Origin: a virus
Taxonomy: Duplodnaviria; Heunggongvirae; Uroviricota; Caudoviricetes
Reading direction: 5' to 3' (one strand)
Length of the DNA: 32,372 nt
Virus record (IMG/VR): IMGVR_UViG_2703718827_000001
Location: 1 to 32,372 of that record
Shown: in pieces, positions 1-32,372 of the stretch
How positions within the stretch are numbered: the stretch's first letter is position 1
Layout: the number at the start of each line of letters is the position of its first letter
Translations under genes and position numbers: made by a program
Notes under the pieces: generated by a model
Told to the model about the DNA's origin: nothing
The model's input: the letters and a program-made list of their open reading frames with translations, nothing else
Database searches by the model: none

Positions 1-1154
1 GTGACGTAGTTGGTGACCAGTGATACCGGGTAAGTCGTGCCCTGCCAGCTGATGTTGAACGTCACAGGCGCGGTGCTAAAGTCGTAGGTGGTCGGCGCGG
101 CGCTGGCAGTTATGGTTGCGGCACTCCCACCCACCCCCGGCACTGCCGGAACGCCCGGGGCATAGCTGGCAATCACCAGATCGTAGTCATTGCCGTTATA
201 GTTCAGCGTCACCGGCATGCCTACATAAGGTGCAAGTTCCTCTATCCCGCCATAAATCATGCTGTAACCGCCGGACGACACGACCGTATACGAATTTGGG
301 GCCAGTACGGTGATCACCGTTCCGACGGTCCACGACGGCGGGATCTCCTCATCGCCAGACGACGATACGTCAACCAGCGTGATGGAGTTTCCAGACACGA
401 CCAGCGCATCAGCGATAATGCTGACCGTCTCCGGTCCGCTTGAGCCAAGGTCCAGCCCGGCAGTACCGGAACCGGTATTCCCGACCTCTGGTGAATTGAA
501 CCAGTTTTCAGTGCGCGTATCGCCGGATACCGTGGCGCCAGGCGGGTAGAGGGTGTAACGCACATCGGTACCGAACGCGGATATTGGCGTATTACCGATC
601 CTGATATCGGACTGGTTAATCACCATGTCGCCGACACCCACGCACAGGAACATGCTGGTTTCCATGCTGGTCTCGTTAACGAACCGGCTGACCGGCTGCA
701 CGACGTAATCAGGCCAGACGCGATATTTGCCGAAGATTTCCCGGATGGGGTCACCCAATTTCGCCGCGTTGGCTTTAGCCGGGTTGAGGTCAATCTGGTC
801 GCCGCTGGCCGCCTGGGCGCCACCGCCGCCAGCCTGAGACATTGTGCTCATCATGTAGATGCTGTACGCAGCAGAGGCTACGGCTACGCTGACGGCAACC
901 CAGATCGCGATTTCTGCACCGGTACCGTATGGCACCGGATACATCCTTACGTCTGTTTCTCGCTTGATAACGCACAGTGGCCACTCTGAAGCCGGGACGG
1001 GAACGCCATCGATTTCAACCGCGACCGGGTGCTGCTGATCCGGCGCCCAGCCCTTCACGTTCCGCGCAAACCAGGCGCTGAGCAACATCGTTTCATGTTC
1101 GTGCTTCTCCAGCGGTTCGCCCGGCAGGCGAGAGGGATAGATTCGGATCGTCAC
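1..1154 (-). CDS. Tail-tip protein (gpI/J-position), C-terminus truncated by the window edge
   Basis: Minus-strand frame is open from a GTG at 1152..1154 (overlapping the upstream stop as GTGA, with GGAG about 8 nt upstream) to position 1, translated by hand from the sequence; alternative ATG at 1086..1088. Contains a hydrophobic segment (AEIAIWVAVSVAVASAAYSIYMM) followed by a Gly-rich stretch. Position after the K-like gene. Not in the ORF track because it has no stop in the window. Confidence 0.45.
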   Translation of the reverse strand, partial: MTIRIYPSRLPGEPLEKHEHETMLLSAWFARNVKGWAPDQQHPVAVEIDGVPVPASEWPLCVIKRETDVRMYPVPYGTGAEIAIWVAVSVAVASAAYSIYMMSTMSQAGGGGAQAASGDQIDLNPAKANAAKLGDPIREIFGKYRVWPDYVVQPVSRFVNETSMETSMFLCVGVGDMVINQSDIRIGNTPISAFGTDVRYTLYPPGATVSGDTRTENWFNSPEVGNTGSGTAGLDLGSSGPETVSIIADALVVSGNSITLVDVSSSGDEEIPPSWTVGTVITVLAPNSYTVVSSGGYSMIYGGIEELAPYVGMPVTLNYNGNDYDLVIASYAPGVPAVPGVGGSAATITASAAPTTYDFSTAPVTFNISWQGTTYPVSLVTNYV

Positions 1155-1582
1155 TGGTAATACTCCACGCGGACAAAGCGGCGCGCAAACCGCGCCAGCG
1201 GCAGAAATGTTACGTTGGTGCGGGGATTGCACTCCGCTGCGCGCAGCTGGCCGTCAATCTCGACAACGATGGCAACGTGTGTCACCACAGAGCCGGAATA
1301 ACAGGCGATACCCGCACCTGGAGCCGGTTCACATCGCGTCAGACTAGCCATCAGCCCCCGCGCCTCCCGGTCAAGACCGTTATCGTCCTTCGTGACGCCG
1401 GCGAAATCAGGCCACGGCGCCAGACCAAGATCCCGCCTGATTTCATTGACGATGCCAAAGCAGTCCAGCGCGGGGTAAGCGCGTCCGCCCTTCTGCCACT
1501 CGACAGAACGGTATTTATCAGGGTTAAACCGACCGTCTTTGCAGGATGAATTCACTTTTGAGGCGCTGGATAAGCTCATCAT
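1151..1582 (-). CDS. NlpC/P60 (C40 peptidase-like) tail protein, lambda gpK-position
   Basis: 143 aa; candidate catalytic Cys in LDCFGIVNEI and His in VTHVAIVV, consistent with the NlpC/P60 fold; sits between minor tail and tail-tip genes. Confidence 0.6.
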   Translation of the reverse strand: MMSLSSASKVNSSCKDGRFNPDKYRSVEWQKGGRAYPALDCFGIVNEIRRDLGLAPWPDFAGVTKDDNGLDREARGLMASLTRCEPAPGAGIACYSGSVVTHVAIVVEIDGQLRAAECNPRTNVTFLPLARFARRFVRVEYYQ

Positions 1583-1706
1583 TTGACTCCTTAATCATCT
1601 TCTCTGCCTCTGATCTGGTGATGAGATCGGGCTGGTTGTGGCATTCATGGTGGATATCGAGAGGATGCGCTGACGCCAGCGGGTTGCCGGTATTGTATTT
1701 AGCCAT
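1524..1706 (-). CDS. Small hypothetical tail-module protein (60 aa)
   Basis: ORF overlaps the NlpC/P60 gene start by 59 nt in another frame; His/Cys-rich patch HPLDIHHECH. Could be a separate small gene or the N-terminal part of a split K-like protein. Confidence 0.3.
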   Translation of the reverse strand: MAKYNTGNPLASAHPLDIHHECHNQPDLITRSEAEKMIKESNDELIQRLKSEFILQRRSV

Positions 1707-1715
1707 AATGATTTC

Positions 1716-2216
1716 CTACTGGAGATAGCGGAGGCCCGGGAAGACTGGAAGCGTGTATCGATAGCGCGGCCATGCGGTTTTCAGGATATTCAGGAACCCC
1801 GCAGTGATCTGAACCTCTGTCGCGTTCCAGTACCCGTCTTTGATCTGCAGGACAATCGGAGGCGACGCGGGGGAGCTCAGGTCGGTCGATATGTACTGTC
1901 GCATTACCAGCGTGCCGTTGTTCAGGTTAGCCAGGGCGTTGCGTATTGCCGTGGAAACGATGCCGTCTATGTTGCTAACGGCGAATTGCAGATCCTGCGT
2001 GCCGTCCTTATTCCTTGCCGGTAGCGCGATAGCCATGGCCGCCGCCAGGAACGTCACTGTCTCCCCCGCCTCCGTAACAGCGGTGATGTCTTCGAAGTTC
2101 TCGACCAGGCAGTAACTCTGGCTTCCGACGTTAATCTGCAGCGTATTGAGGATGATTTCACTACCATCACTGGTGTAAAGCCTGTTTAAGATTGCGCTGG
2201 TCATGCCTCTGGCCAC
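1716..2216 (-). CDS. Minor tail protein (gpL-position)
   Basis: 166 aa ORF, overlaps the upstream gene by 16 nt (coupled); position between the tape-measure-proximal minor tail gene and the K-like gene. Confidence 0.5.
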   Translation of the reverse strand: MARGMTSAILNRLYTSDGSEIILNTLQINVGSQSYCLVENFEDITAVTEAGETVTFLAAAMAIALPARNKDGTQDLQFAVSNIDGIVSTAIRNALANLNNGTLVMRQYISTDLSSPASPPIVLQIKDGYWNATEVQITAGFLNILKTAWPRYRYTLPVFPGLRYLQ

Positions 2217-2671
2217 TCCTTGTTGAGCGCATAATCGATAATGCTCTGCCCCACGATGAACTCAGGGAAATTACCCCAGACAGGAGGCAGGATTGGACGC
2301 TCCCACAGCTCTAATATTGCCGTGAACTTCCAGAACCCAAGCGCGTACAGTACCGGGCCGTTGTAGATATCTTTGAACCGGCACACGTAATCACCAACAC
2401 CCATTGGCGTACGCATGCGCATGTTGAACCACGCTGCGCCGTCAGTAATCACATCCCTGAACCACACCTCAAACAGCTGCGCCTGGGCATCGTTAAACAC
2501 CCACGAAACAGACGCCTCAGTCGGAACCGAGGTGTATTTGCGGCGCTGCCGCGTGCGGCCAGATGTCATGGTGGTGCGCTGGAGCGGGCTTACCGGGGTG
2601 AATCCATGCCCAGAGCGTTGAGGCATTGGCAGGTACTGATGCGGGAAATCAATGGTGCTGCTGATCCCCAT
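2201..2671 (-). CDS. Minor tail protein (gpM-position)
   Basis: 156 aa ORF starting 9 nt after the tape measure stop; position-based call. Confidence 0.5.
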   Translation of the reverse strand: MGISSTIDFPHQYLPMPQRSGHGFTPVSPLQRTTMTSGRTRQRRKYTSVPTEASVSWVFNDAQAQLFEVWFRDVITDGAAWFNMRMRTPMGVGDYVCRFKDIYNGPVLYALGFWKFTAILELWERPILPPVWGNFPEFIVGQSIIDYALNKEWPEA

Positions 2672-2680
2672 GAGAGCTCC

Positions 2681-5092
2681 TTATGTGATTCGTTGACTGG
2701 TGTTGAAGTTGGTAGCGAGAGCGTTGGACAATTTGCCCTTACCGCTGGCGACATCTCTGACGGCCATGGCGTAGCCCTGCTGCGCACCTCGCTTAACCGC
2801 GGCCTCAAGCATGGCTTGTTGCTGTGCAGAGTAATCACCGTTTAGATGGATAACCGGGCTGAAATTGAACGCCCCGCCACCACCGCCGATATCCCGGTTA
2901 CTGATGACGCGACCGTTATCGCCGGGGATCATGTACTGGCTACCATTGCTGGCTTTGAAAATCTCAGGCTTGCCGCCCTCGCCCACACGGTACATGGAGC
3001 TGGCAGATACCGGGCCGCCGTTTTCGCGCCCGCCGCCATATGAGATGCTCGCAACGTTCGACAGCAATGACGCTCCAGCAGAGGCGATGGCTGCATAGTT
3101 CGCAAGTTTTTGCGCTGGAGTCAGCGCTGTCGGATCAGCCATGGCCTGCATGATTGCGGTATTCAGGCTGAGGGTAGACTGGGCAATCGCAAACGCTTTA
3201 CTGGCTGCGAACATGACCTGGTACGCCGCGTTACTCTTACCAGCAGAGTCTGCAATTATCGACGCCAGGCTATCAAAGCCCTGGGACGCAGAGCCCAGAA
3301 TAGAAAGAACGGATGCTCTTTGCTGATCTGCCTCAGTCTGCGCTATTTGCATCCGTGCGTTTGACGCCTGCAGTTGGATGGCAGTTTTGGCGTCTTCGTA
3401 AAGCTGGGTATTTTGCTTATCCAGTTCCTGATATTTAGCCAGGGCCTCAAGCTTTTGTGTTTCCTGGAGATTGATTTGCGCCAGCGGATCCACTGATGCC
3501 CCAGTGATAGGGTTGACCGAGGTATTTCCGGCGGCTATCTCCTGTTTGGCATACTTCCGCCCCTGCTCAGCCTCTTTGCGCTTCTGAATAGAGATTGCTG
3601 CCTTTTCGTTTGCCTCACCAAGAGCCCTCGCTTCCGCTAGTTGCTGCTGAGTCGCGGCGCTACCAAGAGACTGCTCCGCACGAAGACCCGCCTCTTGAAT
3701 ACGGCGCTTTTCAATCGACTCTGTGGTCAGGTCTGATTGAGCGCGGAGATTAGCCAGTTTCTGAGCAATGGATTCAGCCTGCGATGCGGAAGTTTTGCCC
3801 TCTTTGTTGCTCTCTTTCCGCGCCTCAGTAACCCGATAGGTTTCTGCATATTCATCCTGAAGAGATTTGATGCGTTTCTGATCGGTGATACCAGCGTCTG
3901 TTGCATCATATTGAGCCTGCAGCCTGGCTCTGGCTTCACCTTCAAGCTTGGCTAGCGCCAGGCGGCGCTCTGAGTTTTTTATCAGCTTCGATGTAGCCGC
4001 ATCGTCTCCGGTCGTTTTAATGTTTATTGGCTTTGTATTAGAGGCCTCTTGAGAGGCTTGGGTCACGGCAGAAATATCCCCAACGAGAGCTGCAGCTTTG
4101 TTGCTTAGCCCTGCAAGCGCCTTGCTTTGAGCCTCCCAACCATCCAGTCCCAGCCAAGACCATGTCCTCGCCCTTCGCTCAAACATCTCTGCTGTGCTAT
4201 TGAGATCGGAAATTTGAGCTGCTGCTGAAGCTGTTTTCCCAGTCAGCCTGTCTATGGCTGTGGTGATGGAGTCAATTACAGCCACCATGGTTCTGCTCGC
4301 GCCCGTAGTCTGGTTAATTGAGTCAACCATTGACAGAAACGAATTGGTAAGAGCAGCATTGGCCTGAGATAAGGTGCGGGGCAATTTTGCGAACTCTGCA
4401 TTCACGATGCTGGTTTGCTTCTGAATTGCATTGAGTGCATCTTGAGCAGAAAGCTTCCCATCCAGCATCAACTGACGCAATTCACCAATACCAATGCCAA
4501 GCCCTGCCGCCATCTGCCTTGCCAACTCAGGCATTTGCTCAAGAATAGAGTTAAATTCTTCTGCTCTGACAACACCGGATGAAATAGACTGCCCGAATTG
4601 GCGCAGCGCATTAGCCATTTCCTCGGCAGATGTTCCTCCAATTCGACCAATTTTTTGAAGGGTGTCGGTAAGCTGCAATATTTGGCCATTAGTGGCACCA
4701 GTGCTCCGCAACGCAGTGCTTAACGTTTCCCACAGCTTGGCTGTATCCTGGAGAGATCCTCCTGTTGTTGAGCTTATATTCATCAGACTTTGCATGGTCT
4801 GAGATGCGACAGAAGCACTACCAGTTAGCCTTTCAACTCGAGCGTTAAGTTGGCTCATATTGTCAGCGGCTACAAGAAATGCCTTCCCCCATTCAACGAC
4901 AATTGAAGCAGCGATCGCGCCAGCTACTCTGCTTATGCTGGTCTGAAGCTCATCAAACTTGCTGGCAGCTTTTGATACTCCGCCATTCATCTTCTCAAGC
5001 CGTTCGTTGACTTTTCGCTGGGCCTCAATAAGGTTGGCTACATCCATCTGTACTTGATAGACGATATTTCCTACCTGTTCCTCACTGGCCAT
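2681..5092 (-). CDS. Tail tape measure protein
   Basis: About 800 aa, Ala/Gln/Leu-rich helical composition typical of tape measure proteins, downstream of the major tail protein. ORF extends to 5107, but the first ATG directly abuts a terminator T-tract; the second ATG (MASEEQ..., 5090..5092) has a GGAG Shine-Dalgarno 5 nt upstream. Confidence 0.85.
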   Translation of the reverse strand: MASEEQVGNIVYQVQMDVANLIEAQRKVNERLEKMNGGVSKAASKFDELQTSISRVAGAIAASIVVEWGKAFLVAADNMSQLNARVERLTGSASVASQTMQSLMNISSTTGGSLQDTAKLWETLSTALRSTGATNGQILQLTDTLQKIGRIGGTSAEEMANALRQFGQSISSGVVRAEEFNSILEQMPELARQMAAGLGIGIGELRQLMLDGKLSAQDALNAIQKQTSIVNAEFAKLPRTLSQANAALTNSFLSMVDSINQTTGASRTMVAVIDSITTAIDRLTGKTASAAAQISDLNSTAEMFERRARTWSWLGLDGWEAQSKALAGLSNKAAALVGDISAVTQASQEASNTKPINIKTTGDDAATSKLIKNSERRLALAKLEGEARARLQAQYDATDAGITDQKRIKSLQDEYAETYRVTEARKESNKEGKTSASQAESIAQKLANLRAQSDLTTESIEKRRIQEAGLRAEQSLGSAATQQQLAEARALGEANEKAAISIQKRKEAEQGRKYAKQEIAAGNTSVNPITGASVDPLAQINLQETQKLEALAKYQELDKQNTQLYEDAKTAIQLQASNARMQIAQTEADQQRASVLSILGSASQGFDSLASIIADSAGKSNAAYQVMFAASKAFAIAQSTLSLNTAIMQAMADPTALTPAQKLANYAAIASAGASLLSNVASISYGGGRENGGPVSASSMYRVGEGGKPEIFKASNGSQYMIPGDNGRVISNRDIGGGGGAFNFSPVIHLNGDYSAQQQAMLEAAVKRGAQQGYAMAVRDVASGKGKLSNALATNFNTSQRIT

Positions 5093-5107
5093 ATTTTCTC
5101 CGGGCAT

Positions 5108-5129
5108 AAAAAAACCCGCCGAAGCGGGT
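5108..5129 (-). terminator. Rho-independent terminator after the lipoprotein moron, immediately upstream of the tape measure start
   Basis: Minus-strand hairpin ACCCGC-TTCG-GCGGGT (6 bp GC-rich stem, tetraloop) followed by TTTTTTT. Confidence 0.7.
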
Positions 5130-5146
5130 TAGGATTCACGGTTTAG

Positions 5147-5533
5147 TCACTTGGTGCAGAACTTATAATCACGCCCACAGAGCGCTATGGATTTTTTTCC
5201 ATCCTCTGACCAGGCCTCTATGGACTGGACATAAACAGCATTCGTCTCTGCATCGATCTGGAACGAAACAAGCCCACCGCTGTAATCTAAAATCTTCCCA
5301 TTTCCCTTAATCGCCTTAAAGGTCGCCGACGCATTATAGGTGTTATCGCTTTTCCGCTCTGAAACCTTGGCCCTCCCCCCTTCAACAGAGAAACATCTTG
5401 CGCTCTTATCCCCACACAGAGCCATCGACATTTCTTTCTTCGCAAGCTGGAAGGCTTCATCTTCTGTGGGAGCTGGTTTACCACAACCAGCCAATAAGAG
5501 CCCTGCAATGGTGACGATTATTAAGCGTTTCAT
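5147..5533 (-). CDS. Lipoprotein (moron); candidate superinfection-exclusion lipoprotein
   Basis: 128 aa; N-terminal signal peptide with lipobox LLAGC; AAGGA Shine-Dalgarno 3-4 nt upstream; followed by its own terminator; region looks AT-richer than flanking tail genes. Confidence 0.7.
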   Translation of the reverse strand: MKRLIIVTIAGLLLAGCGKPAPTEDEAFQLAKKEMSMALCGDKSARCFSVEGGRAKVSERKSDNTYNASATFKAIKGNGKILDYSGGLVSFQIDAETNAVYVQSIEAWSEDGKKSIALCGRDYKFCTK

Positions 5534-5895
5534 ATCCTTATTCCCATTGGTAAAAGTGGAAACATCCTACCCAGGAATAGCACAGGCGCAACGGCAAACG
5601 CTGATTTATTGATCTCAATCGACCGGAAACGGGAAACCTGATCTTTTATCAGGATGTTCGACAATGGGGGTTCCAGGGTAGGTTATTTCATCTTCTCTGC
5701 GACCAAAGCAGTTAAGAAGTAAGCACTCGACATTCTTAGTGTTGATCCACAGGAAGAGGAAAATGAGCGACCAAAACCAAAAACAGAACACCAATCAACC
5801 TTCGCAGCAATCTACCACCCAACCGACGCCGGGGGACAAACCGAGAACCGACTTCTCGCTTGACCGCCGATTTGTTGGGAATTCTGCCGATAAAA

Positions 5896-6468
5896 TCAGA
5901 AAAAAAGATAGCCCACAGTAGTAATAGCTAACGCGCAAATCGGAGTGAGGATTGTTGCGATCCTCGCTCTGTCTAACCTGGTCCTGATTCGCTCATTCAC
6001 TTCACACAACTCTTCAGCTGTATTGTGCAAATTGGCTAACCTGATACGCCTGATTACTGATACCGGGTTGCGGTCAGCAGTAAACCCCCTACTTGCCAGT
6101 TCTTCGTAATGCTCATGGTCCAGCGATTTATAAAGTTTAGTATAGAGATCTGCCGGCGCTGAGTTAAGCAAAGCGCGAACCTGAACTGACAGGACGCCAG
6201 TAACCAAATAAATAGCGCACGCTGCCCAATAGAGCATGAACACACCAATACCTAGCGACATAAAAAAAGGTTGGTTATTTTGCGTCAGCAGTAAAAACGA
6301 TGAACCAATTCCGACAATAAGAATCCCAAGCAATTTGTATCCGTTTTCTCTGTTAATTGTATTCGATTGCTCGATCTCTTTGATGCACTCCTCGCCCTGT
6401 CTCTCGAGAAATTCAACAAGCTTATCATCGGCACTTAGAAAATAATCGTAAGGGAGATTTGTCATCAT
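5896..6468 (-). CDS. Multi-pass membrane protein (moron), unknown function
   Basis: 190 aa; two adjacent hydrophobic helices (LLGILIVGIGSSFLLLT and FFMSLGIGVFMLYWAACAIYLVTGV) and a C-terminal hydrophobic segment; weak RBS; AT-rich. Confidence 0.55.
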   Translation of the reverse strand: MMTNLPYDYFLSADDKLVEFLERQGEECIKEIEQSNTINRENGYKLLGILIVGIGSSFLLLTQNNQPFFMSLGIGVFMLYWAACAIYLVTGVLSVQVRALLNSAPADLYTKLYKSLDHEHYEELASRGFTADRNPVSVIRRIRLANLHNTAEELCEVNERIRTRLDRARIATILTPICALAITTVGYLFF

Positions 6469-6525
6469 AAACCGCTTAACTTTATGGACTTAGATAAATT
6501 TTAACCGATTGTGGGCTTGCGTATA

Positions 6526-6549
6526 AAGGAAAAGCCCACCTGAGTGGGC
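6526..6549 (-). terminator. Rho-independent terminator downstream of the KilA-N gene
   Basis: Minus-strand hairpin GCCCAC-TCAG-GTGGGC followed by TTTTCCTTTAT, about 10 nt after the KilA-N stop. Confidence 0.55.
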
Positions 6550-6559
6550 CTTGCCACCT

Positions 6560-7123
6560 TCACGCGATGCCTGGCAGGTACATCTGAACTTCATCGGCGA
6601 CGCGCTCCCTTGCTGCGTGCAACAGCTGCTTACGACCACCGACACCCCACCGGGCCATCTGGCTGGCGCATTGGCTGATCTGCCTGGTTTCAGTGTTGAT
6701 GATGTGGTCGATTTTGTTCAGGCGAGACATGGCACTGATACCGAGGCGCACTACGGTTCTGAACACCTCATACACTTCAATCTCAAATTCCGGCTTAATC
6801 CATGCAGCATAACGGATCGCCAACAGTTCAACACCCCAAACGCCTGGTTCATCCCCACCTTTAATAACATTAAGTGGTTGAATTTGTTCCAGAGTGCTTT
6901 TTTGCACTTTGGCTTTTAGTGCTTTTATGAAGCGCTTAACTTGAGCACTACGCAAAAACTGACTTGGGCGCTGCTGTTCTGTTGCCTCTCCGTTTGCCAC
7001 TGCGGCTGCATGAAGATCATTAAGGTTATAGCGCCCTTCGTCATCAACGCGAACGGAAACGCCGTTTACTGATACGGTTGGATATTTCATTGCGATTTGC
7101 CTATAGAAAGCAGAGCCTGTCAC
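6560..7123 (-). CDS. KilA-N domain protein (moron inside the tail operon)
   Basis: 187 aa; N-terminal region (VSVNGVSVRVDDEGRYNLNDLHAAA ... VIKGGDEPGVWGVELLAIRYAAWIKPEFE) matches the KilA-N/APSES-type DNA-binding domain pattern; possible alternative start at Met12. Confidence 0.7.
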   Translation of the reverse strand: MTGSAFYRQIAMKYPTVSVNGVSVRVDDEGRYNLNDLHAAAVANGEATEQQRPSQFLRSAQVKRFIKALKAKVQKSTLEQIQPLNVIKGGDEPGVWGVELLAIRYAAWIKPEFEIEVYEVFRTVVRLGISAMSRLNKIDHIINTETRQISQCASQMARWGVGGRKQLLHAARERVADEVQMYLPGIA

Positions 7124-7197
7124 ACAGAGAAGCCGCCTCCTAGAGAGGTCGCCACCTATAACGGCAACTCTCAGGCTCGCTTTCTGTAGGCTCTAGG

Positions 7198-7203
7198 ATT
7201 ATA
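7198..7203 (-). promoter_or_regulatory. Candidate sigma70 -10 element (TATAAT) upstream of the KilA-N gene
   Basis: Perfect TATAAT on the minus strand with a preceding TG; no convincing -35 hexamer found. Confidence 0.3.
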
Positions 7204-7242
7204 CAATGCGCGTGTGAAGCGCGGTTGATTTACTGCGGGTAC

Positions 7243-7269
7243 AAAAAAGCCCCGGACAATGCCGAGGCT
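7243..7269 (-). terminator. Candidate intrinsic terminator between the chaperone-position gene and the KilA-N moron
   Basis: Minus-strand 8 bp stem with one mismatch (AGCCTCGG/CCGGGGCT) followed by TTTTTTGT. Confidence 0.45.
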
Positions 7270-7285
7270 TGATTATTTGGGTGGG

Positions 7286-7975
7286 CTACTTCTGCTTAGC
7301 CTGCCGCCGTTTGCGTCGCGCAAAGTAGTCATCTGCCGCACTATCGTACTCTTCCCTGGTGTACCCCTTCTGTTCAGGGTATTTAGCGACCAGCATCATC
7401 TGAAACTCTGTCATCGTCAGCTGTCCAGCTTCTTCTTTGCTGATGTTGAAGTGGTTGCGCGCAGCAATGATGTAATCAGATGCCCTGAATTCATTGGTTG
7501 GTTCGTTCGATTCGTGGCGCTGTAGCTTGCGTAACTTGGCTTGGCCGATAATGCCGTGCATCATCAGGCTTTGGGCGATGATGACCATTTCCTGGGGCGG
7601 CATAATACCCCGCCGCCACATAAAGCCGCGCTTCCGGCTTTTACCTGGCTTCATCCAGCCGATCAGATCTCCCACTTCATCCTCGCAGCATGCGGACAAA
7701 ACCGTATGCGCAGCCATGATAGCCTTACGGCTCAGTATTCCGCTCTGTATGTAGCGAATGACACATTCTGGCAGGCGGTCATATTCTGATTGGATGTAGG
7801 ATTTGGACGCCTTCTGGATGAGAGTAGTCACCTCATCATTACAGAGATCGTAAAACGTCTGAACAATTTCCACTGGCTCGCCAATGCTGGACATCGCGAA
7901 TAGTGACGGACGAAAAAAATAGTCCTTATCACCGACACTAATAAGGCATTCTCCAAACTCTTTAACTGGTGTCAT
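7286..7975 (-). CDS. Hypothetical tail-module protein in the tail assembly chaperone position
   Basis: 229 aa; lies directly downstream of the major tail protein, where G/GT-type chaperones normally sit; basic C-terminus; no slippery-site frameshift seen. Confidence 0.45.
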   Translation of the reverse strand: MTPVKEFGECLISVGDKDYFFRPSLFAMSSIGEPVEIVQTFYDLCNDEVTTLIQKASKSYIQSEYDRLPECVIRYIQSGILSRKAIMAAHTVLSACCEDEVGDLIGWMKPGKSRKRGFMWRRGIMPPQEMVIIAQSLMMHGIIGQAKLRKLQRHESNEPTNEFRASDYIIAARNHFNISKEEAGQLTMTEFQMMLVAKYPEQKGYTREEYDSAADDYFARRKRRQAKQK

Positions 7976-7980
7976 CTTTC

Positions 7981-8004
7981 CCCCATAAGCAAAATCAAGG
8001 GCAG
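7981..8004 (-). terminator. Candidate attenuator/terminator downstream of the major tail protein gene
   Basis: Hairpin GGGCAG-CGAC-CTGCCC followed by TTGATTTTGC on the minus strand, about 20 nt after the stop; T-tract also on the plus side. Confidence 0.45.
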
Positions 8005-8024
8005 GTCGCTGCCCTTTGTTTTGC

Positions 8025-8777
8025 TTACACAGTGACAGTTACGGTGTGGGTTGCCGTGAATGCGCCATCATCAGTGGTGACAGTAATCACCGCGGTTCCC
8101 GCTGTGGCCCCGGAAGGGGCAGATACGGTTACGGTATTACCTGAGAAAGCCACCGTAGCGCGAGCTGGTACGGATGACGTGACAGTAAACACTTTATTGT
8201 CAGCATCTACTGGCGCAATGTTCACGGTGAACGTCGTGCTTGAACCGGCCGCAATAGAACTGCTGGTTGGTGTAACCGTCACGCCTGTTACCGCGATATC
8301 GCCATCAGCTTCGGTGATCTGGAAAGTAGAACCATCTGCCAGCTTGAACTCAAAGCTGTAGGTGACAATTTCCTTAACACCACCACCATCGCTGGCACCA
8401 GACGGCACCATGTAGCCGATGTGATAATAATCGCCCCAATGGAAACGCATCCACACGCCAGGCTGACGGCGGGCCCGAACCTCATCAACGATATACTTCA
8501 CGAACTGCTGAACACCGAATTCGTCGGTGCGGTCCTTGACACGCACCTCGCCTTCAATCGAATAGGTTGGATCGAGGCTGGAGATCAGGTTTGAACTGAA
8601 ACCGCCATTATCGGCATCAGACGTAAGGGCCTCAGGACTCAAATCCCACGTAGCCGAAGTTGGAAGGCCCATCAGCTTCCAGTCACCTTCCTCCGGCACC
8701 AGGTCAGCGCATCCGTACGCCAGTTCCAGCGTCTTCGCGCGACCAATTAGTTGTTCGTTATTGGAGCAGCCTTGCAT
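8025..8777 (-). CDS. Major tail (tube) protein with C-terminal Ig-like (Big_2-type) domain
   Basis: 250 aa; C-terminal Thr/Val/Ser-rich beta repeats (TVTGVTVTPTSSSIAAGSSTTFTVNIAPVD...VTVTV) typical of Ig-like domains on siphovirus tail tube proteins; position upstream of the tape measure. Confidence 0.8.
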   Translation of the reverse strand: MQGCSNNEQLIGRAKTLELAYGCADLVPEEGDWKLMGLPTSATWDLSPEALTSDADNGGFSSNLISSLDPTYSIEGEVRVKDRTDEFGVQQFVKYIVDEVRARRQPGVWMRFHWGDYYHIGYMVPSGASDGGGVKEIVTYSFEFKLADGSTFQITEADGDIAVTGVTVTPTSSSIAAGSSTTFTVNIAPVDADNKVFTVTSSVPARATVAFSGNTVTVSAPSGATAGTAVITVTTDDGAFTATHTVTVTV

Positions 8778-8846
8778 CTTTGCTTACCTCACTTCTGATA
8801 ATAAAAAAGGCCGCTCCGGGCGACCTTGTGTGATGTTGATTTTGAG

Positions 8847-9236
8847 CTATCCGCCAAACAGACAGGCAAATTGCAGGCGCCACACCATGCGCCCTTCGGT
8901 AGTCATTACAGGAGATGGTATGCCGCCCATATTTGAGATTTGCCCAAGGCAGCGATTTGTCATCGGGTTTGCTTTCACATAGTCGATGATGGCCTGAACG
9001 TCATCCTCAGCTTTTGATTTGTCGCCAAGAGACTTACCCGTGATAAGGTCAACAAGGACGTAATAATCAGCCGCCATGTCGCGGTCTATCGCCGTGCCGC
9101 CATTTGGCCGGAAGACAATGAACCGATCAGCAAGCTTCCCGGAATCAGACCACAAAAGAGACTGAACGATGTAGCCTGTAGTAAGTCCGGCATCAACGAT
9201 AACGTTGCGAAAACGCTTATACATCGGAGGGGTCAC
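8847..9236 (-). CDS. Tail terminator / tail completion protein (gpU-position)
   Basis: 129 aa, immediately upstream of the major tail protein gene; position-based. Confidence 0.4.
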   Translation of the reverse strand: MTPPMYKRFRNVIVDAGLTTGYIVQSLLWSDSGKLADRFIVFRPNGGTAIDRDMAADYYVLVDLITGKSLGDKSKAEDDVQAIIDYVKANPMTNRCLGQISNMGGIPSPVMTTEGRMVWRLQFACLFGG

Positions 9237-9601
9237 AGGGATAACTCCTTCTTAATCACCGCATCGATCTGACTGCGCATATCCTCAAAACCTTTAGTCA
9301 GGAACTCTTTTCGCGCAGTGGACCGAAGGAAAGTCTGCGGCACACTTGGATCGTGAACGTACACTGCGTAATTAGCAGAGTATCCCACACGGCCAGTCAC
9401 GCGATTGCCGTTCACGGTTATGTCGCGAAACTGACTATTCAGCAGAGTAGACGTGTCGATCGGCGTATAGAGTGCAGCCTGCGAGCCCCCGATAATCAGC
9501 GCCGACTGCATGGCCCTTATGGTCTTACGGCCCTGGATGTCGCCGACTAGGGCATTTAGGTTTTTGCGCGCCTGGCTAATGCCCTTCACTTTGATCCCCA
9601 T
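9233..9601 (-). CDS. Head-tail joining protein, HK97 gp10-like
   Basis: 122 aa; overlaps neighbours by 4 nt (coupling); sequence character resembles HK97 gp10-family tail components; position between head and tail modules. Confidence 0.5.
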   Translation of the reverse strand: MGIKVKGISQARKNLNALVGDIQGRKTIRAMQSALIIGGSQAALYTPIDTSTLLNSQFRDITVNGNRVTGRVGYSANYAVYVHDPSVPQTFLRSTARKEFLTKGFEDMRSQIDAVIKKELSL

Positions 9602-9603
9602 GG

Positions 9604-9960
9604 CTACACTCCCGTCAGGATGGCAAAATCATCCGCCACGCGCTCGAACGTGTCGGCGTAGCGGATAACCTGCCGCACCTCGTCAGCGCCAGCGGCAACC
9701 GGATCGGCGTCGGTAGATTCACCAATCAGCAGGTAATCACCGGCGTCGGCCAGCGCGTATTCCGTCCAGACGGTATTTTTCACGACAATTTCAGTGCCCA
9801 GGTTGCCGATACGCTTTGACAGGCCTCCCTCATAATCGACCATGATGACTACCGGCGCGTCATAGCCGTTTATGGGGTCGCCGTTTTCATCCCTGCCGCC
9901 TGCACCCTTGCGCCAGATAGTGGCTTTGGCGGTGTAGGACCAGTTTGCTACGCTAGACAT
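9604..9960 (-). CDS. Head-tail adaptor / head closure protein (hypothetical)
   Basis: 118 aa ORF in the head-tail joining block; position-based. Confidence 0.4.
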   Translation of the reverse strand: MSSVANWSYTAKATIWRKGAGGRDENGDPINGYDAPVVIMVDYEGGLSKRIGNLGTEIVVKNTVWTEYALADAGDYLLIGESTDADPVAAGADEVRQVIRYADTFERVADDFAILTGV

Positions 9961-9970
9961 CGCTCACCCC

Positions 9971-10288
9971 TCACAGTTCTGGTAGCGGCACCGTCATGCC
10001 CGCCATGTTATGCGTACAGTCATTCAGATATTGAATCTGCCCATCTGTCACAAATGAATGGCAAGTAAACGGCTTGTCTTTCGTGGCGTCGTCAAACTCC
10101 TCTGGATCATCGCTGGGCGTGAAGCCTGTGACTAAAACGCTGGGGGTAAGCGTGGGCTTATCCATGCTGCCATTCCATCCCCATCGCGGCCCATTGCCAT
10201 TGCCAACCTGCACTACATGGCGACTGCCACACCCAGGACACATGAAAGATAATCGGTTATCGCTCGCCTTCTTCACTCGCTCTGTCAT
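9971..10288 (-). CDS. Small Cys/His-containing (zinc-ribbon-like) protein
   Basis: Likely start at the internal Met (MTERVKK...), overlapping the upstream small ORF stop as ATGA; motifs CPGCGSRH and CHSF...DCTH. Confidence 0.45.
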   Translation of the reverse strand: MTERVKKASDNRLSFMCPGCGSRHVVQVGNGNGPRWGWNGSMDKPTLTPSVLVTGFTPSDDPEEFDDATKDKPFTCHSFVTDGQIQYLNDCTHNMAGMTVPLPEL

Positions 10289-10455
10289 TCCTTCCACCTC
10301 AGCACCTTCGCTCCAGTCGCCCGGATGCGCGGGCAGTTGATGAACCACTCACCGTCCGATTTAACGTAGCCGGTAGTTTCCCGCCCGGTGTCGGTCATCA
10401 CCCAGACGCGGACGAATGAACGCGGCAGCCCATGCTTCACTGATTTGTACGTCAT
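10285..10455 (-). CDS. Small hypothetical protein (56 aa)
   Basis: Hand-translated minus-strand ORF (MTYKSVKHGLPRSF...VLRWKE) filling the gap between two structural genes, with start and stop overlapping its neighbours; below the ORF-track size cutoff. Confidence 0.35.
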   Translation of the reverse strand: MTYKSVKHGLPRSFVRVWVMTDTGRETTGYVKSDGEWFINCPRIRATGAKVLRWKE

Positions 10456-10835
10456 CAGCAGCCTCCGACCACCATGAACAGGCCCACACTGTTGCCGGCG
10501 CTGATAGGCAGCTCACCAGTGCATCCGCTGGTATCGAGGCGGGCCAGCGAGTCGCGCAACCAGGTGATGCTGTCGTCACCGTACTCAAACGAGCGTGACG
10601 CGCCAGACGGCGCACCCTGCGATTTGATGCGGCGCGCACCGGACGACGTAGCCATAAGCGCGGCGGCATACATCAGGATCAGCTTCGCGGTGCACTCGTC
10701 ATAGCCAGCGCCATCGAGGCACGGGATAATCTTATTCACCACGCAGAGAATCGGATCCAGCAGCGCGCCCGGGATGGAGTAACCCAATTCACCGAGAAAC
10801 GCCTGCACGTCTGCCGCTGTGATTGGGTCAGCCAT
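10455..10835 (-). CDS. Head-tail connector-type protein (possibly DUF4054-like)
   Basis: 126 aa ORF immediately downstream of the capsid-associated genes; family call from memory only. Confidence 0.4.
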   Translation of the reverse strand: MADPITAADVQAFLGELGYSIPGALLDPILCVVNKIIPCLDGAGYDECTAKLILMYAAALMATSSGARRIKSQGAPSGASRSFEYGDDSITWLRDSLARLDTSGCTGELPISAGNSVGLFMVVGGC

Positions 10836-10837
10836 GG

Positions 10838-11203
10838 TTATTTCGCCTTCTTGGTTGCTTCTGCCAATGCCGCTTCGGCTTCGTCAGCGCGTTTTGTTTC
10901 TGCTGCCAGTGCGTCGGCGTGAGCCTTGTCTTTTGCTTCACCATCGGCGATTAGCTTTTGGTTCTGCTCCAGCGCGTCCGCGAGTTGCTTTTGCAGGCCA
11001 GAAAGGTCTGCCGCCTGCGCGGACGGAGTTGCCACTTCGAAGGTAAGCTTCTCGCCTTTCTTCTTGTCGGTTTCCTTCGCCTTGCCAGCGCTGATCCAGC
11101 GCTCAGCCGTTGCGTCGTCAACATCCACCACCGAACCAACCTCCAGTTTGCGGAGATTGGCACCGGCGTGCAGGTTACTTGCCACGATTTCTACCAGTGC
11201 CAT
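10838..11203 (-). CDS. Hypothetical structural-module protein with charged Ala/Lys/Glu-rich C-terminus
   Basis: 121 aa ORF directly downstream of the major capsid gene; helical low-complexity C-terminal half. Confidence 0.45.
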   Translation of the reverse strand: MALVEIVASNLHAGANLRKLEVGSVVDVDDATAERWISAGKAKETDKKKGEKLTFEVATPSAQAADLSGLQKQLADALEQNQKLIADGEAKDKAHADALAAETKRADEAEAALAEATKKAK

Positions 11204-11212
11204 GATTTATCC

Positions 11213-12310
11213 TTAGCTTGATGCGTGAATGACGGAGTATTTGTTGTTGATGTCCTGCTTGACCATCAGCCCCATTGCACCCCAGGTGCGCCAGATGTAG
11301 TCGCTGTTGTACTCCGGGCGGGGGGAGGCAACGGTACCGATAGCCTGGCCGACGATCGGAGCGATAACGCCAGCGCCCAGTGGCACGATGACGATTTCGT
11401 TACCTGACAGCTGGCTGTCTTCTTTAATCGCCGCAACACCGGTCAGCTTCAGGATTTCATCCATGATCGTTCCGGACTGGAAGTTGTCGGAGAAATAGCG
11501 CTCCAGGTTGGAGATGATTTCTCCGGATACGTACCAGGTTTGCTCTGCATACTGGTTGTTTACGCGACGCATCTGATCACGCAGTGCGATTGCCCCGGCG
11601 CGGATAGCCTGAGACGTTGCGGTACCAGAGGTGAAGTCGATGTTAAGGCCGGAAGCGCCAAGGTCGATCTGCGCTACACGCTCATCGTCACGCAGCCCTT
11701 TCCAGGTCAGGCCGTCGAATACTGCGAAGTTGCCAGCCTTATCGCGGAAGCCGTTGAAGATGTAGTCAACGTAACGACGCTGAACGTCTTCAACCGAACC
11801 ACGCTGCGCATCAGCCTGCGACTGCAATGCCTGCGGGCTGTTGAAGATTGGATCACGCCATTCGAACTTAAAGCCCGAGTCGTGGATAGGCACCATGGTG
11901 CCATCGAAGGAATAGCTACGAGCATCGAGTGCCGCGCCGACCTGTCCGGACATGGAAGTGTGAGCCCAGCCGCGTCCACCGGTACGAGCGTAGTCGTAAC
12001 GAGACTGTTCGATTCGAACGGAGCGAGAAAGCGGCATTAGATCGTTCAGCAGAGTGAACTCGGTATTCGGCTCGAACTGCTGAAGAACAGTTGTGTCGAA
12101 AGCGCGATACAGGCGACGAATATCGTCAACTGCGTTCACCGCATCGAGATAAGGAGCGTTTTCTGCATCGCCACGGAACTGAGTGCGCGCCAGAAAATCA
12201 GCTGCTGCCTGAGCACTGGCGTTTCGCTCAAGTTCGAGAGCGCGCCATTGCGCCTGGTTTACCGCGAGGTTACCGGTCTTCTCGCCGATAGACTTGGAGA
12301 ATACAAACAT
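11213..12310 (-). CDS. Major capsid protein
   Basis: 365 aa ORF in the canonical position after scaffold and decoration-like genes; size and composition typical of a major capsid protein. Confidence 0.7.
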   Translation of the reverse strand: MFVFSKSIGEKTGNLAVNQAQWRALELERNASAQAAADFLARTQFRGDAENAPYLDAVNAVDDIRRLYRAFDTTVLQQFEPNTEFTLLNDLMPLSRSVRIEQSRYDYARTGGRGWAHTSMSGQVGAALDARSYSFDGTMVPIHDSGFKFEWRDPIFNSPQALQSQADAQRGSVEDVQRRYVDYIFNGFRDKAGNFAVFDGLTWKGLRDDERVAQIDLGASGLNIDFTSGTATSQAIRAGAIALRDQMRRVNNQYAEQTWYVSGEIISNLERYFSDNFQSGTIMDEILKLTGVAAIKEDSQLSGNEIVIVPLGAGVIAPIVGQAIGTVASPRPEYNSDYIWRTWGAMGLMVKQDINNKYSVIHASS

Positions 12311-12320
12311 TCAGTGCTCC

Positions 12321-12755
12321 TTATTTGAACACAACGCGAATCAGATCGCCCGCCACCGCAGTGACTGCTTTATCTTCTTCGACATAAGCGAATACGGCGG
12401 CATCATCTACAACCGCAGTGATCTGACCGTTGGCTACTGCAACCGGCTGGCCTTTGGTGTAAGTGCCCGCTGCTGCTCGCACATTTAGGAACATGCCAGG
12501 CAGCGGATGAATACCAACAACCAATTCATTGGCTGGGATTGCGTCATCAACACTCAGGCAGCGCAGGTAGTCTTTGTTTGCCACATACTTGATGGCGGAT
12601 TCTGCCCCGACCACAGAGGCCGTGAACTTGTCAGCAGTACTGAAGAAGCCAACAGTACCAGGCAGAGTCGATGCAGCCGCCCCGCCTTCGCGGTTAAGCA
12701 GCGGATTAGGGAACACGCCGCCGGCGTGGATAATATGCTTTCCGTCTTTAGCCAT
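12321..12755 (-). CDS. Head decoration / cement-like protein (possibly DUF2190-like)
   Basis: 144 aa Gly/Ala/Val-rich beta-type protein between scaffold and capsid genes. Confidence 0.4.
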   Translation of the reverse strand: MAKDGKHIIHAGGVFPNPLLNREGGAAASTLPGTVGFFSTADKFTASVVGAESAIKYVANKDYLRCLSVDDAIPANELVVGIHPLPGMFLNVRAAAGTYTKGQPVAVANGQITAVVDDAAVFAYVEEDKAVTAVAGDLIRVVFK

Positions 12756-12758
12756 TTT

Positions 12759-14165
12759 TTACTCCGGCATTTCGCTGACTGATTGGGTGTTGGTTGCCTG
12801 ATGGCGGAATGCACCGTTCAGGCCGAAAGATGTCTGGCACTTGGCGTACATAGCGTCGAGCGCCTTACCGTCCAGATCCGCGACTTCGTCGTCGCTCATG
12901 TTCATCGCCAGCTTCACAGCCGCGCGCTTTTCGCCTTTCTCTTTATCGGCGTTAGCGCTCAGGCTGTTGAAAACGACGTCCACGCGATCGGCGAGTTTCT
13001 GCGCCCACGCTGGCATCTCTTCGTTATTGGCGGCCTGCTCTTTTTTCTTGGGCTTGCCGGTTTCCGGGTCGATTTCTTCATCGCCTTTTTTCTTGGCGAT
13101 GGCTTCTTCGGCCTTCATCTGGTTGTATGCGTCCATCAGCTCGGCGTCGGACTTGCCTTCAGTCGGCTTACCAGCGGCTTGCAGCGCATTGATAATCAGT
13201 TCTTTCATCGGATCGTTCTCTCCGTTAGTTTTAATCTCGTACTCAGTTGGTTTGCGCACGACTTCTACAGGTTCGCCGACGAGCGATACTGCCCCGTCAG
13301 AGATGAGGTACTTCTGTTTGAAGAGGGACCGGCCAGAATCGTTCTTCTTCTCTTCTTCGAAAATAAGATAGTCCGGGTAAATGCTGACGACATAGCGCCA
13401 AGAATCAGGAATGTTTGCGCGAATTGCTTCACGCAGCGATGCGGCGATCTCATCGAAGGACATCCCGCCGTCATTAGCGACAAAGAACTTTATTTTGTTC
13501 AGCCATCCGTCTTTACGGTTGTCGCTAACAATTGCGTCCTGAAGGTTACAGACCTCAATTTCAGTCTCATCACCTTCGGCATTAACGAAGATTCCCACGC
13601 CCTCATCCGGCGTACCGGCGCCGGGCTCATCAAGCAGCACCGCCACATGGTCAAACATCATGTTGGTGGCGATCTCGTTGTACTTCTTGCCCTTCGACTC
13701 GCCGTTAGCGGCAATGCCGGAATACAGCAGGCCCGTGGATATGTGGATAGGGTCGGAGTTGGTACCGGCCAGCATCTCATCCAGACGGTTAATCAGGCGC
13801 TTGCCCTTATCCCTCGACTCGGCGTACTGTCGGTCGACGTACATATCGCCGCTTACCTTGCCGTCTTTGTGGCTGACGTTCTGGAGCCAAGCGCCGACGT
13901 GGTAGTTGTTTACCGCCCTGACATCGCGCGCCGAAACATGCTTGCCGTCCACTTTAGGGTGGCCCAGCGGCATCGGGTTACGCTCAAGCGTGTTGTAGGC
14001 CTTTTCGATTTCTGCTGCCGGGTACAACTTCCGGTTCATCACGATATCGTCCACGACAGGCGTGATGCCGCGAACCACGATATGTGGCTTGCCGTCGATG
14101 GTTTCTGTGGTGATGTTTGAAGCGGAGTTGACGACGGTCAGCACGTTAACGCGGTTGCGTTTCAT
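12759..14165 (-). CDS. Prohead scaffolding / protease-like protein
   Basis: 468 aa; C-terminal half is highly charged and helical (KKKGDEEIDPETGKPKKKEQAANNEE...), as in scaffolding proteins; lies between the portal-associated gene and the capsid gene. Confidence 0.5.
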   Translation of the reverse strand: MKRNRVNVLTVVNSASNITTETIDGKPHIVVRGITPVVDDIVMNRKLYPAAEIEKAYNTLERNPMPLGHPKVDGKHVSARDVRAVNNYHVGAWLQNVSHKDGKVSGDMYVDRQYAESRDKGKRLINRLDEMLAGTNSDPIHISTGLLYSGIAANGESKGKKYNEIATNMMFDHVAVLLDEPGAGTPDEGVGIFVNAEGDETEIEVCNLQDAIVSDNRKDGWLNKIKFFVANDGGMSFDEIAASLREAIRANIPDSWRYVVSIYPDYLIFEEEKKNDSGRSLFKQKYLISDGAVSLVGEPVEVVRKPTEYEIKTNGENDPMKELIINALQAAGKPTEGKSDAELMDAYNQMKAEEAIAKKKGDEEIDPETGKPKKKEQAANNEEMPAWAQKLADRVDVVFNSLSANADKEKGEKRAAVKLAMNMSDDEVADLDGKALDAMYAKCQTSFGLNGAFRHQATNTQSVSEMPE

Positions 14166-14217
14166 GCTGGGTCCTCATTGGTGTTATTCTGGTAAAAATC
14201 TTAAAAGGAGTTAACAG

Positions 14218-14571
14218 ATGAAAAAAATTGCAATGGCTATCGGGGTTGGTGCGCTGATAATTTCTTTCGACTCAATGGCTGATTACTACGGTGGTAATGA
14301 TATTGCCAAATGGAGCGACTCCAGACTTAAAGCCAAGGCTGGAACCGCTGATAACATGGACTATGTTAACGTTGCAACTTTACGAGGCCTTGTTATTGGT
14401 GTTCATGATGCTTTCGAAGGGTCTTCAATCTGCTCGCCTCAGGGAGCAACAAATGGGCAAATAGTCGATACGGTTACTTTATACGTATCAAACCATCCGG
14501 AGAAGCGTACCGATAATGCATCTCTGTTGGCTTATGAGGCATTATCCAACGCCTACCCGTGTAAAAAATAG
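14218..14571 (+). CDS. Secreted small protein (moron) on the opposite strand inside the head module
   Basis: 117 aa; N-terminal signal peptide (MKKIAMAIGVGALIISFDSMA); strong AAAGGAG Shine-Dalgarno; two Cys residues; AT-rich; its stop abuts the stop of the convergent minus-strand gene with no gap. Confidence 0.6.
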   Translation: MKKIAMAIGVGALIISFDSMADYYGGNDIAKWSDSRLKAKAGTADNMDYVNVATLRGLVIGVHDAFEGSSICSPQGATNGQIVDTVTLYVSNHPEKRTDNASLLAYEALSNAYPCKK

Positions 14572-15564
14572 TTACTGATCTTTAACTGCATTCCACTGCT
14601 TACGCTCGTTCGCCAGCTTTTCCGCCAGCCCCTTGTTGAAGATGCTGCCGTCATCGTTGAGTAGCACCGGTATCTGGCTGCAATAGCAGTTGTACCGGTT
14701 GCCATTCTCGGCGTAGAAGTCCCGCACTTCTTCGGTGGTGTAGACCTTTCCGTGACGGCTAGCATGCCACAGGCGCGTGGTAGGCTTGAGAGCTGACAGC
14801 CACATCAGGCCGGTATTCAGCCCTAGCCGATCAGCAGCCCAGTCCGTTTCATTCCACTGCGCCTGACGCAGCGCGCCGACTTGCTCCGTTTGCGCGATGA
14901 CCTTGGCCTTAACCATGGACACATCAAGGCGCTTACTGACGATGCTTGCAGTCTCGACCGGGTTGATGCCACGCCCGATGGAATCAGCGATGACATTTGC
15001 CAGATCTGCGCGCGCGGTGTCGCTGATACCTTTCCAGTCGCTATAGGTGCTGATATAGGCGCTGGCTATCTGGTTCTGATACGCCGGACTCGACAGGAGT
15101 TGCTGCAGCGTCGTCTGGCCGGCATAGACTGGCGACTGAACCGACAGGTTGGTGAAGGCGCTGAGCGTGCCGCGGTCATATTCTGCAATGACGTAGTCCA
15201 TCGCCCATAGGTTCTGGCTGCCGCCTTCAAGAAGCTCATCATCAAGAATCGACTGCACCACCTGGAGCAGATCGGCCAATTCAGCAGCTGTCATGTCATA
15301 GACGAACTTACCGGCATTGACTTGATACAGCGAAGATTCTGCGCCCTCGTTGTTGCACATCATCCAGGACTGCTGTGCGTTCGCCTCACGTTGCTGCCCA
15401 GTCAGCCGCAGCTCAAACAGAGCCTTAAGCCTGCGCTTGATGTTCAGATACCGATCTTCGATATCGTTGAACATCCGACTGACCTGCCGCGATGATTGCG
15501 TCGGGTCAGCTTTATTACGCGGTACGATTGGCGTCCCGATTCTGGTTTGCGCTGTCATCATCAT
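14572..15564 (-). CDS. Head morphogenesis / minor capsid protein (SPP1 gp7 / Mu F-like position)
   Basis: 330 aa ORF directly downstream of the portal gene; may start at the internal Met (MFNDIEDRY..., about 15474) since the annotated start overlaps the portal gene by 50 nt. Confidence 0.5.
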   Translation of the reverse strand: MMMTAQTRIGTPIVPRNKADPTQSSRQVSRMFNDIEDRYLNIKRRLKALFELRLTGQQREANAQQSWMMCNNEGAESSLYQVNAGKFVYDMTAAELADLLQVVQSILDDELLEGGSQNLWAMDYVIAEYDRGTLSAFTNLSVQSPVYAGQTTLQQLLSSPAYQNQIASAYISTYSDWKGISDTARADLANVIADSIGRGINPVETASIVSKRLDVSMVKAKVIAQTEQVGALRQAQWNETDWAADRLGLNTGLMWLSALKPTTRLWHASRHGKVYTTEEVRDFYAENGNRYNCYCSQIPVLLNDDGSIFNKGLAEKLANERKQWNAVKDQ

Positions 15565-16972
15565 CTGTCAGCGGATCCTTATCGGTTTGCTTTACATCAG
15601 GGTTAGGTGGCTGCACGACCTTGCGAGGCTCAAGCTCACCAACTGCGCGGATTTCGTTTTCATCCACTGCCGGAGTGCCGTATGCCTGTTGGGTATCTTT
15701 CGCCACGACAGCCATTGCCTGCATGTTGGCAATCTTCTCTTTCTCACTCGGCGCGAGCAGATCAGACCATGCCAGCGTAACCTCTCCGGATGTAGGCGGG
15801 TCAATGACACCTACTGTCCAGAAGCGCTCAAGCACACTCTCAATAACCGTCGACTGGAATCCCCAGCGGCGGCCGTTACAGCGCTTCGCCCAGTCTGTTT
15901 TGTCCTCATCTGAGGCAAGGCGCCCCGTCTGCTGACCAAACAGTATGGTGAACGGGCACTGAATCGAAGATGCAAACTCGTTGGCAGCTACTGTCCAAGT
16001 CGGGGATGGATCGGCAGCTGCAACAGAAAGCACCGACGGCGTGCCGGCCTGCATTACCAGGGCAGAATCAGTGCCACGGTTCATCTTGGCGACTTTGTCG
16101 TTGAGCGCTTCGCCCAGGTCTTTGTAGCCAGCGTCTGTGGCTTGCTTTGACAGGTTCGCAATGTTGGTTTCTTTGTCGAACGCAATCCCGAGCTGGCGAC
16201 TGGCATTCTTCAGGAACCCTTCGGCACTACCACCCGATACCTTTTCAAGGTCGAGAAGTTTGTTGTACCCCGCGCGCAGGAAAGGCACGCCAGAGAGCAT
16301 GTTTTCGTCTTCCGAGCCTTCGCAGAGGATGATGATTCGCTCAGGGTGTACTGTAACGCCGCGTACCGGACCATACGTGCCATCATCGCCTACGGGCTGC
16401 TCGTTGAAGTTGTACGAAACTGGCTGGCCATAAGTTTCGGAAAGCGTGTCAGTATCGAAGTTGCCCGGCTTGATCTGCGATTCCCACGCGGGGATTAGCT
16501 TAACGATGGGTCCGTTACCGATATTCCTCAGAGATTTAACCTTCTCTCGGTCTACCGGCTCGTGCCATTCTCTGCCGTCCCGGAACTGAATGAGCAATGC
16601 CGAGTACCGGCCAACGAGATTACGGCGATCCGCATCCTTAATTTTCGTCCAGTGCTTCTTCAGTAGTTTTGTGATTGTCTTTTCCCAGTCCGTTGTCTCG
16701 GTTGACTCCTTTCCGTCGTCGCCGTCGATGATCGTCGGGTTATCAACCCAGCACGAATCAAGAAGCTTATGAACGGCGGCAAACGCCACCGCGTTGCGCT
16801 CATAGGCCCGGTAGTAGCGGTCGAACTCGAGACTATTTGGATAACCGAACTCATCCCACAACTTTGTGCGTTTGGTATTTCCCGGCTGGCCCGCGTACAG
16901 CATGCGCTGCCGCCCGATAGCATCAGCAAGGGCATTAACGAGGAACTGCTCCCCGGTGCTTAATTCACTCAC
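15515..16972 (-). CDS. Portal protein
   Basis: 485 aa ORF immediately downstream of the terminase large subunit; acidic C-terminal tail; size and position typical of portal proteins. Confidence 0.7.
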   Translation of the reverse strand: MSELSTGEQFLVNALADAIGRQRMLYAGQPGNTKRTKLWDEFGYPNSLEFDRYYRAYERNAVAFAAVHKLLDSCWVDNPTIIDGDDGKESTETTDWEKTITKLLKKHWTKIKDADRRNLVGRYSALLIQFRDGREWHEPVDREKVKSLRNIGNGPIVKLIPAWESQIKPGNFDTDTLSETYGQPVSYNFNEQPVGDDGTYGPVRGVTVHPERIIILCEGSEDENMLSGVPFLRAGYNKLLDLEKVSGGSAEGFLKNASRQLGIAFDKETNIANLSKQATDAGYKDLGEALNDKVAKMNRGTDSALVMQAGTPSVLSVAAADPSPTWTVAANEFASSIQCPFTILFGQQTGRLASDEDKTDWAKRCNGRRWGFQSTVIESVLERFWTVGVIDPPTSGEVTLAWSDLLAPSEKEKIANMQAMAVVAKDTQQAYGTPAVDENEIRAVGELEPRKVVQPPNPDVKQTDKDPLTDDDDSANQNRDANRTA

Positions 16973-16983
16973 TGATGAGCTCC

Positions 16984-18456
16984 TTAGAAGAATACTGCGC
17001 CGACCTGTTTGTGGTTGTTCTTCGCTACGGCAAAGTAGCGGAAACTGTCAGCGCCGTGTGATGTGAAGTCATGAAGCGGCTTATCTTTCCAGCAGCCGCG
17101 CTTGTCGTCCCACTCCTTGCGGTAGCCCTCGAGGTGAGATATGCCCTCGGCACACTTCTCCTCATCGAATACACAGGACGGGAGGATTTCGCGCACCGAC
17201 TCAATGCCGGTGTCTATTCCCACTTTCGGAACCACCTGAAACGTCATGCTGTAAACCTGCCCGTCGATTTCATACCCTTCACGGGCAAGTTCTCTGCGGG
17301 ATTTGGCGTCAGCACCGAATTCACGGTTATCGATGTCGTGCGGACCCCAATGCTCGCCGTACTCGTAGCCGCGGTCTTTCAGCACCTTCATGTAGTGCCT
17401 CAGGCCTTCGCCGGAGTTTTCGTAGTAGTCGATGATGTGGAACTCTTCGCCAACCTCACGAACGAACCAGATCGCCGTTGAGTCACCCACACCGATATCC
17501 CAGAACGTGTGTACCGGGAGGTGCGAGTTATCAGGGATTTGGCCGATCCGCTTGTTGGTATAGAGCCAGCGGAATTGTTTGGCGTAGTACGCGCCCTCGA
17601 CCGACTGCTGGAACGCCTCGGCCGGAATGGTCGGGTATTCGCGCTTCATGTCATCGCCGAGCGTTTTCTCTTTGGCGTAGTACCAGGCTTTCTGGCGCTC
17701 ATTGACGACTACGCCGTGCTTAGCCTCCATCTCGGCGAAGTACTCAAGCAGGCGCGCCGGCAGAGACTCGACCGGGTCGATTGCGTAGTGTGGATTCTTC
17801 CACCAGGAGAAGAAGAAAAACTTCCAGTCCAGCGCGGATAAAGGCTTACCCTGAAGCAGTGCTTTCTCTGCCGTCTGGCAGTAATCGAAGAAGTAACCCG
17901 CCCGGCCCTCTGCCGTGCTCTCGATAGTAGCGAAGCATCCAGTAGATACCGCCTCAAACGCACCAGTGACGATTTCACGGGCTTTGTCAGGATACTTGGC
18001 GCATATCTTCCCGAACTCTGAAACGTGCAGGTAACGCAGCGTACCGCCACGAAACGACGTGCTGACGTATAGCGAGCCGCCCTTCTTAAAGACGAGCTCA
18101 CCAGACGAATCATTGCTCGCCGGGTTGGCCGCCTTTATCTCTGCCGGAAGCTTGTCATAAGCGTACTTCACCTTTTCGCGGAACAGGCGCTTTGCGTCAT
18201 TCAGCGTGTGGGCAATCAGCGCGCACTTTGCCGACTCAAACAGGGCCGCGTCGAGCTGGATGATGCACACCTCTGTGGTGAACCCGAGCTGGCGAGCTTT
18301 CAGGATGATGTTGCGTGTGTGGATCCCTTCGAAGTATTCCCGCTGCTCAGGCGTCATCCTGAACCGCGTAGGCTTTCCCTCTTTGTCGGTGATCCAGTAA
18401 AGATTGTTCAGCCGCCAGTCTTTGTCGGACAGCAGCTTCAGATGCTCAGGTTTCAT
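16984..18456 (-). CDS. terL: Terminase large subunit
   Basis: 490 aa; N-terminal ATPase region with Walker-A-like ARQLGFTT, C-terminal nuclease-type region with acidic motifs (FWDIGVGDSTAIW, HDID); follows the small subunit gene with a 1 nt overlap. Confidence 0.85.
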   Translation of the reverse strand: MKPEHLKLLSDKDWRLNNLYWITDKEGKPTRFRMTPEQREYFEGIHTRNIILKARQLGFTTEVCIIQLDAALFESAKCALIAHTLNDAKRLFREKVKYAYDKLPAEIKAANPASNDSSGELVFKKGGSLYVSTSFRGGTLRYLHVSEFGKICAKYPDKAREIVTGAFEAVSTGCFATIESTAEGRAGYFFDYCQTAEKALLQGKPLSALDWKFFFFSWWKNPHYAIDPVESLPARLLEYFAEMEAKHGVVVNERQKAWYYAKEKTLGDDMKREYPTIPAEAFQQSVEGAYYAKQFRWLYTNKRIGQIPDNSHLPVHTFWDIGVGDSTAIWFVREVGEEFHIIDYYENSGEGLRHYMKVLKDRGYEYGEHWGPHDIDNREFGADAKSRRELAREGYEIDGQVYSMTFQVVPKVGIDTGIESVREILPSCVFDEEKCAEGISHLEGYRKEWDDKRGCWKDKPLHDFTSHGADSFRYFAVAKNNHKQVGAVFF

Positions 18457-18971
18457 TACGCCCCCTGAGACAGTGAATCCATCAGGTCTGAAATCGAATC
18501 AACTACGTGCTCAGTTTTTACCTGCTCACGGAATGCCTGGACGTCGATATGCTTACCAATCAGTTCGAGGTTCTTAACCTTATCAGGCCACTTAATCTTC
18601 TTGAGCAGTGCGGCGGTGTTTCCCTCGGCTGACATCTCGACGACATCCAGCCCGGATAATGTCGTCCTCCAGACCTTCGGCCACTGAGACACCGGCTTCA
18701 ACTCTCCGGTCGAGGTCAGGATATCCAGCACGTCCATCTGGTCAATCTCAACGAGACGATTCAGGACGTATGTCGCATTTATACCAACCAGATCATTGCG
18801 TTGCGATTTAAGTTCGGCAATTCTGGACTGGATGTCAGGTTTTGACAGGTTTTCGGACGCGGTGCGGTTAGCTGTCTTTGCGCTGTACCCCGCCCGAATA
18901 GCCGCTTGCGTGGCGTTTAAATCGATGAGGTACTCGCGACAGAACATTTCTTGCTTGTCGGTGAGTGCCAT
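18456..18971 (-). CDS. terS: Terminase small subunit
   Basis: 171 aa; N-terminus MALTDKQEMFCREYLIDLNATQAAIRAGYS matches the conserved Terminase_2-type small-subunit HTH. Confidence 0.8.
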   Translation of the reverse strand: MALTDKQEMFCREYLIDLNATQAAIRAGYSAKTANRTASENLSKPDIQSRIAELKSQRNDLVGINATYVLNRLVEIDQMDVLDILTSTGELKPVSQWPKVWRTTLSGLDVVEMSAEGNTAALLKKIKWPDKVKNLELIGKHIDVQAFREQVKTEHVVDSISDLMDSLSQGA

Positions 18972-18998
18972 GTTTATTCCAAGTTAAAAGGAGTTTAT

Positions 18999-19334
18999 AT
19001 GTCTACAGAATCACTTCTTGATGCGATGCTAAAACATGATCGTTTTCATAATCAAAATGCGATGGTTCCAGGAATAGCCCAAAGAGCAGTTGATAATGGG
19101 TACGACAGCCTAACCGCAAAGCAACAGGCTGTTTTAGACCCTTTCTTAACCGAGAAATGTGATGGAGTAACCAACCCTGGAGGACATCATAACGACTGCC
19201 AAGTCATCCTTGAGGGTGACGATCTCGAAAGTGCTATTGAAAATGAAATGTATTATGGAGGGCTGCTATGCCCTTCATGCGTCGACGAGAAGGAGCATTA
19301 CAAGGCTGAATGGGAAAGAATTCAGCGCGAGTAA
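18999..19334 (+). CDS. Cys-rich small protein (moron), divergent from terS
   Basis: Start at the ATG preceded by AAAAGGAG (strong Shine-Dalgarno); 111 aa with CDG...HHNDC...CPSC motifs suggesting metal binding; plus strand, opposite to the backbone. Confidence 0.5.
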   Translation: MSTESLLDAMLKHDRFHNQNAMVPGIAQRAVDNGYDSLTAKQQAVLDPFLTEKCDGVTNPGGHHNDCQVILEGDDLESAIENEMYYGGLLCPSCVDEKEHYKAEWERIQRE

Positions 19335-19393
19335 TTCATAACCATTTTTATATTTGGCGGCCTGACCTATCAGCGTGGTCGCCTCTGTTTCGG

Positions 19394-19609
19394 CTAATCT
19401 GCCATCTCGTTTAACAGTTCGGTCTGCTCTTCCGGTACTGGCGTGAACTCCACGCGCTTTACATCGGCAGGAGCGAAATATAGCCATTGGCCCGTTTCTG
19501 TCGCCAGCGGCACAAAACCGTTAACCAGCTCAGGCTGACATCGAGGCATCTTGCCCGTAACGGCCTGTCTTGCCTGGCTGGTGGGAGTGATTTGATAGAT
19601 AGAGGTCAT
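19394..19609 (-). CDS. Hypothetical protein (71 aa)
   Basis: ORF on the backbone strand between the lysis cassette and terminase; no recognisable motif. Confidence 0.35.
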   Translation of the reverse strand: MTSIYQITPTSQARQAVTGKMPRCQPELVNGFVPLATETGQWLYFAPADVKRVEFTPVPEEQTELLNEMAD

Positions 19610-19672
19610 ATCAGAGACTCATAATTGTGTGTTTAAATGTTTTTCAAAAATACATTCAGATAAGGAAAAGAG

Positions 19673-20254
19673 ATGAATCCTGTAATTTTTATGAAAATCT
19701 TCGGTGAGGTGGATATCTCAAAGTTTTTTATTTCCATTGACCAAAATGAAGATGAACTTGGCTCGGTTTTAAGAGTTCATCTTTTGTCTGAGCGGCTACT
19801 TGATGCATGGATAGCGGCCCATATAAATAAAGAAGATTTGTTTCAAAATTCACCGGGCGAGAAAATAAAGTTCAATCCGAGCTATGGGATGAAACTTGGA
19901 CTCGCAAAGAAGTTAGGAATGCACGCTGAGTTATGTTCTTGCCTGCAAACTATTAACAAAATAAGAAATAACTTTGCTCATCGCTATGATTGCGAACCCC
20001 TAACAGATAAAGACATGCAAGCGATGGAAAATGCACTCAAAGGCGCTCCTCTACCTGCGAAAGTCAGAGCCGTCAGTGAAATTGATTTCAAGATTATTGA
20101 TATCACTGGTAAGGAAATTAAAAGCTACCATTTCAATGATGAAGAAACGCCAAATCGAATCCGCCTGCTTATTATTTTCGCCAGCATAATGGCAAGAATC
20201 ATCACTGTGGTAGTGGATAAACTTAAGACAATTGACCCCTTAGTCTTCAAATAA
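19673..20254 (+). CDS. HEPN-motif protein (candidate abortive-infection / RNase-type defence moron)
   Basis: 193 aa; R-x4-H motif (IRNNFAHRYD, R98 to H103) in a predicted helical context, matching the HEPN Rx4-6H signature; AAGGA RBS; AT-rich; transcribed opposite to the flanking late genes. Confidence 0.55.
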   Translation: MNPVIFMKIFGEVDISKFFISIDQNEDELGSVLRVHLLSERLLDAWIAAHINKEDLFQNSPGEKIKFNPSYGMKLGLAKKLGMHAELCSCLQTINKIRNNFAHRYDCEPLTDKDMQAMENALKGAPLPAKVRAVSEIDFKIIDITGKEIKSYHFNDEETPNRIRLLIIFASIMARIITVVVDKLKTIDPLVFK

Positions 20255-20319
20255 CAATCTGGGATATAAACCCCAGACTTTCTATGCTTAAAGTCCAGAA
20301 GAGAGACTGTGCCAGAACC

Positions 20320-20547
20320 TCAGGGATGAGGTTCTATTCTGGCGCAGTTCGCCTGCACCGATTTGTTGTGCGCCAGCACGTCTTTCTTCGTCTGGCGATC
20401 CATCACTTCGATGTCGTGCTCAGTGAGGCGGATGACGTTTACCCAGTCACAGCCGGTGTCGATGACCTCAATCTTTGCGGGTCCAGTTTGCGCGCAGCTC
20501 GCGATCAACATCGTCATCAGGCATATGGCTAACTGTCTGCTGAACAT
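20320..20547 (-). CDS. o-spanin (Rz1-like outer-membrane lipoprotein)
   Basis: 75 aa; signal peptide with lipobox LIASC; starts inside the 3' end of the i-spanin gene in another frame (overlapped spanin architecture). Confidence 0.6.
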   Translation of the reverse strand: MFSRQLAICLMTMLIASCAQTGPAKIEVIDTGCDWVNVIRLTEHDIEVMDRQTKKDVLAHNKSVQANCARIEPHP

Positions 20548-20740
20548 TGCTGGCCTCCTTGGTTACTTCAACGCGGCGTTCTGCAGCTGCTTTGGTGGCT
20601 GCTGCGTTATCGTCGGTTCGCTGCTTATCGGCTTTGTCTTCTGCCCTCTCCCGTCCACGCATGCTGCCCAGGCCAAAAGCGCCCAGCACCACCAGCACAA
20701 CAGTGACGATAAACGCCAGGATGGCTTTCAGTTTGGTCAT
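20468..20740 (-). CDS. i-spanin (Rz-like)
   Basis: 90 aa; N-terminal transmembrane segment (ILAFIVTVVLVVLGAFGLG) followed by a charged periplasmic region; directly downstream of the endolysin. Confidence 0.6.
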   Translation of the reverse strand: MTKLKAILAFIVTVVLVVLGAFGLGSMRGRERAEDKADKQRTDDNAAATKAAAERRVEVTKEASNVQQTVSHMPDDDVDRELRANWTRKD

Positions 20741-21279
20741 AGGCTCACGCGCTCCCGGATCCAGCCATACACGAATGACTCGTTTTGCTGGCGCTGCTCT
20801 GCCAGTTCGAGATAACGCTGCCCTTGGCTGCAGTTAAGCGAGCGAAGCAATACGGTCTCCCCTTCACTACCACGCTTCGCCAGGTAAGACTTCAGCGCGC
20901 TGATGCTGCGCGGGCCAATCTGGCCGTCGGCGATCAGGTCGGGATAGAACTGCTGCTGGTTGTTGAATACGTTCAGCCAGCGCTGGAACCACTTCACCTG
21001 TACCGATGGCCCCATGTTCACGCCGGTGTCGCAGAGTTCAGCGGCAATTGCAGGGGATAAAGACGCCACCTGGTCGAAGCGTGGGCCATACCAGTAATCA
21101 GCCTCGAGGATTTCCAGAGCCTGCTCGCGGGTCAGGTCTCGCATGTCACCGCTATAACCATGGGCGCGGGCCGTTGCCTGAGTAATCCCCCAGTTCGTCG
21201 GGCCGCCTTTATCGTTCGGGTGATTAACGTAACCTCCCTCTTTTCCGAGGATGGCATTGAAGATGTCGTCTTTGGTCAT
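20737..21279 (-). CDS. Endolysin, glycoside hydrolase family 108-type with C-terminal peptidoglycan-binding region
   Basis: Start at MTKDD (ATG overlapping the upstream holin stop as ATGA); motif ILGKEGGYVNHPNDKGGPTNWGIT is characteristic of GH108 lysozymes. Confidence 0.75.
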   Translation of the reverse strand: MTKDDIFNAILGKEGGYVNHPNDKGGPTNWGITQATARAHGYSGDMRDLTREQALEILEADYWYGPRFDQVASLSPAIAAELCDTGVNMGPSVQVKWFQRWLNVFNNQQQFYPDLIADGQIGPRSISALKSYLAKRGSEGETVLLRSLNCSQGQRYLELAEQRQQNESFVYGWIRERVSL

Positions 21280-21557
21280 TGCCCGGCCTTCTGGAATACT
21301 TTGGCGAGATTGCCACGGGAGCGCCACACCGCAACGCATATGGCGACGTTCAGCATCAGCTCTCCCGGATCCACCTGCAGGTATTTGCCATAGAGAATGC
21401 GGAATGAGGTGAATCCGGCGGCCAGAATCATCAGGTACGCCATCCACGCAACAGCCGGACGGTGTCGCTTCCCACTCTTACTGAAGAACATCAGCCGGAC
21501 GGCGATAAGCGCGCAGATAATGGCGTTTACATCAAGAACGATGGCTTGCCATGTCAT
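21276..21557 (-). CDS. Holin-like membrane protein (holin or antiholin)
   Basis: 93 aa with two or three hydrophobic helices; immediately upstream of the endolysin with 4 nt overlaps on both sides. Confidence 0.6.
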   Translation of the reverse strand: MTWQAIVLDVNAIICALIAVRLMFFSKSGKRHRPAVAWMAYLMILAAGFTSFRILYGKYLQVDPGELMLNVAICVAVWRSRGNLAKVFQKAGQ

Positions 21558-21952
21558 TTACCTTCCTCCTCCAGTCCCGGCATTTTCCCCCGTTTTGATT
21601 TGGCGAGGATGCGTAACAGGACTGCGACAGAGATGGAAGCGGAAACCAGCGCGCCAATATTCGGGGATACTTCGATGCTGACCGGCGGCTGCAACAGGCC
21701 AAGGGCGGTGTTAATCACCCCGGCCAGTATCTTCGCCATTGGCACCGAGAAGAACACCCCGCCGACAAAGCTGATGACGGCGAACAGGAATTGCTTCCAC
21801 AGTTGGTGTGGATCGGATGTCAGAACGTACATTGCTGCGCCAGCCAGCGCGCACAGCATTACGCCGGGCGTTGCCTCGGGGAACAGAGATGCGAACGTCA
21901 CTCCGATTGTTGCGGACGTTACACCGCCAGCAATGGTTAGAGGTTCAGACAT
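21554..21952 (-). CDS. Holin
   Basis: 132 aa, multiple transmembrane helices, charged C-terminus (KSKRGKMPGLEEEGK); first gene of the lysis cassette. Confidence 0.6.
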   Translation of the reverse strand: MSEPLTIAGGVTSATIGVTFASLFPEATPGVMLCALAGAAMYVLTSDPHQLWKQFLFAVISFVGGVFFSVPMAKILAGVINTALGLLQPPVSIEVSPNIGALVSASISVAVLLRILAKSKRGKMPGLEEEGK

Positions 21953-22027
21953 AGGTGGTCCATGTGTAGAGAAGGCCGTCAGACACGAGGGCTACGTGGC
22001 ATCTGAGGGTGATTGTCTGCGGCCTGA

Positions 22028-22053
22028 ATAAAAAAGGCGGGTTCTGGTCCGCC
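22028..22053 (-). terminator. Intrinsic terminator in the late leader region
   Basis: Minus-strand hairpin GGCGG-ACCAGAAC-CCGCC followed by TTTTTTATT. Confidence 0.5.
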
Positions 22054-22115
22054 AAGATGAGGGTCTTACTTGAGCCGTAGCTCTTATGGTCCCAGGTAGG
22101 GGTATTCCAGATACG

Positions 22116-22150
22116 AAAAAGCCCAAGGCGTTAACCTCGGGCTCTTTTGT
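22116..22150. terminator. Bidirectional intrinsic terminator (tR'-like) between the Q-position gene and the lysis genes
   Basis: 9 bp stem with one mismatch (AGCCCAAGG/CCTCGGGCT), 6 nt loop; followed by T-runs on both strands. Confidence 0.5.
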
Positions 22151-22212
22151 GTAATTCAGTCGACAACCAAAGCTATGGCGACGATATCAGATTTACGCTA
22201 AATGTATGCTAT

Positions 22213-22902
22213 TTAATTGACTTTTGCAACACCCTGCTGCGAAAAAGCTGCTTTTTGTTGTGATCGTGTTCTCACTGCTCGCAGTAAAGCATCACTATCA
22301 AGTCGCTCAAATATGGCACACATGGCATTCCAGTAGTCGGCGTAGTTATGGCTCCAGTTATCCGGTTTCACCCCGCATAGCTCAGCAAGTTCCTGCTTCT
22401 GGTATGTTTCCCGCCCGGCCAGCTCAGCTTTAACATCCTGCGCCGCCAGCCAGATTAACGCCTTCAGCCTGTCCATGGTCTTGCCGGCCACCTTCCGGGT
22501 TCCCAGTTGCTCCCTGAACTGGGCCCATGCCCACTGAGTGATCGCCACCTGGTACTCGAAGCGGATATTCTCGCTGTAGTTCCACAGTAGCCATGCCTTC
22601 TGATGGTCTTCCAGCGACAGGACAGCGCGGCGCCAGGATGCGGTCACGAACTCAACCGGCCCCACCAGTGCGATGGATGATCCCTTTGCGCGGGACTGGC
22701 TGCCGCTCATCGCCGGGCCGTCCCGGTTAACTTTACGGCCGGTGATCGGGTCGGTGATTTTCTTCCTCCCCCGGCTGCGCGCCGTCGCGGTGAATTGTGC
22801 GTTCTCAGCGAAAGCTACCAGTTGCCCTTTCGTCTCCCCACTCAAATCTGCAGTCGCCACAATGAGCTGCTGACGTACGTATTCCAGTTGCTGACTGTTC
22901 AT
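22213..22902 (-). CDS. Putative late-gene antiterminator (Q-position protein)
   Basis: 229 aa ORF located between the nin-like genes and the terminator-containing leader upstream of the lysis cassette; call is positional, family not confirmed. Confidence 0.4.
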   Translation of the reverse strand: MNSQQLEYVRQQLIVATADLSGETKGQLVAFAENAQFTATARSRGRKKITDPITGRKVNRDGPAMSGSQSRAKGSSIALVGPVEFVTASWRRAVLSLEDHQKAWLLWNYSENIRFEYQVAITQWAWAQFREQLGTRKVAGKTMDRLKALIWLAAQDVKAELAGRETYQKQELAELCGVKPDNWSHNYADYWNAMCAIFERLDSDALLRAVRTRSQQKAAFSQQGVAKVN

Positions 22903-23011
22903 GCGGCTTCCTTATGTGACTGGTTGGTTTTGGTCTGGCTGTGCTTTGCTACTGGCGGCAGGCTGGCACGCTTAACGCTTTCTGCCTGGTACCGGAGGAA
23001 ATCGGCGTGGT

Positions 23012-23653
23012 TCATGCTGACTCCTTCTGCTTTGGTCCGCGATATTCACCATACAGAGGTGTTCTTCCTCTTGGCCTGGTATGCCTGTGGGTTACCTTGG
23101 GAGAAAAAAGCGCATCCTCTACATTCATTCCATTTTTTAGTCGACGCTTAATGGATGTTTCTGATACTGAAACGCGAGGGTCCCTTGACCATTCTGTGGC
23201 GGTTTTCGTTTCGCCATTGAAAGTTATGGCTGTGCGTCCTTTTTTTGTGTGCTCAGGGATATGCACTCGAGATCGCATGACATTACACGCTCGGCAAAGC
23301 ACCCTAAGATTTGAGTCCGCATTGTTATCTACAACCTCATCAATGTGATCAATATGCGCGGTTTTCCATGCGACCTTCTTGCCGCATTTTTCGCATGGTG
23401 GAAGTGTTTCTCCATAGCGGTCGTAAACAACTTTTCGGTGCTCATAAACGCAACCATTCGCCATTGATAGTGGGTGATCAGGAATTTTGAGCATTTGATA
23501 TCCCTTCGCATTTTTATGCCTGAATTTCCCTTTACCGTTTTTTGTGAGTTCGTAGGTCCCGTAGCGCATCATTCGGAAGTAGTGCATTTGACAGATACCC
23601 TTTCCTGGGTAGTGTTTGCATTCACGCTCACAACCTTCAACTTTGCATTTCAT
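23012..23653 (-). CDS. HNH endonuclease with N-terminal zinc finger and C-terminal AP2-like DNA-binding region
   Basis: 213 aa; Cys cluster at the N-terminus; HNH core (HIDHIDEVVDNNADSNLRVLCRACN); C-terminal TAITFNGETKTATEWSRDPRVSVSETSIKRRLKNGM resembles AP2-type domains. Confidence 0.75.
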   Translation of the reverse strand: MKCKVEGCERECKHYPGKGICQMHYFRMMRYGTYELTKNGKGKFRHKNAKGYQMLKIPDHPLSMANGCVYEHRKVVYDRYGETLPPCEKCGKKVAWKTAHIDHIDEVVDNNADSNLRVLCRACNVMRSRVHIPEHTKKGRTAITFNGETKTATEWSRDPRVSVSETSIKRRLKNGMNVEDALFSPKVTHRHTRPRGRTPLYGEYRGPKQKESA

Positions 23654-24297
23654 GCTGCACTCTCCTGTAATTTTTGACGGCGCTTCATCAGTGCATTGGC
23701 CCTGCGGGAAAAAATTGCTTTCACGCGCTTCAGGTAGGTAACGTCAAACCGGCGTGGGGCATTGTCAGCTTCGAGCCGCTCTACGCGCTTAAGGCCAATG
23801 CGATCAACCAGGCGGATCCGGTACTCGACAGCATTACCGCTCAACTGCCGGTTACAGCGTGTGCAAGCGGAGTGGACGTTAAACACGTTGAATTTGAGGT
23901 GTGAGGCAGCGCCGCGTGAACGGTAATGGCTGGCATCAATGGCGCTGCCAGTCAGGTAATAGCTTTTGCCGATGAGTGGATTGCCGCAACTGACACATGG
24001 CTTACCTTCATCGCGGACCCGGATGTAGCGATTGAAAGCTGATTGAGCCTCTTTATCCCACTGGGATTTAGACTTGAGTGACTCGCGCTTGGCCTTGCGG
24101 CGTTTGCGACCGGCCTTCTCGGCTTCCTTCTGCTCTTTGATGCGCTTAGCCGCGGCTTTCACCTTCTCCTTTTCGCGCTCCTCCAGTGCGAGGATTGTGC
24201 CGTGCTCCGGGCAGCACCAGCGGATCCGGATGTCGTGGAATTTCGGCACGAAGTATTCACCGCATACTTTGCACTTACGGCGGGATGGCTTACGCAC
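23650..24297 (-). CDS. ninG: NinG / Rap-like recombination protein
   Basis: 215 aa; recognisable similarity to lambda NinG, including conserved Cys clusters and a Lys/Arg/Glu-rich linker; GTG start. Confidence 0.8.
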   Translation of the reverse strand: MRKPSRRKCKVCGEYFVPKFHDIRIRWCCPEHGTILALEEREKEKVKAAAKRIKEQKEAEKAGRKRRKAKRESLKSKSQWDKEAQSAFNRYIRVRDEGKPCVSCGNPLIGKSYYLTGSAIDASHYRSRGAASHLKFNVFNVHSACTRCNRQLSGNAVEYRIRLVDRIGLKRVERLEADNAPRRFDVTYLKRVKAIFSRRANALMKRRQKLQESAA

Positions 24298-24460
24298 GTT
24301 TCCTCCTCGCCGCGAGACGCAGCCATTTCTGATCTACCAGGCGGGCGGTGTAGCCTTTCATAGTCGGGATGTCGGAGGGCTTAATCGCGGGCTTGCGCTG
24401 GCGGCGCGCCGGAACGCGGAAGATTTCGTTTGTGATGACGCGGGAAAGTGGAGTAGACAT
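24290..24460 (-). CDS. Small nin-region ORF (56 aa)
   Basis: Hand-translated ORF (MSTPLSRVITNEIFRVPARRQRKP...) with start overlapping the NinB stop and end overlapping the NinG start; basic composition; below the ORF-track cutoff. Confidence 0.3.
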   Translation of the reverse strand: MSTPLSRVITNEIFRVPARRQRKPAIKPSDIPTMKGYTARLVDQKWLRLAARRKRA

Positions 24461-24915
24461 CAGTCCTCCTGCTTATCGCGCAGCTGCTGGTACTCGCAGC
24501 TCTGCGGGATGGTCAGGTGGCAGCCGATATTCATCGCCCAGGCTTCGACTTTGCACAGGAATATGTACATCTCGCCGGTTTCCAGCTCCGACGTATGGCG
24601 GAGGGATTGTACGGTAGTGACCTCCCCGGACACGACGTCTACCCGGTCTTTGCTTTCGTAGCCGAGATAGGTGTGCTTCATCGCGTCTTTGACCCACTCA
24701 GGCGTAGCGAAGGTCTTACCGCGGGCGATGAGGTACTCGCTGATTTCCGTGTACCACATGTGGCTGAGCGCGTTCTGCGACAAGCTGCGCTTCTCGCGCC
24801 ACGGCTTAACCTGCAGGCGGAAGCATTGCCCGGCGTCCAGCAATGGCTGAATCTGCTGGCCGATGGCCGCGAAGTTGCCGCGATGGAGCTTGATGCCGTC
24901 TACTGGAAGAGTCAT
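24460..24915 (-). CDS. ninB: NinB / Orf-family recombination mediator
   Basis: 151 aa; motif REKRSLSQNALSHMWY parallels the conserved RSLDQNRKLWA region of lambda NinB. Confidence 0.65.
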   Translation of the reverse strand: MTLPVDGIKLHRGNFAAIGQQIQPLLDAGQCFRLQVKPWREKRSLSQNALSHMWYTEISEYLIARGKTFATPEWVKDAMKHTYLGYESKDRVDVVSGEVTTVQSLRHTSELETGEMYIFLCKVEAWAMNIGCHLTIPQSCEYQQLRDKQED

Positions 24916-24995
24916 ACGGCCTCCTTAACGGAAACCGCAGAATACAGAAAATCGCAGGTGCATTTCTGCATCTGTGACAAGGTGAGAAGTTCATA

Positions 24996-25223
24996 TTGTG
25001 GTCGCATTTAAGTCCCCTTAAATGCGCAGAAGTCTTACCGTCGGGCGTTCAACTCCGACGACGGTTAAATTATGGCTGGTTGATTATGGAAAATCAACAT
25101 AAGAGAAAGGCCTTCGAAGAGGCCATTGGTGTCTTGATGCTGGTTTATAAATCTCTACCCGCCGGGATGATTCACAAAATACATTTGCAATTAGTACTTC
25201 AGGGAAGGCTGGATTTGATCTAG
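24996..25223 (+). CDS. Small plus-strand ORF (about 45-75 aa), start uncertain
   Basis: ORF with possible internal start MENQHKRKAF...; preceded by a candidate promoter (TTGTGG-N16-TTAAAT) and palindromes; AT-rich; first gene of a plus-strand islet in the nin region. Confidence 0.25.
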   Translation: MWSHLSPLKCAEVLPSGVQLRRRLNYGWLIMENQHKRKAFEEAIGVLMLVYKSLPAGMIHKIHLQLVLQGRLDLI

Positions 25224-25283
25224 CTTGTTAAACAATCCGTAGATTATGATATCGGGATAAAAAACAGAAGGGATGGCCTGGTT

Positions 25284-25721
25284 ATGAATAATGGGGTGTT
25301 TACTACCGTCATTACTGGTGTTTCAGTGTTTGTGTTGGGTCAGATATTTGTAAAATCCATGCTTGATCCTTACATTTCATTCAAGGAACATTTGGGGATG
25401 GTTTCGGCCATTCTCCTGCGTGAGCAAAATAAAATCCTTAGCATCAATGCGAAAAGCGAAGTAATAAACGAAATCAAACAGGCGTCAGCTTTGCTGTTGT
25501 CAAAATCTAATGCCATACCCTTGTATGGAATGTTGGCTACTTTACGTCTCCTTCCTCGATACAAAGATGTCCTTAAGGCCTCGTGGAATCTGAATCTTAT
25601 TGCGTCTATTTTAGAAGAAGGAAGAAACACCACCCCCAAAGAAACCTATACAACTATTTCTAATTCTCTCAATGCGGTAGGCAGTAAGTTAGGGGTGGTT
25701 GTTACATACAGACCATCTTAG
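25284..25721 (+). CDS. Membrane-anchored protein (moron), unknown function
   Basis: 145 aa; single N-terminal transmembrane helix (VFTTVITGVSVFVLGQIFV) then a predicted helical soluble domain; plus strand, AT-rich. Confidence 0.55.
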   Translation: MNNGVFTTVITGVSVFVLGQIFVKSMLDPYISFKEHLGMVSAILLREQNKILSINAKSEVINEIKQASALLLSKSNAIPLYGMLATLRLLPRYKDVLKASWNLNLIASILEEGRNTTPKETYTTISNSLNAVGSKLGVVVTYRPS

Positions 25722-25722
25722 A

Positions 25723-26340
25723 TCAGCAAATAATATCTTCCTGCTGCGGCGCTGCCGGCAGCGGCATCCAGTGGGTTGGGCTCCATGATGCTCCTGGTAT
25801 AATCCAGCCATCTATATCTGCATCCGGATGCCCAGGGCAATTTGTTGCCCACTTCATTGCATAGCCGCCAGGAGCTGATTGCCATGGCGCAGCAACTATC
25901 ACACCTGTTGATGGGCTTGGCATCCGCTTACTGCAAGCCACCCAACCGTCTGTCAACTCATCACTATTACTTACAGGTTCGGCCTGAAGCATGGCGGCGC
26001 GATAGGCGTTCCAGCCGACAGCTTTTCCGTGTTCAAACGCGCTGTCAAAGTCATCATCAATTTCCATCGCAGCGGGCACAGATACCGGCGCTGGCGGGGC
26101 GGTGTAAAGCGGCGTTACTTCTCGCAGCGGGTCGGCATAAGCATTGCCACTATCGAAGCTGACGTTGTTTTTTGCCCCGCCTCCTGACAGCAACCACGCC
26201 ACCGGCTCCGCTTCGAGCGATGCCAGCGCTATACGCGCCATCTCTTTGACAACGTCACAGTTTTTATTTCCTTCGCAATCATCCATCAAAAGCCAATCGT
26301 CATTGATTATTTCTTTAATCTTATCCCGTGAAAGTTCCAT
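25723..26340 (-). CDS. DUF551-domain protein
   Basis: 205 aa; C-terminal Trp-rich region (DGWVACSKRMP...THWMPLP) typical of DUF551 proteins common in lambdoid early regions. Confidence 0.65.
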   Translation of the reverse strand: MELSRDKIKEIINDDWLLMDDCEGNKNCDVVKEMARIALASLEAEPVAWLLSGGGAKNNVSFDSGNAYADPLREVTPLYTAPPAPVSVPAAMEIDDDFDSAFEHGKAVGWNAYRAAMLQAEPVSNSDELTDGWVACSKRMPSPSTGVIVAAPWQSAPGGYAMKWATNCPGHPDADIDGWIIPGASWSPTHWMPLPAAPQQEDIIC

Positions 26341-26540
26341 TAATTCACCGCCTTAGCTTTACGCTCTGCTTCACTAAAATCCCAGTCAACACGATGCGAT
26401 ATTTCAATTGCCGCCCTAACGGAATGCTCAATCATGATGTCGAGCTTTTGAAGTGTCATGGCCATATTTGGATTTCGAGCCAATATTTCTGCGCGAAGAA
26501 TTTGCCAGTCATTGCATGTTTCAAGTAATGAATTAGCCAT
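26340..26540 (-). CDS. Small hypothetical protein (66 aa)
   Basis: Internal Met start (MANSLLETCNDW...) of the longer track ORF; overlaps neighbours at both ends. Confidence 0.35.
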   Translation of the reverse strand: MANSLLETCNDWQILRAEILARNPNMAMTLQKLDIMIEHSVRAAIEISHRVDWDFSEAERKAKAVN

Positions 26541-26922
26541 TATCTTTACCCCGCGCTCCATATGCAGATAAGCACTCTTCAAATCCAGCCTGATTATCCG
26601 TTTGACCAAAACTGAAGCCATGCTGAAGACCATGACGAAATGCGCTATCTTGCAATTTATCTGCGCTATCGAGCTTCGCTTCCAGTTCAGCGATTCGCTT
26701 CTCTGCGGCTTCCAGCTCATCCAGCAGCGCCAGCACGGTGGCGGGGTTGGCTGCGGCGATAAATGCAGCATCACGCGCTTCGTTTTCACTGAATACCATG
26801 GCTATTTGCTCATGGTTCACGCCGTCAGTGGAGTAAATCTCATCGTCGAACTCAACAGCCCACCGGCATTTCGTCGCCTTCTCCGCTGCTTCACGTAATC
26901 CACGTTTGTCGATGTTGCTCAT
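26533..26922 (-). CDS. ead/Ea22-like protein
   Basis: 129 aa; central coiled-coil motif ATVLALLDELEAAEKRIAELEAKL and overall pattern typical of Ea22-like early proteins. Confidence 0.6.
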   Translation of the reverse strand: MSNIDKRGLREAAEKATKCRWAVEFDDEIYSTDGVNHEQIAMVFSENEARDAAFIAAANPATVLALLDELEAAEKRIAELEAKLDSADKLQDSAFRHGLQHGFSFGQTDNQAGFEECLSAYGARGKDNG

Positions 26923-27116
26923 TGGGCGGCCTCCTCCATGGCTGGGTCTGCTGGTAAAGTCATGTGCGGCACTTCAATCAGTTCTGCCCGAGCATCAGCC
27001 GTGTTAAGCGCCATTAATGCGACGATCCGCTTCTGCTCAGCATCCATTCGTAACGCTACTGTCTTGCCGTTCATATTGAAGAACACCGCAACGTTTTTGA
27101 TATCTTCGATTTTCAT
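26919..27116 (-). CDS. Small hypothetical protein (65 aa)
   Basis: Internal Met start (MKIEDIKNVAVFF...) of the track ORF; coupled to neighbours by 4 nt overlaps. Confidence 0.4.
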   Translation of the reverse strand: MKIEDIKNVAVFFNMNGKTVALRMDAEQKRIVALMALNTADARAELIEVPHMTLPADPAMEEAAQ

Positions 27117-27457
27117 ACCCCTACCCTCCCCCAAACCATCAATACCCTTCTCATCGCCGCGCTGTTGCGGCACTCCTGGCAGATCACGTTTGCCTCTGTA
27201 CGCTGCACCAGCTTCGAATTTCCCTTCGGCATAGCCGGGATTGTTTCTGGTGCGTATTTCATGCCGTAATCGGTCAGCCGATAAAGCCGCTGTCCGTGCT
27301 TGCCTTCGAACTCGATCAGGCCGTCTGCAAACAACGTACTTAACGGGCCGGAAATCTTTTTGGTGGTCATGCCGATCATGCTGGCAATACGAGCACTGTT
27401 CAGGCCCGGGTTGTTACGCAGGGCTGCAAGAATCTGCCCGCGGATTGTTATGGTCAT
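27113..27457 (-). CDS. Winged-helix DNA-binding protein
   Basis: 114 aa; N-terminal wHTH-like region (QILAALRNNPGLNSARIASMIGMTTKKISGPLSTLFADGLIE); C-terminal Cys pair. Confidence 0.5.
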   Translation of the reverse strand: MTITIRGQILAALRNNPGLNSARIASMIGMTTKKISGPLSTLFADGLIEFEGKHGQRLYRLTDYGMKYAPETIPAMPKGNSKLVQRTEANVICQECRNSAAMRRVLMVWGRVGV

Positions 27458-28893
27458 CAGAATCCCCCTTTCTTTTTCGGCTGCTGCTCACGCCCGCGGC
27501 GTTCTGCGGCGGCGGCCTGCTGGTCTGTGTCGTAAATTGCCCCGTTGATCTGATTGCAATAAACCGTTCCGGTACTGCCGTGGCGATTGAGTCGCAGGAT
27601 TAACTCGGTTTCTCCCGGCGGCACGCTGTCATCGAAAGCACCTTCCCGGTGGATACCAACCCAGTAGTCGCAGTCCTGCTCAATCTGTCCTGTGTCGCGG
27701 GAATCGCTCGGTAACGGGCGTTTATTCACTCGCTTCTCCAGTTCGCGGTTGAGCTGGGTCAGCAGCACGACGACGCAGCCAAGCTCTTTAGCGAGGTTCT
27801 TCAACCCTTTGGTGATCATCCCGTAGGCAAGGTCATTACGGTCGGCTTTTTCGGCGGTCATCAGAGTCAGGTAGTCAACCAAAATCATTCCTACGCAGCC
27901 CTTCTCGCGCTTGATTCGGCGGCTTTCGCTAACGATGTGCGCCAGTGACAGGCCAGGAGTATCGTCGATGTACAGCATGTCGATTTCACTCAATCGCCCG
28001 GCGGTGGCGATCGCCTTCTTAAAGTCGCCGTCGTAATCGCCCTGGTACTGGTCATCGGCGTCATCCGTGGCTGGCATGTAAAAAATGCTCGGGTTAACTC
28101 CAGACTTCTGACCAACCAGTTTTTCGAGGATCTGGTCGCCCGGCATTTCGAGGCTGAACATCAGCGCTGGCTTTTTCTCACGAACCGCGCAGTTGATCGC
28201 CATCTGACCGTACAGGGTTGTCTTGCCCATCTTTGGCCTTGCGCCAATCACGAACAGAGAGCCTTTAACCAGACCTTTCGGCGCCAGCAGCCGGTCGAGT
28301 GACGGGATGCCGGTGCTCATGCCGCGCTGTTCGCCTGAAGGGTCAAAGCGTTTCTCCAGATCTGCTACCCAGTCATCCATAACCTCGCCGAACGACCGCA
28401 ACCCACGGCGACTACCGGTTTTTGAATGGTCTGCGAGCTGGGTGAAAATACCCTGAATGGCCTCGTACTTCTGCGTGGCGCTCATGCCATTGCGGGAATA
28501 CAGCAGCTCAGTAGCTTCGGTCAGGCGGCTGATACCGTAGCGCTCCATTGCGGCTTCCCGGACTGACGCAGCGTATGCCACGATGTTTGCAGCGCTGGGA
28601 GTGTTCTTGGCGATCTCCGCCAGGTAAGCAAAGCCACCTACCTGCTCCGCGAGCCCTTTGCCTTCGAGCGCGTCGAACAATGTCAGACCATCGACTGGCT
28701 TGTTGTCGCGGAACATCTGGCGCATCTCGGCAAAGATCAGCTGGTGAGGTCGGCTGTAGAACGATTCAGGCTTGAGCATCGCCAGAACCTTCTGGACTCG
28801 CTCGCTGTTGTCATCATCCAGCAGCAGGCCACCGATAACGCTCTGCTCTGCTTCGAGGTTTTGTGGTACAGCCATGAAATCAGCGGTCATCAC
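27457..28893 (-). CDS. dnaB: Replicative DNA helicase (DnaB family)
   Basis: 478 aa; DnaB N-terminal domain (QNLEAEQSVIGGLLLD), Walker A (GARPKMGKTT) and the conserved RecA-like core. Confidence 0.9.
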   Translation of the reverse strand: MMTADFMAVPQNLEAEQSVIGGLLLDDDNSERVQKVLAMLKPESFYSRPHQLIFAEMRQMFRDNKPVDGLTLFDALEGKGLAEQVGGFAYLAEIAKNTPSAANIVAYAASVREAAMERYGISRLTEATELLYSRNGMSATQKYEAIQGIFTQLADHSKTGSRRGLRSFGEVMDDWVADLEKRFDPSGEQRGMSTGIPSLDRLLAPKGLVKGSLFVIGARPKMGKTTLYGQMAINCAVREKKPALMFSLEMPGDQILEKLVGQKSGVNPSIFYMPATDDADDQYQGDYDGDFKKAIATAGRLSEIDMLYIDDTPGLSLAHIVSESRRIKREKGCVGMILVDYLTLMTAEKADRNDLAYGMITKGLKNLAKELGCVVVLLTQLNRELEKRVNKRPLPSDSRDTGQIEQDCDYWVGIHREGAFDDSVPPGETELILRLNRHGSTGTVYCNQINGAIYDTDQQAAAAERRGREQQPKKKGGF

Positions 28894-29785
28894 GATCCCC
28901 CTCGCGCACTTCGATGTAGAGCTTTTCGGTCAGGAACTTATCGAATTTCATGCGGCGCCAGGTCTTCCCAGACTTCTGGTCTGGTCGGTCTTCAAGCATC
29001 CAGCGGCAGTTCTGAGCGATGTAACGCAGATAGCTTCTGAAACCGTCCATATCCATCGGCTTGCCGTCCAGGTTGCGGGCAATCTTATTAGCCTTACCCC
29101 AGAATGTGCGGATCAGATTGCGTCGCTCATCAGTGAGGCATCTCCATCCCCGTGCTTCAGGCAGTTCGTCTTTCAGGCATTGCCATACTTCATCGCATGA
29201 CAAACGAGACTTTTTCTCTTCAGCGGGTTTCTGGTCATTTGCGACATACTTACTACCGTTAGGTAGTAAGTTATTTAATATATTGTTATCTGTGGACACT
29301 GGCTGGACATCGGCTGGACACTCCACCTCCGCAGGCATTGGTACGACTATGTTTGGGCTGGACGCTGGCTGGACATCTGCTGGACAAAAATTTGACTGAT
29401 ATTCGTCATATTTGACCACTTTTAGAACAGTAAAACGGTTGTTCGATTTGGTGGTGATCATGCCCAGATTCTGGAATTTACGGAGAAGGGATTTAACGCG
29501 ATCAGCGGTCAAACCCGTTTCCATTGCCAGTGTGTTTCGCCCGGTGATGAACTCTCCGCGCTCGCAGATCACATCGCCAACATCAGTAGATACCAGTGTC
29601 TGTTCGTGATTAGCACGCAGGAGCATGTGAACCCATAAATGAGCCGCCTCAGCGTCCTTGTAGAACGGCACATCCATAATTTTACGGTGCAGCAAGGCAA
29701 ACCCCTTACCGTCATTCGTGCGCGGTTTCTGGAGCCTTCTGGCCTCTCTGGCTTCGGCTAAATTGGATACGTTACCCACGGCCAC
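28880..29785 (-). CDS. Replication initiator (lambda O-like function) with internal origin repeats
   Basis: 301 aa; overlaps the helicase gene start by 14 nt; N-terminal HTH-like region; repeated peptide CPADVQP encoded by DNA iterons; position between the cII-like gene and the helicase. Confidence 0.65.
   Translation of the reverse strand: MAVGNVSNLAEAREARRLQKPRTNDGKGFALLHRKIMDVPFYKDAEAAHLWVHMLLRANHEQTLVSTDVGDVICERGEFITGRNTLAMETGLTADRVKSLLRKFQNLGMITTKSNNRFTVLKVVKYDEYQSNFCPADVQPASSPNIVVPMPAEVECPADVQPVSTDNNILNNLLPNGSKYVANDQKPAEEKKSRLSCDEVWQCLKDELPEARGWRCLTDERRNLIRTFWGKANKIARNLDGKPMDMDGFRSYLRYIAQNCRWMLEDRPDQKSGKTWRRMKFDKFLTEKLYIEVREGDRDDR
29290..29395. repeat. Iteron array (about 6 direct repeats of GGCTGGACA at 11-12 bp spacing) plus adjacent AT-rich tract: candidate origin of replication
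   Basis: Direct repeats visible in the sequence inside the initiator ORF, followed by an A/T-rich segment (CAAAAATTTGACTGATATTCGTCATATTTGACCACTTTTAG). Confidence 0.7.
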
Positions 29786-30011
29786 TCTCCTTACGTTTCA
29801 GTTCTTCCAGGATGGCGCGCATCTTCTCTGCCACAATCGGGTTAACCGAGCGGATGAAGCGGTCGCGGGTTATGTTTTTATGTACAGAGGTATGGTAATA
29901 GCGTGGATTTTTTGCCATTATTCCTCCTGCAATGAGTGCACACGATTTGCATCTGAAGGCCAGTTCTGTTCGCGCAGACTGGCTTTCGCCATTTTTGAAA
30001 CTTCCCATCAC
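29772..30011 (-). CDS. Small hypothetical early protein (79 aa)
   Basis: ORF coupled by overlaps to the cII-like gene upstream and the initiator downstream; contains CKSC. Confidence 0.4.
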   Translation of the reverse strand: MMGSFKNGESQSARTELAFRCKSCALIAGGIMAKNPRYYHTSVHKNITRDRFIRSVNPIVAEKMRAILEELKRKESGRG

Positions 30012-30550
30012 ATAACCCCCAACATCGAAGTGACCATAGCCATCAGCGGCGCGGTCAGATCCGGGTCGACACGGAACATCTCTACAATCCCCTCACTGAG
30101 TTCCTTGAGCTTCTGGTGACGCGGGGCGTTCATCGCAACGGCCACTTTCGCCTCGCTCGTTTCTTTCTCAAGTCGAGCTAAGCGGGACATAAAACTGTCC
30201 TCTGGAAGAAGTCGATGGCGATACTCCAGCGGCAAAACGGCCATGATTGCGGGCGTCAGCTGGCGCACGTTCTCGCGGTACTGCTCAGAGTCGAAACGGT
30301 TATCCAGAAAGCGAAAAAGTTTCTGGCGCGCCCTGCTGATGTCTTCCGGAAAGCTGATGGCGGTCCCGCCCTGCTCCCGGTATTCGTTGATGATCAGCGC
30401 CGAAACGACGTCCTGATTGTCCAGCGCCGACGACCATGCCCTGACCGCATCGCGGATCTTTTCGTGGTCTGGCGCCGCCTTAGGTTGAGCGCGGTTTATC
30501 ATCGCTCCCGGGTGTATTCCGGTATTGTGTTGATACGCAAGTGAATGCAT
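30008..30550 (-). CDS. YdaT-like / CII-type regulator
   Basis: Start at the internal Met (MHSLAYQ...); segment EYREQGG...LTPAIMAVLPLEYRHRL resembles Rac YdaT (EYLRQGG...LIPAILAILPRELRHRL); located directly downstream of the cro-like gene. Confidence 0.55.
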   Translation of the reverse strand: MHSLAYQHNTGIHPGAMINRAQPKAAPDHEKIRDAVRAWSSALDNQDVVSALIINEYREQGGTAISFPEDISRARQKLFRFLDNRFDSEQYRENVRQLTPAIMAVLPLEYRHRLLPEDSFMSRLARLEKETSEAKVAVAMNAPRHQKLKELSEGIVEMFRVDPDLTAPLMAMVTSMLGVM

Positions 30551-30578
30551 TGCTTTCCCTTCGTGGTTAGGGCCGCCG

Positions 30579-30806
30579 TTAAGCGGCTTTTGGTTTACTG
30601 ATTTCAAGGATCTGGTTCTCGGTAAACTGACCACCAGATGCAGCTGCGATTTTGGACGCATAACCTGTTTCGCCGGTGTAATCGGTACGCGGCAGGCAAC
30701 CGCTGTTAATCCACTTGTAGATAGCGCGGGGAGTGCGCCCGCAAGCCTTCGCCACCACCGGTACACGGATTTGCTTGATGATGTCGCCAAGGTTCTTAGG
30801 TTGCAT
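30579..30806 (-). CDS. cro: Cro-like repressor (YdaS-type HTH)
   Basis: 75 aa; HTH (VAKACGRTPRAIYKWINSG); GAGGG Shine-Dalgarno; divergent from the cI-like gene across an operator-containing spacer. Confidence 0.7.
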   Translation of the reverse strand: MQPKNLGDIIKQIRVPVVAKACGRTPRAIYKWINSGCLPRTDYTGETGYASKIAAASGGQFTENQILEISKPKAA

Positions 30807-30895
30807 TTGTTAACCCTCAAATTGAACTGTAAGTACATATTATGTCGGAACTGATAGTTCACGCAAGTGATATTATGATTGAACCTATGGTTCAA
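30807..30895. promoter_or_regulatory. Divergent immunity control region: PR-like promoter and three operator-type palindromes
   Basis: Palindromes GAACTGTAAGTAC (about 30824..30836), GAACTGATAGTTC (about 30848..30860, perfect) and TTGAACCTATGGTTCAA (about 30879..30895). Minus-strand promoter TTGCGT-N16-CATAAT with the perfect palindrome in its spacer. Confidence 0.6.
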
Positions 30896-31597
30896 GAAGA
30901 AAAAGCGCGTAAAGAGTTTTCCCAACGGCTAGCGCTGGCCTGTGATAAAGCTGGTTTACCTGCTCATGGACGTCAGGCTGAAATAGCCAAACGAATGAAG
31001 CTCACGCCTAAAGCGGTAAGCAAGTGGTTCAATGGGGAGGCTATTCCAAGACGTGGGAAGCTGCAGGAATTGGCGGCTATAATTGGCACATCCTCGTCTT
31101 TCCTGTTGGGGGACAGCGCTGCTGATGGCATATCTGAAGGGCATATGGCGATGAGGGATGATTCTTTCCGTGTAGACGTTTTTGACATTCAGGCAAGTGC
31201 TGGGCAGGGAGTTCTCGTGCGAGATGAATTCATTGAAACCATCAGATCCATTGAGTATTCAACCGAAGAGGCTCGCGCCGTATTTGGTGGGCGCCCAGCT
31301 GACCACATTAAAATGATTGCCGTGAATGGCGATTCGATGTCTGGCACGTTCGAGCCTCGAGACCAGATCTTCGTCGACGTCAGCATCGACTGCTTTGACG
31401 GTGACGGCATATATATTTTCGTTCTGGACAATGATCTCTACATTAAGCGCCTTCAAAAGCAGCACAAAAAATTAGCTGTGATTTCAGACAATAAAAAATA
31501 TGAAACCTGGTACATCGAAGATGGTGATTTTTCTTCTCTCCGTATATGCGCGAAAGTGCTGGTAAGCCAGTCAAGGGCATACAGATTTCATAGCTGA
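30842..31597 (+). CDS. cI: CI-like phage repressor with C-terminal S24 (LexA-type) autopeptidase domain
   Basis: N-terminal HTH (RQAEIAKRMKLTPKAVSKWFNG); C-terminal S24 signature with Ser (VNGDSMSGTF) and Lys (LYIKRL). True start may be 30875 or 30887, because the first ATG overlaps the PR-like -10 element. Confidence 0.85.
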   Translation: MSELIVHASDIMIEPMVQEEKARKEFSQRLALACDKAGLPAHGRQAEIAKRMKLTPKAVSKWFNGEAIPRRGKLQELAAIIGTSSSFLLGDSAADGISEGHMAMRDDSFRVDVFDIQASAGQGVLVRDEFIETIRSIEYSTEEARAVFGGRPADHIKMIAVNGDSMSGTFEPRDQIFVDVSIDCFDGDGIYIFVLDNDLYIKRLQKQHKKLAVISDNKKYETWYIEDGDFSSLRICAKVLVSQSRAYRFHS

Positions 31598-31608
31598 GGA
31601 AGTTAAGC

Positions 31609-32196
31609 ATGGAAGCAAATAAGGTTACAGAGCTGAGTGATGGCAGCGTCTTGTACGAGCTTGGTGATCACCTCATTACCTGCAAATTAAGCCACGATAA
31701 ACGTTGGCAGCTAGGTGCTTTCAAACGTGATGAAAGTAATATCAGAGATGACACTCTGGCGGTTTTGAAGAATGAAAAATTCATGTTTATGGTTAAGCTC
31801 GGCGGGCAGCTTTCTCCTAAGCCTCAATGCATAGCTGTTAACGGGCGATTTTTATTTTCTGTCCATACCGGCAAAGACAACAACATGGCTGCAGCCATAG
31901 TCATGGATAACACCGGGAAAGAGTTATTCAAGATAGAAACTTCCACTCACCTCATCAGTTCGGCCATATCTGAATTTGGCTGCTACATCGCCCTATCGTT
32001 TGCCGGTAGCAAAAATAAAGATGATTTTTACGCGCACCGGCTTGAGGTCATAAACATTGATACCGCAGAGGTGTTGATGTCCGTTATCAAAACAGACTTC
32101 CTTCGATACGCTGAACTTTCAGTTGTTGAGCCAGACGGCGGACTTTTCGCAACTTTCAATGGTCGCACAAGACTAGTAGATGTGACGAACCTCTAA
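31609..32196 (+). CDS. Hypothetical protein co-transcribed with cI (rex-position cargo gene)
   Basis: 195 aa ORF starting 12 nt after the repressor stop on the same strand; no recognisable motif; AT-rich; lies between operator-bearing promoters. Confidence 0.6.
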   Translation: MEANKVTELSDGSVLYELGDHLITCKLSHDKRWQLGAFKRDESNIRDDTLAVLKNEKFMFMVKLGGQLSPKPQCIAVNGRFLFSVHTGKDNNMAAAIVMDNTGKELFKIETSTHLISSAISEFGCYIALSFAGSKNKDDFYAHRLEVINIDTAEVLMSVIKTDFLRYAELSVVEPDGGLFATFNGRTRLVDVTNL

Positions 32197-32325
32197 AATA
32201 TCCAATCCGCACCCTCCTCCAGGCATTCCCCACAAAAAATTCTAAAAATTTTTTCTCTTTAAAGTTCATATACATACTTGCATATGAACTTTCCATTCAC
32301 TTTAAATGTACTTTTGGTACTTTAC

Positions 32326-32353
32326 TTGAATGAACTATTGGTACATTATCAAC
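32326..32353 (+). promoter_or_regulatory. Candidate PL/OL-like promoter-operator
   Basis: TTGAAT-N16-TATCAA with operator-like GAACTATTGGTAC in the spacer, mirroring the PR-like promoter; nearby GTACTTTTGGTAC repeat. Confidence 0.35.
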
Positions 32354-32372
32354 CCATCGAAACGAAACATCG

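Follow-up and report, generated by a model that had tools for sequence, protein, structure and literature searches.

The window, by which is meant the whole 32,372-nt stretch of tailed-phage DNA analysed (IMG/VR record IMGVR_UViG_2703718827_000001), begins inside a tail gene whose reading frame is still open at the left edge. The question is what kind of tail-tip protein this gene encodes. The original prediction offered two readings, a fused I-J-type protein or the N-terminal part of a host-specificity protein, and placed the receptor-binding end outside the window.

On the minus strand, a GTG codon at 1154..1152 opens a frame of 384 sense codons that continues without a stop to window position 3, so that the 5' part of the gene (1..1154, minus strand) leaves the window at its left edge. 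Translation of the same span in the two alternative frames of this strand gave 16 and 17 stops. This GTG and the TGA that ends the 143-aa K-like gene before it overlap (GTGA), and GGAG is found 8 nt 5' of the GTG. In the family alignment all homologues have their N-terminus, M(T)IR(I/V)YPS, at this codon, and the assigned start is therefore correct. The frame had been described as open for more than 380 codons and as longer than a lambda gpI-type protein. Both statements stand, with 384 codons counted against the 223 residues of gpI and with orthologues of 1027–1028 aa. The complete gene in relatives is 3084–3087 nt long; scaled to orthologues of ~1,030 residues, the fragment in the window is the N-terminal 37% of the hub protein.

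Window positions 1–2700 match eight complete E. coli chromosomes, the best being that of strain GN25 (97.6%), and positions 501–2700 are 100% identical to the GN25 prophage. The GN25 orthologue is a protein of 1027 aa with 96% amino acid identity and is annotated as 'host specificity factor TipJ family phage tail protein'. In the seven other complete E. coli genomes the match lies in a gene bearing the same TipJ-family name. An intact hub gene was also found in six database contigs beyond GN25, and among loci carrying the window's K-like gene all seven complete hub genes are intact (1027–1028 aa). In GN25 a tail-fibre gene comes after the hub gene, and the prophage terminates beside yciB/yciC/ompW. 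A megablast search against the phage collection gave no match; the phage relatives obtained with tblastn were Klebsiella prophage-derived phages and the Pseudomonas phages D3, PAJU2 and phi297.

The fragment was then compared with protein families. It matched phrog_469 'tail protein' (positions 2–348 of 903, E 3e-86), and the structural matches in BFVD were long 'Tip attachment protein J' proteins. It matched no Pfam or NCBIfam model; the NCBIfam model NF040662 is missing because the modelled region (aa 554–1016) lies outside the window. The full-length GN25 orthologue matched NF040662 over this region with E 7e-122 (407 bits, cut-off 140) and Pfam FNIII-A_GpJ at aa 555–652 with E 3.6e-14, and gave a match to Phage-tail_3 that was below the cut-off (E 0.011). 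At E ≤ 1e-3 the family comprises 605 clusters at 50% identity. Of the full-length members listed among the best 150 (803–1368 aa), nearly all align from residues 1–5 of both query and protein, and the N-terminal module is therefore common to family members. We conclude that window 1–1154 very probably encodes the N-terminal 384 residues of a ~1,030-residue TipJ or 'baseplate hub 2' siphophage tail-tip hub with a fused gpI-type plug module, belonging to an enterobacterial prophage. Such a fused I-J hub is already known, as RefSeq annotates the gene, PHROG and NCBIfam families exist and the structure of one member has been solved.

The protein starts with a ThiS/MoaD-like, ubiquitin-like beta-grasp of the gpI/TAPI N-domain type (aa 1–77; 924..1154, minus strand). 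This domain ends at P75-x-G77, and the end is conserved, P75 being present in 82 and G77 in 80 of 101 family sequences. It is followed by a hydrophobic helix, AEIAIWVAVSVAVASAAYSIYMMS (aa 80–103; 846..917, minus strand), the counterpart of the hydrophobic helices H1/H2 of lambda gpI. The strongly hydrophobic stretch that had been noted from the sequence is this segment (AEIAIWVAVSVAVASAAYSIYMM): its highest Kyte-Doolittle mean over 19 residues is 1.85, at aa 82–100 (IAIWVAVSVAVASAAYSIY), AF2 predicts a helix at aa 80–101, and hhalign pairs it with the hydrophobic region of gpI. Between the beta-grasp and the conserved motif that follows, the same 19-residue value reaches at least 1.0 in 92 of 100 full-length representatives and at least 1.6 in 65 of them.

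Next comes a flexible linker rich in Gly, Ala and Ser, TMSQAGGGGAQAASGD (aa 104–119; 798..845, minus strand; pLDDT 42–47). It contains the Gly-rich segment that had also been pointed out (QAGGGGAQAASG, aa 107–118) and varies across the family except at G118. A conserved Gly ending the beta-grasp, followed by a Gly-rich/hydrophobic linker, is the pattern given for TAPI (PMC1779556). The module closes with a TAPI-C-like motif (aa 120–160; 675..797, minus strand), recognised in the family and gpI alignments. Its sequence in the window is ANAAKLGDPIREIFGKYRVWPDYVVQPVSRF and the family consensus is ANxxKLGxxIPExxGxxRxYPDYLxPPxRxF, in which N129 and G142 are invariant. The AF2 model of the fragment had a pLDDT of 79 overall and above 92 in the N-domain. 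It was built from an 81-sequence alignment; a version with 20 close homologues reached a pLDDT of 47 and was discarded.

Pairwise comparison of the fragment with lambda gpI by BLASTP was insignificant, and the set of BLASTP comparisons of the fragment with gpI and of the orthologue with gpJ was insignificant or weak. Nothing informative came from hhalign when a shallow family alignment was set against gpI and gpJ as single sequences. The window protein matched neither ThiS nor PF06805 Lambda_tail_I (the latter at E ≤ 1). A Pfam scan of 59 family N-termini found ThiS in 18 (best E 1.9e-7) and Lambda_tail_I in 4 (best E 0.004). When 101 family N-termini were aligned with the gpI alignment by hhalign, window aa 29–147 were paired with gpI residues 44–199 (E 3e-4) at a probability of 40% and with a gpI alignment low in diversity. 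The pairing is collinear from the beta-grasp through the hydrophobic region to the C-terminal motif. N129, G134, I137-P/R138 and G142 pair with the N, G, LP and G of lambda gpI DNMVAQGNVLPVLYG, and the TAPI-C-like motif as a whole aligns to DNMVAQGNVLPVLYGEMRVG of the same protein. Homology of this motif to gpI residues ~175–205 can be proposed with moderate confidence.

The profile phrog_31 'central tail fiber J' is matched by window aa 40–195 at positions 134–317 and by gpI at positions 132–276, and the gpJ match starts at position 263. In the window protein a single chain therefore takes in the I-like portion together with the beginning of J. Judged from sequence, residues 1 to ~160 form a gpI-type module that is joined to a J-type hub. 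This module is classed as the I-like portion of a fusion protein rather than as an orthologue of gpI, because it is the N-terminus of a chain of more than 384 residues (about 1027 aa). The two readings originally put forward as alternatives are thus both true at once, as indicated by the matches to phrog_469 and phrog_31, the hhalign alignment and the presence of NF040662 in the orthologue. Profile searches against gpI and gpJ had been suggested as a check, and they gave E 3e-4 for gpI with hhalign and E 1.7e-8 for the family profile against lambda gpJ (8IYK, entry 8iyk_J).

Beyond the module lies a conserved segment (aa 161–230; 465..674, minus strand; pLDDT 86–95) that aligns to gpJ-type N-termini through phrog_31 and domain 1 of 9occ_E. 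Its IRIGNTPIS corresponds to LLNSTPVL of lambda gpJ, and the segment also aligns to residues ~150–193 of gp14 of the Shigella siphophage Sf11. This protein, deposited as a 'putative tail protein' (9OCC chain E), was matched by the family profile in a search of the PDB with E 2.3e-55. The N-module accounts for one match (profile 7–205 against residues 6–193, E 8e-19) and the hub for another (E 5e-34). The family profile was needed for this result, as phmmer with the full orthologue against PDB sequences returned noise only. Sf11 gp14 is called 'baseplate hub 2 protein' by the authors of the structure, who consider it structurally equivalent to phage Chi BH2P (PMC12724387). It is a 92 kDa protein present in 3 copies per virion, and residues 81–827 were modelled as one chain (PMC12724387). 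It has 828 aa compared with ~1027 aa in the window family, in which the insertion separating the N-module from FNIII-A is larger and accounts for the difference. Divergence between the two proteins is too great for tblastn. The distal tail proteins (DTPs) also differ, that of Sf11 being 457 aa long and carrying tailspikes, whereas the window counterpart has 156 aa.

The remainder of the fragment is the start of a beta-rich variable insertion that is prone to recombination (aa 231–384; 1..464, minus strand), as indicated by differences from GN25, indels and a pLDDT of 63–92. In the full protein the insertion extends over aa ~231–550, ahead of the FNIII-A/hub domains. AF2 predicts beta strands in it, and the alignment shows that homologues vary there, with acidic indels. 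Fold searches with the whole model assigned no fold to aa 231–384, the matches being dominated by the beta-grasp.

The hub itself is homologous to lambda gpJ, residues 121–589 of which match phrog_469 positions 429–885 (E 1e-30). The FNIII-A_GpJ and Phage-tail_3-type regions are found in the full-length orthologue beyond the window. Relative to gpJ, the window family adds the N-terminal I-module and the insertion of ~320 aa. It also differs at the other end. A scan of the orthologue for Ig_J, Phage_Tail_Tip and Ig_GpJ_C found none of these domains, although the same scan finds them in lambda gpJ; the orthologue is therefore without the central fibre and the LamB-type receptor-binding domain, both of which gpJ has. 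Its C-terminus ends about 10 residues past the NF040662 model. On these domain matches, the missing C-terminus is hub (FNIII-A and the NF040662 region) and not a lambda-type receptor-binding fibre. The expectation that a receptor-binding end lies outside the window is not supported, since the orthologue ends in hub domains. For the same reason, clues to host range should be sought in the fibre or spike gene further downstream, and possibly in aa 218–550 as well. The fibre/spike genes found 3' of the hub in relatives with the same K-like gene encode proteins with Peptidase_S74 (780 aa), Tail_spike_N (500 aa) and SASA plus S74 (590 aa).

The neighbouring genes are those of a tail-tip module. The K-like gene (142–143 aa; 1151..1582, minus strand), the stop of which overlaps the hub start, encodes an NlpC/P60-CHAP-type peptidase half. 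Its designation as K-like was borne out by a weak match to Pfam CHAP (E 5e-4, below the cut-off) and by phrog_329, which is matched both by this protein and by residues 68–178, the NlpC/P60 half, of lambda gpK. Pfam and PHROG profile searches found no JAB/MPN domain in it. Further upstream are a DUF1833 minor tail protein of 162–166 aa (1716..2216, minus strand; Pfam DUF1833 E 2.9e-34; phrog_396) in the baseplate hub 1 or gpL position, corresponding to Sf11 gp16 (PMC12724387), and a 156-aa protein (2201..2671, minus strand; phrog_384) that occupies the position of a distal tail protein and weakly matches the N-terminal end of the Sf11 DTP, gp17 (E 0.063). These are preceded by the tape measure protein (TMP) of 808 aa (2681..5107, minus strand; Pfam TMP_3 E 1.4e-54). 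The DUF1833 and K-like proteins had no match among PDB sequences. In order of transcription the genes are TMP, 156-aa DTP-like, DUF1833 (hub 1), a 60-aa ORF, K-like and hub. This is collinear with H-M-L-K-I-J of lambda but without a separate I gene. The hub gene ends the tail-tip module and is followed in relatives by a fibre gene, as expected for TipJ or baseplate hub 2 genes.

The likeness of the N-terminal module to lambda gpI extends to the order of domains, in which a ubiquitin-like beta-grasp with a conserved Gly at its end is followed by a hydrophobic/Gly-rich segment and then by a strand motif at the C-terminus (window ANAAKLGDPIREIFG and family consensus ANxxKLGxxIPExxG, compared with lambda DNMVAQGNVLPVLYG). 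In both phages the gene directly follows K. However, lambda gpI is a separate polypeptide of 223 aa with two hydrophobic helices, whereas the window module has one helix and is joined to the hub. Lambda gpK has a JAB domain, whereas the window K-like protein is the NlpC/P60 half only. In 2006 Iyer, Burroughs and Aravind reported TAPI-TAPJ fusions beside K genes of the JAB-less NlpC/P60 kind (PMC1779556). The prophage genes of that report combine a Ub-like TAPI fused to TAPJ with a JAB-less NlpC/P60 neighbour and a small beta-rich operon protein, and the window locus has the same arrangement. No difference from them was found, and the window is another example.

The combination of gpL and gpI with gpJ's N-terminal part has been equated with the single-chain T5 hub pb3, in which the plug is internal (PMC10721106, PMC11101478). 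In pb3 a plug within the hub polypeptide closes the tip lumen, and contact with the outer membrane has been proposed (PMC10721106). The likeness to the window protein is one of functional analogy, as the pb3 plug is an insertion inside HDII-ins and not an N-terminal gpI-type module; pb3 also has HDI. The window's hub gene is one more case in which siphophage hub functions (gpL/gpI/gpJ versus single-chain pb3) are divided differently among polypeptides.

[quoted passage not shown] Its TAPI-C strands thread between gpJ hub domains, and its N-domain is unresolved (PMC10721106, PMC11101478). The hydrophobic helices are proposed, as a hypothesis of the lambda papers, to reach the outer membrane once the hub opens after receptor binding (PMC10721106, PMC11101478). 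By homology to lambda gpI/gpJ, T5 pb3 and Sf11 gp14, a mechanism for the window protein may be suggested. Three hub copies would form a conical tip below the ring made by the distal tail protein. The I-like segment would fold back into the lumen, where its strands would augment the beta-sheets of the hub domains, and the linker and helix region would close the channel just under the coiled coil that ends the tape measure protein. Once the fibres or the tip have bound to the cell surface, the hub domains would swing open and release the plug. The hydrophobic helix would then be delivered to the outer membrane and may insert there, starting a conduit for the tape measure protein and DNA. The beta-grasp probably has a role in assembly and may be flexible, removed or absent in the mature tip. 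Residues ~80–160 are thus expected to have a plug and threading role, with the helix at aa 80–103 as the membrane-directed element.

A different view of host range is that the variable beta-rich insertion (aa ~231–550) touches the cell surface as a receptor-binding tip region, which would put part of the specificity inside the window. The most variable, recombining segment of the hub protein (aa ~218–550) does lie partly within the window. All 65 differences between the window and GN25 fall within window 1–500 (aa ~218–384), and complete E. coli genomes have at most 89.7% identity to window 1–520. The mosaic boundary at aa ~218 is sharp, with 100% identity to GN25 before it and 12% nucleotide divergence after it. 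This boundary, the indels and acidic linkers of homologues in the same region and a C-terminus without lambda-type fibre and RBD domains would all suit a host-range determinant. In addition, cell-wall-facing N-terminal additions on gpJ-like hubs have been proposed as antireceptors in phage Jersey (PMC13243795). On the other hand, nothing was assigned to aa 231–384 by the fold searches, the separate, swappable fibre or tailspike genes 3' of the hub are more obvious determinants, and the divergence may merely reflect recombination with the downstream fibre module. A receptor-binding role for the insertion is possible, perhaps, but can be put forward only tentatively.

The mosaicism also bears on where the frame ends. 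Window nt 1–555 (gene nt 600–1154) show 3 differences from four database loci, L003–L006, and over aa 218–384 there is 1 amino acid mismatch to these loci and to the database protein P0001. The four loci lack one nucleotide at gene nt ~1291 (codon ~431; TTACCCGTT to TTACCGTT), 137 nt past the window edge. Their frame ends at 444 aa, and a GTG-started ORF of 582 aa covering the hub overlaps the new stop. As they are identical over 3080 nt, the deletion represents one lineage and one event. If the window's frame also ended ~60 codons past the edge, it would encode a 444-aa I-like protein with the insertion domain, beside a separate 582-aa hub ORF, and the gene would be either defective or part of a functional two-chain hub.

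The close relationship of the window allele to the lineage with the deletion is in favour of such a split, as is the fact that hub proteins are divided differently among phages (PMC13243795, PMC10721106). Against it, the four frameshifted loci count as a single event, the complete genes found with the window's K-like gene are intact in 7 of 7 cases, and the annotation is intact under 8 of 8 complete E. coli matches. Moreover, the window is mosaic, so the continuation seen in this lineage is not transferable to it. Exact-pattern scans of genome and metagenome contigs for the left flank gave no match, and among the relatives reached through P0001 and through the K-like protein, none had a locus that matched the window exactly on both sides of the mosaic junction. 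A split gene in the window is unlikely, and the reading of the in-window part as the N-terminus of an I-J hub would be unaffected by it. In the nearest allele lineage itself, the 444 + 582 aa arrangement could represent a working hub made of two chains and not a decayed gene.

A further idea concerns the conserved end of the beta-grasp, namely that the domain is removed by a cut at P75-x-G77 while the tail is being assembled, for instance by the neighbouring NlpC/P60 peptidase, so that the mature hub starts at the hydrophobic helix. The conserved PxG resembles the C-terminal Gly of TAPI, for which cleavage by the gpK peptidase domain was proposed (PMC1779556). Sf11 gp14 was modelled only from residue 81 (PMC12724387) and the lambda gpI N-domain is not resolved (PMC11101478), although flexibility explains the missing density equally well. 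The overlap of the hub gene start with the stop of the K-like peptidase gene suggests translational coupling. However, the K-like protein is without a JAB domain, and a literature search found no biochemical evidence for cleavage of any I-type protein. Cleavage is improbable, and it would modify rather than replace the I-J hub explanation. Slightly less probable again is its fuller form, in which the ThiS-like beta-grasp is a ubiquitin-like 'pro-domain' cut at P75-x-G77 by the JAB-less NlpC/P60 neighbour and the mature hub begins with a membrane-active helix. If true, tail assembly would include a ubiquitin-like processing step that is encoded by the phage and depends on a papain fold.

A sequencing or assembly error that joined separate I-like and J-like genes, which the original prediction had named as a possible refutation, is effectively refuted: frameshifted or truncated database versions are common (P0001, 444 aa; P0003 and P0005 with out-of-frame tails), but their breaks lie further along the gene and are not what produces the fusion, the I/J junction (aa ~160) sits in the best conserved, gap-free stretch of the family alignment, the single-chain architecture is found in hundreds of 50%-identity clusters, and Sf11 gp14 is one chain over residues 81–827 and a 92-kDa virion protein (PMC12724387). 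A membrane-anchored non-structural protein was also considered and rejected, as the hydrophobic helix sits in a virion hub family with a solved member.

The correct label for this stretch is the 5' part of a TipJ-family or baseplate-hub-2 gene with an N-terminal gpI-like plug module. The label 'kinase' is still present in many GenBank records and should not be used for the hub gene.

The hub gene (window 1-1154, minus strand), of which the first 384 codons are present before it runs off the left edge, contains a sharp mosaic boundary. Over window 501-2700 the sequence is 100% identical to that of L001, the prophage of E. coli GN25, and all 65 differences between the two are confined to window 1-500, corresponding approximately to residues 218-384 of the hub protein. 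The closest kin of this left-hand segment are in another prophage lineage (L003-L006), where it is near-identical.

In that lineage the hub gene is split. The gene at L003:6001-9080 carries a 1-nt deletion, TTACCCGTT becoming TTACCGTT, and the same is seen in L004, L005 and L006; in gene coordinates the site is about 137 nt past the window's left edge. The outcome is a 444-aa ORF, the new stop of which is overlapped by the GTG start of a 582-aa ORF. Out-of-frame tails also terminate several further database entries of the hub family (P0003 and P0005). Klebsiella homologues have an acidic low-complexity insertion, e.g. DDDDDEDEDDN, at columns ~275-290 of the alignment (A1); the window protein is without it at the equivalent site (residues ~262-270).

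The gene 3' of the hub gene lies outside the window and differs between prophages (L007-L010) whose NlpC/P60-type K-like gene is identical to that of the window (1151-1582, minus strand). Its product is either a 780-aa fibre with Peptidase_S74, a 500-aa protein with Tail_spike_N or one of 590 aa with SASA+Peptidase_S74. Such variation indicates that receptor-binding proteins are swapped as modules. In GN25 a GT2 glycosyltransferase is found beside the gene downstream of the hub gene.

In many GenBank phage and genome records homologues of the hub protein are named 'kinase' and those of the K-like protein 'nitrite transporter'; these names look like propagated misannotations. Between the DUF1833 gene (1716-2216, minus strand) and the K-like gene is a 60-aa ORF (1524-1706, minus strand), which overlaps the start of the latter by 59 nt. 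It gave no family match, and its RefSeq relatives are annotated as hypothetical.

Three genes that do not look tail-related occupy window 5147-7123 (minus strand), with the tape measure gene (2681-5107, minus strand) on one side and the tail chaperone region on the other, in what looks like a moron-type insertion. They encode a KilA-N protein (6560-7123), a 190-aa product with hydrophobic stretches (5896-6468) and, beyond a non-coding gap of ~360 nt (5534-5895), a lipoprotein-like 128-aa product (5147-5533; start MKRLIIVTIAGLLLAGC) with a lipobox.

Follow-up and report, generated by a model that had tools for sequence, protein, structure and literature searches.

Two small genes, of 56 and 105 codons, lie between structural genes in the connector block of a lambdoid prophage of Escherichia coli GN25. 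Both are accessory late genes under purifying selection, and the second has been inserted as a precise gene-sized cassette and is not a connector gene. Taken as a whole, the evidence is best explained if the product of the second, a protein of the DUF6527/BubE family, is a soluble peptidase of the late phase of infection and no part of the virion, a reading that we consider probable. The grounds for these statements are the composition of the block in related prophages, the substitution patterns of the two genes, the conserved residues of the family and the company that its members keep in other phages.

The prophage and its structural module

The window, that is, the whole stretch of 32,372 nucleotides that was analysed, represents a lambdoid prophage whose structural module is of ES18 type, and the prophage of E. 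coli GN25 (NZ_CP139196.1) is 99.9% identical to the window region. Pfam and PHROG scans of the neighbouring genes recognise an ES18-type siphovirus module in which a decoration protein is followed by the major capsid protein (DUF6260), a 121-aa protein, a gp11-like DUF7370 protein, the 56-aa ORF and the 105-aa ORF, and then by a gp13-like protein (phrog_797), the Neck1/tail completion protein, the tail terminator and an Ig-domain major tail protein. The remainder of the window is lambdoid by Pfam scan, with Q, NinG, NinB, a DnaB-like helicase, an S24 repressor, holins and a GH108 endolysin. The features that concern us are the following.

10455-10835, minus strand: ES18 gp11-like protein (DUF7370), 126 aa, the upstream neighbour (Pfam DUF7370, 5.6e-42; phrog_786)
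10285-10455, minus strand: 56-aa gene of the ES18 gp12 family, predicted to encode a stand-alone mini beta-barrel of DUF551 fold (phrog_1261, 7e-34)
9971-10288, minus strand: 105-aa protein of the DUF6527/BubE family, predicted all-beta and rich in Cys/His (Pfam PF20137, phrog_3362)
9961-10288, minus strand: inserted cassette, comprising the DUF6527 ORF and the 10-nt spacer GGGGTGAGCG (DNA alignment with relatives that have no insert)
9604-9960, minus strand: ES18 gp13-like protein, 118 aa, in the head-closure position, the downstream neighbour (phrog_797, 2e-47)

The homologues of the two flanking proteins in phage mEp021, mEp021_57 (gp11-like) and mEp021_58 (gp13-like), are both annotated 'virion structural protein'. 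The preliminary description, made from the sequence alone, had placed the two small genes between structural genes, and with these gp11-like and gp13-like flanks that placement is secure.

A terminator-like hairpin (8807-8827, minus strand; 8-bp stem with five GC pairs and a T-run) stands in the short interval that separates the tail-terminator gene (8847-9236) from the major tail protein gene (8025-8777), where one would hardly expect a late operon to carry a stop signal. Within the head module, on the opposite strand and flanked by a MuF-like gene and a phrog_760 gene, lies a gene for a 117-aa Rap1a-family protein (14218-14571, plus strand; Pfam PF18602, type VI secretion immunity protein; phrog_3870), which is kept in several related prophages (L009-L012 and L014) and resembles lysogenic-conversion cargo. 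The tail module carries non-structural cargo at 5896-7123 (minus strand), placed between the DUF6246 gene (7286-7975) and the tape measure gene and consisting of a KilA-N domain protein (within 6560-7123) and a 190-aa protein (5896-6468) with no recorded Pfam hit.

Coding evidence and the gp12–gp13 slot

The two ORFs are closely packed with their neighbours. The TGA of the 126-aa gene (10457-10455) shares its A with the ATG of the 56-aa ORF (10455-10453) in a TGATG overlap, and a GGAGG stands at 10466-10462, 7 nt upstream of that start. The TGA of the 56-aa ORF (10287-10285) in turn overlaps the ATG of the 105-aa ORF (10288-10286) as ATGA, a junction preceded by GAGGTGGAAGGA. The 105-aa ORF ends at 9971 and is separated by the 10-nt spacer from the ATG of the next gene at 9960. 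Its mechanically called form has 125 aa from an upstream GTG; homologues begin MTERVKK, and the true length is therefore 105 aa. Linkage of the two ORFs by TGATG and ATGA overlaps had been claimed beforehand, and both the reverse-complement reading and the ORF list bear it out, but the overlaps are nothing special, since such junctions are the rule throughout the connector block in relatives. In RefSeq NZ_CP139196.1 the 105-aa gene is labelled 'DUF6527 family protein' and the 56-aa ORF is uncalled, in agreement with the earlier remark that the latter was absent from the ORF track.

Both ORFs are real genes under purifying selection. Across 39 species-level loci the 56-aa gene has a median dN/dS of 0.18 in frame, compared with 1.7 and 2.4 in the shifted frames, and its variation is concentrated at third codon positions. 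For the DUF6527 gene, dN/dS is 0.063 in frame (dS about 0.56) and 2.3-2.5 out of frame. The high identity among DUF6527 sequences was considered as a sign of recent transfer and rejected on these values (dS about 0.56, dN/dS 0.06), most of the identity being due to purifying selection. No promoter-like or terminator-like site was found on the minus strand between 9900 and 10500, so that expression of the genes must ride on the late operon.

The history of the DUF6527 gene becomes clear from relatives of the prophage. One genome per species was scanned with the gp12 family, which yielded 48 usable Enterobacterales prophage loci, all with the same gp11–gp12–gp13–Neck1 order. The slot between gp12 and gp13 holds a DUF6527 gene in eight of the 48, is empty in 31 and carries other cargo, in the form of small ORFs, in the remaining nine. 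At the empty loci gp13 follows gp12 directly, usually with a TGATG overlap, whereas the gap between the two genes measures 327-328 nt in all eight loci that bear DUF6527. DNA alignment with three loci that have no insert (L016, L017 and L028), in which gp12 (ending WKEG) overlaps gp13 by TGATG, gives precise boundaries: the cassette replaces the last gp12 codon and brings its own Shine-Dalgarno sequence for the gp13-like gene. Among 5,426 complete E. coli genomes the block occurs in 29, and of these GN25 alone has the insert. In being a gene-sized insertion between conserved genes, patchy among close relatives, the cassette recalls the morons of lambdoid phages (bor, lom), from which it differs in having no promoter or terminator of its own and in being co-oriented with, and coupled to, the late operon.

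A component of the connector would be present wherever the module is and akin to a known connector family, and neither small gene has this character. The preliminary description had suggested that the zinc-ribbon-like protein may be accessory, and the distributions support an accessory status of both genes: the DUF6527 gene occupies the slot in eight of the 48 relatives and in one of the 29 E. coli genomes with the block, and the gp12-like gene is missing in phage Akira, where the gp11-position and gp13-like genes overlap directly.

The slots of the block receive other small genes as well. Slot cargo lies in the following relatives (locus and positions).

L018, 2450-2956
L026, 645-1190
L032, 1648-1935
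L039, 3577-3864
L038, 3537-3707
L058, 3695-3874
L019, 3167-3400
L050, 3168-3506

The gp11–gp12 and gp13–Neck1 slots of other relatives contain putative HNH endonucleases and small proteins that resemble membrane proteins. Over all three slots the cargo includes HNH-type-looking proteins (judged by eye), unrelated proteins of 77 and 112 aa, and hydrophobic, membrane-protein-like products of 95 aa and of 56-59 aa. This variety argues that the connector block is a general landing zone for small cargo. In three loci (L021, L030 and L042, at about 3159-3335) the gp12–gp13 slot holds an ORF of 54-58 aa that carries the gp12 C-terminus (VVLRWKEG, or SCKEG in L042) and is followed by TGATG, which suggests that the 3′ end of gp12 was partly duplicated on insertion.

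The two proteins

The 56-aa protein matches phrog_1261 from end to end (7e-34) and belongs to a family that counts thousands of members in 158 clusters at 90% identity. ES18 gp12 itself, also of PHROG 1261, is 50% identical to it and sits in the same position between gp11 and gp13. RefSeq labels ES18 gp12 as DUF551, and 15 of 35 family members match Pfam DUF551 (PF04448) weakly (best 1.7e-4), while the window protein has no match at E 0.1 or better. Its AF2 model (pLDDT 95.3) finds almost exclusively DUF551 proteins among the top BFVD matches, with probability 1.0 and TMq of 0.67-0.83; the E-values are no better than 4e-3, which a chain as short as 56 residues would lead one to expect. As modelled, the protein is a bare DUF551-fold domain: it resembles DUF551 proteins such as YfdS and the DUF551 domain of Ea22 variant V2 in predicted fold, but consists of that domain alone and falls below detection by the Pfam model.

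Elsewhere in the window a second and much clearer DUF551 domain (Pfam 1.7e-12) lies in the early region, probably at 25723-26340 (minus strand), where a local profile alignment puts it in a 205-aa ORF with the sequence WVACSKRMP; the early region also encodes an Ead/Ea22-like protein. In public annotations gp12-like proteins are widely mislabelled '50S ribosomal protein L13', and others are named 'gp12'.

The 56-aa gene is fixed in its lineage and lies outside the general connector set. It is found in 41 phage records, ES18 gp12 included, as against 244 for the gp13-like gene. The PHROG matches of both the 56-aa and the 105-aa protein are of 'unknown function' and belong to no connector family. 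In mEp021 the gp12-like ORF is unannotated and the locus has no DUF6527 gene; the published virion proteome of mEp021, with 16 proteins, is consequently silent on the gp12-like protein, which was presumably outside the protein set used for mass spectrometry. A literature search on ES18 gp12 or on virion proteomics returned nothing usable.

The 105-aa protein is a typical member of a family already catalogued in Pfam, PHROG and RefSeq. It matches Pfam PF20137 (DUF6527, named BubE in newer Pfam labelling) with 57.3 bits against a cut-off of 23.6 (E = 1.4e-15), residues 13-87 aligning with profile positions 3-62 of 63, and phrog_3362 over its full length (129.5 bits, 9.7e-38). The motifs CPGCGSRH, CHSF and DCTH, on which it had been called zinc-ribbon-like, are all present in the ORF, but they amount to one CxxC knuckle with isolated Cys and His residues, and the profile search leads instead to the DUF6527/BubE beta-sandwich family. 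A classical zinc ribbon was rejected on the same pattern, C17-P-G-C20 being the only knuckle and C76 and C91 standing singly. The predicted model is confident and all-beta, a compact sandwich of about eight strands without a close structural homologue, which is a trait of BubE. We are confident that the protein is an accessory, non-connector member of this family.

BubE is the DUF6527 protein of the bacterial ubiquitination-like operons termed Bub (6E), described as a compact beta-sandwich with a C4 zinc site (C57/C59/C61/C99 in the Citrobacter protein) and no structural homologues (10.1101/2024.11.21.623953). According to the same account, an invariant Ser92–His102 dyad cleaves peptide and isopeptide bonds of a ubiquitin-like protein (Ubl), BubE removes conjugates of BubA with its targets in cells, and mutation of either dyad residue leaves BubE non-functional in cells; the activity, reported in this one preprint, is very weak and involved incubations of 48 h (10.1101/2024.11.21.623953).

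Strong conservation marks a set of Cys, His, Ser and Asp residues in the phage family. In an alignment of 269 sequences C76, H77, D90 and H93 are invariant, and C17, C20, H24 and S50 are kept in 266-268 (S50 in 267). Two positions are less constant, S78 giving way to T, V, L or F in 18 sequences and C91 to S in 26; being variable, S78 is unlikely to be a nucleophile. The D90-C91-x-H93 motif lies past the end of the Pfam model. From this pattern one zinc ion would be bound through C17, C20 and C76 together with a fourth ligand, which could be C91, H93 or H24, and S50 and H77 are the putative Ser–His peptidase dyad of the family. The assignment of the dyad draws on the Ser…Cys…His order, a C-to-S spacing of 33 (33-35 in BubE) and Pfam profile coordinates. 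Catalytic activity as a Ser/His peptidase may be entertained for the 105-aa protein, at a likelihood that we place just short of even.

The likeness to BubE lies in the shared Pfam family (57 bits), a small all-beta domain without detectable structural relatives, a putative Cys-rich zinc site and a conserved Ser, Cys and His in the same chain order. The differences are as follows. The four cysteines of the window protein (C17, C20, C76 and C91) form the pattern CxxC…H, C, DCxH, unlike the CxCxC…C of BubE, such that a CPGC knuckle with H24 takes the place of CxCxC and the D-C-x-H is additional. The protein does not share the hydrophobic N- or C-terminal extension seen in BubE: it starts MTERVKKASDNR and ends TVPLPEL, with no hydrophobic tail, and neither a signal peptide nor a transmembrane segment can be made out in its sequence. 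It is also encoded singly in a phage late operon, without recognisable E1, E2 or Ubl genes in the window; none of the ThiF, UBC, JAB or Ubl families was found among the 25 families listed out of the 29 Pfam families matched by the 33 other large ORFs. A ubiquitin-like link through the tail, of the lambda gpI/K type, was considered and rejected, a partial central-tail-fibre-like ORF at the left end and a CHAP-like 143-aa protein having given no Ubl or JAB match. Searches of PADLOC, NCBIfam and PDB sequences produced nothing useful.

The DUF6527 protein in phage infection

The phage-type subfamily is very large. By tblastn DUF6527 occurs in 283 phage records of very different kinds, with relatives at 45-77% identity in Salmonella phage St162, RcapMu, Klebsiella Mu-like prophages and Erwinia jumbo phages. 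An exhaustive profile search returned 5,628 clusters (50% identity), of which 4,170 reach E 1e-10 or better; the best 150 representatives are all phage-type, and a tblastn search of plasmids (E 10) gave phage-type or orphan copies only. The listed hosts are all Gram-negative, with the exception of one Deinococcus plasmid. Longer members of the family (144-312 aa) have no second Pfam domain and so offer no fusion clue. Public annotations often mislabel the DUF6527 proteins of phages 'ammonia monooxygenase' or 'anaerobic dehydrogenase'.

In other phages, too, members of the family are found in late operons, most often directly after an endolysin gene and ahead of an Rz-like spanin gene. PHROG 3362 relatives of the window protein, whose own gene is in the connector block, are encoded beside terminase or portal genes or between endolysin and spanin: on inspection, between terminase and portal genes in RcapMu, before the terminase in Klebsiella Mu-like prophages and between the portal and MuF genes in St162. 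In three unrelated prophages inspected individually the gene directly follows the endolysin. Among 62 diverse IMG/VR contigs the immediately upstream ORF is a peptidoglycan hydrolase in about 22-25 (by Pfam, Phage_lysozyme in seven, GH19 in six, GH108, Hydrolase_2 and CHAP in three each, Muramidase in two and Glucosaminidase in one), and the immediately downstream ORF is an Rz-like spanin, of five PHROG families, in up to 19 of 54; the neighbours were tallied with a simple ORF heuristic, the contigs are not independent of one another, and a multi-domain protein may figure twice. Large virulent phages carry the gene among hypothetical and DNA-metabolism genes, away from late and lysis genes, and the inference of a late function is accordingly not universal.

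On the explanation ranked first, both genes of the window would be expressed within the late structural operon through translational coupling, and the DUF6527 protein would act as a soluble late-phase peptidase or isopeptidase with no part in the virion. The usual endolysin/i-spanin position of the family in other phages points to a task late in infection. That the protein is not a stoichiometric component of the virion is, taken separately, highly probable.

Next in rank stand two more specific roles, each of which we regard as unlikely. According to the first, the protein is a counter-defence deconjugase that would strip host ubiquitin-like tags, of Bub type or perhaps Bil type, from newly made virion proteins. 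Viral deubiquitinases and deISGylases act in this manner in eukaryotes. The analogy draws on homology to BubE, with its removal of BubA conjugates in cells, on co-expression of the DUF6527 gene with virion proteins and on a patchy, cassette-like distribution typical of accessory genes; moreover, Bil systems are described as attaching their tag to a phage tail protein, and defence-type regulators are often found linked to Bub operons, as set out in the Corbett-lab preprints. The number of Bub operons reported there is 544; set against 4,170 phage-type clusters (50% identity, E 1e-10 or better), this is a proportion hardly expected of a dedicated countermeasure. Nor is Bub itself proven to act against phages, no PADLOC model matches the protein, and the passages on DUF6527 consulted in the two preprints do not discuss phage copies. 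Deconjugation also leaves the endolysin/spanin neighbourhood unexplained. The abundance of the family relative to Bub operons and its endolysin/spanin habit together argue for a common late or lytic task over counter-defence.

The second role, no more favoured than the first, is that of a lysis helper: a cytoplasmic protein that would pass through holin lesions and cut a peptide or isopeptide bond of the envelope, for example a peptidoglycan cross-link or a tether of the outer membrane to peptidoglycan, and so complement endolysins of glycosidase type. Peptide and isopeptide cleavage is the chemistry described for BubE, the listed hosts are Gram-negative but for the Deinococcus plasmid, and the gene comes directly after an endolysin (seven Pfam catalytic families) and directly before an Rz-like spanin in the contigs counted above, with the three inspected cases in agreement. 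Against this, about 10 kb separate the window gene from the lysis cassette, the gene has no lysis genes beside it in Mu-like phages, Kagunavirus and large virulent phages, the protein lacks a visible signal peptide or transmembrane segment, and lysis is presumably normal in relatives that lack the gene. Neither the counter-defence nor the lysis idea accounts neatly for the contexts in large phages.

Ranked last are a non-catalytic and a structural role. A zinc-finger protein that binds a host or phage macromolecule as a regulator would be in keeping with the small size, the conserved Cys/His cluster and the extremely weak activity of BubE in its 48-h incubations; it is distinctly improbable, given that S50, H77, D90 and H93 are kept in all or nearly all sequences, which is more than a zinc site would require, and that mutation of the BubE Ser or His is reported to abolish function in cells. 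Least probable of all is a minor virion or assembly factor, with one or both small proteins bound to the connector as plug, decoration or chaperone: both genes are flanked by and coupled to genes for which mEp021 has homologues annotated as virion structural proteins, and the gp12-like gene holds a fixed position throughout the lineage, but the DUF6527 gene is missing in 40 of the 48 relatives with the same connector genes and turns up at unrelated positions in myoviruses, Mu-like and jumbo phages, gp12 is missing in Akira-type phages with the same flanks, and neither protein has a PHROG connector match.

The immediate outcome for the window is a correction of the annotation, which gains a real 56-aa gene missed by RefSeq and exchanges 'zinc ribbon' for DUF6527/BubE. 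Beyond this, descriptions of BubE have so far been confined to bacterial ubiquitin-like operons, and its stand-alone phage relatives are far more numerous. They are under strong purifying selection, move between late genes as gene-sized cassettes and are strikingly often wedged between endolysin and spanin; the size, the mobility and the lysis-cassette association of this group do not appear in the searchable literature. It is conceivable, though on balance doubtful, that the stand-alone phage DUF6527/BubE proteins (more than 4,000 clusters at 50% identity) constitute a previously unrecognised functional class of late phage isopeptidases. If so, they might be a viral 'deubiquitinase' that clears ubiquitin-like tags off virion proteins or a lysis enzyme that cuts an isopeptide link in the envelope, and either Bub operons would have borrowed the enzyme from phages or phages would have taken it from Bub operons. 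These observations offer a testable handle on the role of the DUF6527 fold in phages and on whether phages counter bacterial ubiquitin-like tagging.

Follow-up and report, generated by a model that had tools for sequence, protein, structure and literature searches.

A small acidic Cys4 protein encoded in an exchangeable prophage cargo slot beside terS: an accessory gene and candidate phage-conflict gene

The stretch of DNA analysed here, hereafter the window, comprises 32,372 nucleotides (positions 1 to 32,372 of the IMG/VR record IMGVR_UViG_2703718827_000001, a virus of the Caudoviricetes). The gene of interest encodes a protein of 111 amino acids and is divergent from terS (Table 1). The program-made list of open reading frames lets it begin earlier, at a TTG at 18951, but the methionine of MST... 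is the start in all homologues, and the RefSeq start (WP_022651103.1) is identical; the stop codon is TAA at 19332-19334. The initial annotation had claimed a strong ribosome-binding site and a distance of 27 bp to the terS start on the other strand. Both descriptions proved accurate, the Shine-Dalgarno motif standing 5 nt upstream of the ATG and exactly 27 nt separating the two start codons. A purine-rich motif (AAGGAG-type or GAGG/AAGG) is found at the equivalent position in relatives of the gene. The window is co-linear with a prophage of Escherichia coli GN25 over 401-22000 (>90% identity in 200-nt windows) and matches it at 100% over 18900-20300. In that prophage the same reading frame, with the identical start, is annotated as the hypothetical protein WP_022651103.1.

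Table 1. Features at the locus and alternative cargo genes in the equivalent slot of other prophages. Positions refer to the window unless a locus (L) is named.
Feature	Position	Strand	Basis or remark
terS (Terminase_2), first gene of the packaging module, divergent neighbour	18456..18971	-	Pfam PF03592, 3e-40; annotated terminase small subunit
First 105 nt of terS, near-invariant DNA block, left flank of the cargo slot	18867..18971	-	Nucleotide identity
Spacer between the divergent start codons of the 111-aa gene and terS, 27 bp	18972..18998	.	Holds the RBS regions of both genes
Shine-Dalgarno AAAAGGAG	18986..18993	+	5-nt gap, then ATG at 18999
CDS, 111-aa acidic Cys4 protein (WP_022651103.1; PHROG 12178)	18999..19334	+	Stop codon included
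Codon of C54, proposed zinc ligand 1	19158..19160	+	Invariant, 51/51 sequences
Codon of C67, proposed zinc ligand 2	19197..19199	+	50/51 sequences
C91-P-S-C94 (CxxC), proposed zinc ligands 3 and 4, N-terminus of last helix	19269..19280	+	Both 51/51 sequences
71-aa ORF (PHROG 6581, function unknown), late-operon orientation, convergent with the 111-aa gene, usual right flank	19394..19609	-	ORF list and PHROG
193-aa HEPN gene, RNNFAH	19673..20254	+	Distant HepS homologue (PDB 9oij, E = 2.6e-6, aligned through RNxxAH)
Alternative cargo, DUF2441 protein, 171 aa	L086/L087 3093-3608	+	Strand in locus orientation
Alternative cargo, 146-aa hypothetical protein	L088/L089 2595-3035	+	Strand in locus orientation
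Alternative cargo, 143/144-aa family	L090 2593-3024, L099 2593-3027	+	Strand in locus orientation

The 111-aa reading frame is a real gene under selection. Comparison with relatives gave dN/dS values of 0.06-0.25, indicating purifying selection, and in the deeper pairs, where synonymous sites are saturated, the proteins are still 70-77% identical. The protein matches PHROG 12178, a family of unknown function, over its full length (E = 3.8e-51, residues 1-111 aligned with all 111 positions of the profile). Among 5.8 billion proteins, a word-indexed search returned 18 clusters of 111-113 aa, and an exhaustive profile search of 1.84 billion cluster representatives returned 63 clusters at 50% identity (E <= 1e-3), so the family is small. 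Nearly all of the 63 clusters are stand-alone proteins of 100-120 aa, and in none is the protein fused to another domain. Homologues of this size occur in Enterobacterales, Pseudomonas, Halomonas, Shewanella and other genera; those with 40-56% identity come from Pseudomonas, Halomonas/Vreelandella, Marinobacter, Shewanella, Aeromonas and other genera. Homologues are also carried by 36 plasmids, 32 of them conjugative. Searches of the literature by accession numbers and by the PHROG identifier found no mention of the family.

Related loci were gathered by a profile search built on a 19-sequence family alignment. They include approximately 55 enterobacterial prophage loci (Enterobacter, Cronobacter, Citrobacter, Pantoea, Atlantibacter, Morganella and E. 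coli; 60-100% protein identity), in which the gene starts 25-28 bp, mostly 27 bp, from the start of a Terminase_2 terS on the opposite strand. The length of the spacer is thus kept across loci while its sequence varies (mean pairwise identity 78%, minimum 41%). The first ~105 nt of terS behave differently from the remainder of that gene, with a mean pairwise nucleotide identity across loci of 93-95% as compared with 66-81%, and this block stays with the 111-aa gene even where other parts of terS have been lost. It is present in 207 complete E. coli genomes and persists in P22 as a 70-nt non-coding remnant (AB362338.2, 40681-40750). The block looks like a mosaic joint or a recombination flank, and it is possibly an expression signal shared by whatever occupies the slot. 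A truncated or non-coding remnant likewise survives in lambda-like prophages of Morganella, and remnants were also seen at L026 and L043; the loci at which the block was noted include L009-L012.

Juxtaposition with terS does not amount to partnership. The gene is present in only 2 of 5,426 complete E. coli genomes, against 207 that have the same terS 5' end. It follows that 2 of these 207 prophages carry it, and in others different cargo fills the slot, which is the distribution of a moron and upholds the early view that the gene is not a backbone function. The 111-aa gene and terS do not co-vary in identity across loci: a 100% identical gene was found with an 80% identical terS and a 75% identical gene with a 98% identical terS. 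Independent assortment of this kind speaks against a specific interaction of the 111-aa protein with the terS of its own prophage. Moreover, an intact copy of the gene is found at loci where only 13-78 codons of terS are left or the terS start codon is gone (L026, L043 and the Morganella prophages), and the Morganella prophages with a terS remnant package their DNA by a lambda-type Nu1/GpA terminase. The 111-aa gene and terS are not a functional pair.

In other prophages that we inspected, the same slot, 20-27 bp from the terS ATG and on the opposite strand, holds unrelated genes (Table 1), whose distance from that ATG is 20-22 bp at the loci of the table. These encode a DUF2441 protein, a 146-aa hypothetical protein and a 143/144-aa family, and the 144-aa protein of Cronobacter phage ES2 is a distant relative of the 143-aa E. 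coli cargo protein. None of the alternative cargo proteins matched TaiEcA, and the DUF2441 protein, the sole one scanned against PADLOC, matched no model. Since different reverse-oriented genes are found at one position, the site is an exchangeable cargo slot. On the right flank, the 71-aa ORF is kept in many but not all loci and is replaced by other ORFs elsewhere, and is thus not a strict partner; beside the DUF2441 cargo it is a pseudogene. It has no similarity to AtiEcA of phi80.

The conservation of the protein is concentrated in few residues. In an alignment of 51 family sequences the invariant or near-invariant positions are C54, C67, C91, C94, L38, A27, G34, Q42 and G56; apart from glycine, alanine and leucine, conservation is thus limited to the cysteines and Q42. 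The cysteine spacing of the family is C-x4-13-C-x19-25-C-x2-C. Cys/His motifs had been noted at the outset as suggestive of a small metal-binding domain. The motifs C54-D-G, H63-H64-N-D-C67 and C91-P-S-C94 are all present, and the Cys4 set is family-wide (50-51 of 51), but the histidines of HHNDC are not conserved, so that the metal-binding part of the proposal stands on the cysteines. A metal site is plausible because the four cysteines are invariant, and their pattern indicates a putative structural zinc site of the Cys4 type. Consistent with a treble-clef-like arrangement, the CxxC pair is placed at the N-terminus of a helix whose predicted start is residue 92.

AlphaFold2 predicted one compact domain with helices at 3-12, 22-33, 40-49, 73-81, 83-86 and 92-110 and strands at 51-53 and 70-72. 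When 19 sequences were supplied, the best model reached a pLDDT of 94 and two of the five models were poor; with 51 sequences all five reached 96.4-97.0 with the same secondary structure, and the last helix spans residues 92-110 in both predictions. Foldseek searches of the model found no match at E <= 0.001 in the PDB, nor among the viral models of BFVD; the modelled fold thus appears to be without a known relative in these two collections. The sequence matched nothing in Pfam or NCBIfam and no family of PADLOC-DB 2.0 at E <= 1. A Pfam scan of the 51 family members gave nothing consistent, only scattered sub-threshold matches to zinc fingers.

Two kinds of zinc-binding domain deserve comment. 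As in treble-clef and LIM-type Cys4 fingers, the protein has four invariant cysteines and a CxxC at a helix N-terminus, and a weak LIM-like signal over C67-C94, the only one to come from sequence and profile searches of the PDB, was seen with a profile (LMO4, E = 0.03), and another with Pfam LIM in two of the 51 members (0.008). However, a LIM domain has two zinc sites, whereas the 111-aa protein has a single Cys4 set in which the first ligand pair is 4-13 residues apart and is not a knuckle. All of the LIM signals are below threshold and there is no structural match, and we rejected an assignment as a LIM domain. The terminase-associated HNH endonucleases, of which HK97 gp74 is an example, resemble the gene in being small and beside terS, and the window protein has cysteine pairs and an "HH-N" in common with them. 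In the family, however, H63 is present in 15, H64 in 31 and N65 in 25 of the 51 sequences. That the four cysteines are family-wide and the histidine pair is not argues against an HNH nuclease, which we also rejected; no Pfam HNH match was obtained in the 51 members and no significant match to a solved structure. The 111-aa gene differs from HK97 gp74, further, in being encoded on the strand opposite to terS and in persisting without a functional terS.

The protein has a pI of 4.6 and a net charge of -12 (family medians 4.64 and -9), and no hydrophobic segment, signal peptide or membrane segment was found in it. Surface residues are poorly conserved across the family while the overall negative charge is kept. 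By these features the protein is predicted to be soluble, acidic and cytoplasmic. The acidity and the lack of a hydrophobic segment argue against a DNA-binding regulator and a membrane exclusion protein, and fit a soluble binder.

Signals for expression were sought around the gene. No sigma-70 consensus promoter was found on the plus strand between 18400 and 18999, i.e. within 600 bp upstream, and inspection of the conserved terS block by eye gave no convincing -35/-10 pair. At all loci the 111-aa gene is preceded by ~57 bp or more of the 5' end of terS, and this retained end may hold an expression signal. Downstream, a hairpin at ~19356-19381 was not better than shuffled sequences (z = -1.05), and an Rfam scan of 17000-23500 gave nothing near the gene. 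The timing of expression is something we infer, by analogy with phi80.

Previous work on phi80 provides the closest architectural precedent. There, taiEcA occupies the interval that separates the lysis genes from the packaging module and runs opposite to the Q-dependent late operon; lysogens express it, and its level falls upon expression of Q (PMC11364771). According to the same report, Tai (tail-assembly-inhibition) defence genes are mostly found upstream of the packaging module, in a slot that is a hot spot for morons and immunity genes (PMC11364771). We checked the taiEcA layout on the phi80 sequence. The 111-aa gene shares with the noncontiguous taiEcA/atiEcA operon a place flanked by lysis cassette and packaging module, transcription counter to the Q-dependent late operon and small late-oriented ORFs as neighbours; its location, upstream of the packaging module, is thus of the Tai type. 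TaiEcA is a protein of 204 aa, whereas the 111-aa protein is about half that size and has predicted zinc ligands. Pairwise BLASTP found no similarity of the 111-aa protein to TaiEcA (no alignment at all), to phi80 orf65 or to AtiEcA. The likeness is therefore one of architecture only.

The next reverse-oriented gene of the window is itself related to a known defence gene. HepS is a solo HEPN abortive-infection protein of Gifsy-1, an anticodon nuclease that works alone and has no conserved partner (PMC13043305). Its distant homologue in the window probably serves defence on its own, from a second cargo slot of reverse orientation. The 111-aa gene is, like HepS, a prophage accessory gene, but HepS is akin to the neighbour and not to the 111-aa protein, which has neither a HEPN motif nor a nuclease signature. 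Among the ~55 enterobacterial prophage loci, the HEPN gene of the window is found beside the 111-aa gene in the matching prophage of GN25 alone, and one more of these loci has a HEPN-motif gene unrelated to it. Taking all homologues together, a HEPN-type gene lies 300-380 bp downstream on the same strand in 3 of ~45 distinct contexts: the window (193 aa, RNNFAH), L026 (190 aa, RNIIAH) and IncX1 plasmids (AbiD/Abi_2). No mutual relation of the three HEPN proteins could be detected. This is not the consistent co-occurrence of a two-gene system, and the 111-aa gene and the HEPN gene are best read as two cargo slots side by side.

The L026 protein (4635-5207, plus strand), with R-N-I-I-A-H at residue 100, occupies the place of the HepS-like gene of the window. 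It is unrelated by BLAST and phmmer both to that gene and to HepS, and may be another solo HEPN variant.

More distant phage homologues tend to sit in or beside the packaging module, again on the opposite strand. One lies upstream of a different terS family (L058), two directly upstream of terL (L060 and L062; in L060 a Terminase_2 terS was confirmed on the other side, placing the homologue between terS and terL), and one between terL and portal (L063). Others adjoin an integrase, a P2-type replication gene, a Dam methylase or an endolysin-like gene. Outside phages, genes of immunity surround the homologues. In Pseudomonas frederiksbergensis (L066, 1636-6765) a GmrSD type IV restriction enzyme lies upstream of the homologue and a dCTP-deaminase defence gene downstream (PADLOC, E = 8e-178). 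BovA adjoins the homologue in L070, a GmrSD-type gene in L085 and PDC-S49 in L067. On IncX1 plasmids AbiD/Abi_2 is found 379 bp downstream and a NACHT protein is encoded in the same accessory region, far from the relaxase, and on a Shewanella plasmid a dCMP-deaminase-family gene is divergent from the homologue. The neighbourhoods of homologues are thus defence-rich. A recurrent partner family is absent, no Pfam family being found more than twice among 104 neighbours at 31 loci. Some caution is due here, since closeness to immune genes is what would be seen for defence, for counter-defence and for hitch-hiking on mobile elements alike. The L066 region itself has the appearance of a compact defence islet with several small unannotated ORFs.

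Taken together, our results show the 111-aa gene to be a real accessory (moron) gene and make it a candidate phage-conflict gene, rather than a regulator or a packaging factor. The reading that we prefer, tentatively and at somewhat less than an even chance, is that of a stand-alone, non-enzymatic phage-host conflict protein which the lysogen would produce and convergent late transcription would dampen. In this lambdoid prophage the gene would be a self-contained moron; it lies in the cargo slot immediately before the packaging module and is transcribed against the Q-dependent late operon. Its product would be a soluble and strongly acidic single domain, consisting of an N-terminal three-helix part, a beta-hairpin and further helices, with one structural Cys4 zinc site. 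As a prophage- or plasmid-borne exclusion or defence factor it would act without catalysis, by stoichiometric binding and blocking of another macromolecule, and it would be turned down after induction by convergent late transcription, as is taiEcA in phi80. We favor a conflict protein because of the phi80 precedent, the defence-rich neighbourhoods, the lack of a partner and of a catalytic signature, and the acidic fold with its predicted zinc staple. What we infer in this proposal is when the gene is expressed, how its product binds and whether it serves defence or counter-defence. Against the preferred reading count the lack of a consensus promoter and of a convincing terminator and the lack of a PADLOC match. 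Small size, acidity and a missing catalytic domain are, besides, features that counter-defence inhibitors show at least as typically as defence genes do.

First among the alternatives is an inhibitor serving counter-defence, the main rival, which the size and charge of the protein suit equally well. This would be an acidic, possibly DNA-mimicking antagonist of a host or rival nuclease or immune protein, expressed from its own promoter at DNA entry and shared by phages and plasmids in the manner of Ocr of T7 and the plasmid protein ArdA. With these the 111-aa protein has in common its small size, a strong negative charge that is kept despite poor conservation of the surface, the lack of a catalytic motif and an occurrence both in temperate phages and on conjugative plasmids; its gene also has as neighbours nucleases and further immune genes, which an inhibitor of this kind could neutralise or regulate. 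It differs from them in its predicted zinc site and in lying outside an early or leading region wherever this could be checked. The gene is not in the early operon of the prophage, the IncX1 copy is in the AbiD/NACHT accessory region, far from the relaxase/oriT end, and an antisense position in the late operon would lower expression late in infection. Nor was any likeness of fold or sequence found to a solved structure, any deposited structures of Ocr, ArdA or KlcA included, and we consider the inhibitor unlikely, if well worth keeping in mind. Less likely again is a factor of lysogenic conversion or host physiology that plays no part in phage conflict and might, for example, modulate a host protein in a zinc-dependent manner. 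The bor gene of lambda is a reverse-oriented moron between Rz and cos that encodes an outer-membrane lipoprotein. The 111-aa gene presumably belongs to the same class of position and orientation, being non-essential, placed in the lysis/packaging interval against the late operon and found in some relatives only, and mobile elements of many genera carry homologues. Its product, however, differs from Bor in being a predicted acidic protein of the cytoplasm that lacks both a signal peptide and a membrane segment. The neighbourhoods are enriched in defence genes, and among the neighbour Pfam families listed none is of virulence or metabolism.

The remaining alternatives, two of them raised by the initial annotation, fare worse. 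It had been suggested that the gene may encode a lysogen-expressed regulator. Expression in the lysogen survives as an idea for which taiEcA is the precedent (PMC11364771), but a DNA-binding transcription regulator is very improbable. The conserved G-I-A...G-Y..L-S..Q-K..L segment forms two predicted helices that could resemble a helix-turn-helix. Against this, a recognisable DNA-binding domain and a basic surface, as expected of such a regulator, are both lacking: the family is consistently acidic, none of the 51 members matched an HTH or other DNA-binding family, the model had no structural match, and there is no conserved operator-like repeat, the sequence of the 27-bp spacer being variable. 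An accessory partnership with the nearby HEPN gene, the 111-aa protein serving as immunity protein, sensor or regulator, had likewise been suggested. The three HEPN-type genes at a similar distance on the same strand would fit it, but they encode proteins that are not detectably related, the other contexts among the ~45 have no HEPN neighbour, an opposite-strand 71-aa gene separates the two genes in the window, and HepS suffices alone (PMC13043305). As a general rule we rejected the partnership, given its rarity and the unrelatedness of the HEPN proteins, and hold it to be highly improbable. Finally, the constant juxtaposition with terS in enterobacterial prophages, the positions of distant homologues near terS, terL and portal (L058, L060, L062 and L063) and the HH-N-x-C and CxxC pattern of the window protein could point to an accessory of packaging such as an HNH-type terminase helper. 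Yet the gene is always on the strand opposite to the packaging genes, is kept in prophages that retain only a dead piece of terS and package in the lambda manner, is missing from 205 of the 207 E. coli prophages that share this terS 5' end, and is also found on plasmids and in chromosomal defence islands; the histidines vary, and no HNH family or fold was matched. The initial annotation had named identification as a common structural or packaging accessory protein as grounds for abandoning its view; no such identification emerged, and the packaging helper is largely refuted and exceedingly improbable.

Reverse-oriented prophage cargo upstream of the packaging module is known already, and the 111-aa gene is a further instance of it. 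A more far-reaching version of the preferred conflict reading makes the family a new conflict module that consists of one gene and needs no enzyme activity, its acidic, zinc-stapled fold being without precedent. Carried by prophages, conjugative plasmids and defence islands, it would block a protein of incoming phages or rival immune systems or mimic their DNA substrate, and in prophages its place within or beside the packaging operon would let antisense late transcription switch it off automatically; this we consider rather unlikely, although within reach. If a conflict role is true, the genes of immunity and counter-immunity would gain a family of very small proteins that are non-catalytic, stabilised by zinc and new in fold. 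The tai paradigm of phi80, reverse-oriented cargo upstream of the packaging module that late transcription silences, would then take in another gene family, unrelated to the first, as well as a defined slot of exchangeable cargo beside Terminase_2 terS. The gene is only 336 bp long and its product apparently acts alone, which makes the hypothesis cheap to test; should no phenotype be found, the gene stays one more conserved orphan moron.

Two further features of the window were observed. At 14218-14571 on the plus strand, a gene is oriented against the late operon inside the head module; RefSeq names it a Rap1a/Tai family immunity protein in the matching GN25 prophage, and its product has a signal-peptide-like sequence at the N-terminus. 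At 22118-22197 on the minus strand, between the Q antiterminator gene and the holin genes, Rfam reports a match to isrJ (41 bits, gathering score 37, E = 4e-5). In the GN25 prophage, from which the window diverges near 22000, a tRNA-Arg is annotated at the equivalent place.

Follow-up and report, generated by a model that had tools for sequence, protein, structure and literature searches.

A putative solo HEPN nuclease gene antisense to the late operon of a lambdoid prophage: a divergent relative of HepS in the branch typified by phi80 gp63

The closest described system is HepS, the 'HEPN Solo defence element' (STM14_3211; PDB 9oij/9oik) of the Salmonella Typhimurium prophage Gifsy-1, which was published in January 2026 as a prophage-borne anti-phage "suicide" nuclease (Sargen et al., Nature 2026, PMC13043305). 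In the resting state HepS is a constitutively expressed, non-toxic tetramer, and it is activated on binding the central-fibre region of the siphovirus tail-tip protein J, for which the trigger is given as residues 902-933 of lambda J with F924 as the key residue (PMC13043305). The trigger peptide binds at the N- and C-terminal segments of HepS, whereby R100 and H105 are repositioned, and the activated enzyme cuts tRNA anticodon loops, chiefly those of tRNA-Thr, so that the infection is aborted (PMC13043305). Both R100 and H105 are needed for defence and for tRNA cleavage, and N101 is modelled as touching the anticodon (PMC13043305). HepS has no partner gene and needs no antitoxin, and self-killing of Gifsy-1 is avoided by an Ile at the trigger position of its own J (PMC13043305). 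Gifsy-1 is also reported to carry several anticodon nucleases, one of which is activated by oxidative stress, and proteins of 35-50% identity are called 'closely related' to HepS, with 393 homologues listed (PMC13043305). A second point of comparison is Tha/Ith of Staphylococcus aureus prophages, a HEPN RNase defence triggered by a tail protein, where immunity is tied to the life cycle of the phage by antisense transcription in a 'noncontiguous operon' (Rostol et al., Nat Microbiol 2024, PMC11087260). The HepS authors regard this system as unrelated to HepS and describe Tha as a non-specific RNase that has its own inhibitor protein, Ith (PMC13043305).

The locus studied here was analysed in a window of 32,372 nucleotides (the whole of IMG/VR record IMGVR_UViG_2703718827_000001, Caudoviricetes). 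The features of the locus and of its immediate surroundings are the following.

19673..20254, plus strand: HEPN gene of 193 aa with ATG start, stop codon included (open reading frame read from the sequence)
19964..19981, plus strand: codons of RNNFAH (R98-N99-N100-F101-A102-H103), the predicted HEPN RNase active site
19662..19666, plus strand: Shine-Dalgarno-like AAGGA, 6 nt before the ATG (from the sequence; GGA or GGAG kept in related loci)
19630..19638, plus strand: TG-n-TTAAAT, candidate extended -10 promoter element (core conserved in six loci)
20256..20279, no strand assigned: G+C-rich hairpin between the convergent HEPN and o-spanin genes, terminator-like on both strands
19621..20276, no strand assigned: cargo (moron) slot of 656 bp, GC 0.38, delimited by blastn against the ENT1 locus L021
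20320..20740, minus strand: Rz/Rz1-type spanin genes at the end of the late-operon lysis cassette (context only)
20468..20740, minus strand: Rz-like i-spanin (the spanin pair matches phrog_1026 and phrog_1275)
20320..20547, minus strand: o-spanin (of the same pair)
19394..19609, minus strand: 71-aa gene on the late-operon strand, phrog_6581 (context, no partner)
18999..19334, plus strand: 111-aa Cys-rich antisense gene, phrog_12178 (context, no partner)
18456..18971, minus strand: terS (Terminase_2, E 3e-40)

The first-pass annotation had placed here a 193-aa plus-strand gene with a ribosome-binding site of its own, in an AT-rich pocket between the o-spanin and terS that was taken to be a moron hotspot, and the closer analysis agrees on each count. 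The open reading frame is exact and is preceded by the AAGGA listed above, and its G+C fraction of 0.383, together with 0.27 for the 63-bp upstream spacer, lies well below the 0.526 of the whole window. When the window is aligned by blastn with Enterobacter phage ENT1, which is without the HEPN gene, homology ends at 20277 and restarts at 19620, and unrelated genes fill the ENT1 slot. Because of the low G+C content, the slot being otherwise filled in ENT1 and the conserved -10-like element and ribosome-binding site upstream, the HEPN gene is a lysogenic-conversion cassette, or moron, which a lambdoid siphovirus prophage carries in the orientation opposite to its late operon; the site after Rz1 is a general cargo hotspot. 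The genes found in the ENT1 slot (1582..2990 of L021) are a Rha-like gene of 177 aa and a gene of 184 aa, both co-directional with the late operon, and in phi80 also rha adjoins the HEPN gene.

For the regulation of the cassette, six loci agree at T19633, A19635-37, T19638 and G19639, the Serratia locus with its different upstream neighbour among them, and the TG-n-TTAAAT block is the likely -10 of the cassette's own promoter, with a predicted transcription start at about 19645. This assignment is at the level of consensus; the promoter scanner finds promoter-like sites no more commonly than in shuffled sequence. The sigma-70 match proposed by the scanner, TAGATA-18-CATAAT (19596-19625), was rejected, being neither conserved in the related loci nor more frequent than in shuffles. 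The hairpin at the other end of the gene has a stem of 10 pairs on the minus strand and 6 pairs on the plus strand, and its distal half (from 20277) is common to ENT1.

For comparison with HepS, the 210-aa HepS sequence was rebuilt from three overlapping database fragments; the rebuilt sequence reproduces the published numbering at S13, D15, Y20, R100, H105 and the other residues checked. BLASTP of the HEPN protein against HepS gave an E-value of 1e-9, with 24% identity over 109 aa, hhalign gave a probability of 95.6%, and a profile of the window clade matched the HepS sequence of the PDB at E 1.4e-6, with the alignment running through the motif. The clade profile also finds P0166, a HepS-like representative that is 30% identical to HepS over 196 aa, at E 7e-7, and HepS used as BLASTP query detects most of the 147 representatives of the exhaustive search given below. 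A tblastn search of the phage collection with a HepS fragment gave no match. As to structure, an AlphaFold2 model built on a 16-sequence alignment (pLDDT 85.8, pTM 0.84) is mainly helical, with a small beta-hairpin at residues 138-153, and the motif terminates the helix formed by residues 85-103. The four HepS chains are the four best Foldseek matches of this model (probability 1.00 each, TM 0.44-0.57), and the predicted similarity to the HepS crystal structure extends over most of the chain; a fold search of BFVD gave no significant match. Both marks of the HEPN superfamily are present: an alpha-helical HEPN fold, as judged from the model, and a conserved Rx4-6H motif.

The R-x4-H motif RNNFAH at residues 98-103, from which the gene had first been called HEPN, is by itself no better than chance: when the protein is shuffled, R-x4-H turns up in 19% of the shuffles and R-x4-6-H in 47%. 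Despite this the motif is real, because it is conserved across the family: R98, N99 and H103, along with E40, are invariant in all 65 sequences of a family alignment spanning all clades. An exhaustive HMMER search of 1.84 billion representatives with the clade profile gave 226 proteins at E<=1e-3, of which 63 reach E<=1e-10; their length is almost always 160-215 aa, and RNxx[AGS]H stands at the same position in 141 of the 147 new distant representatives. Nearer to the window protein are 15 full-length homologues of 47-99% identity from Enterobacter, Citrobacter, Cronobacter and Serratia, all annotated as hypothetical, and on aligning these close homologues the block N95..R98-N99-x-F101-A102-H103-x-Y105-D106-C107 is invariant. 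The terminal segments also vary little among members of the clade (N-terminal I5, F6, G11 and D14; C-terminal L190, F192 and K193), which fits a putative sensor role with a specificity other than that of HepS. Conservation of the motif residues among homologues and a structural comparison of the fold had both been named at first pass among the checks for a HEPN RNase of the abortive-infection kind, and the fold of the model, the conservation and the homology to HepS all point to such an enzyme. As a separate observation, the RNxxAH motif has decayed to KDNFAS and KNQLSH in two full-length members of the family, P0124 and P0132, which may be inactivated or non-catalytic derivatives.

An all-against-all comparison divides the family into two supergroups. 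The window clade matches the phi80 clade with a median of about 92 bits and 29% identity over 183 aa, which is the full length, and the protein of Salmonella phage FSL SP-016 with a median of about 68 bits and 30% identity over about 160 aa; to the HepS clade the median is about 43 bits, with 26% identity over 113 aa in the core only. For phage phi80 itself, gp63 (PHI80_63, AFV29200.1) is 28.6% identical to the window protein (E 1e-20). Both gp63 and SP016_00215 of SP-016 are full-length homologues with the same motif, belong like the window protein to phrog_5483, for which no function is annotated, and share its placement, antisense after lysis and before packaging, with no conserved partner. 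They differ from it in belonging to a different clade, in a longer C-terminal tail and in having Pro where the window protein has Tyr at 105; both are recorded as hypothetical proteins, and a literature search linking phi80 to HEPN returned only incidental mentions of strains. From these sequence comparisons, the window protein is a divergent HepS-family member whose branch, a sister to that of HepS, has phi80 gp63 as its type. With an identity to HepS of 22-26%, over the core only (residues 19-127), it falls outside the 35-50% set of close homologues of PMC13043305.

The catalytic R100, N101 and H105 of HepS align with R98, N99 and H103 of the RNNFAH motif and are kept; of the modelled tRNA contacts, N101 is kept as N99 and K71 is replaced by P69. 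Like HepS, the window protein is stand-alone, shorter than 250 aa, of a single domain, without a conserved partner and prophage-borne, and all contexts found for the window family are lambdoid prophages. On the other hand, the residues through which HepS senses its trigger are largely different. The contacts S202 and T203 correspond to I187 and D188 and are not conserved, and S13 and D15 correspond, tentatively as the N-terminal alignment is unstable, to V4 and F6. The relay pair Y20/I107 would correspond to G11 (or I5 in a smaller alignment) and Y105, again tentatively. At the tetramer interface F66 is replaced by K64 and K78 by G76 while L83 is kept as L81, and the C-terminal helical region of HepS is longer than that of the window protein. 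An earlier candidate difference, a missing N-terminus relative to HepS, was dropped, as the larger alignment shows the segment to be present with different residues. Given the loss of the residues with which HepS contacts its trigger, this protein probably responds to another trigger and perhaps cuts another RNA target than HepS does. Placement differs as well: HepS and its nearer relatives are co-directional with their surroundings, between the replication genes and the nin/Q region (early-right operon), whereas the window gene is antisense within the late operon, and because of the co-directional position of HepS the regulation of the two genes may differ. Among the loci of HepS, P0052 and P0044 (L012 and L014-L016), we also saw that HepS and its near relatives repeatedly follow directly on a DNA_pol3_theta (HolE-like) gene of the early-right region (L014-L016).

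The antisense position of the window gene, directly behind the lysis genes and ahead of those for packaging, is found in 9 of the 9 close loci, and it recurs in the one sampled prophage locus of the phi80 clade (L013) and in phages phi80 and SP-016, even as these elements differ in their holins, endolysins, spanins and terminases. Taking this together with the homology, we consider it moderately probable, by analogy with HepS for the defence mechanism, that the gene encodes a solo HEPN endoribonuclease of the HepS family and phi80 gp63-like branch, carried as a lysogenic-conversion cassette. From the HepS case we infer expression in the lysogen, a resting oligomer, activation by a late phage protein, RNA cleavage and abortive infection. 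The protein would be made from its own promoter in lysogeny and would rest as an oligomer without activity until a protein made late by an infecting phage binds it and opens the composite R/H active sites; the enzyme would then cut RNA, most likely tRNA anticodon loops; and translation would stop, aborting the infection and protecting the lysogen population. On induction of the carrier prophage itself, Q-antiterminated late transcription would run head-on through the gene and probably shut down new synthesis, which would help to avoid self-targeting, as may be compared with the antisense arrangement of Tha/Ith. Yet shutting off transcription leaves the protein already made, and antisense silencing alone cannot guarantee self-immunity. 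With Tha/Ith it is the logic of regulation alone that is compared, not the sequences: both are prophage HEPN defences, putatively so here, with antisense coupling to the life cycle, but in Tha/Ith the inhibitor gene is antisense within the lysogeny operon, whereas here it is the gene of the nuclease that opposes its operon, the late one, and there is no evident inhibitor.

More tentatively, and with a probability that we would set well short of even, the phi80 gp63-like branch may be a distinct sensor-effector that responds to a cue other than the central-fibre peptide of lambda J, with antisense nesting in the Q-dependent late operon silencing the nuclease gene when the carrier prophage goes lytic. 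Were this so, its route to self-immunity would differ from the evasion by trigger variants of Gifsy-1 and HepS. What is new here is the divergent member; the kind of system, solo HEPN defence, has already been published in 2026. If the assignment holds, HepS-type solo nucleases for abortive infection extend beyond the Gifsy-1 clade, and a second, deeply diverged branch would occupy another cargo slot, in the lambdoid prophages of Enterobacter, Citrobacter, Cronobacter, Serratia and E. coli, phi80 among them. With the core kept and the sensor residues replaced, setting the two branches side by side would show how a single small protein can be adapted to different triggers, and they would also let the ways of avoiding self-killing be compared, silent trigger variants in one case and possibly antisense silencing in the other.

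An active HEPN RNase might also serve the phage otherwise than by defence, through stabilising lysogeny, tuning its own late transcripts, a response to stress, or exclusion of competitors in which the cell survives. The antisense placement allows for this, as the mRNA of the gene and the late transcript could interact, and so does the oxidative-stress activation reported for one Gifsy-1 anticodon nuclease. We nevertheless regard it as unlikely: among characterised proteins the closest, HepS, acts in abortive infection, a nuclease that is expressed in the lysogen without any partner is what one would expect of a sensor-effector, and both position and architecture are typical of defence morons. 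It is highly unlikely that the protein is a catalytically silent regulator of HEPN fold that binds RNA or protein, like MtlR/YggD: the invariance of the R, N and H speaks for catalysis being under selection, the sequence homology is to HepS and not to MtlR, and the context is prophage cargo and not a metabolic operon.

On the question of a partner, the 71-aa gene adjoins the closest HEPN homologues (75-83% identity) but is absent beside those of Serratia, phi80 and SP-016, and it occurs in 13 phage genomes without the HEPN gene. As described at first pass it is on the other strand and GC-rich, that is, on the minus strand of the late operon with the G+C content of the phage backbone. We rejected it as a partner on its absence in Serratia, its presence in the 13 phages without the HEPN gene and its want of homology to the 'Fur-regulated' neighbour in phi80. 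The arrangement with the Cys-rich 111-aa gene, suggested earlier as a new type, did not hold, as a homologue is found in only 2 of the 9 loci with the HEPN gene and the gene has no similarity to the equally long neighbour in SP-016. For the record, this gene has four Cys and a GC of 0.44, is itself antisense cargo, the second such gene here, situated between terS and the 71-aa gene, and has a 46%-identical homologue in the same place in two Citrobacter prophage loci (L007 and L010) and not in the other loci. Neither neighbour has a nucleotidyltransferase, a Pfam domain or a PADLOC match, and no minimal nucleotidyltransferase antitoxin gene, as in HEPN-MNT pairs, is adjacent. The earlier impression of a stand-alone effector with no obvious antitoxin beside it is therefore upheld by neighbours that are not conserved and have no partner-type domains, and the HEPN protein is stand-alone, with no conserved partner gene. 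That it is the toxin of a two-gene toxin-antitoxin pair, of HEPN-MNT or of a new type with the 71-aa or the 111-aa gene as antitoxin, consequently has very little probability, given the lack of the domains, the distribution of both genes and the strand and backbone G+C of the 71-aa gene; HepS itself also requires no antitoxin.

The general annotation libraries do not recognise the protein. Scans against Pfam, NCBIfam and PADLOC gave nothing above threshold, and HepS likewise is not recognised by Pfam of 2025, NCBIfam of June 2026 or PADLOC of 2023, a library that predates HepS. As neither branch is recognised by these libraries, such genes are missed in defence-system surveys. The Abi_2 (AbiD/AbiF), DUF4145 and HEPN-MNT toxin families have the same superfamily fold and the same Rx4-6H logic, but the window protein is short and stand-alone, not a component of a fusion or operon, and has no MNT partner. 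Neither the window protein nor its clade matched DUF4145 (PF13643, threshold 23.1 bits) at E<=1, and HepS scored 18.6 bits, below threshold; the UniRef record of one homologue (P0010) is named 'DUF4145 domain-containing'. Membership of the Abi_2 (AbiD/AbiF) family, to which the first-pass annotation had leaned, is scarcely credible: though weak matches centred on the motif are seen in 9 of 16 clade members (best E 0.052), that of the window protein to PF07751 scores 13.1 bits against a gathering threshold of 25.6 (E 0.12) and covers only some 30 residues around the motif (74-104), matches to HEPN_Cthe2314 and HEPN_RiboL-PSP are equally weak, HepS yields sub-threshold matches of the same kind, and HepS is the best match of the window protein in both sequence and structure.

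The carrier prophage is a siphovirus, with a major tail protein and a tape measure of 808 aa, and three further genes of its structural module are of interest here.

1..1154, minus strand: GpJ-type tail-tip gene, first 384 aa, cut by the left edge of the window (PF24801 in relatives)
5896..6468, minus strand: 190-aa gene in the tail operon just upstream of the tape-measure gene (phrog_11870, no annotated function)
6560..7123, minus strand: KilA-N/'transcriptional regulator' gene in the tail operon just upstream of the tape-measure gene (phrog_129)

The tail-tip fragment shares 96% identity with a 1027-aa protein that related prophages encode. In the close relatives this 1027-aa protein has no match to the trigger region 902-933 of lambda J, the window itself holding the first 384 aa only. 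Because the relatives' protein has no detectable counterpart of that region, a sensor of the lambda-J type would, on this indirect evidence, not be set off by the tail tip of the carrier prophage itself. In the relatives, variable tailspike genes follow the tail-tip gene. The genes at 5896..7123 look like further cargo within the structural module. In the lysis region, the endolysin reading frame at 20737..21447 on the minus strand (236 aa, GTG start) is probably over-extended; its upstream part overlaps the reading frames of the holin region, and the recognisable enzyme starts at an internal MTKDDIFNAILGKEGGYVNHPNDKGG.

Follow-up and report, generated by a model that had tools for sequence, protein, structure and literature searches.

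The window, a viral DNA of 32,372 nucleotides, carries an early and nin gene string that is read from the minus strand (Table 1); the NinG, HNH and Q genes share this orientation. The string is broken by one plus-strand gene for a protein of 145 amino acids (25284-25721), an interruption that had been predicted from the sequence and with which the list of open reading frames agrees. The DNA around it is AT-rich, as had also been claimed, with a GC content of 0.40-0.45 over about 24900-25800 versus 0.55-0.60 in the flanks. Likewise, the single N-terminal transmembrane helix foreseen for the protein is found as the only hydrophobic segment, at residues 5-23. The gene converges with the DUF551 gene, the stop codons (25721 and 25723) being 1 nt apart, and a terminator scan of 24700-26000 reports no terminator-like site on the plus strand.

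The original prediction let the plus-strand islet begin at 24916 and equipped it with a promoter, two palindromes and a second, smaller gene. We find that the DNA travelling with the 145-aa gene begins at about 25159 instead. Another, very widespread element accounts for the conspicuous palindromes and the promoter-like string.

Table 1. Coordinates of the features at the locus, in window positions
Feature	Position	Strand	Basis
DnaB gene	27457-28893	-	early/nin string
wHTH gene	27113-27457	-	early/nin string
Ead/Ea22 gene	26533-26922	-	early/nin string
DUF551 gene	25723-26340	-	early/nin string
145-aa gene, phrog_7512 family, sole gene of the cassette	25284-25721	+	ORF list and profile match
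Possible Shine-Dalgarno sequence AAGGGA, ending 10 nt before the ATG	25268-25273	+	sequence; inferred
Candidate -10 hexamer TATGAT, own promoter of the 145-aa gene	25245-25250	+	prediction; conserved TAnnAT
Weak candidate -35 TAGCTT, 18-nt spacer, A/T-rich block before it	25221-25226	+	best pairing, 7/12 consensus
DUF1367 gene relic, codons 1-11, (M)QMYFVNHPGG*	25155-25190	-	translation compared with L162, MQIDLVKHPGGVF
45-aa ORF (MENQHKRK), outside the module	25086-25223	+	varies or is missing in relatives
Intrinsic terminator of the early transcript, GGCCTCTTCGAAGGCC then TTTCTCTTAT, backbone	25099-25124	-	terminator scan
Sigma-70-like site TTGATT-17-CATAAT, backbone	25069-25097	-	promoter scan, 9/12 positions
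Hairpin 2, CGTCGG-N10-CCGACG (25039-25060)	25037-25065		compensatory stem changes
Hairpin 1, GCATTTAAG/CTTAAATGC (25004-25025)	25003-25026	-	stem covaries in L149-type copies
Invariant backbone core, with hairpin 1 and TTGTGG-N16-TTAAAT	24936-25034	-	cross-phage conservation
31-codon uORF, stop overlapping the ninB start (ATGA), backbone	24912-25007	-	ORF list
NinB-type (PRK09741) gene	24460-24915	-	early/nin string

The element upstream of ninB

Among 5,426 E. coli genomes, about 1,100 (about 20% of the complete ones) have the ninB-upstream element and only 12 the 145-aa gene. The element also occurs in phi80, HK225 and HK639, all of which are without the gene. Its core is identical or nearly so in E. 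coli, Enterobacter and these three phages. Within the core lie hairpin 1, whose loop reads GGGA on the minus strand, and the string TTGTGG (24996-25001)-N16-TTAAAT (25018-25023) that had been taken for the promoter of the islet; the string agrees with the consensus at 7 of 12 positions and is not reported by the promoter scan. Both palindromes had similarly been read as signals of the islet itself, and like this string they are part of the conserved element. Hairpin 2 occurs in 34 distinct variants with compensatory stem changes, while GTTCA is kept in the loop. Its summed folding energy is -316.8 for the plus and -295.7 for the minus strand, which gives no clear strand preference. Hairpin 3 of the same backbone sums to -347 as plus-strand RNA versus -278 for the minus strand, the G-U asymmetry for the strand of hairpins 2 and 3 is mixed, and the element folds equally well on either strand.

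The sigma-70-like site that the promoter scan does report lies on the minus strand and has its -35 hexamer inside the palindrome TTGATT-N6-AATCAA (25080-25097). Both hexamers are invariant in nine diverse copies, the 17-nt spacing is set by a palindrome geometry seen again across the 75 distinct variants, and in phi80 a compensatory change gives TTGATA...TATCAA. The hairpin and T-tract of the terminator are also found in the ABWA45 and HL15 prophages, both without the 145-aa gene. The uORF upstream of ninB, carried in annotation as CDS HK225_060, stays open in 129 of 130 loci, with 31-34 codons. Of 124 loci, about 120 keep its ATGA or GTGA overlap with ninB, and three different junction sequences are represented among them. 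Rfam gave no match in 24880-25300, even at E <= 5, and no functional description of the element was found in the literature searched. The element appears to control ninB by way of the terminator, the promoter-like palindrome, the covarying hairpins and the translationally coupled uORF.

A compact cassette with a single gene

What travels as a unit is a compact cassette of about 560 bp (approximately 25159-25721), made up of a short promoter region and one gene. The DUF1367 relic, recognised by translation, marks the left end of this imported cassette. DUF1367 is the neighbour in L160 and L162, and DNA homology to such DUF1367-type contexts starts at about 25159. The stub of a former DUF1367 neighbour indicates that another lambdoid phage supplied the cassette through recombination.

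The 145-aa gene moves together with its upstream block and the -10 hexamer. A TAnnAT hexamer is fixed at -39 in all close variants, including loci without the ninB backbone element, and it stands 36-44 nt before the ATG in all 12 contexts examined; the probability of this by chance is 0.09-0.26 per context, with a product of about 4e-5 over the five upstream lineages that are not mutually alignable. The predicted transcription start would lie at about 25257 and leave a leader of about 27 nt. The T-GC-T pattern of the candidate -35 is seen again in relatives, which is weak evidence, and a consensus promoter scan reports no plus-strand site at its threshold. With TTGATC (25215-25220) as the -35, the distance to TATGAT would be 24 nt, and this pairing was rejected for that reason. 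At the place of the possible Shine-Dalgarno sequence, relatives have other purine-rich stretches.

The original prediction saw a two-gene operon here, transcribed from TTGTGG-N16-TTAAAT, controlled by the palindromes and opening with the 45-aa ORF as a leader or partner of the larger gene. The strings quoted for this model all exist in the sequence, three diverged lineages start some ORF at the same (T/A)TG ATT AT(G/T) position, and hairpin 3 folds slightly better as plus-strand RNA. However, the quoted promoter lies inside an invariant hairpin of the ninB-upstream element, which about 1,100 E. coli genomes have without a plus-strand gene downstream. The small ORF is not conserved and varies in length, frame and presence: equivalents in relatives have 11, 17, 23, 31, 34, 44 or 47 codons, the near-identical L149 and L154 differ by a frameshift in it, L153 has it cut to 11 codons, and its motif is missing from seven loci that retain the 145-aa gene. 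Its ATG falls in the variable loop of hairpin 3, and it reads over a backbone hairpin and then antisense across the minus-strand terminator and the 11-codon relic of another gene. It has no family match in Pfam, PHROGs or PADLOC. Moreover, in Citrobacter and DUF1367-type contexts just 74-94 nt precede the 145-aa gene. By these comparisons, the small ORF is best described as a chance reading frame that spans the recombination joint and is neither leader nor partner. The two-gene model, already largely refuted by the comparison, is the least probable of all readings weighed in this work.

The phrog_7512 family and its genomic settings

The 145-aa protein is a member of phrog_7512 (E = 1.3e-57), its residues 1-143 aligning with profile positions 1-140 of 141. 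This match together with 694 representatives at E <= 1e-10 places the reading frame far beyond chance, and the gene is real and conserved. The relatives comprise 1,585 representatives at 50% identity and 21 close clusters, and the profile is matched by 37 of 37 diverse relatives tested. Members have about 140-180 aa, with a very short N-terminal tail, one transmembrane helix bearing a conserved GVxVFVxGQ, a conserved (D/E)P directly after this helix, and a helical bundle of about 110 aa. The AlphaFold model of the 145-aa protein is all-helical (mean pLDDT 78.5) and its predicted fold is a generic helical bundle. Lysine and arginine around the transmembrane helix amount to 1.93 after versus 1.19 before it, a weak charge bias for topology.

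The PHROGs v4 entry reads 'unknown function', and membership in a family without annotation is uninformative on function. No model in Pfam, NCBIfam or PADLOC covers the family. Similarity to known exclusion, abortive-infection, holin and toxin families was sought in Pfam, PHROGs, PADLOC, NCBIfam and the PDB, and none was seen. For HK97 gp15/YebO, SieA, SieB, T4 Imm/Sp and Cor there was no match in Pfam, NCBIfam or annotated PHROGs at relaxed thresholds. Sequence and profile searches of the PDB returned nothing meaningful, the protein is without a match in PADLOC-DB 2.0, and 10 distant relatives run against PADLOC gave a single weak and partial match (Cyclase, E = 0.002). A species-genome scan seeded with one family alignment found no relatives, and the literature search on the family, its accession and a nin-region hotspot yielded nothing specific.

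Comparison of related prophages for presence or absence shows a rare gene that is not ubiquitous: the 12 of 5,426 E. coli genomes given above compare with about 1,095 that have the backbone element. An identical islet is present in E. coli KL53 (NZ_CP030919, 1781364-1782150) and in NCTC9040. It is found on 2 of 119 viral contigs that have the same backbone core, prophages without it keep the same flanks, and among 50,697 deposited phage records relatives occur in D6 only. Relatives sit in at least five different nin-region slots, and in all lambdoid contexts they run against the early operon. Rarity, deviant GC content, changing slots and antiparallel orientation bear out the earlier view of an accessory module of opposite orientation, and one that was acquired independently. 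Its slot can hold other genes: the sister prophage L138 has an Abi_alpha (PF14337) / PDC-S47 gene there, right of the ninB-upstream core, and other sister prophages carry different membrane proteins upstream of ninB.

The family is also carried by other mobile elements. In the P1-like phage D6 the relative lies between humD and phd/doc, in 47-50 kb phage-plasmids it lies beside a RelE/ParE pair, and relatives are present on 264 conjugative plasmids. The commonest plasmid setting is on ColV/IncF virulence plasmids, between sitABCD and IS1, with no defence island; a 159-aa transmembrane neighbour on IncF plasmids was considered as a paralogue and is not one. Of seven independent, hand-picked non-enterobacterial contexts, three adjoin Zorya, Tiamat or AbiJ plus GmrSD, one is rich in toxin-antitoxin genes, one has deaminase and Tae4 genes nearby, and two give no information. 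One distant member has Zorya ZorD (E = 1.8e-195) and ZorC at a distance of about 2.5 kb, another comes 13 nt after a Tiamat TmtA homologue (E = 1.6e-59), and a third lies between an AbiJ gene and a GmrSD gene; Nostoc members are found in toxin-antitoxin-rich loci. The non-phage loci share no conserved partner gene and their neighbours are mutually unrelated. This includes the Nostoc 213-aa, Hydrogenimonas 442-aa and 220-aa and metagenomic 333-aa neighbours, which were considered as a shared partner.

Possible roles and relation to known systems

Under the Juhala/Hendrix definition, morons are recognized by their own promoter, a deviant GC content and expression from the prophage (PMC3594210). 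The cassette described here, which is antiparallel to the replication/DUF551 unit, occupies the 3' end of that unit immediately upstream of the terminator before ninB, and it shows two moron traits directly: it is an extra segment in some relatives only and its composition is unlike that of the surrounding genes. The own terminator of a textbook moron is missing, since no plus-strand terminator follows the gene and the DUF551 stop is 1 nt away. On balance, we lean towards a single-gene moron with its own candidate promoter, expressed in the lysogen. Transcription would begin at the gene's own promoter with the -10 hexamer TATGAT, and the gene would be expressed in the lysogen while pR is repressed. 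After induction, convergent early transcription would run antisense, to the terminator at 25124-25099, and dampen the gene.

As to the action of the protein, we tentatively propose that it may insert into the inner membrane with its bundle in the cytoplasm and protect the lysogen from other phages by an entry block or by abortive infection. In the first case the genome of the incoming phage would be blocked from entry at the membrane, as with HK97 gp15 or P22 SieA. In the second, the helix with its G-x6-GQ motif would oligomerise upon infection and the membrane potential would collapse. We infer that a membrane-level role in exclusion or abortive infection is plausible; the neighbourhoods of the relatives and the Abi_alpha gene in the same slot would suit a role in defence or exclusion. 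A wider proposal, to which we give somewhat less credence, is that phrog_7512 could be an unrecognised single-gene anti-phage effector, held in the inner membrane by its G-x6-GQ helix, found across several phyla and shuttled as a minimal promoter-plus-gene cassette, with the ninB-upstream slot as a defence hotspot. The carriers in question would be lambdoid prophages, P1-like phages, phage-plasmids, IncF plasmids and defence islands, and the hotspot would compare to those described for P2 and P4. If the protein does defend, the family would constitute a very small and easily tested single-gene system with about 1,600 representatives that is invisible to Pfam, NCBIfam and PADLOC, and the junction upstream of ninB or DUF1367 would be marked as a cargo hotspot of lambdoid prophages. 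If there is no phage phenotype, the gene would be an ordinary hypothetical moron.

Apart from the two-gene operon dealt with above, two other readings have to be weighed against a defensive moron. The gene might be a one-gene moron, again expressed from the prophage, that benefits the host or the mobile element and is unrelated to phage defence, which we hold to be rather unlikely. Its product could then help the cell to tolerate envelope stress, to colonise or to be virulent, or it could be a post-segregational (addiction-like) membrane toxin. That the commonest plasmid setting is on ColV/IncF virulence plasmids by sitABCD and IS1, that the addiction modules phd/doc (D6) and RelE/ParE (phage-plasmids) adjoin the gene and that the 145-aa protein has zero matches to defence models would all be in line with it, and many morons, such as Lom and Bor, have other purposes (PMC3594210). 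It sits poorly, however, with the several unrelated distant members that adjoin Zorya, Tiamat, AbiJ or GmrSD genes and with the Abi_alpha gene in the same prophage slot, and a conserved antitoxin-like partner is lacking, the neighbours being mutually unrelated. A part in the phage's own lytic cycle, for example in lysis timing, membrane remodelling or as a replication tether expressed after induction, seems very improbable. Although the gene is placed within the early region, and holins, antiholins and spanins are among the single-helix membrane proteins of phages, it runs opposite to the early operon in all lambdoid contexts, is missing from about 99% of prophages with the same backbone and is represented among the deposited phage records by D6 only. 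Its relatives on conjugative plasmids and in non-phage loci and the lack of similarity to annotated holin or spanin PHROGs point in the same direction. A holin or lysis protein was rejected in particular: the gene is upstream of ninB and antiparallel, with no holin PHROG or Pfam match, and in related loci the holin and endolysin genes lie elsewhere.

For a defensive moron, HK97 gp15, a small moron protein of the inner membrane with superinfection-blocking activity (PMC3594210), is the best working analogy for a possible action of the 145-aa protein. Both are small and N-terminally anchored, and both are encoded by a one-gene insertion of deviant GC content in a lambdoid operon with patchy presence (PMC3594210). 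There is no sequence kinship, the 145-aa protein having no YebO or other Pfam match. Furthermore, gp15 is encoded in the tail operon with its own terminator, whereas the 145-aa gene is antiparallel in the nin region and has none, and the function of gp15 is demonstrated, whereas that of the 145-aa protein is a proposal. The bor/lom, P22 sieA and lambda sieB genes are comparable as accessory genes with their own promoters that lie in or against lytic units and are expressed in the lysogen; for the 145-aa gene the promoter is predicted. The bor gene, too, runs opposite to the operon around it. Bor and Lom, however, have their site of action in the outer membrane, SieA and SieB are different membrane proteins, and all four are unrelated to the 145-aa protein, with no link through PHROG or Pfam. 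Small components of defence systems with a single transmembrane helix and membrane Abi effectors, such as RexB-type or ZorAB-type membrane partners, resemble it in their membrane anchoring, and distant members of phrog_7512 adjoin Zorya, Tiamat and AbiJ/GmrSD genes. In contrast to such partners, the 145-aa gene is alone in the prophage, with no conserved partner and no sequence or fold similarity of its product to PADLOC models. The Abi_alpha (PF14337) / PDC-S47 protein of L138, a candidate for defence, has 244 aa, no transmembrane helix and no homology to the 145-aa protein; the link between the two is one of location only, its gene lying in exactly the same slot and likewise antiparallel.

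Gene content of the region and the 145-aa protein

The early-right/nin region of this lambdoid prophage has its genes on the minus strand (see table), and the islet (24916-25722), with GC down to 0.40-0.45 compared with 0.55-0.60 on both flanks, contains a 145-aa plus-strand ORF among them. All strings quoted in the original prediction were found where it had placed them, and its description of a plus-strand ORF in an AT-rich stretch amid minus-strand early genes is correct, as is the single N-terminal transmembrane (TM) helix of the encoded protein (residues 5-23). The HNH endonuclease gene is probably another mobile insertion, because the same layout occurs in one Enterobacter locus (L009) and is absent from most relatives. 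Directly downstream of the Q gene, Rfam matches isrJ (RF01393; 22118-22197, minus strand; 41 bits, gathering threshold 37), the expected place of a short, early-terminated late-promoter transcript. Downstream of the lysis region, a second plus-strand ORF (193 aa, 19673-20254) breaks a run of otherwise minus-strand genes.

Features of the nin region and of the islet
Feature	Position	Strand	Remark
DnaB-type helicase	27457-28893	-	
Winged-helix protein	early-right/nin region	-	
Ead/Ea22	early-right/nin region	-	
DUF551	25723-26340	-	
145-aa ORF	25284-25721	+	between ninB start and DUF551 stop
Candidate -10 TATGAT	25245-25250	+	weak -35 TAGCTT, 18-nt spacer
DUF1367 5'-end relic	25190-25155	-	11 codons + stop; (M)QMYFVNHPGG* vs MQIDLVKHPGGVF
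Intrinsic terminator	25124-25099	-	backbone element
Sigma-70-like site TTGATT-17-CATAAT	25097-25069	-	backbone element
Hairpin 2 (CGTCGG/CCGACG)	25037-25065		34 variants, compensatory stem changes, GTTCA loop conserved
Near-invariant core	~100 nt		contains hairpin 1 (GCATTTAAG/CTTAAATGC)
31-codon uORF	25007-24912	-	MRPQYELLTLSQMQKCTCDFLYSAVSVKEAV; backbone element
NinB-type protein (PRK09741/YbcN kind)	24460-24915	-	
NinG	nin region	-	
HNH endonuclease	23012-23653	-	between NinG and Q
Antiterminator Q	22213-22902	-	

Along its whole length the 145-aa protein is matched by phrog_7512 (E = 1.3e-57), a family labelled 'unknown function'; Pfam, NCBIfam and PADLOC gave no match. A word-indexed search recovered no more than 21 clusters, each from Enterobacteriaceae and labelled 'hypothetical'; an exhaustive profile search returned, at 50% identity, 1,585 family representatives with E <= 1e-3 (694 with E <= 1e-10), with Nostoc, Hydrogenimonas, Campylobacterota and a Helarchaeota MAG among the named members. 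Of 37 diverse members tested, every one had phrog_7512 as a match and none an annotated PHROG; for ten distant members there was no significant Pfam match and, in PADLOC, a single weak, partial one. Nearly all representatives are 135-185 aa long and share a constant architecture, namely a median of 4 residues, a single TM helix enclosing the motif GVxVFVxGQ, a conserved (D/E)P and a helical region of ~110 residues. The AlphaFold model of the 145-aa protein is all-helical (mean pLDDT 78.5), with generic four-helix bundles as sole matches in fold comparison, and the charge bias of the protein points weakly to a C-terminal domain in the cytoplasm. The gene is real, and its family is large and unnamed. 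The uncharacterised phrog_7512 family is bigger and more widely spread than its annotation would indicate.

The backbone element upstream of ninB

Comparison with related prophages, as had been proposed, shows the islet to be rare: in a DNA search with 24916-25722 as query, only 12 of 5,426 complete E. coli genomes contain it whole, against ~1,095 that match just its first 120-210 nt. This first stretch also occurs in phi80, whose annotation names part of it 'IR4', in HK225 and HK639, and in phages of Enterobacter and Klebsiella, from all of which the 145-aa gene is missing. Where E. coli prophages lack the gene, this conserved, putatively regulatory backbone element takes up the space from ninB to the early gene before it, and for 24912-25124 there is no Rfam entry. 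We dissected it via alignments and a further 130 copies retrieved through exact matches to its core, reading it in the sense of early transcription (minus strand). The hexamers of its sigma-70-like site are unchanged in nine diverse copies. The -35 sits within a palindrome (TTGATT-N6-AATCAA, with a compensatory TTGATA...TATCAA in phi80), and the geometry of this palindrome, which sets the 17-nt spacing, recurs throughout 75 distinct variants. The two palindromes originally assigned to the islet are present as quoted, but they are hairpins 1 and 2 of the backbone element. The promoter assigned to it, TTGTGG-N16-TTAAAT, is not supported: it agrees with consensus at 7 of 12 positions, lies inside hairpin 1 and went unreported by a promoter scan. 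The supposed 'own signals' of the islet are a property of the backbone.

The element also holds a uORF, whose Shine-Dalgarno sequence AAGGGGA is formed by the loop and adjacent stem of hairpin 1, whose ATG lies within the 3' arm of that hairpin and whose stop shares ATGA with the ninB start. The uORF is open in 129 of 130 copies (in HK225 it is annotated as CDS HK225_060), and the stop-start overlap persists in about 120 of 124, across three different junction sequences. Because the peptide sequence is free to vary among copies, a role in translational coupling or control is suggested rather than a functional peptide.

Import and predicted promoter of the cassette

The small ORF at 25086-25223, proposed as a regulatory leader or partner, is open by chance. 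Its ATG falls within the loop, itself variable, of backbone hairpin 3, and ORFs from the equivalent start in relatives have 11, 17, 23, 31, 34, 44 or 47 codons. Between L149 and L154, two loci of near-identical DNA, it is frameshifted, and its start motif is missing at seven loci that retain the 145-aa gene. Conservation is restricted to the first codons, which are backbone sequence; further along, the ORF crosses the minus-strand terminator and runs antisense to a relic of another gene. This essentially excludes the two-gene model with a leader or partner. The relic corresponds to the start of the DUF1367 gene that adjoins the family member in L157, L160 and L162, and DNA homology to loci of this type begins at about 25159. 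It marks the recombination joint of the import; the cassette (~560 bp, ~25159-25721) therefore originates from a lambdoid phage of the DUF1367 type and carries a stub of its former neighbour.

About 125 nt upstream of the ATG accompany the gene into contexts without the backbone element. All close variants have a TAnnAT hexamer exactly 39 nt before the ATG, with variation limited to positions 3 and 4 (TATGAT, TACGAT, TAAAAT, TACCAT, TAGGAT), and distant relatives with unalignable upstream DNA have TAnnAT at -36 to -44 too. In shuffled controls the chance of this is 9-26% per context; the joint chance of ~4e-5 is the product of five values from lineages unalignable to each other. No plus-strand terminator was found after the gene, and its stop lies 1 nt from that of DUF551. 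It is well supported that the cassette is a one-gene moron that entered by recombination, with a short predicted promoter region of its own, and is set against the early operon directly upstream of the terminator preceding ninB. Of the original prediction, the antiparallel, accessory module of different GC content stands, but with one gene instead of two.

Genomic contexts and possible role

Wherever a lambdoid prophage carries the gene, it runs against the early operon, but in differing slots: between the ninB element and DUF551 (in the window and, at 65% identity, in eight Enterobacter loci), between DUF1367 and DUF551 or another gene, between DUF1367 and a 179-aa gene (39% identity), between the DNA polymerase III theta subunit and a 170-aa gene (Citrobacter, 52% identity, only 74 nt upstream), or in a slot without NinB. 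Homologues of ~40% identity occur in the P1-like phage D6, between humD and phd/doc; in elements similar to D6, near Tad2-like and dUTPase genes; in 47-50 kb phage-plasmids, adjoining a RelE/ParE pair; and in 348 plasmid records (264 conjugative), typically ColV/IncF, between sitABCD and IS1/sopA. On IncF/ColV plasmids (L184 4380-4859, minus strand; also L182, L185) the family member has a divergent partner gene; the encoded 159-aa protein likewise begins with a TM helix, is helical towards its C-terminus and shows no detectable relationship to the family (hhalign probability 0.2%). Outside enterobacteria the gene is seemingly operonic: in Nostoc (L169 5363-6453, L171 5330-6420) it shares 4 nt with a 213-aa gene upstream (L169), and in Hydrogenimonas (L167 4604-7217) it lies between 442-aa and 220-aa genes; none of these partners has a family assignment.

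In other prophages, the usual occupant to the right of the backbone core is the next early gene, 90-130 nt away, and sometimes the slot holds antiparallel cargo: an Abi_alpha (PF14337)/PDC-S47 gene ~169-904 nt from the core (L138), a three-TM protein of 142-161 aa (L041, L079, L094, L102) or TM-plus-coiled-coil proteins of 266 and 330 aa (L051, L059). Cargo, or defence genes in particular, may thus favour this slot as a hotspot.

Layout and precedent (PMC3594210) suggest that the 145-aa gene would be expressed in the lysogen and, after induction, damped by convergent early transcription. Its most likely role, held tentatively, is lysogen protection at the inner membrane, by exclusion or abortive infection, because it is carried by many kinds of mobile element, an Abi gene occurs in the same slot, the membrane anchor has a conserved glycine/glutamine face, and defence genes adjoin members in unrelated bacteria. 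Among distant members, one has Zorya ZorD/ZorC at ~2.5 kb and another follows a Tiamat TmtA homologue after 13 nt; others sit between AbiJ and GmrSD genes, in Nostoc loci rich in toxin-antitoxin genes, and near deaminase and Tae4 genes. Two further contexts were uninformative, and no kinship was found among the neighbour genes of distant members. The main rival, a membrane function other than defence, is in our view rather unlikely.

The ninB-upstream element may merit study of its own. The phrog_7512 family itself is uncharacterised, and a moron for a small membrane protein is an already known kind of feature.

Follow-up and report, generated by a model that had tools for sequence, protein, structure and literature searches.

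The closest described counterparts of the locus analyzed here are the initiator genes of the phages HK620, Sf6, and L, for which an origin of replication inside the initiator gene has already been predicted. The records of these three phages annotate a putative rep_origin at gene nt ~386-488, and the paper on phage L names six 11-bp repeats as the likely origin (PMC8022706). Gene 18 of P22 also contains an in-gene origin, with four ~20-bp repeats, is paired with the DnaB-type helicase gene product gp12, and encodes a protein only 25% identical to gp18 of phage L (PMC8022706); the number and length of its repeats, together with this low identity, place P22 in a repeat class distinct from the 11-bp one. 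For the 11-bp class, no experimental origin test was found in the searchable literature, and the ori features in the databases are labelled 'putative'. At ori lambda, the iterons have internal dyad symmetry and are bound by dimers of the O protein; the lambda record places four of them, 18 bp each, at gene nt 349-433.

The window analyzed here (the whole stretch of 32,372 nt) contains an additional member of the HK620/Sf6/L arrangement with a new iteron class. It very probably represents the theta-type replication origin of a temperate lambdoid phage, or prophage, with Enterobacter/Klebsiella-like hosts, located where the initiator gene codes for a flexible interdomain linker. The coordinates of all features are collected in Table 1.

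Table 1. Features of the predicted origin and of the initiator-helicase region (positions in the window)
Feature	Position	Strand	Remarks
Replication initiator gene	28880..29785	-	301 aa counted from the first GTG
N-terminal winged-helix domain, coding region	29399..29668	-	aa ~40-129; predicted iteron-binding domain
Disordered interdomain linker, coding region (predicted)	29207..29395	-	aa 131-193; pLDDT ~30
C-terminal helical domain, coding region	28901..29197	-	aa ~197-295; pLDDT 80-90; predicted helicase-recruiting domain
DnaB-like replicative helicase gene, P22 gp12 type	27457..28893	-	overlaps the initiator gene at its start
Iteron triplet 1	29357..29386	-	period 11 bp; cores on gene strand: TGTCCAGC 29386-29379, TGTCCAGC 29375-29368, CGTCCAGC 29364-29357
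Inter-triplet spacer	29321..29356	-	length kept, sequence variable
Iteron triplet 2	29291..29320	-	final copy merges into the AT tract; cores on gene strand: TGTCCAGC 29320-29313, TGTCCAGC 29309-29302, TGTCCACA 29298-29291
Repeat copy cTGTGGACA	29290-29298		+ strand spelling
Repeat copy GGCTGGACA	29301-29309		+ strand spelling
Repeat copy GGCTGGACA	29312-29320		+ strand spelling
Repeat copy GGCTGGACG	29356-29364		+ strand spelling
Repeat copy GGCTGGACA	29367-29375		+ strand spelling
Repeat copy TGCTGGACA	29378-29386		+ strand spelling
AT-rich tract, predicted DNA-unwinding element	29272..29290	strandless	10.5% GC; adjoins the last iteron on the transcription-downstream side
Perfect palindrome	29248..29271	strandless	+ strand ACTTACTACC gtta GGTAGTAAGT; 10-bp arms, 4-nt loop

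The initiator matches PHROG 345 ('replication initiation O-like', E = 1.5e-67) and is homologous over its full length to the O proteins of HK022 and HK620, gp18 of L, and gp43 of Sf6, with an identity of about 50% (41-52%); the tblastn alignments have 42-52% identity, cover 91-100% of the query, and reach E = 1e-63 to 1e-96. The locus shares with the HK022/HK620/Sf6/L-type family not only this homology but also the repeat layout, the AT tract and palindrome, and the helicase neighbor: in HK620, Sf6, and L, the same initiator family is found with the putative origin at the equivalent place in the gene, 3+3 repeats at an 11-bp period, an AT tract, a palindrome, and a DnaB-like helicase gene overlapping the initiator stop. 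The original prediction that the protein is unlike lambda O is correct at the sequence level, since BLASTP detects no similarity (E = 13) and Pfam Phage_rep_O (PF04492) is not matched at E ≤ 0.01, compared with 5.7e-36 for lambda O itself, but the protein is clearly a member of the family of HK022 O, HK620 O, L gp18, and Sf6 gp43. The nearest phage records are those of Enterobacter phage CobraSix (98%) and Klebsiella phage Chronis (93%), in which no origin is annotated and these genes are 'hypothetical' or lack an ori feature. With regard to the start of the gene, GTG 29779 (299 aa), which overlaps the stop of the upstream ORF and has AAGGAG (29787-29792) 7 nt upstream, is more likely the actual start, as judged from the sequence and the annotation of homologues.

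The AlphaFold2 model of the initiator, built on a shallow alignment of 17 sequences (mean pLDDT of 65), displays an N-terminal winged helix-turn-helix (wHTH) domain with topology H-β-β-β-H-H-β-β (pLDDT 68-85), a linker, and a helical C-terminal domain; the DNA that encodes the linker holds the iterons as well as the AT tract and palindrome. This organization resembles that of the phage replisome organizer and DnaD-like initiators, of which SPP1 G38P, with oriL inside gene 38, is an example. Foldseek retrieved wHTH domains and phage 'replisome organizer'/DnaD-domain proteins, the latter also among the 75 BFVD matches at E ≤ 1e-3 (best 7.6e-11), and the initiator matches PHROG 2514/186/7498. The PHROG DnaD-like matches span aa 22-174, and those to 'DnaD-like helicase loader' cover the N-domain. 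The likeness is one of fold and profile, and the binding sites are unrelated. Against the PDB, Foldseek gave weak generic wHTH matches (E ≥ 0.015), among them the N-domain structures of plasmid RepA (4pql/4pt7, E ~0.04-0.05), and none at E ≤ 0.001, and a profile search of PDB sequences gave no match at E ≤ 1. A Pfam search assigned no family, its sole match being MksE below threshold (18.4 bits for a cutoff of 27), and Phage_rep_org_N, DnaD_N, and DnaB_2 did not match. The neighboring gene is readily identified as a DnaB-like helicase (Pfam DnaB 2.6e-31, DnaB_C 7e-58; PHROG 19), and a helicase of this type is kept in almost all homologous loci.

Six direct repeat copies are found at 29291-29386, at gene nt 400-495 of the initiator ORF, with the sequence TGTCCAGC on the gene strand, or GCTGGACA on the plus strand. 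Their start-to-start spacing of 11, 11, 44, 11, and 11 bp defines two triplets 66 bp apart. This agrees with the original prediction of about six direct repeats within the initiator ORF that encode the peptide CPADVQP, which occurs twice (aa 134-140 and aa 156-162). The predicted helical-turn spacing is seen inside the triplets, at 11 bp, but does not extend to the array as a whole, which is non-uniform with its 3+3 layout. Tandem Repeats Finder, proposed as a check, detected one triplet (29293-29322, period 11) but missed this layout. Four exact copies of GCTGGACA fall within 85 nt, while ~1.2 are expected across both strands of the 32-kb window, and the total of seven in the window was reached in 0 of 100 shuffles. 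Outside the array, the core 8-mer occurs as three isolated copies, compatible with chance. A DnaA-box candidate spanning the last repeat and the AT tract (GTGTCCACAGATAAC) was discarded: it has two mismatches to TTATCCACA, as counted by eye, and is unconserved across repeat classes, phages L and Sf6 carrying TGTCCATAAAC at this position.

The core sequence and the segment of the N-domain at aa ~50-125, as well as the palindrome arms, distinguish this locus from HK620, Sf6, and L. The core reads TGTCCAGC here, whereas L and Sf6 have TGTCCAAC and HK620 has TTACCAGC; TTACCAGC is also the core of an HK022-like E. coli locus (L019), as deduced from the repeat peptide rather than from the DNA of the HK022 record. 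The L-type form of the repeat is TGTCCAACG.

The AT tract adjoining the second triplet has the lowest GC content in the window, equally low values being found in 4 of 32354 19-nt windows. All 44 homologous loci examined have such a tract, 11-27 nt long (most 21-24 nt) and with a GC content of 0-23%. It is followed, again in 44 of 44 loci, by a perfect palindrome of 9-10 bp with a 4-nt loop, which may form a hairpin or cruciform beside the unwinding element. Seventeen different arm sequences are represented; every one of the 10 pairs has changes on both sides, pairing is seen in 97.4% of the cells, and none of 500 shuffles matches this covariation. In shuffles of the local sequence, a stem of at least 9 bp arises once in 5000.

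Together, these elements place the likely ori, as read from the sequence, at ~29248-29386. The lambda-like arrangement that had been proposed, with iterons in the initiator gene and an AT-rich region adjacent to them, is present, but the AT-rich element lies on the opposite side of the repeats from the segment designated initially. That segment (29387-29450) does not qualify as the unwinding element, having 31% GC, encoding conserved residues, and showing ordinary third-position variation. The interval given at first for the origin, 29285-29450, holds the repeats but leaves most of the stretch formed by the AT tract and palindrome outside; since the AT tract and the palindrome belong to the likely ori, the latter passes the left edge of this interval. 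As in ori lambda, the origin lies between the codons for a DNA-binding N-domain and those for a partner-binding C-domain, and the order in the direction of transcription is iterons, AT-rich region, palindrome. The lambda sequence shows an imperfect palindrome directly after the AT-rich region. The two systems differ in the repeats, which are six asymmetric 11-bp units in two triplets here, and in the partner, a phage-encoded DnaB-like helicase here and P, the loader of host DnaB, in lambda.

The palindrome and its T-rich tail on the plus strand (29248-29281) could alternatively be an intrinsic terminator of antisense transcription with no part in the origin. A consensus scan does mark the site as terminator-like on the plus strand, and in the record of phage L, a minus-strand terminator predicted by software (locus 2001-2043) closely follows the annotated ori on its downstream side and, judged by gene position, should overlap the equivalent palindrome. 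We nevertheless regard a terminator as unlikely. The stem is AT-rich, with G-C pairs at 4 of 10 positions, the density of terminator-like sites (one per 1.3 kb) is that expected from shuffled sequence, and no promoter-like site was found in a scan of 28800-30100. Moreover, all 10 stem pairs covary in a strictly Watson-Crick manner with almost no G-U intermediates, so that symmetry at the DNA level fits better than an RNA hairpin, and lambda likewise has its imperfect palindrome just past the AT-rich region.

Conservation was examined among 71 distinct close relatives. The iteron cores have a mean variability of 0.0026, and of 0.0018 at third codon positions, and the AT tract of 0.0013, compared with 0.060 at the third codon positions of the N-domain, 0.083 for the 3 nt between cores, and 0.088 for the inter-triplet spacer, which thus exceeds the N-domain third positions. 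A permutation test for DNA-level constraint gives p = 0.00035, a value that is optimistic because the relatives tested are phylogenetically related. At a larger evolutionary distance, the geometry of 11, 11, 44, 11, and 11 bp is maintained at a fixed offset from a KYD(D/E)(Y/F)Q motif in ~40 diverged loci; HK620, L, and Sf6 and ~35 further loci have exactly the geometry of the window. Selection at the DNA level acts on the repeats and their fixed geometry as well as on the AT tract and palindrome. The absence of repeats from related initiator genes, which would have spoken against an origin, is not what the comparison reveals, as the repeats are kept and their geometry is fixed in the ~40 diverged homologues. 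Two loci deviate: their period is 12 bp, and their triplets are offset by 80 nt. They weaken the idea that all six repeats share one helical phase (66 = 6 x 11) and indicate that strict helical phasing between the triplets is unnecessary. Finally, 20 contigs correspond to three-repeat prophages, including one of Salmonella, with an exact 66-bp deletion and a linker short of 22 aa; either three sites suffice or these prophages are replication-defective.

Among the ~40 diverged homologues, six classes of core can be distinguished, in which CCA is invariant, and the peptide encoded by the repeats differs completely from class to class. In sequence comparisons, the repeats follow the N-terminal wHTH region (aa ~50-125) and not the C-domain. 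Pairs of the same class have a mean N-domain identity of 0.82 (minimum 0.52), while pairs of different classes never exceed 0.66. The Spearman correlation on distances between repeat class and domain identity is 0.44 for the N-domain and -0.09 for the C-domain, which is thus unrelated to the class. As the repeats adjoin the N-domain, physical linkage alone could yield part of their co-inheritance. Mosaic genes have crossovers at gene nt ~150 and ~510, and the C-domain exchanges independently of the N-domain and iterons. In a natural hybrid locus (L039), the N-domain is of this type and is accompanied by six iterons, an AT tract, and a palindrome; its C-terminal domain is that of lambda O (62% identity, E = 3e-61), and lambda P (PF06992, E = 5e-65) takes the place of the downstream helicase. 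In the mosaics, the palindrome moves with a cassette comprising the initiator C-domain together with the N-terminal ~50 residues of the helicase, and its arms show an overall correlation with the C-domain (rho = -0.51). A role of the arms as sequence-specific partner of the C-domain was considered and rejected: an identical arm is found with C-domains ~50% identical, and C-domains at least 90% identical are found with different arms, so that linkage plus conservation of the structure explains the data better than arm-specific pairing.

The core of the original prediction, an iteron-type origin in the initiator gene, is thus supported by homology, DNA-level selection, the match between repeat class and N-domain, and the lambda hybrid. 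These comparative data provide evidence of selection on the sites and of their coupling to the N-domain, not of a replication start, and could also be accommodated if the repeats were initiator sites serving mainly for control (autoregulation, titration, handcuffing, or exclusion of related phages), with the true origin elsewhere. Plasmid-cloned lambda iterons indeed interfere with the replication of lambda-type phages (PMC3349717). A mainly regulatory role nonetheless appears quite unlikely, as the sites are flanked, in the order seen in ori lambda, by the tract with the highest AT content in the window and by a conserved palindrome, the entire unit is kept in every homologue examined, and the isolated copies of the core elsewhere do not exceed chance. 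Even less probable is the binding of the repeats by another protein, such as a host factor or the small Ren-like/MarR-type winged-helix protein of the phage encoded at 27113-27457, as a transcription control or roadblock in the early right operon. Although further DNA-binding proteins are encoded nearby, the repeat class tracks the wHTH region of its own gene across six classes and several independent mosaics, and does so in the hybrid with a different downstream partner. Lastly, it is extremely unlikely that the repeats serve the protein as a repeated linker peptide, CPADVQP, on functionless DNA: this peptide is present twice, and the peptide repeat is in frame in the two loci with a 12-bp period, but the 11-bp period makes each triplet read the unit in three different frames (CPA / VQP / SS), which selection for a repeated peptide cannot explain, core third codon positions are ~30 times less variable than those of the N-domain, disorder is predicted for the encoded segment, which is wholly different between repeat classes, and natural variants exist without 22 aa of it.

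If the locus is an origin, initiation would begin with the binding of the N-terminal winged-helix domain to the six 11-bp repeats with core TGTCCAGC, one site per helical turn, probably with one domain per repeat in a head-to-tail arrangement. Winged-helix domains of the OmpR/PhoB type bind direct repeats one helical turn apart in tandem; by this analogy, which is geometric and implies no homology, the asymmetric 11-bp direct repeats suggest that one wHTH is bound per turn, head to tail, along a single face of the helix. Plasmid iteron origins (Rep/RepA/pi) are organized differently, with 17-22-bp iterons outside the rep gene and two winged-helix domains, compared with 11-bp in-gene repeats and, in the model, a single wHTH here. 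By analogy with lambda O at ori lambda, the nucleoprotein complex would then destabilize the 19-bp AT tract. The C-terminal domain would bring the phage's own DnaB-like helicase, as suggested by gene order, module swapping, and the hybrid pairing a lambda O C-domain with lambda P. The perfect palindrome beside the AT tract would be a conserved structural part of the origin. To our knowledge, no role in lambdoid origins has so far been assigned to such a conserved hairpin element. One speculative and rather improbable role is that the palindrome, extruded as the AT tract melts, is the entry or loading site for the DnaB-like helicase brought by the C-domain; if so, the origin would hold a second, structural key.

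While the principles of lambdoid replication are unchanged by this origin, the analysis fixes the likely origin and the initiator/helicase pair for a group of temperate phages of Enterobacter, Klebsiella, and Salmonella. It also provides a rule for finding and typing such origins, namely a KYD(D/E)(Y/F)Q motif followed by 3+3 NNNCCARN repeats, an AT tract, and a palindrome. The locus is an example of dual coding, in which a disordered protein linker hosts the predicted DNA-binding sites of the protein itself, and shows how modules are exchanged at defined crossover points. From the repeat class, phages with a common replication specificity can be predicted, which is relevant to prophage interference and to designing phage-derived vectors.

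Direct reading of the sequence revealed six copies of an 11-bp unit, built on the conserved 8-nt core TGTCCAGC, on the gene strand of the initiator ORF, in agreement with the original prediction of about six direct repeats inside this gene. The repeats occupy gene nt 400-495 with start-to-start distances of 11, 11, 44, 11 and 11, forming two triplets 66 bp apart; copy 3 reads CGTCCAGC, and copy 6, TGTCCACA, merges into an AT tract. The proposed helical-turn spacing holds as an 11-bp period within the triplets, whereas the 44-nt step splits the array 3+3. A tandem-repeat search, one of the checks suggested, was run with Tandem Repeats Finder, which reported one triplet and missed the second. 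The sequence GCTGGACA has four exact copies inside 85 nt; chance would give about 1.2 over both strands of the entire window, and none of 100 shuffles matched its observed total. The repeats are therefore beyond chance expectation. The peptide CPADVQP is indeed repeated, occurring twice because the triplets lie 22 codons apart. Within each triplet, the same DNA unit is read in all three frames (C-P-A, V-Q-P, S-S), and the repeated peptide is therefore ruled out as the reason for the DNA repeat.

Coordinates of the initiator gene, its repeat array and adjoining features, with the domains of the AlphaFold2 model
Feature	Position	Strand	Details
Initiator ORF	28880-29785	minus	301 aa counted from first GTG
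Triplet 1, core starts	29386, 29375, 29364	minus	
Triplet 2, core starts	29320, 29309, 29298	minus	
AT tract	29272-29290		downstream of the repeats in the gene's direction; 10.5% GC
Palindrome	29248-29271		next to the AT tract; ACTTACTACC-gtta-GGTAGTAAGT
DnaB-like helicase gene	27457-28893		directly downstream of the initiator, as in HK022/HK620/L/Sf6-type relatives
Winged-helix topology	aa 40-129		pLDDT 68-85
Predicted disordered segment	aa 131-193		pLDDT about 30
Helical domain	aa 197-295		pLDDT 80-90

Per-site variability was computed over 85 close relatives (71 distinct) from viral contigs and genomes. Among the distinct sequences, the six cores have a mean variability of 0.0026 over all positions and 0.0018 at third codon positions, compared to 0.060 at third positions of the N-domain (the N-terminal winged-helix part), 0.083 for the 3 nt between cores and 0.088 for the inter-triplet spacer. 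A permutation test matched by codon position gave p = 0.00035 for the core constraint, an optimistic value since the sequences share kinship. Invariant cores within a few bases of freely varying inter-core positions are hard to explain by causes other than constraint on the DNA. The AT tract is likewise practically invariant (0.0013), and a GC content as low is found in just 4 of the 32354 19-nt segments across the whole window. The A/T-rich segment had been placed at 29387-29450, which does not hold: this stretch has 31% GC, its codons specify the conserved wing of the DNA-binding domain (…FTVLKVVKYDEYQ), and its third positions vary among relatives to an ordinary degree. The extreme tract lies on the opposite side of the repeats.

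Each of 44 loci has a perfect palindrome, 9-10 bp around a 4-nt loop (TAAC, TGAC or TAAA), usually 21-24 nt past the last repeat. Its arms take 17 different sequences; a stem of 9 or more arose from shuffled local sequence once in 5000 trials. In an alignment of 23 distinct versions, centred on each locus's best hairpin and thereby favouring structure, both sides change in all 10 pairs and 97.4% of cells are paired versus 62% in shuffles, values reached by none of 500 shuffles. Arm sequence is loosely, not strictly, associated with the C-domain (C-terminal helical part) side of a mosaic crossover (rho = -0.51), and it is the structure that is conserved rather than any particular sequence. A rival reading takes the palindrome and the following TATTTAATAT (29248-29281) as a terminator-like element on the + strand, antisense to the initiator gene; it obtains a weak score on that strand and is the sole terminator-like site scored in 28800-30100. 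The changes among the 23 versions are strictly Watson-Crick, with one-sided (G-U type) changes essentially absent, and for this reason favour a DNA-level symmetry (hairpin, cruciform or symmetric site) over an RNA hairpin.

Since the AT tract and the palindrome adjoin the repeats on the downstream side, the likely origin spans about 29248-29386, overlapping only in part the interval originally proposed (29285-29450). An in-gene origin with 11-bp repeats is, as a prediction, a known kind of element, because the records of HK620 (gene nt 393-488), phage L (397-473) and Sf6 (386-481) carry a putative rep_origin with the same architecture, in which two sets of three 11-bp repeats are separated by about 33 variable bases and followed by an AT tract (roughly 20 bp) and a perfect palindrome (9-10 bp, 4-nt loop). 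A full-text literature search found no experimental test of this origin class. The phage L paper takes that phage's six 11-bp repeats as the likely origin and contrasts them with the four ~20-bp repeats found in lambda and in P22 (PMC8022706). As in the window, O transcription in lambda passes through the iterons before it reaches the AT-rich region; the palindrome that follows is imperfect in lambda and perfect in the window.

The initiator protein has no Pfam match above threshold. It falls in PHROG family 345 ('replication initiation O-like', E = 1.5e-67), and its N-terminal half also matches PHROG 'DnaD-like helicase loader' families. Searches of phage genomes with tblastn identified full-length relatives in Enterobacter phage CobraSix (98%) and, at 42-52%, in HK022 O, HK620 O, Stx-phage O proteins, phage L / SE1 gp18 and Sf6 gp43; by megablast, Klebsiella phage Chronis shares 93% nucleotide identity over the full gene. 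Judged by such matches, the initiator is a member of a well-populated family already named O-like in databases. The original remark that it is unlike lambda O is true of the sequence: BLASTP detects no similarity (E = 13), and Pfam Phage_rep_O is matched by lambda O and not by the window protein. The AlphaFold2 model (17-sequence alignment, mean pLDDT 65) gave only weak matches to solved structures (E >= 0.015), all wHTH domains (CodY, CRP, SmtB, plasmid RepA N-domain), and 75 matches to predicted viral structures at E <= 1e-3 (best 7.6e-11), mostly phage 'replisome organizer' or DnaD-domain proteins. The repeats, AT tract and palindrome code exactly for the predicted disordered segment.

The early-right operon order is lambdoid: CI-like repressor, Cro-like, CII-like, orf48/hkaW-like small ORF, initiator, helicase, Ren-like. 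The probable initiator start is the GTG at 29779, since AAGGAG lies 7 nt upstream, the upstream ORF stop overlaps it and the annotated start of homologues agrees. This upstream 79-aa ORF (29772-30011, minus), whose stop overlaps the likely start (GTGGGTAA), is a homologue of P22 orf48 / HK620 hkaW (PHROG 1913, weak DUF2740 match); PHROG and RefSeq call it a 'tail protein', an implausible label given its place in the early-right operon. Elsewhere, 22118-22197 (minus) matches the isrJ Hfq-binding sRNA family (Rfam RF01393; 41 bits, gathering score 37).

Comparison with related initiators, also suggested originally, found the repeats in about 40 diverged Enterobacterales loci at a constant offset from a KYD(D/E)(Y/F)Q motif, successive copies starting 11, 11, 44, 11 and 11 nt apart. 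The exceptions, L030 (Silvania hatchlandensis) and L032 (a Leclercia MAG), have spacing 12, 12, 56, 12; with this 12-bp period their repeats ATTACCAnnnnn are in frame, repeating the peptide xYQx, with triplets 80 nt apart versus 66 elsewhere. Six core classes occur, all with CCA at positions 4-6: TGTCCAGC (14 loci, including the window), GTGCCAAC (10), TGTCCAAC (7; L, Sf6), TTACCAGC (5; HK620), AATCCAAA (2) and TTACCAAC (1). N-domain identity averages 0.82 in same-class pairs (minimum 0.52) and is at most 0.66 in different-class pairs; C-domain identity is 0.18-1.00 in both alike. Correlated on distances (Spearman), the N-domain gives 0.44 and the C-domain -0.09. Repeat class tracks the N-domain (wHTH region), with linkage contributing since the repeats adjoin N-domain codons; no recombinants separating the two were found among the loci compared. 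In Salmonella enterica prophages (L125-L127, gene 6001-6834), a 277-aa variant (P0008, 20 contigs) is missing exactly 66 bp, leaving in L125 (6395-6430) a single triplet, TGTCCAGCCGA TGTCCAGCCGG TGTCCACAGAT, then AT tract and palindrome; the deletion resembles the product of one triplet recombining with the other, and the neighbour genes appear intact. Enterobacterial lambdoid-type sequences in assemblies of unrelated taxa, namely L034 (labelled Chryseobacterium sp. 18061; ori region nearly identical to Sf6's), L040 (Catenulispora, 501 nt) and L042 (Xanthomonas pisi, 386 nt), are likely contamination or mislabelling.

The family is mosaic: sliding identity puts one crossover at gene nt ~150 and a second at ~510, where the AT tract meets the palindrome. 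The first ~150 nt of the gene and the end of the upstream ORF (29627-29778) share ~85% DNA identity with HK022, HK620 and many Stx phages, and the gene beyond lacks such identity; this patch corresponds to the left crossover. In some Klebsiella proteins an HK620-like N-domain, along with HK620-type repeats, is followed by a window-type C-domain, and some Enterobacter proteins join the window-type N-domain and repeats to a different C-domain. Relative to the Enterobacter loci L011 and L124, the window is 97-100% identical over the N-domain, repeats and most of the helicase, and just ~50% identical over palindrome, C-domain and first ~50 helicase residues (~28735-29275; gene nt 510-1050), which were swapped as one cassette. 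This exchange fits an interaction of the C-domain with the N-terminus of the helicase, though linkage is another possible cause. The family's C-domain (…NCRWMLEDRP…) also occurs on unrelated N-domains in L043 (Escherichia whittamii, 2072-2839), with its own mid-gene repeats (ACAGAGATTACT-like, three times), and in L044 (Rouxiella silvae, 1985-2752), with an HTH_36/DnaD_N N-domain and repeats CCCTGTGCCG…AAAGCAC, four times.

In L039 (Dryocola sp. BD626, 2423-3373), an L/Sf6-type N-domain, six TGTCCAACG repeats, AT tract and palindrome precede a C-terminal domain that shares 62% identity with its lambda O counterpart (E = 3e-61), and lambda P (PF06992, E = 5e-65) takes the place of the helicase as the following gene. 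This hybrid gives the strongest evidence available that the N-domain with its repeats fills the same role as the origin-binding half of lambda O. It further indicates that the choice of partner lies with the C-domain. C-domain and partner are seen to swap together.

Across the sequences compared, repeats, geometry, AT tract and palindrome are all seen to be conserved at the DNA level. We propose that each 11-bp unit would be occupied by a single wHTH domain, in head-to-tail order along one helix face, that the initiator-repeat complex would open the AT tract, and that the C-domain would deliver the phage DnaB-like helicase. The reading of an iteron-type origin inside the initiator gene, as in lambda, is supported by the annotated relatives, the DNA-level constraint and L039, with the AT segment relocated and the array divided 3+3. 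The predicted origin of the window represents a new repeat class within a known, so far predicted, kind of lambdoid origin.

Follow-up and report, generated by a model that had tools for sequence, protein, structure and literature searches.

The window, i.e. the whole 32,372-bp stretch of viral DNA that was analysed, possesses three short palindromes between a cI-type repressor gene and the divergently oriented cro gene. The locus raises the question whether these palindromes are the operators of an immunity switch and, if they are, to which immunity type the switch belongs. Comparison with annotated phage records makes it very probable that the region is the right operator (OR) of an E. coli prophage whose lambdoid immunity switch is a diverged one of the HK022 type. 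As a diverged copy of the long-studied HK022 immunity region, the switch is well explained and does not represent a new immunity type. The window itself is E. coli prophage DNA, 100% identical to strain 1218KP over the tested segment.

Phage HK75, which has HK022 immunity, is compared here side by side with HK022. The features on the HK022 side come from X16093 (the record of the HK022 authors) and from the O276 and HK75 records. X16093 terms its operator sites 'potential', and the RefSeq record of HK022, NC_002166, contains no operator features. Evidence for binding in HK022 is used second-hand, from GenBank features and from PMC8053113.

Operator palindromes in the window

The palindromes GAACTGTAAGTAC (30824-30836), GAACTGATAGTTC (30848-30860) and TTGAACCTATGGTTCAA (30879-30895) were found by script exactly where the original prediction had placed them. 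Their centres, 30830, 30854 and 30887, are separated by 24 and 33 bp, the first of these distances being the one that had been claimed. The palindrome described as perfect consists of two 5-bp arms (GAACT/AGTTC) with three bases in the middle, and the third palindrome (TTGAACCTATGGTTCAA) has arms of 7 bp.

The exact motif G[AT]AC-N5-GT[AT]C is present five times in the window, against 0.91 +/- 0.85 copies expected from 100 dinucleotide shuffles, none of which reached five. All five copies are located in two clusters, each with a 24-bp spacing. Besides the three copies between cI and cro, the search for the consensus elsewhere in the window, which had been suggested as a check, yielded two copies that the original prediction had overlooked, GTACTTTTGGTAC at 32308 and GAACTATTGGTAC at 32332. 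They are 24 bp apart (centres 32314 and 32338) and lie downstream of the repressor gene, in the position where lambdoid phages have OL. A loose form of the motif, GAAC-N5-GTTC with up to one mismatch, is not enriched in the window (16 copies vs 11.7 expected), so the signal consists of exact half-sites, their clustering and their spacing.

All five sites carry the 15-bp consensus TG[A/T]AC-N5-GT[A/T]CA, and each of them aligns with an annotated HK022 site (Table 1). Neither regex nor PWM searches detected a site resembling the HK022 far-right operator (O_FR), or further operators, elsewhere in the window. No LexA box (CTGT-N8-ACAG) over the operators was seen on reading the OR sequence, and a literature search with the literal operator sequences returned nothing relevant.

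Table 1. Features of the cI-cro intergenic region, the repressor gene and the OL region, in the order of their positions in the window.
Feature	Position	Strand	Sequence	Basis and remarks
cro homologue, 75 aa	30579-30806	-		ORF list; PHROG 35, transcriptional repressor
cro Shine-Dalgarno	30814-30818	-	GAGGG	7 nt before ATG 30806; read from the sequence
OR1	30823-30837		TGAACTGTAAGTACA	over PR start region; aligned with HK022 oR1 TGAACTTATGGTTCA; PWM score 22.1
PR -10 hexamer	30839-30844	-	CATAAT	hexamer and position as 'pR -10 region' of X16093 and the O276 record
OR2	30847-30861		GGAACTGATAGTTCA	within PR spacer; aligned with HK022 oR2 GGAACTGATAGTACA
PR -35 hexamer	30861-30866	-	TTGCGT	homologous to annotated HK022 pR -35 TTGACT
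putative PRM/PM -10 hexamer	30874-30879	+	TATGAT	consensus scan; paired with -35 CTGATA at 30851-30856, N17
OR3	30880-30894		TGAACCTATGGTTCA	centred on the A of the cI start codon; aligned with HK022 oR3 TGAACTTATGGTTCA
cI-type repressor, 236 aa	30887-31597	+		Pfam HTH_3 (N-terminal) and Peptidase_S24 self-cleaving C-terminal domain
195-aa ORF, cargo between cI and OL	31609-32196	+		ORF list
two candidate weak OL3 sites	32254-32299		TCTCTTTAAAGTTCA (32254-32268); TGAACTTTCCATTCA (32285-32299)	
OL2	32307-32321		TGTACTTTTGGTACT	regex and PWM match, score 20.7; aligned with HK022 oL TGTACTATTGGTACT
PL -35 hexamer	32321-32326	+	TTTACT	homologous to annotated HK022 pL -35 TTTACA
OL1	32331-32345		TGAACTATTGGTACA	top PWM match in the window, score 24.5; aligned with HK022 oL TGAACTTTAAGTACA
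PL -10 hexamer	32344-32349	+	CATTAT	17-bp spacer; homologous to annotated HK022 pL -10 CATCAT

The promoter PR, cro and neighbouring genes

The original prediction had also recognised a minus-strand promoter with one of the palindromes in its spacer. Both hexamers, TTGCGT (30866-30861) and CATAAT (30844-30839), their 16-bp distance and the second palindrome between them are confirmed, and the reading as PR is borne out by homology to the pR annotated in HK022 (TTGACT-N16-CATAAT), whose spacer likewise contains OR2. Among 38 distinct OR sequences of relatives the -35 hexamer is invariant in the form TTGnnT, and the single bases of the -10 hexamer are conserved in 32-38 of the 38. OR2 abuts the PR -35 hexamer and overlaps the weak -35 hexamer of the putative maintenance promoter PRM. 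Likewise as predicted, the PR -10 hexamer contains ATG 30842, the first in the repressor ORF.

A generic sigma-70 scan of the region gave a single match, the weak plus-strand CTGATA-N17-TATGAT, and missed PR because its -35 hexamer TTGCGT is under the scan threshold. Promoter-like sites in this generic scan are no more numerous than in shuffles, and the scan by itself carries no weight.

The Cro protein is 52% identical to HK75/HK022 Cro over 75 aa, and the recognition helix of its HTH reads TPRAIYKW vs TPKAVYKW in HK75/HK022. Its Shine-Dalgarno sequence is positionally equivalent to the annotated ribosome-binding site of HK022 cro (X16093). Beyond cro the minus strand contains a cII equivalent of the YdaT family, followed by replication genes; the YdaT-family gene adjoins cro directly (Pfam PF06254, E = 2e-26; PHROG 163, CII-like activator).

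The OL region

The two operators downstream of cI correspond to the annotated oL pair of HK022, TGTACTATTGGTACT and TGAACTTTAAGTACA, which are likewise 24 bp apart and accompanied by pL (TTTACA-N17-CATCAT). Among 63 distinct OL regions of relatives, the block ACTTTAC around the PL -35 hexamer and the context ACATnAT of the -10 hexamer are conserved. OL2 is present in 85 of 86 loci, and OL1 keeps its half-sites among the relatives with a variable centre.

The two candidate OL3 sites are located inside a conserved inverted repeat, AAAGTTCATAT-N10-ATATGAACTTT; at least 80% of the 63 distinct OL regions retain the half-sites GTTCA and TGAAC. Their centres are 53 and 22 bp away from the centre of OL2, and neither reaches a PWM score of 8. 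The 22-bp position is that of the oL3 annotated in the HK75 record, and PMC8053113 gives 53 bp as the distance from OL2 to OL3 in HK022.

The 195-aa ORF between cI and OL has no match in Pfam, PHROG or PADLOC. A putL-like sequence is present in the source genome downstream of PL, just past the end of the window (L001 6015-6082), and between cro and ydaT similarity to putR is fragmentary only. Rfam contains no family for the put RNA, and a search with HK75 as control was likewise negative.

Conservation and covariation among related loci

The comparative set comprises 80 viral contigs, matches in phage and E. coli records and 61 genome loci. Relative to the first base of the cI start codon, the OR triple occupies the positions -57, -33 and 0 in 85 of 86 loci; an OL pair with 24-bp spacing is found in 85 of 86 as well, 775-3115 bp downstream, a range which is due to differing cargo inserted after cI. 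Repressor identities across these loci are 57-100%.

The 38 distinct OR sequences show no or almost no variation in the half-sites TGAAC(T) and GT[A/T]CA. OR1 has invariant half-sites and four variable central bases. In OR2, 13 of 15 positions are invariant, including most of the centre, and the remaining two (30855 and 30859) vary between T and A only; this near-invariance fits a second constraint, namely the PR spacer and the putative PRM -35 hexamer within OR2. The half-sites of OR3 are invariant save one T at 30884 (37 of 38), and the two bases preceding the ATG vary. With OR DNA as conserved as this, shared ancestry accounts for part of the signal.

Every genome locus examined that encodes a repressor with the recognition helix TPKAVSKWFN possesses motif sites at the cI-cro junction. 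Such loci are found in Enterobacter, Kluyvera, Klebsiella, Brenneria, Shigella and Pantoea stewartii, among others, and most have the full triple. Two sets are rearranged, Enterobacterales CwR94 without OR2 and Pantoea sp. 1.19 with a degenerate OR3. Genome loci with other recognition helices lack these sites; in the Pantoea eucrina type, whose HTH contains an insertion, the cI ATG is at the centre of TTAAC-N5-GTTAA instead. The motif vanishes exactly where the recognition helix changes, so reader and site covary.

These data bear on a simpler reading, in which the palindromes are chance occurrences in an AT-rich intergenic region, or sites of another protein, and do not control the divergent promoters. 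The unenriched one-mismatch motif and a generic promoter scan no better than shuffles would suit it, but the exact motif occurs only at the two lambdoid operator places, spaced by 24 bp at each. Moreover, the 85 loci retain position, spacing and half-sites across their repressor divergence while the centres vary, and the covariation with the recognition helix speaks against coincidence, so that we consider this reading extremely improbable.

The repressor and its start codon

Translation from ATG 30887 gives a repressor with 59% identity to HK75/HK022 cI over residues 1-233; the identity is 64% in the N-terminal 75 residues, 44% in the linker and 58% in the C-terminal domain. The recognition helices, TPKAVSKWFNGE vs TPKAISKWFNGE in HK75/HK022 cI, are nearly identical. 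In the S24 domain Ala105-Gly106, Ser150 (GDSM) and Lys187 (KRL) are invariant.

In-frame ATGs are located at 30842, 30875 and 30887. A downstream start (30875 or 30887) or a leaderless message had been proposed, and this holds; 30887 has the stronger support of the two, and 30875 is unconserved outside this clade. ATG 30887 is invariant in the 38 distinct relatives and is situated at the OR3 centre, exactly like the start of HK022 cI, whose homology with the window begins at this codon as residue 1. ATG 30875 is missing from 11 of 31 distinct relatives, including the whole HK022 clade. ATG 30842 occurs in 29 of 31 distinct sequences, a conservation explained by its being part of the PR -10 hexamer. 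In-frame stops between 30842 and 30887 are lacking in every relative, the frame being open back to ATG 30842, so the start assignment rests on conservation and homology. On these grounds the repressor most likely starts at 30887, rather than at 30842 or at the RefSeq position 30875.

The same architecture with a repressor initiated at ATG 30875 (the RefSeq start, 240 aa) or ATG 30842 (251 aa) would imply that OR3 is inside the coding sequence, that the maintenance promoter is located further upstream and that the message has a leader. We regard this as unlikely. RefSeq (PGAP) does annotate 30875 in strain 1218KP and its relatives ET846 and H6, a weak AAGTGA precedes this codon by 5 nt, and the upstream frame is open with ATG 30842 widely retained, but only ATG 30887 is invariant, with two freely varying bases in front of it. 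An invariant TAnnnT at 30874-30879 would furthermore place any transcript start downstream of 30875. HK022 cI, too, is annotated from the homologous ATG, and cI expressed from it is functional according to the supplement of PMC8053113. The frame that is open upstream of ATG 30887 in all relatives is compatible with longer repressor isoforms from read-through transcripts.

The putative maintenance promoter

The putative PRM -10 hexamer ends 7 nt before A30887. T30874, A30875 and T30879 (TAnnnT) are invariant in the 38 distinct relatives, the neighbouring bases vary, and the hexamer reads TATGAT in the window and TATAGT in HK022. The supplement of PMC8053113 labels a 'PM-10' within the corresponding 20 bp that precede the HK022 cI ATG. 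From the conserved TAnnnT we infer a leaderless maintenance transcript; the cI message would be leaderless or nearly so, with both its 5' end and the start codon covered by OR3. The true PRM may lie a few bases away from the assigned position; with TATTAT at 30871-30876 as the -10 hexamer, the message would have a leader of 4-5 nt. The paired -35 hexamer CTGATA is weak and lies inside OR2. The centre of OR2 is at -33 from A30887, vs about -42 for OR2 of lambda, i.e. roughly one helical turn closer, and with this geometry activation of PRM by OR2-bound repressor in the manner of lambda cannot be assumed.

Comparison with HK022, lambda and Rac-type prophages

The operator consensus of HK022 was reportedly described from 1989 onward, with a footprinting study in 1993. 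The consensus that had been put forward as testable for the immunity type of the window is the HK022 consensus and does not define a new type.

The annotated oR sites of HK022 are TGAACTTATGGTTCA, GGAACTGATAGTACA and TGAACTTATGGTTCA, with 24 and 33 bp between their centres (437, 461 and 494 in X16093), the last centre coinciding with the cI start. The three palindromes of the window align with these sites position for position, in X16093 as well as in the HK75 record, which bears out their reading as operators. The correspondence is one-to-one with identical spacing, comprising oR1-3, pR (N16), the cI ATG at the oR3 centre, the two oL sites and pL (N17). The pR -10 hexamer CATAAT is the same, OL1 and OL2 bracket the pL -35 hexamer at 24-bp distance in both, and the putL-like sequence that follows PL in the source genome may be a further point of likeness.

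Differences concern the pR -35 hexamer (TTGCGT in the window, TTGACT in HK022), the 195-aa ORF between cI and OL of the window, and cII, which belongs to the YdaT family and not to the HK022 CII type, so that no HK022 pE is expected. Furthermore, the far-right operator of HK022 (O_FR), located about 323 bp upstream of the cI start and downstream of cro, is absent: no regex or PWM match was found downstream of cro in the window, and only the HK022-like clade possesses the site. O_FR is accessory and does not define the switch.

With lambda the window shares divergent cI and cro genes, three operators between them, the 24-bp distance of OR1 and OR2, paired OL sites, a repressor with HTH and self-cleaving S24 domain and, probably, a leaderless cI message. 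As in lambda-type switches in general, the divergent elements of PR and the putative PRM share OR1-3, and the S24 cleavage residues are invariant. The operators of lambda are 17 bp long and of the TATCACCGCCAGAGGTA type, with 23 bp between OR2 and OR3; the operator sequence of the window is unrelated, and OR2 and OR3 are 33 bp apart. In lambda OR3 lies over the PRM -10 hexamer and spacer, whereas OR3 of the window is centred on the cI AUG and the putative transcription start.

The YdaT-family gene adjoining cro is a feature shared with CP-933P/Rac-type prophage modules that have a YdaT-type cII, but repressor, Cro and operators of the window are of the HK022 type and not RacR/YdaS. The motif reported for YdaT of CP-933P, TTGATT-N6-AATCAA (PMC9986795), was not found near cro; one perfect copy is located 5 kb away at 25080-25097.

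Proposed operation of the switch

Sequence features, homology to the annotated HK022 sites, conservation and covariation are what the data show; binding, its cooperativity, the order in which the operators would fill and the transcription starts are inferred. Repressor dimers are expected to bind the 15-bp operators, and in the lysogen they would fill OR1 with OR2, and OL1 with OL2, cooperatively. OR1 and OR2, 24 bp apart and bracketing the PR -10 hexamer, would together block PR, the predicted lytic promoter of cro, the YdaT-type cII and the replication genes, with OR2 occluding the spacer and OR1 the start. PL would be occluded by OL1 over its spacer and -10 hexamer and by OL2 abutting its -35 hexamer. 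For HK022 CI, cooperative binding to OR and OL and looping between the two are reported in PMC8053113, which cites Carlson & Little 1993, and by this analogy OL-OR looping is likely in the prophage as well.

Occupancy of OR3 by excess repressor would shut off cI, i.e. act as negative autoregulation. Cro, through its near-identical recognition helix, may read the same sites and likewise shut off cI through OR3. Induction of the prophage would follow from RecA-stimulated self-cleavage of the repressor at Ala105-Gly106, with Ser150 and Lys187.

Immunity specificity

The likeness in build leaves two views of specificity to be weighed. In the first, the switch has the HK022 architecture but a different immunity specificity, so that the prophage and HK022 would not cross-repress; the difference would reside in central operator bases, in flanking bases or in a diverged C-terminal cooperativity domain. 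The overall divergence of the repressors, strongest in the linker and also present in the C-terminal domain, would agree with this, as would the OR1 and OL1 centres, which differ between the clades, and the missing far-right operator in the clade of the window. Against it, the predicted base-contacting helix positions are identical for cI, with only K to R for Cro, both clades possess the same mix of GAAC/GTAC half-sites with no clade-specific base, OR2 differs between them at 1 of 15 positions, and cross-immunity requires only DNA binding by the oligomers of each repressor itself. We consider a separate specificity possible, but give it limited credence.

In the second view the HK022 code, i.e. 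TPKAVSKWFN acting on TGWAC-N5-GTWCA in a near-frozen 72-bp OR, defines one cross-immune supergroup, which we rate as nearly an even prospect. Members of such a supergroup would be prophages from Escherichia, Enterobacter, Klebsiella, Citrobacter, Kluyvera, Brenneria and Pantoea, with repressors that have diverged to an identity of 55-60%. A host of the prophage would then be immune to HK022, and HK022 lysogens to the prophage; constraint would be tighter on the operator DNA than on the proteins reading it, contrary to the common view that the immunity regions of lambdoid phages diversify into many heteroimmune types. The predicted cross-immunity with HK022 is of some interest given the 59% repressor identity.

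The value of the present data is mainly that of an annotation and a resource. They assign the switch of this prophage to the HK022 immunity family, fix the coordinates of OR1-3, OL1-2, PR and PL, and place the likely start of the repressor at 30887, correcting RefSeq, which has 30875. The 86 loci together with the genome matches form a clean natural experiment, in which half-sites and spacing are fixed, centres drift and the motif follows the recognition helix; the set opens no new mechanism and could serve studies of repressor-operator co-evolution. Among 5,426 complete E. coli genomes, seven carry the immunity region of the window.

Repressor start and operator half-sites

RefSeq/PGAP places the repressor start at 30875, four codons before the conserved ATG at 30887, which is homologous to the HK022 start. 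The same upstream call recurs in no fewer than three E. coli genomes (L001 4476, the source-genome locus, and the relatives L003 2709 and L004 2899) and probably represents a systematic start-codon misannotation across the clade.

Coordinates of sequence features in the window and just past its end
Feature	Position	Strand	Location
Perfect TTGATTATGGAAAATCAA	window 25080-25097		between small ORFs
Second cI codon, GTT (Val)	window 30890-30892		inside OR3 right half
195-aa ORF	window 31609-32196	+	between cI and OL
Conserved 11-bp inverted repeat, AAAGTTCATAT-N10-ATATGAACTTT	window 32261-32293		upstream of OL2
putL-like sequence	L001 6015-6082 (source genome)		downstream of PL, ~40-110 bp beyond window end 32372

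The valine codon overlapped by OR3 is GTT in all 38 of 38 distinct viral and phage relatives. Its synonymous alternative GTA is also compatible with GT[A/T]C, and was observed at this codon in a single genome locus, Enterobacter sp. BIGb0383 (L095). OR3 seems, on this sequence comparison, to favour the GAAC/GTTC half-site form, whereas the OL2 half-sites are GTAC/GTAC in nearly all loci; the two forms may constitute an affinity code for Cro versus repressor.

In the Pantoea loci L102, L104, L106 and L107 the cI homologues are distant (46-48% identity), and their HTH carries an insertion (…ISTPGVWKWFN). The TGAAC sites are lost in these loci, and TTAAC-N5-GTTAA is centred on the cI ATG (about -10 to +8); the layout with OR3 on the start codon is kept and the half-site altered. 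In Shigella flexneri SFBU0723 (L129, 3501-3740) repressor similarity covers no more than the N-terminal 80 residues. All three OR sites are preserved there, and the two sites of an OL-like pair are only 503 and 527 bp from the start. Possibly, this repressor is a truncated, non-inducible remnant.

The region between cI and OL

The slot filled by rexAB in lambda contains here the 195-aa ORF, for which no match was found in Pfam, PHROG or PADLOC. The distance from cI to OL ranges from 775 to 3115 bp across relatives; the cargo of this slot therefore varies, and may consist of exclusion or defence genes transcribed together with cI.

The arms of the inverted repeat form two outward-pointing operator half-sites, and each could be half of a weak candidate OL3. 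Measured from the centre of OL2, these candidates are centred 53 and 22 bp away; as to which of the two is OL3, the HK75 annotation conflicts with the description in PMC8053113. Alternatively, the repeat could be an RNA hairpin located where the cI transcript ends.

Possible antitermination signals and outlying features

The putL-like sequence closely resembles putL of HK022 and HK75 (GAACGGCGCG...AAACCATGCGTCGG...GGCGGG.TCAGGA.GA.CGGCAAT), and its presence downstream of PL suggests RNA-mediated (put-type) antitermination in the prophage. In HK75, putL is ~60 nt nearer to PL, and the relatives Omnitron, ET846 and H6 possess unrelated sequence at this position. The put family is absent from Rfam. 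The cro-ydaT gap (30505-30580, minus strand) contains no convincing putR counterpart, just short AACGGC...GCAATG fragments, and no operator like O_FR, the far-right operator downstream of cro in HK022.

TTGATTATGGAAAATCAA matches 5'-TTGATT-N6-AATCAA-3', the site footprinted for YdaT of CP-933P (PMC9986795). In CP-933P the site adjoins cro, whereas in this prophage it lies 5 kb away from the prophage's own ydaT. Because YdaT recognition helices vary, the match may be a coincidence.

Beyond the window, the same prophage has an Rfam match to the Hfq-binding sRNA isrB (L001 8280-8377, minus strand; 38.2 bits against a gathering score of 35), flanked by a frameshifted 'DNA breaking-rejoining protein' gene on one side and a recE-like gene on the other.

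What the first reader, a model, noticed from the sequence alone, without database searches (positions are those of the whole stretch)
31609..32196. Uncharacterised 195-aa gene in the rex position of the immunity operon
The ORF begins 12 nt after the stop of the S24 CI-like repressor on the same strand, so it is most likely transcribed with the repressor in the lysogen. It is bracketed by operator-bearing promoters (PR-like to the left, candidate PL/OL-like at 32326..32353). In lambda this exact position holds rexA-rexB, and in other lambdoid phages it holds other exclusion or defence cargo. The protein has no transmembrane segment and no motif I can recognise, and the gene looks AT-richer than the backbone. 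A single-gene, lysogen-expressed exclusion or defence function is the most plausible role and could be new.
Basis: partly seen in the sequence, partly recalled or inferred. Interest (0 to 1): 0.8.

Follow-up and report, generated by a model that had tools for sequence, protein, structure and literature searches.

The report
Half-propeller cargo gene behind prophage repressor
The 195-codon gene just after the prophage repressor is a real, conserved, mobile "add-on" gene encoding a small, soluble, incomplete beta-propeller protein of a family nobody has described; it sits where lambda keeps rexAB, but whether it defends against other phages is still untested.

Summary
ORF 31609-32196 (+, 195 aa) starts 11 nt after the stop of an S24 CI-like repressor. 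Its Shine-Dalgarno overlaps that stop and no hairpin intervenes. The pair lies between two triplets of one 15-bp operator (OR 30823-30894, OL 32285-32345).

The gene is real: 27 intact alleles, dN/dS 0.06-0.09. It is an insertion: two relatives with homologous cI and OL have 60-92 nt where the window has about 655 nt, and a third holds a 39-aa membrane peptide gene there.

No Pfam, PHROG, NCBIfam, PADLOC or PDB sequence match. AlphaFold (pLDDT 90.6) gives about four WD40-like blades, apparently an open arc, with no catalytic domain, signal peptide or membrane segment.

All copies examined at 86% identity or more follow this same cI. All ten distant relatives (28-52%) lie in the other classic moron slot, between tail chaperone and tape measure, ahead of a strong terminator.

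Verdict: a portable prophage cargo gene, probably expressed with cI, whose product most likely works by binding a protein. Superinfection exclusion or defence is the leading guess (about 0.35-0.4) but has no direct support. A new protein family in a known kind of slot; moderate interest.

The parts
31609..32196 (+). ORF195: 195-aa (21.7 kDa, pI 5.7) soluble protein, predicted four-blade WD40-like partial beta-propeller
31596..31602 (+). Shine-Dalgarno GAGGAAG for ORF195, overlapping the cI stop codon, 6 nt before the ATG
   Evidence: Read from the sequence. No hairpin lies in 31570-31625 (z -0.15). The same junction is kept in 33 of 33 IMG/VR copies.
30842..31597 (+). CI-like repressor (HTH_3 + Peptidase_S24); the true start is probably 30875 or 30887
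   Evidence: Pfam and PHROG hits. RefSeq annotates 240 aa. The 251-aa ORF overlaps the OR operators. A promoter-like site at 30851-30879 would give a leaderless ATG at 30887.
30579..30806 (-). Cro-like 75-aa HTH protein, divergent from cI
   Evidence: PHROG 35 at E 2e-12. Annotated Cro in related Klebsiella phages.
30823..30894 (.). OR: three 15-bp operators (30823-30837, 30847-30861, 30880-30894)
   Evidence: Pattern search: 8 hits against 2.2 expected. Identical sites occur in Klebsiella phage Kp4856-1.
31601..32258 (.). Segment of about 655 bp present in the window but replaced by 92 nt (E. coli ET846) or 60 nt (Citrobacter phage Omnitron) between homologous cI and OL
   Evidence: blastn junctions: window 31400-31600/31604 and 32259-32363 match both relatives, with nothing matching in between (alignment).
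32285..32345 (.). OL: three 15-bp operators (32285-32299, 32307-32321, 32331-32345)
   Evidence: Pattern search. Conserved in ET846, Omnitron and Kp4856-1.
32321..32349 (+). Candidate PL (TTTACT, 17 nt, CATTAT) reading away from ORF195 into the early-left genes
   Evidence: Read from the sequence. Relatives carry TTTACA-17-CATTAT/CATCAT. Downstream genes in related loci are kil, gam and recT on the same strand. Inferred, not shown.

Best explanation
ORF195 is a horizontally mobile prophage cargo gene (a moron) inserted between the repressor gene and OL/PL, the slot that holds rexAB in lambda and bstA in BTP1. It has no promoter or terminator of its own in the window. It is most likely transcribed with cI from the maintenance promoter in the lysogen and translated from its own Shine-Dalgarno. 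Its product is a soluble cytoplasmic 21.7-kDa protein built of about four WD40-like blades, which appear to form an open arc. It may close into a ring by self-association or with a partner, and it has no catalytic or membrane domain. It therefore most likely acts stoichiometrically, by binding and blocking or sequestering another protein. The most likely target is a component of an incoming phage, or a host factor such phages need, which would give superinfection exclusion or defence. Shown: the gene is real, it is under selection, it is an insertion, the fold, and the two-slot distribution. Inferred: co-transcription, oligomerisation, binding as the mode of action, and the anti-phage role (my estimate 0.35-0.4).
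Confidence: 0.5

Rival explanations
1. Lysogenic-conversion factor aimed at the host, not at phages: the half-propeller binds a host protein and changes host physiology (stress tolerance, envelope, virulence, growth) to the benefit of the lysogen.
For: The cargo evidence is the same. Morons have many non-defence roles (PMC3594210). There is no defence-family match. A protein-binding fold without an effector fits a modulator.
Against: Both slots it uses are best known for exclusion or abortive-infection cargo. The family is confined to phage and prophage contexts in every locus examined. No chromosomal homolog family turned up in an exhaustive search: 8 proteins at E up to 1e-10 among 1.84 billion.
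Confidence: 0.25
2. Accessory regulator of the phage's own lysis-lysogeny switch, for example one that modulates RecA-dependent cI cleavage, CII stability or an antirepressor, and is kept next to cI for co-regulation.
For: It is tightly linked to one cI/cro allele in every close copy and shows translational-coupling-like spacing.
Against: Relatives with the same operators or a homologous cI lack it. Every distant homolog sits in the tail-gene moron slot, far from regulatory genes. It has no DNA-binding or protease-related domain.
Confidence: 0.12
3. Tail-assembly or tape-measure accessory protein that was secondarily captured by the immunity region.
For: Ten of ten distant homologs lie between tail chaperone and tape measure, in the late-operon orientation and tightly packed.
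Against: The window's own DUF6246-type tail module lacks it and holds other cassettes there. E. coli 1218KP, with a 99.9% identical cI-ORF195, has an unrelated lambda-type G/T/TMP tail. Terminators bound the tail-slot cassettes. GC dips at the gene in Klebsiella and Vibrio loci. No PHROG structural family matches.
Confidence: 0.07
4. Spurious or decaying ORF with no function.
For: No annotation beyond 'hypothetical protein'.
Against: dN/dS is 0.06-0.09. There are 27 alleles without a single stop or frameshift. Homologs reach 28% identity across Enterobacterales and Vibrio. The fold prediction is confident.
Confidence: 0.01

Closest known systems
Lambda RexA/RexB (abortive infection genes downstream of cI)
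   Same: Same genomic slot and strand logic: after cI, before OL/PL, presumably read from the repressor promoters in the lysogen (PMC8585504).
   Different: One gene rather than two. No membrane channel component (no TM segment). No sequence similarity. A beta-propeller fold.
BstA of Salmonella prophage BTP1
   Same: A single gene directly downstream of the prophage repressor, highly expressed in lysogens, and found only in prophages (PMC8585504).
   Different: No similarity to BstA (no PADLOC or Pfam hit). No self-immunity (aba-like) element can be recognised.
HK97 gp15 moron (superinfection exclusion)
   Same: Distant ORF195 relatives occupy the very slot where gp15 lies, between tail chaperone and tape measure. 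They end with a terminator as a moron does (PMC3594210).
   Different: gp15 is a small inner-membrane YebO-like protein. ORF195 is a soluble 195-aa propeller fragment. The window copy sits behind cI, not in the tail operon.
WD40/PQQ-like beta-propeller repeat proteins (Pfam Beta_propeller clan), including fragment propellers that assemble from two chains (PDB 6r60, Ika4 6g6q)
   Different: Only about four blades in 195 aa. No Pfam WD40 or PQQ hit for ORF195 itself, and only sub-threshold WD40-type hits in relatives. Not fused to any other domain.
Tab (Pseudomonas prophage protein that blocks virion assembly of invading phages)
   Same: A possible functional analogue: a prophage-encoded protein that defends by interfering with another phage's protein machinery (PMC10884400, abstract).
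   Different: No sequence relation was tested or known. This is an analogy of mechanism only.

Membership tests
Lambda RexAB-type system | Located between cI and OL/PL on the cI strand | tested here: met
Lambda RexAB-type system | Two components: a cytoplasmic sensor (RexA) plus a polytopic membrane protein (RexB) | tested here: not met
   A single ORF fills the slot. No TM segment; maximum KD 1.36.
Lambda RexAB-type system | Sequence homology to RexA or RexB | tested here: not met
   No Pfam, PADLOC or NCBIfam hit.
BstA | Sequence homology to BstA | tested here: not met
   No significant Pfam family and no PADLOC model hit at E up to 10.
BstA | Cognate anti-BstA (aba) DNA element at the gene's 5' end | not testable with these tools
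   Needs genetics.
Moron (Hendrix/Juhala sense) | Present or absent between otherwise homologous flanking genes | tested here: met
   ET846 and Omnitron have 92 or 60 nt instead of about 655 nt. Kp4856-1 holds a different small gene there.
Moron (Hendrix/Juhala sense) | Nucleotide composition differs from the neighbours | tested here: met
   GC 0.444 against 0.526. GC dips at the homologs in L001 and L016. cI is also AT-rich, so the contrast is with the backbone rather than with cI.
Moron (Hendrix/Juhala sense) | Own promoter and terminator | tested here: not met
   The window copy has no promoter-like or terminator-like site of its own. Tail-slot relatives do end with strong terminators.
Moron (Hendrix/Juhala sense) | Expressed from the repressed prophage | not testable with these tools
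   Inferred from the 11-nt coupling to cI. Needs RNA-seq.
Beta-propeller (WD40-like) fold | Repeated four-stranded antiparallel blades | tested here: met
Beta-propeller (WD40-like) fold | Closed ring formed by one chain | tested here: inconclusive
Beta-propeller (WD40-like) fold | Pfam WD40 or PQQ repeat signature above the gathering score | tested here: not met
Known anti-phage defence systems (PADLOC-DB 2.0) | HMM match to any component | tested here: not met
   0 families at E up to 10.
Tail-module core gene | Present in all phages that share the tail module | tested here: not met
   Absent from the window's own DUF6246/TMP module. Present in a prophage with a lambda-type tail.

The most novel reading that the evidence does not exclude
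A stand-alone half-propeller is a new class of single-protein superinfection-exclusion or defence factor. It neutralises incoming phages by direct binding, without any enzymatic or membrane effector. Its variable N-terminal third sets specificity, and it moves between the two canonical moron slots of siphophages (behind cI, and between tail chaperone and tape measure).
Probability: 0.3. Interest if true: 0.7.

Novelty: new variant of a known kind. Interest (0 to 1): 0.45.

Why it matters
The cI-to-PL slot is among the most highly expressed places in a lysogen. It has already yielded RexAB and BstA. Here the slot holds an undescribed protein family with a confident but unusual fold, a four-blade propeller fragment. 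That family also appears in the classic HK97-gp15 moron slot. This gives a compact (588 bp), easily cloned candidate for a new prophage-encoded function. It also offers natural controls: relatives with the same immunity region but an empty or differently filled slot. If the gene is anti-phage, it would add a binder-only mechanism to the defence repertoire, and it would show that cargo moves between the two slots. If it is not, it is still a clean example of moron mobility.

Tried and rejected
Family libraries gave only noise for ORF195. Pfam returned MotA_activ at E 0.019, below its cut-off. PHROGs returned E 0.032. PADLOC and NCBIfam returned nothing.

A PDB sequence-profile search found nothing better than E 0.55.

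The first AF2 run, using only close homologs, was poor (pLDDT 58). It was superseded by the run with the diverse alignment.

The afdb50 fold library was unavailable.

Fold searches gave only generic propellers and no specific functional neighbour.

I tested whether ORF195 tracks the DUF6246 tail type. It does not. E. coli genomes with the window's tape measure gene are not those with ORF195, and 1218KP has a lambda-type tail.

I looked for a paralog in the window's own tail slot. There is none.

I looked for a conserved partner gene. The small exported proteins that follow the tail-slot homologs belong to different families, and one is present in the window's slot without the propeller gene. 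So the exported protein appears to be a property of the slot, not an obligate partner.

I looked for a terminator after ORF195. Only an A/U-only hairpin of about -1 kcal/mol is present.

The N-terminal membrane anchor of the Vibrio homolog may be a start-codon artefact, because an internal ATG with a good Shine-Dalgarno aligns with the family's N-terminus.

Literature and supplement searches for the protein accessions found nothing.

Full report
**1. The observation**

The window has an ATG-initiated ORF at 31609-32196 on the + strand, encoding 195 aa. The ORF immediately upstream (30842-31597, +) is a CI-type repressor. It hits HTH_3 and Peptidase_S24 (E 7e-18) in Pfam and PHROG 4 'transcriptional repressor' (E 3e-50). 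A 75-aa Cro-like gene runs divergently at 30579-30806.

The repressor's TGA is at 31595-31597 and the ORF195 ATG at 31609, so 11 nt intervene. A GAGGAAG Shine-Dalgarno at 31596-31602 overlaps the stop codon. Neither the terminator scan nor RNA folding finds a structure between the two genes.

The pattern TGWACN5GTWCA, allowing one mismatch, occurs 8 times in the window against 2.2 expected; none of 100 shuffles reached 8. Six of the eight hits form two triplets:
- 30823, 30847 and 30880, between cro and cI (OR);
- 32285, 32307 and 32331, just after ORF195 (OL).

A PL-like TTTACT-17-CATTAT at 32321-32349 overlaps the last operator. In related loci the genes beyond it are kil, gam, recT and similar genes on the same strand.

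The gene therefore sits exactly where lambda has rexA-rexB. It is AT-richer than the window as a whole (GC 0.444 against 0.526; GC3 0.48 against 0.64-0.72 in structural and replication genes). cI itself is also AT-rich, at 0.471. The highest 19-residue hydropathy is 1.36, so there is no membrane segment.

**2. It is a real gene under selection**

The exact protein is on record in 164 blocks of the assembly collection. Close homologs (84-95% identity) occur in E. coli, Citrobacter and Enterobacter.

Across all loci fetched I recovered 41 full-length ungapped copies. These comprise 27 distinct alleles, none with a stop or frameshift. Pairwise dN/dS is 0.06-0.09 for pairs with dS of 0.3-0.79; cI gives 0.01-0.07 in the same loci.

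Amino-acid variation is concentrated in the first 67 residues: 37 of 67 variable positions against 37 of 128 elsewhere (Fisher p 6e-4).

**3. It is an insertion into the immunity region**

E. coli ET846 and Citrobacter phage Omnitron have a homologous cI (76-79% nt identity over its 3' end) and a homologous OL/PL (79-81%). Between the two they carry only 92 and 60 nt, where the window has about 655 nt (31601/31605 to 32258).

Klebsiella phage Kp4856-1 has the same operator sequences. After its cI it holds a 39-codon ORF for a single-pass membrane peptide, preceded by the same GAGGAAG motif and followed by a strong terminator.

So within this one immunity group the slot is empty, or filled with a tiny membrane peptide gene, or filled with ORF195.

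**4. The family uses two slots**

In every close copy examined, ORF195 follows the same cI (97-100% aa identity) and cro at the same spacing. This holds for 33 of 33 IMG/VR contigs and for the nine assembly loci. The replication, nin and early-left modules around it differ, so the immunity cassette travels as a unit through mosaic lambdoid prophages. One carrier, E. coli 1218KP (99.9% identical over cI-ORF195), has a lambda-type gpG/T/TMP tail and Cor. The window itself has a DUF6246-type tail.

An exhaustive profile search of 1.84 billion representative proteins found only eight family members at E up to 1e-10. The distant relatives share 28-52% identity with ORF195. They come from:
- Klebsiella phage Kp4856-1;
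- Providencia-type loci;
- Vibrio casei;
- several metagenomic contigs.

[quoted passage not shown] Each is followed within 0-50 nt by a small exported, lipoprotein or membrane protein. Those follower proteins belong to different families.

A strong intrinsic terminator lies just before the tape measure gene in all four of these loci that were scanned. GC dips at the gene in both the Klebsiella and the Vibrio locus.

This is the slot of HK97 gene 15, the first moron described and a superinfection exclusion gene (PMC3594210). The region downstream of cI is likewise described as a mosaic hotspot that holds rexAB and bstA and shares the repressor promoter (PMC8585504).

The window's own tail slot (5113-7270) has no ORF195 paralog. 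It carries three terminator-bounded cassettes instead: a KilA-N protein, a 190-aa membrane protein and a 128-aa lipoprotein.

Kp4856-1 and the window's phage share operators and tail type but keep the propeller gene in different slots. This is the clearest sign that it is portable cargo.

**5. What the protein is**

No curated family matches ORF195 in Pfam, PHROGs, NCBIfam or PADLOC, and no solved structure is related by sequence.

At the sequence-profile level one blade matches the repeat of WD40/PQQ-like proteins:
- residues about 95-138, 'AAIVMDNTGKELFKIETSTHLISSAISEFGCYIALSFAGSKNKD';
- E 4e-6 to 4e-5;
- hhalign probability 81%.

A recurring motif, (D/N/E/F)G followed by hydrophobic residues, appears at residues 11-18, 78-85, 122-130 and 175-183 and marks four blades.

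The best matches are arcs of seven-bladed rings, and no four-bladed (hemopexin-type) propeller appears among the listed top hits. I therefore read the model as an open arc of about four blades that would need self-association or a partner to close. This is an inference. I could not inspect coordinates or run a multimer prediction.

There is no catalytic, DNA-binding, signal or membrane element. The N-terminal hydrophobic extension of the Vibrio homolog may be a start-codon artefact.

**6. How it most likely works**

- **Shown:** the gene is real and under purifying selection. It is an insertion into the rex slot. Its product is a soluble partial propeller. The family occurs only in phage cargo slots.
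- **Inferred:** it is co-transcribed with cI from PRM (and PRE), because the junction leaves no room for other signals and is conserved. The protein acts by binding another protein, because that is what small propellers without other domains do. The target is a component of a competing phage or a host factor such phages need, because both slots are known for exclusion and abortive-infection cargo.

I put about 0.75 on 'lysogen-expressed cargo encoding a protein binder' and 0.35-0.4 on an anti-phage role specifically.

Rivals:
- a host-directed conversion factor (0.25);
- a regulator of the phage's own switch (0.12), weakened by relatives that manage without it and by the tail-slot homologs;
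- a tail-assembly accessory (0.07), weakened by its absence from the window's own tail module, its presence with a lambda-type tail, and the bounding terminators;
- a spurious ORF (about 0.01).

**7. Comparison with what is known, and novelty**

ORF195 shares position with RexAB and BstA, but neither sequence nor architecture. Its relatives share position with HK97 gp15, but not protein type. At the fold level it belongs to the beta-propeller world. It does not reach any Pfam repeat threshold and has too few blades for a conventional single-chain ring.

The protein accessions appear in no searched paper, nor in the DefensePredictor supplements. A search for propeller-type prophage defence proteins found nothing comparable.

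I classify it as a new variant of a known kind. The kind is lysogen-expressed moron cargo in the cI-PL slot. The variant is a new protein family with an unusual fragment-propeller fold.

Interest is moderate. A hypothetical gene behind cI is not surprising. The two-slot distribution, the confident fold and the natural empty-slot controls make it a clean, cheap experimental target.

Noticed in passing
window 14218-14571 (+): A 117-aa ORF on the strand opposite to the head genes hits Pfam Rap1a, a type VI secretion immunity protein family, at E 1.5e-16 against a cut-off of 27.7 bits. It may be an orphan T6SS-immunity moron carried by the prophage.
   Followed up: no
window 5113-7270 (-): The window's own slot between tail chaperone (7286-7975) and tape measure (2681-5107) holds three cassettes, each ending in a terminator-like hairpin. 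They are a KilA-N protein (6560-7123), a 190-aa membrane protein of PHROG 11870 (5896-6468), and a 128-aa lipoprotein with an LLAGC lipobox of PHROG 20460 (5147-5533). None matches PADLOC. They are candidates for exclusion functions.
   Followed up: partly
L065 about 4051-4170 (Klebsiella phage Kp4856-1, after cI): In a phage with identical OR operators, the rex slot holds a 39-codon ORF for a single-pass membrane peptide (MSDLIIPILITLLIIGLVGIVLRLDKIFFKRRDERDDFE). It has the same GAGGAAG ribosome site and a strong terminator.
   Followed up: partly
window 30842-30894: The 251-aa repressor ORF overlaps two of the three OR operators. RefSeq relatives are annotated at 240 aa. A promoter-like site at 30851-30879 would place the transcript start at the ATG at 30887, suggesting a leaderless cI message as in lambda.
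   Followed up: no
window 31609-31809 (ORF195 residues 1-67): Among 27 alleles the N-terminal third is significantly more variable than the rest (37 of 67 against 37 of 128 positions, Fisher p 6e-4). It may be a specificity region.
   Followed up: partly
L016 8001-8114 (Vibrio casei prophage homolog): The called gene has a 38-residue N-terminal extension with a hydrophobic segment followed by KPRKK, which would tether the propeller to the inner face of the membrane. An internal ATG with a good Shine-Dalgarno aligns with the family's N-terminus, so the anchor may be an annotation artefact.
   Followed up: partly
window 2681-5107 versus 30800-32372: Strong mosaicism. The tape measure gene is 100% identical to one in E. 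coli GN25, which has no match to the cI-ORF195 query. The cI-ORF195 region is 99.9% identical to E. coli 1218KP, which has a lambda-type tail.
   Followed up: yes
window 30008-30550 (-) and 30400-30590: The gene in the cII position is a 180-aa YdaT-domain protein (Pfam E 2.7e-26). The DNA at the cro/cII junction is 91-97% identical to phi80 and Enterobacter phage CobraSix, while the rest of the immunity region is not.
   Followed up: no
window 25284-25721 (+), 19673-20254 (+), 20363-20815 (+): Three ORFs lie on the strand opposite to their neighbours and have no Pfam or PADLOC match. The first is conserved at the same place in several related prophages (L003-L006). They may be further cargo genes.
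   Followed up: no
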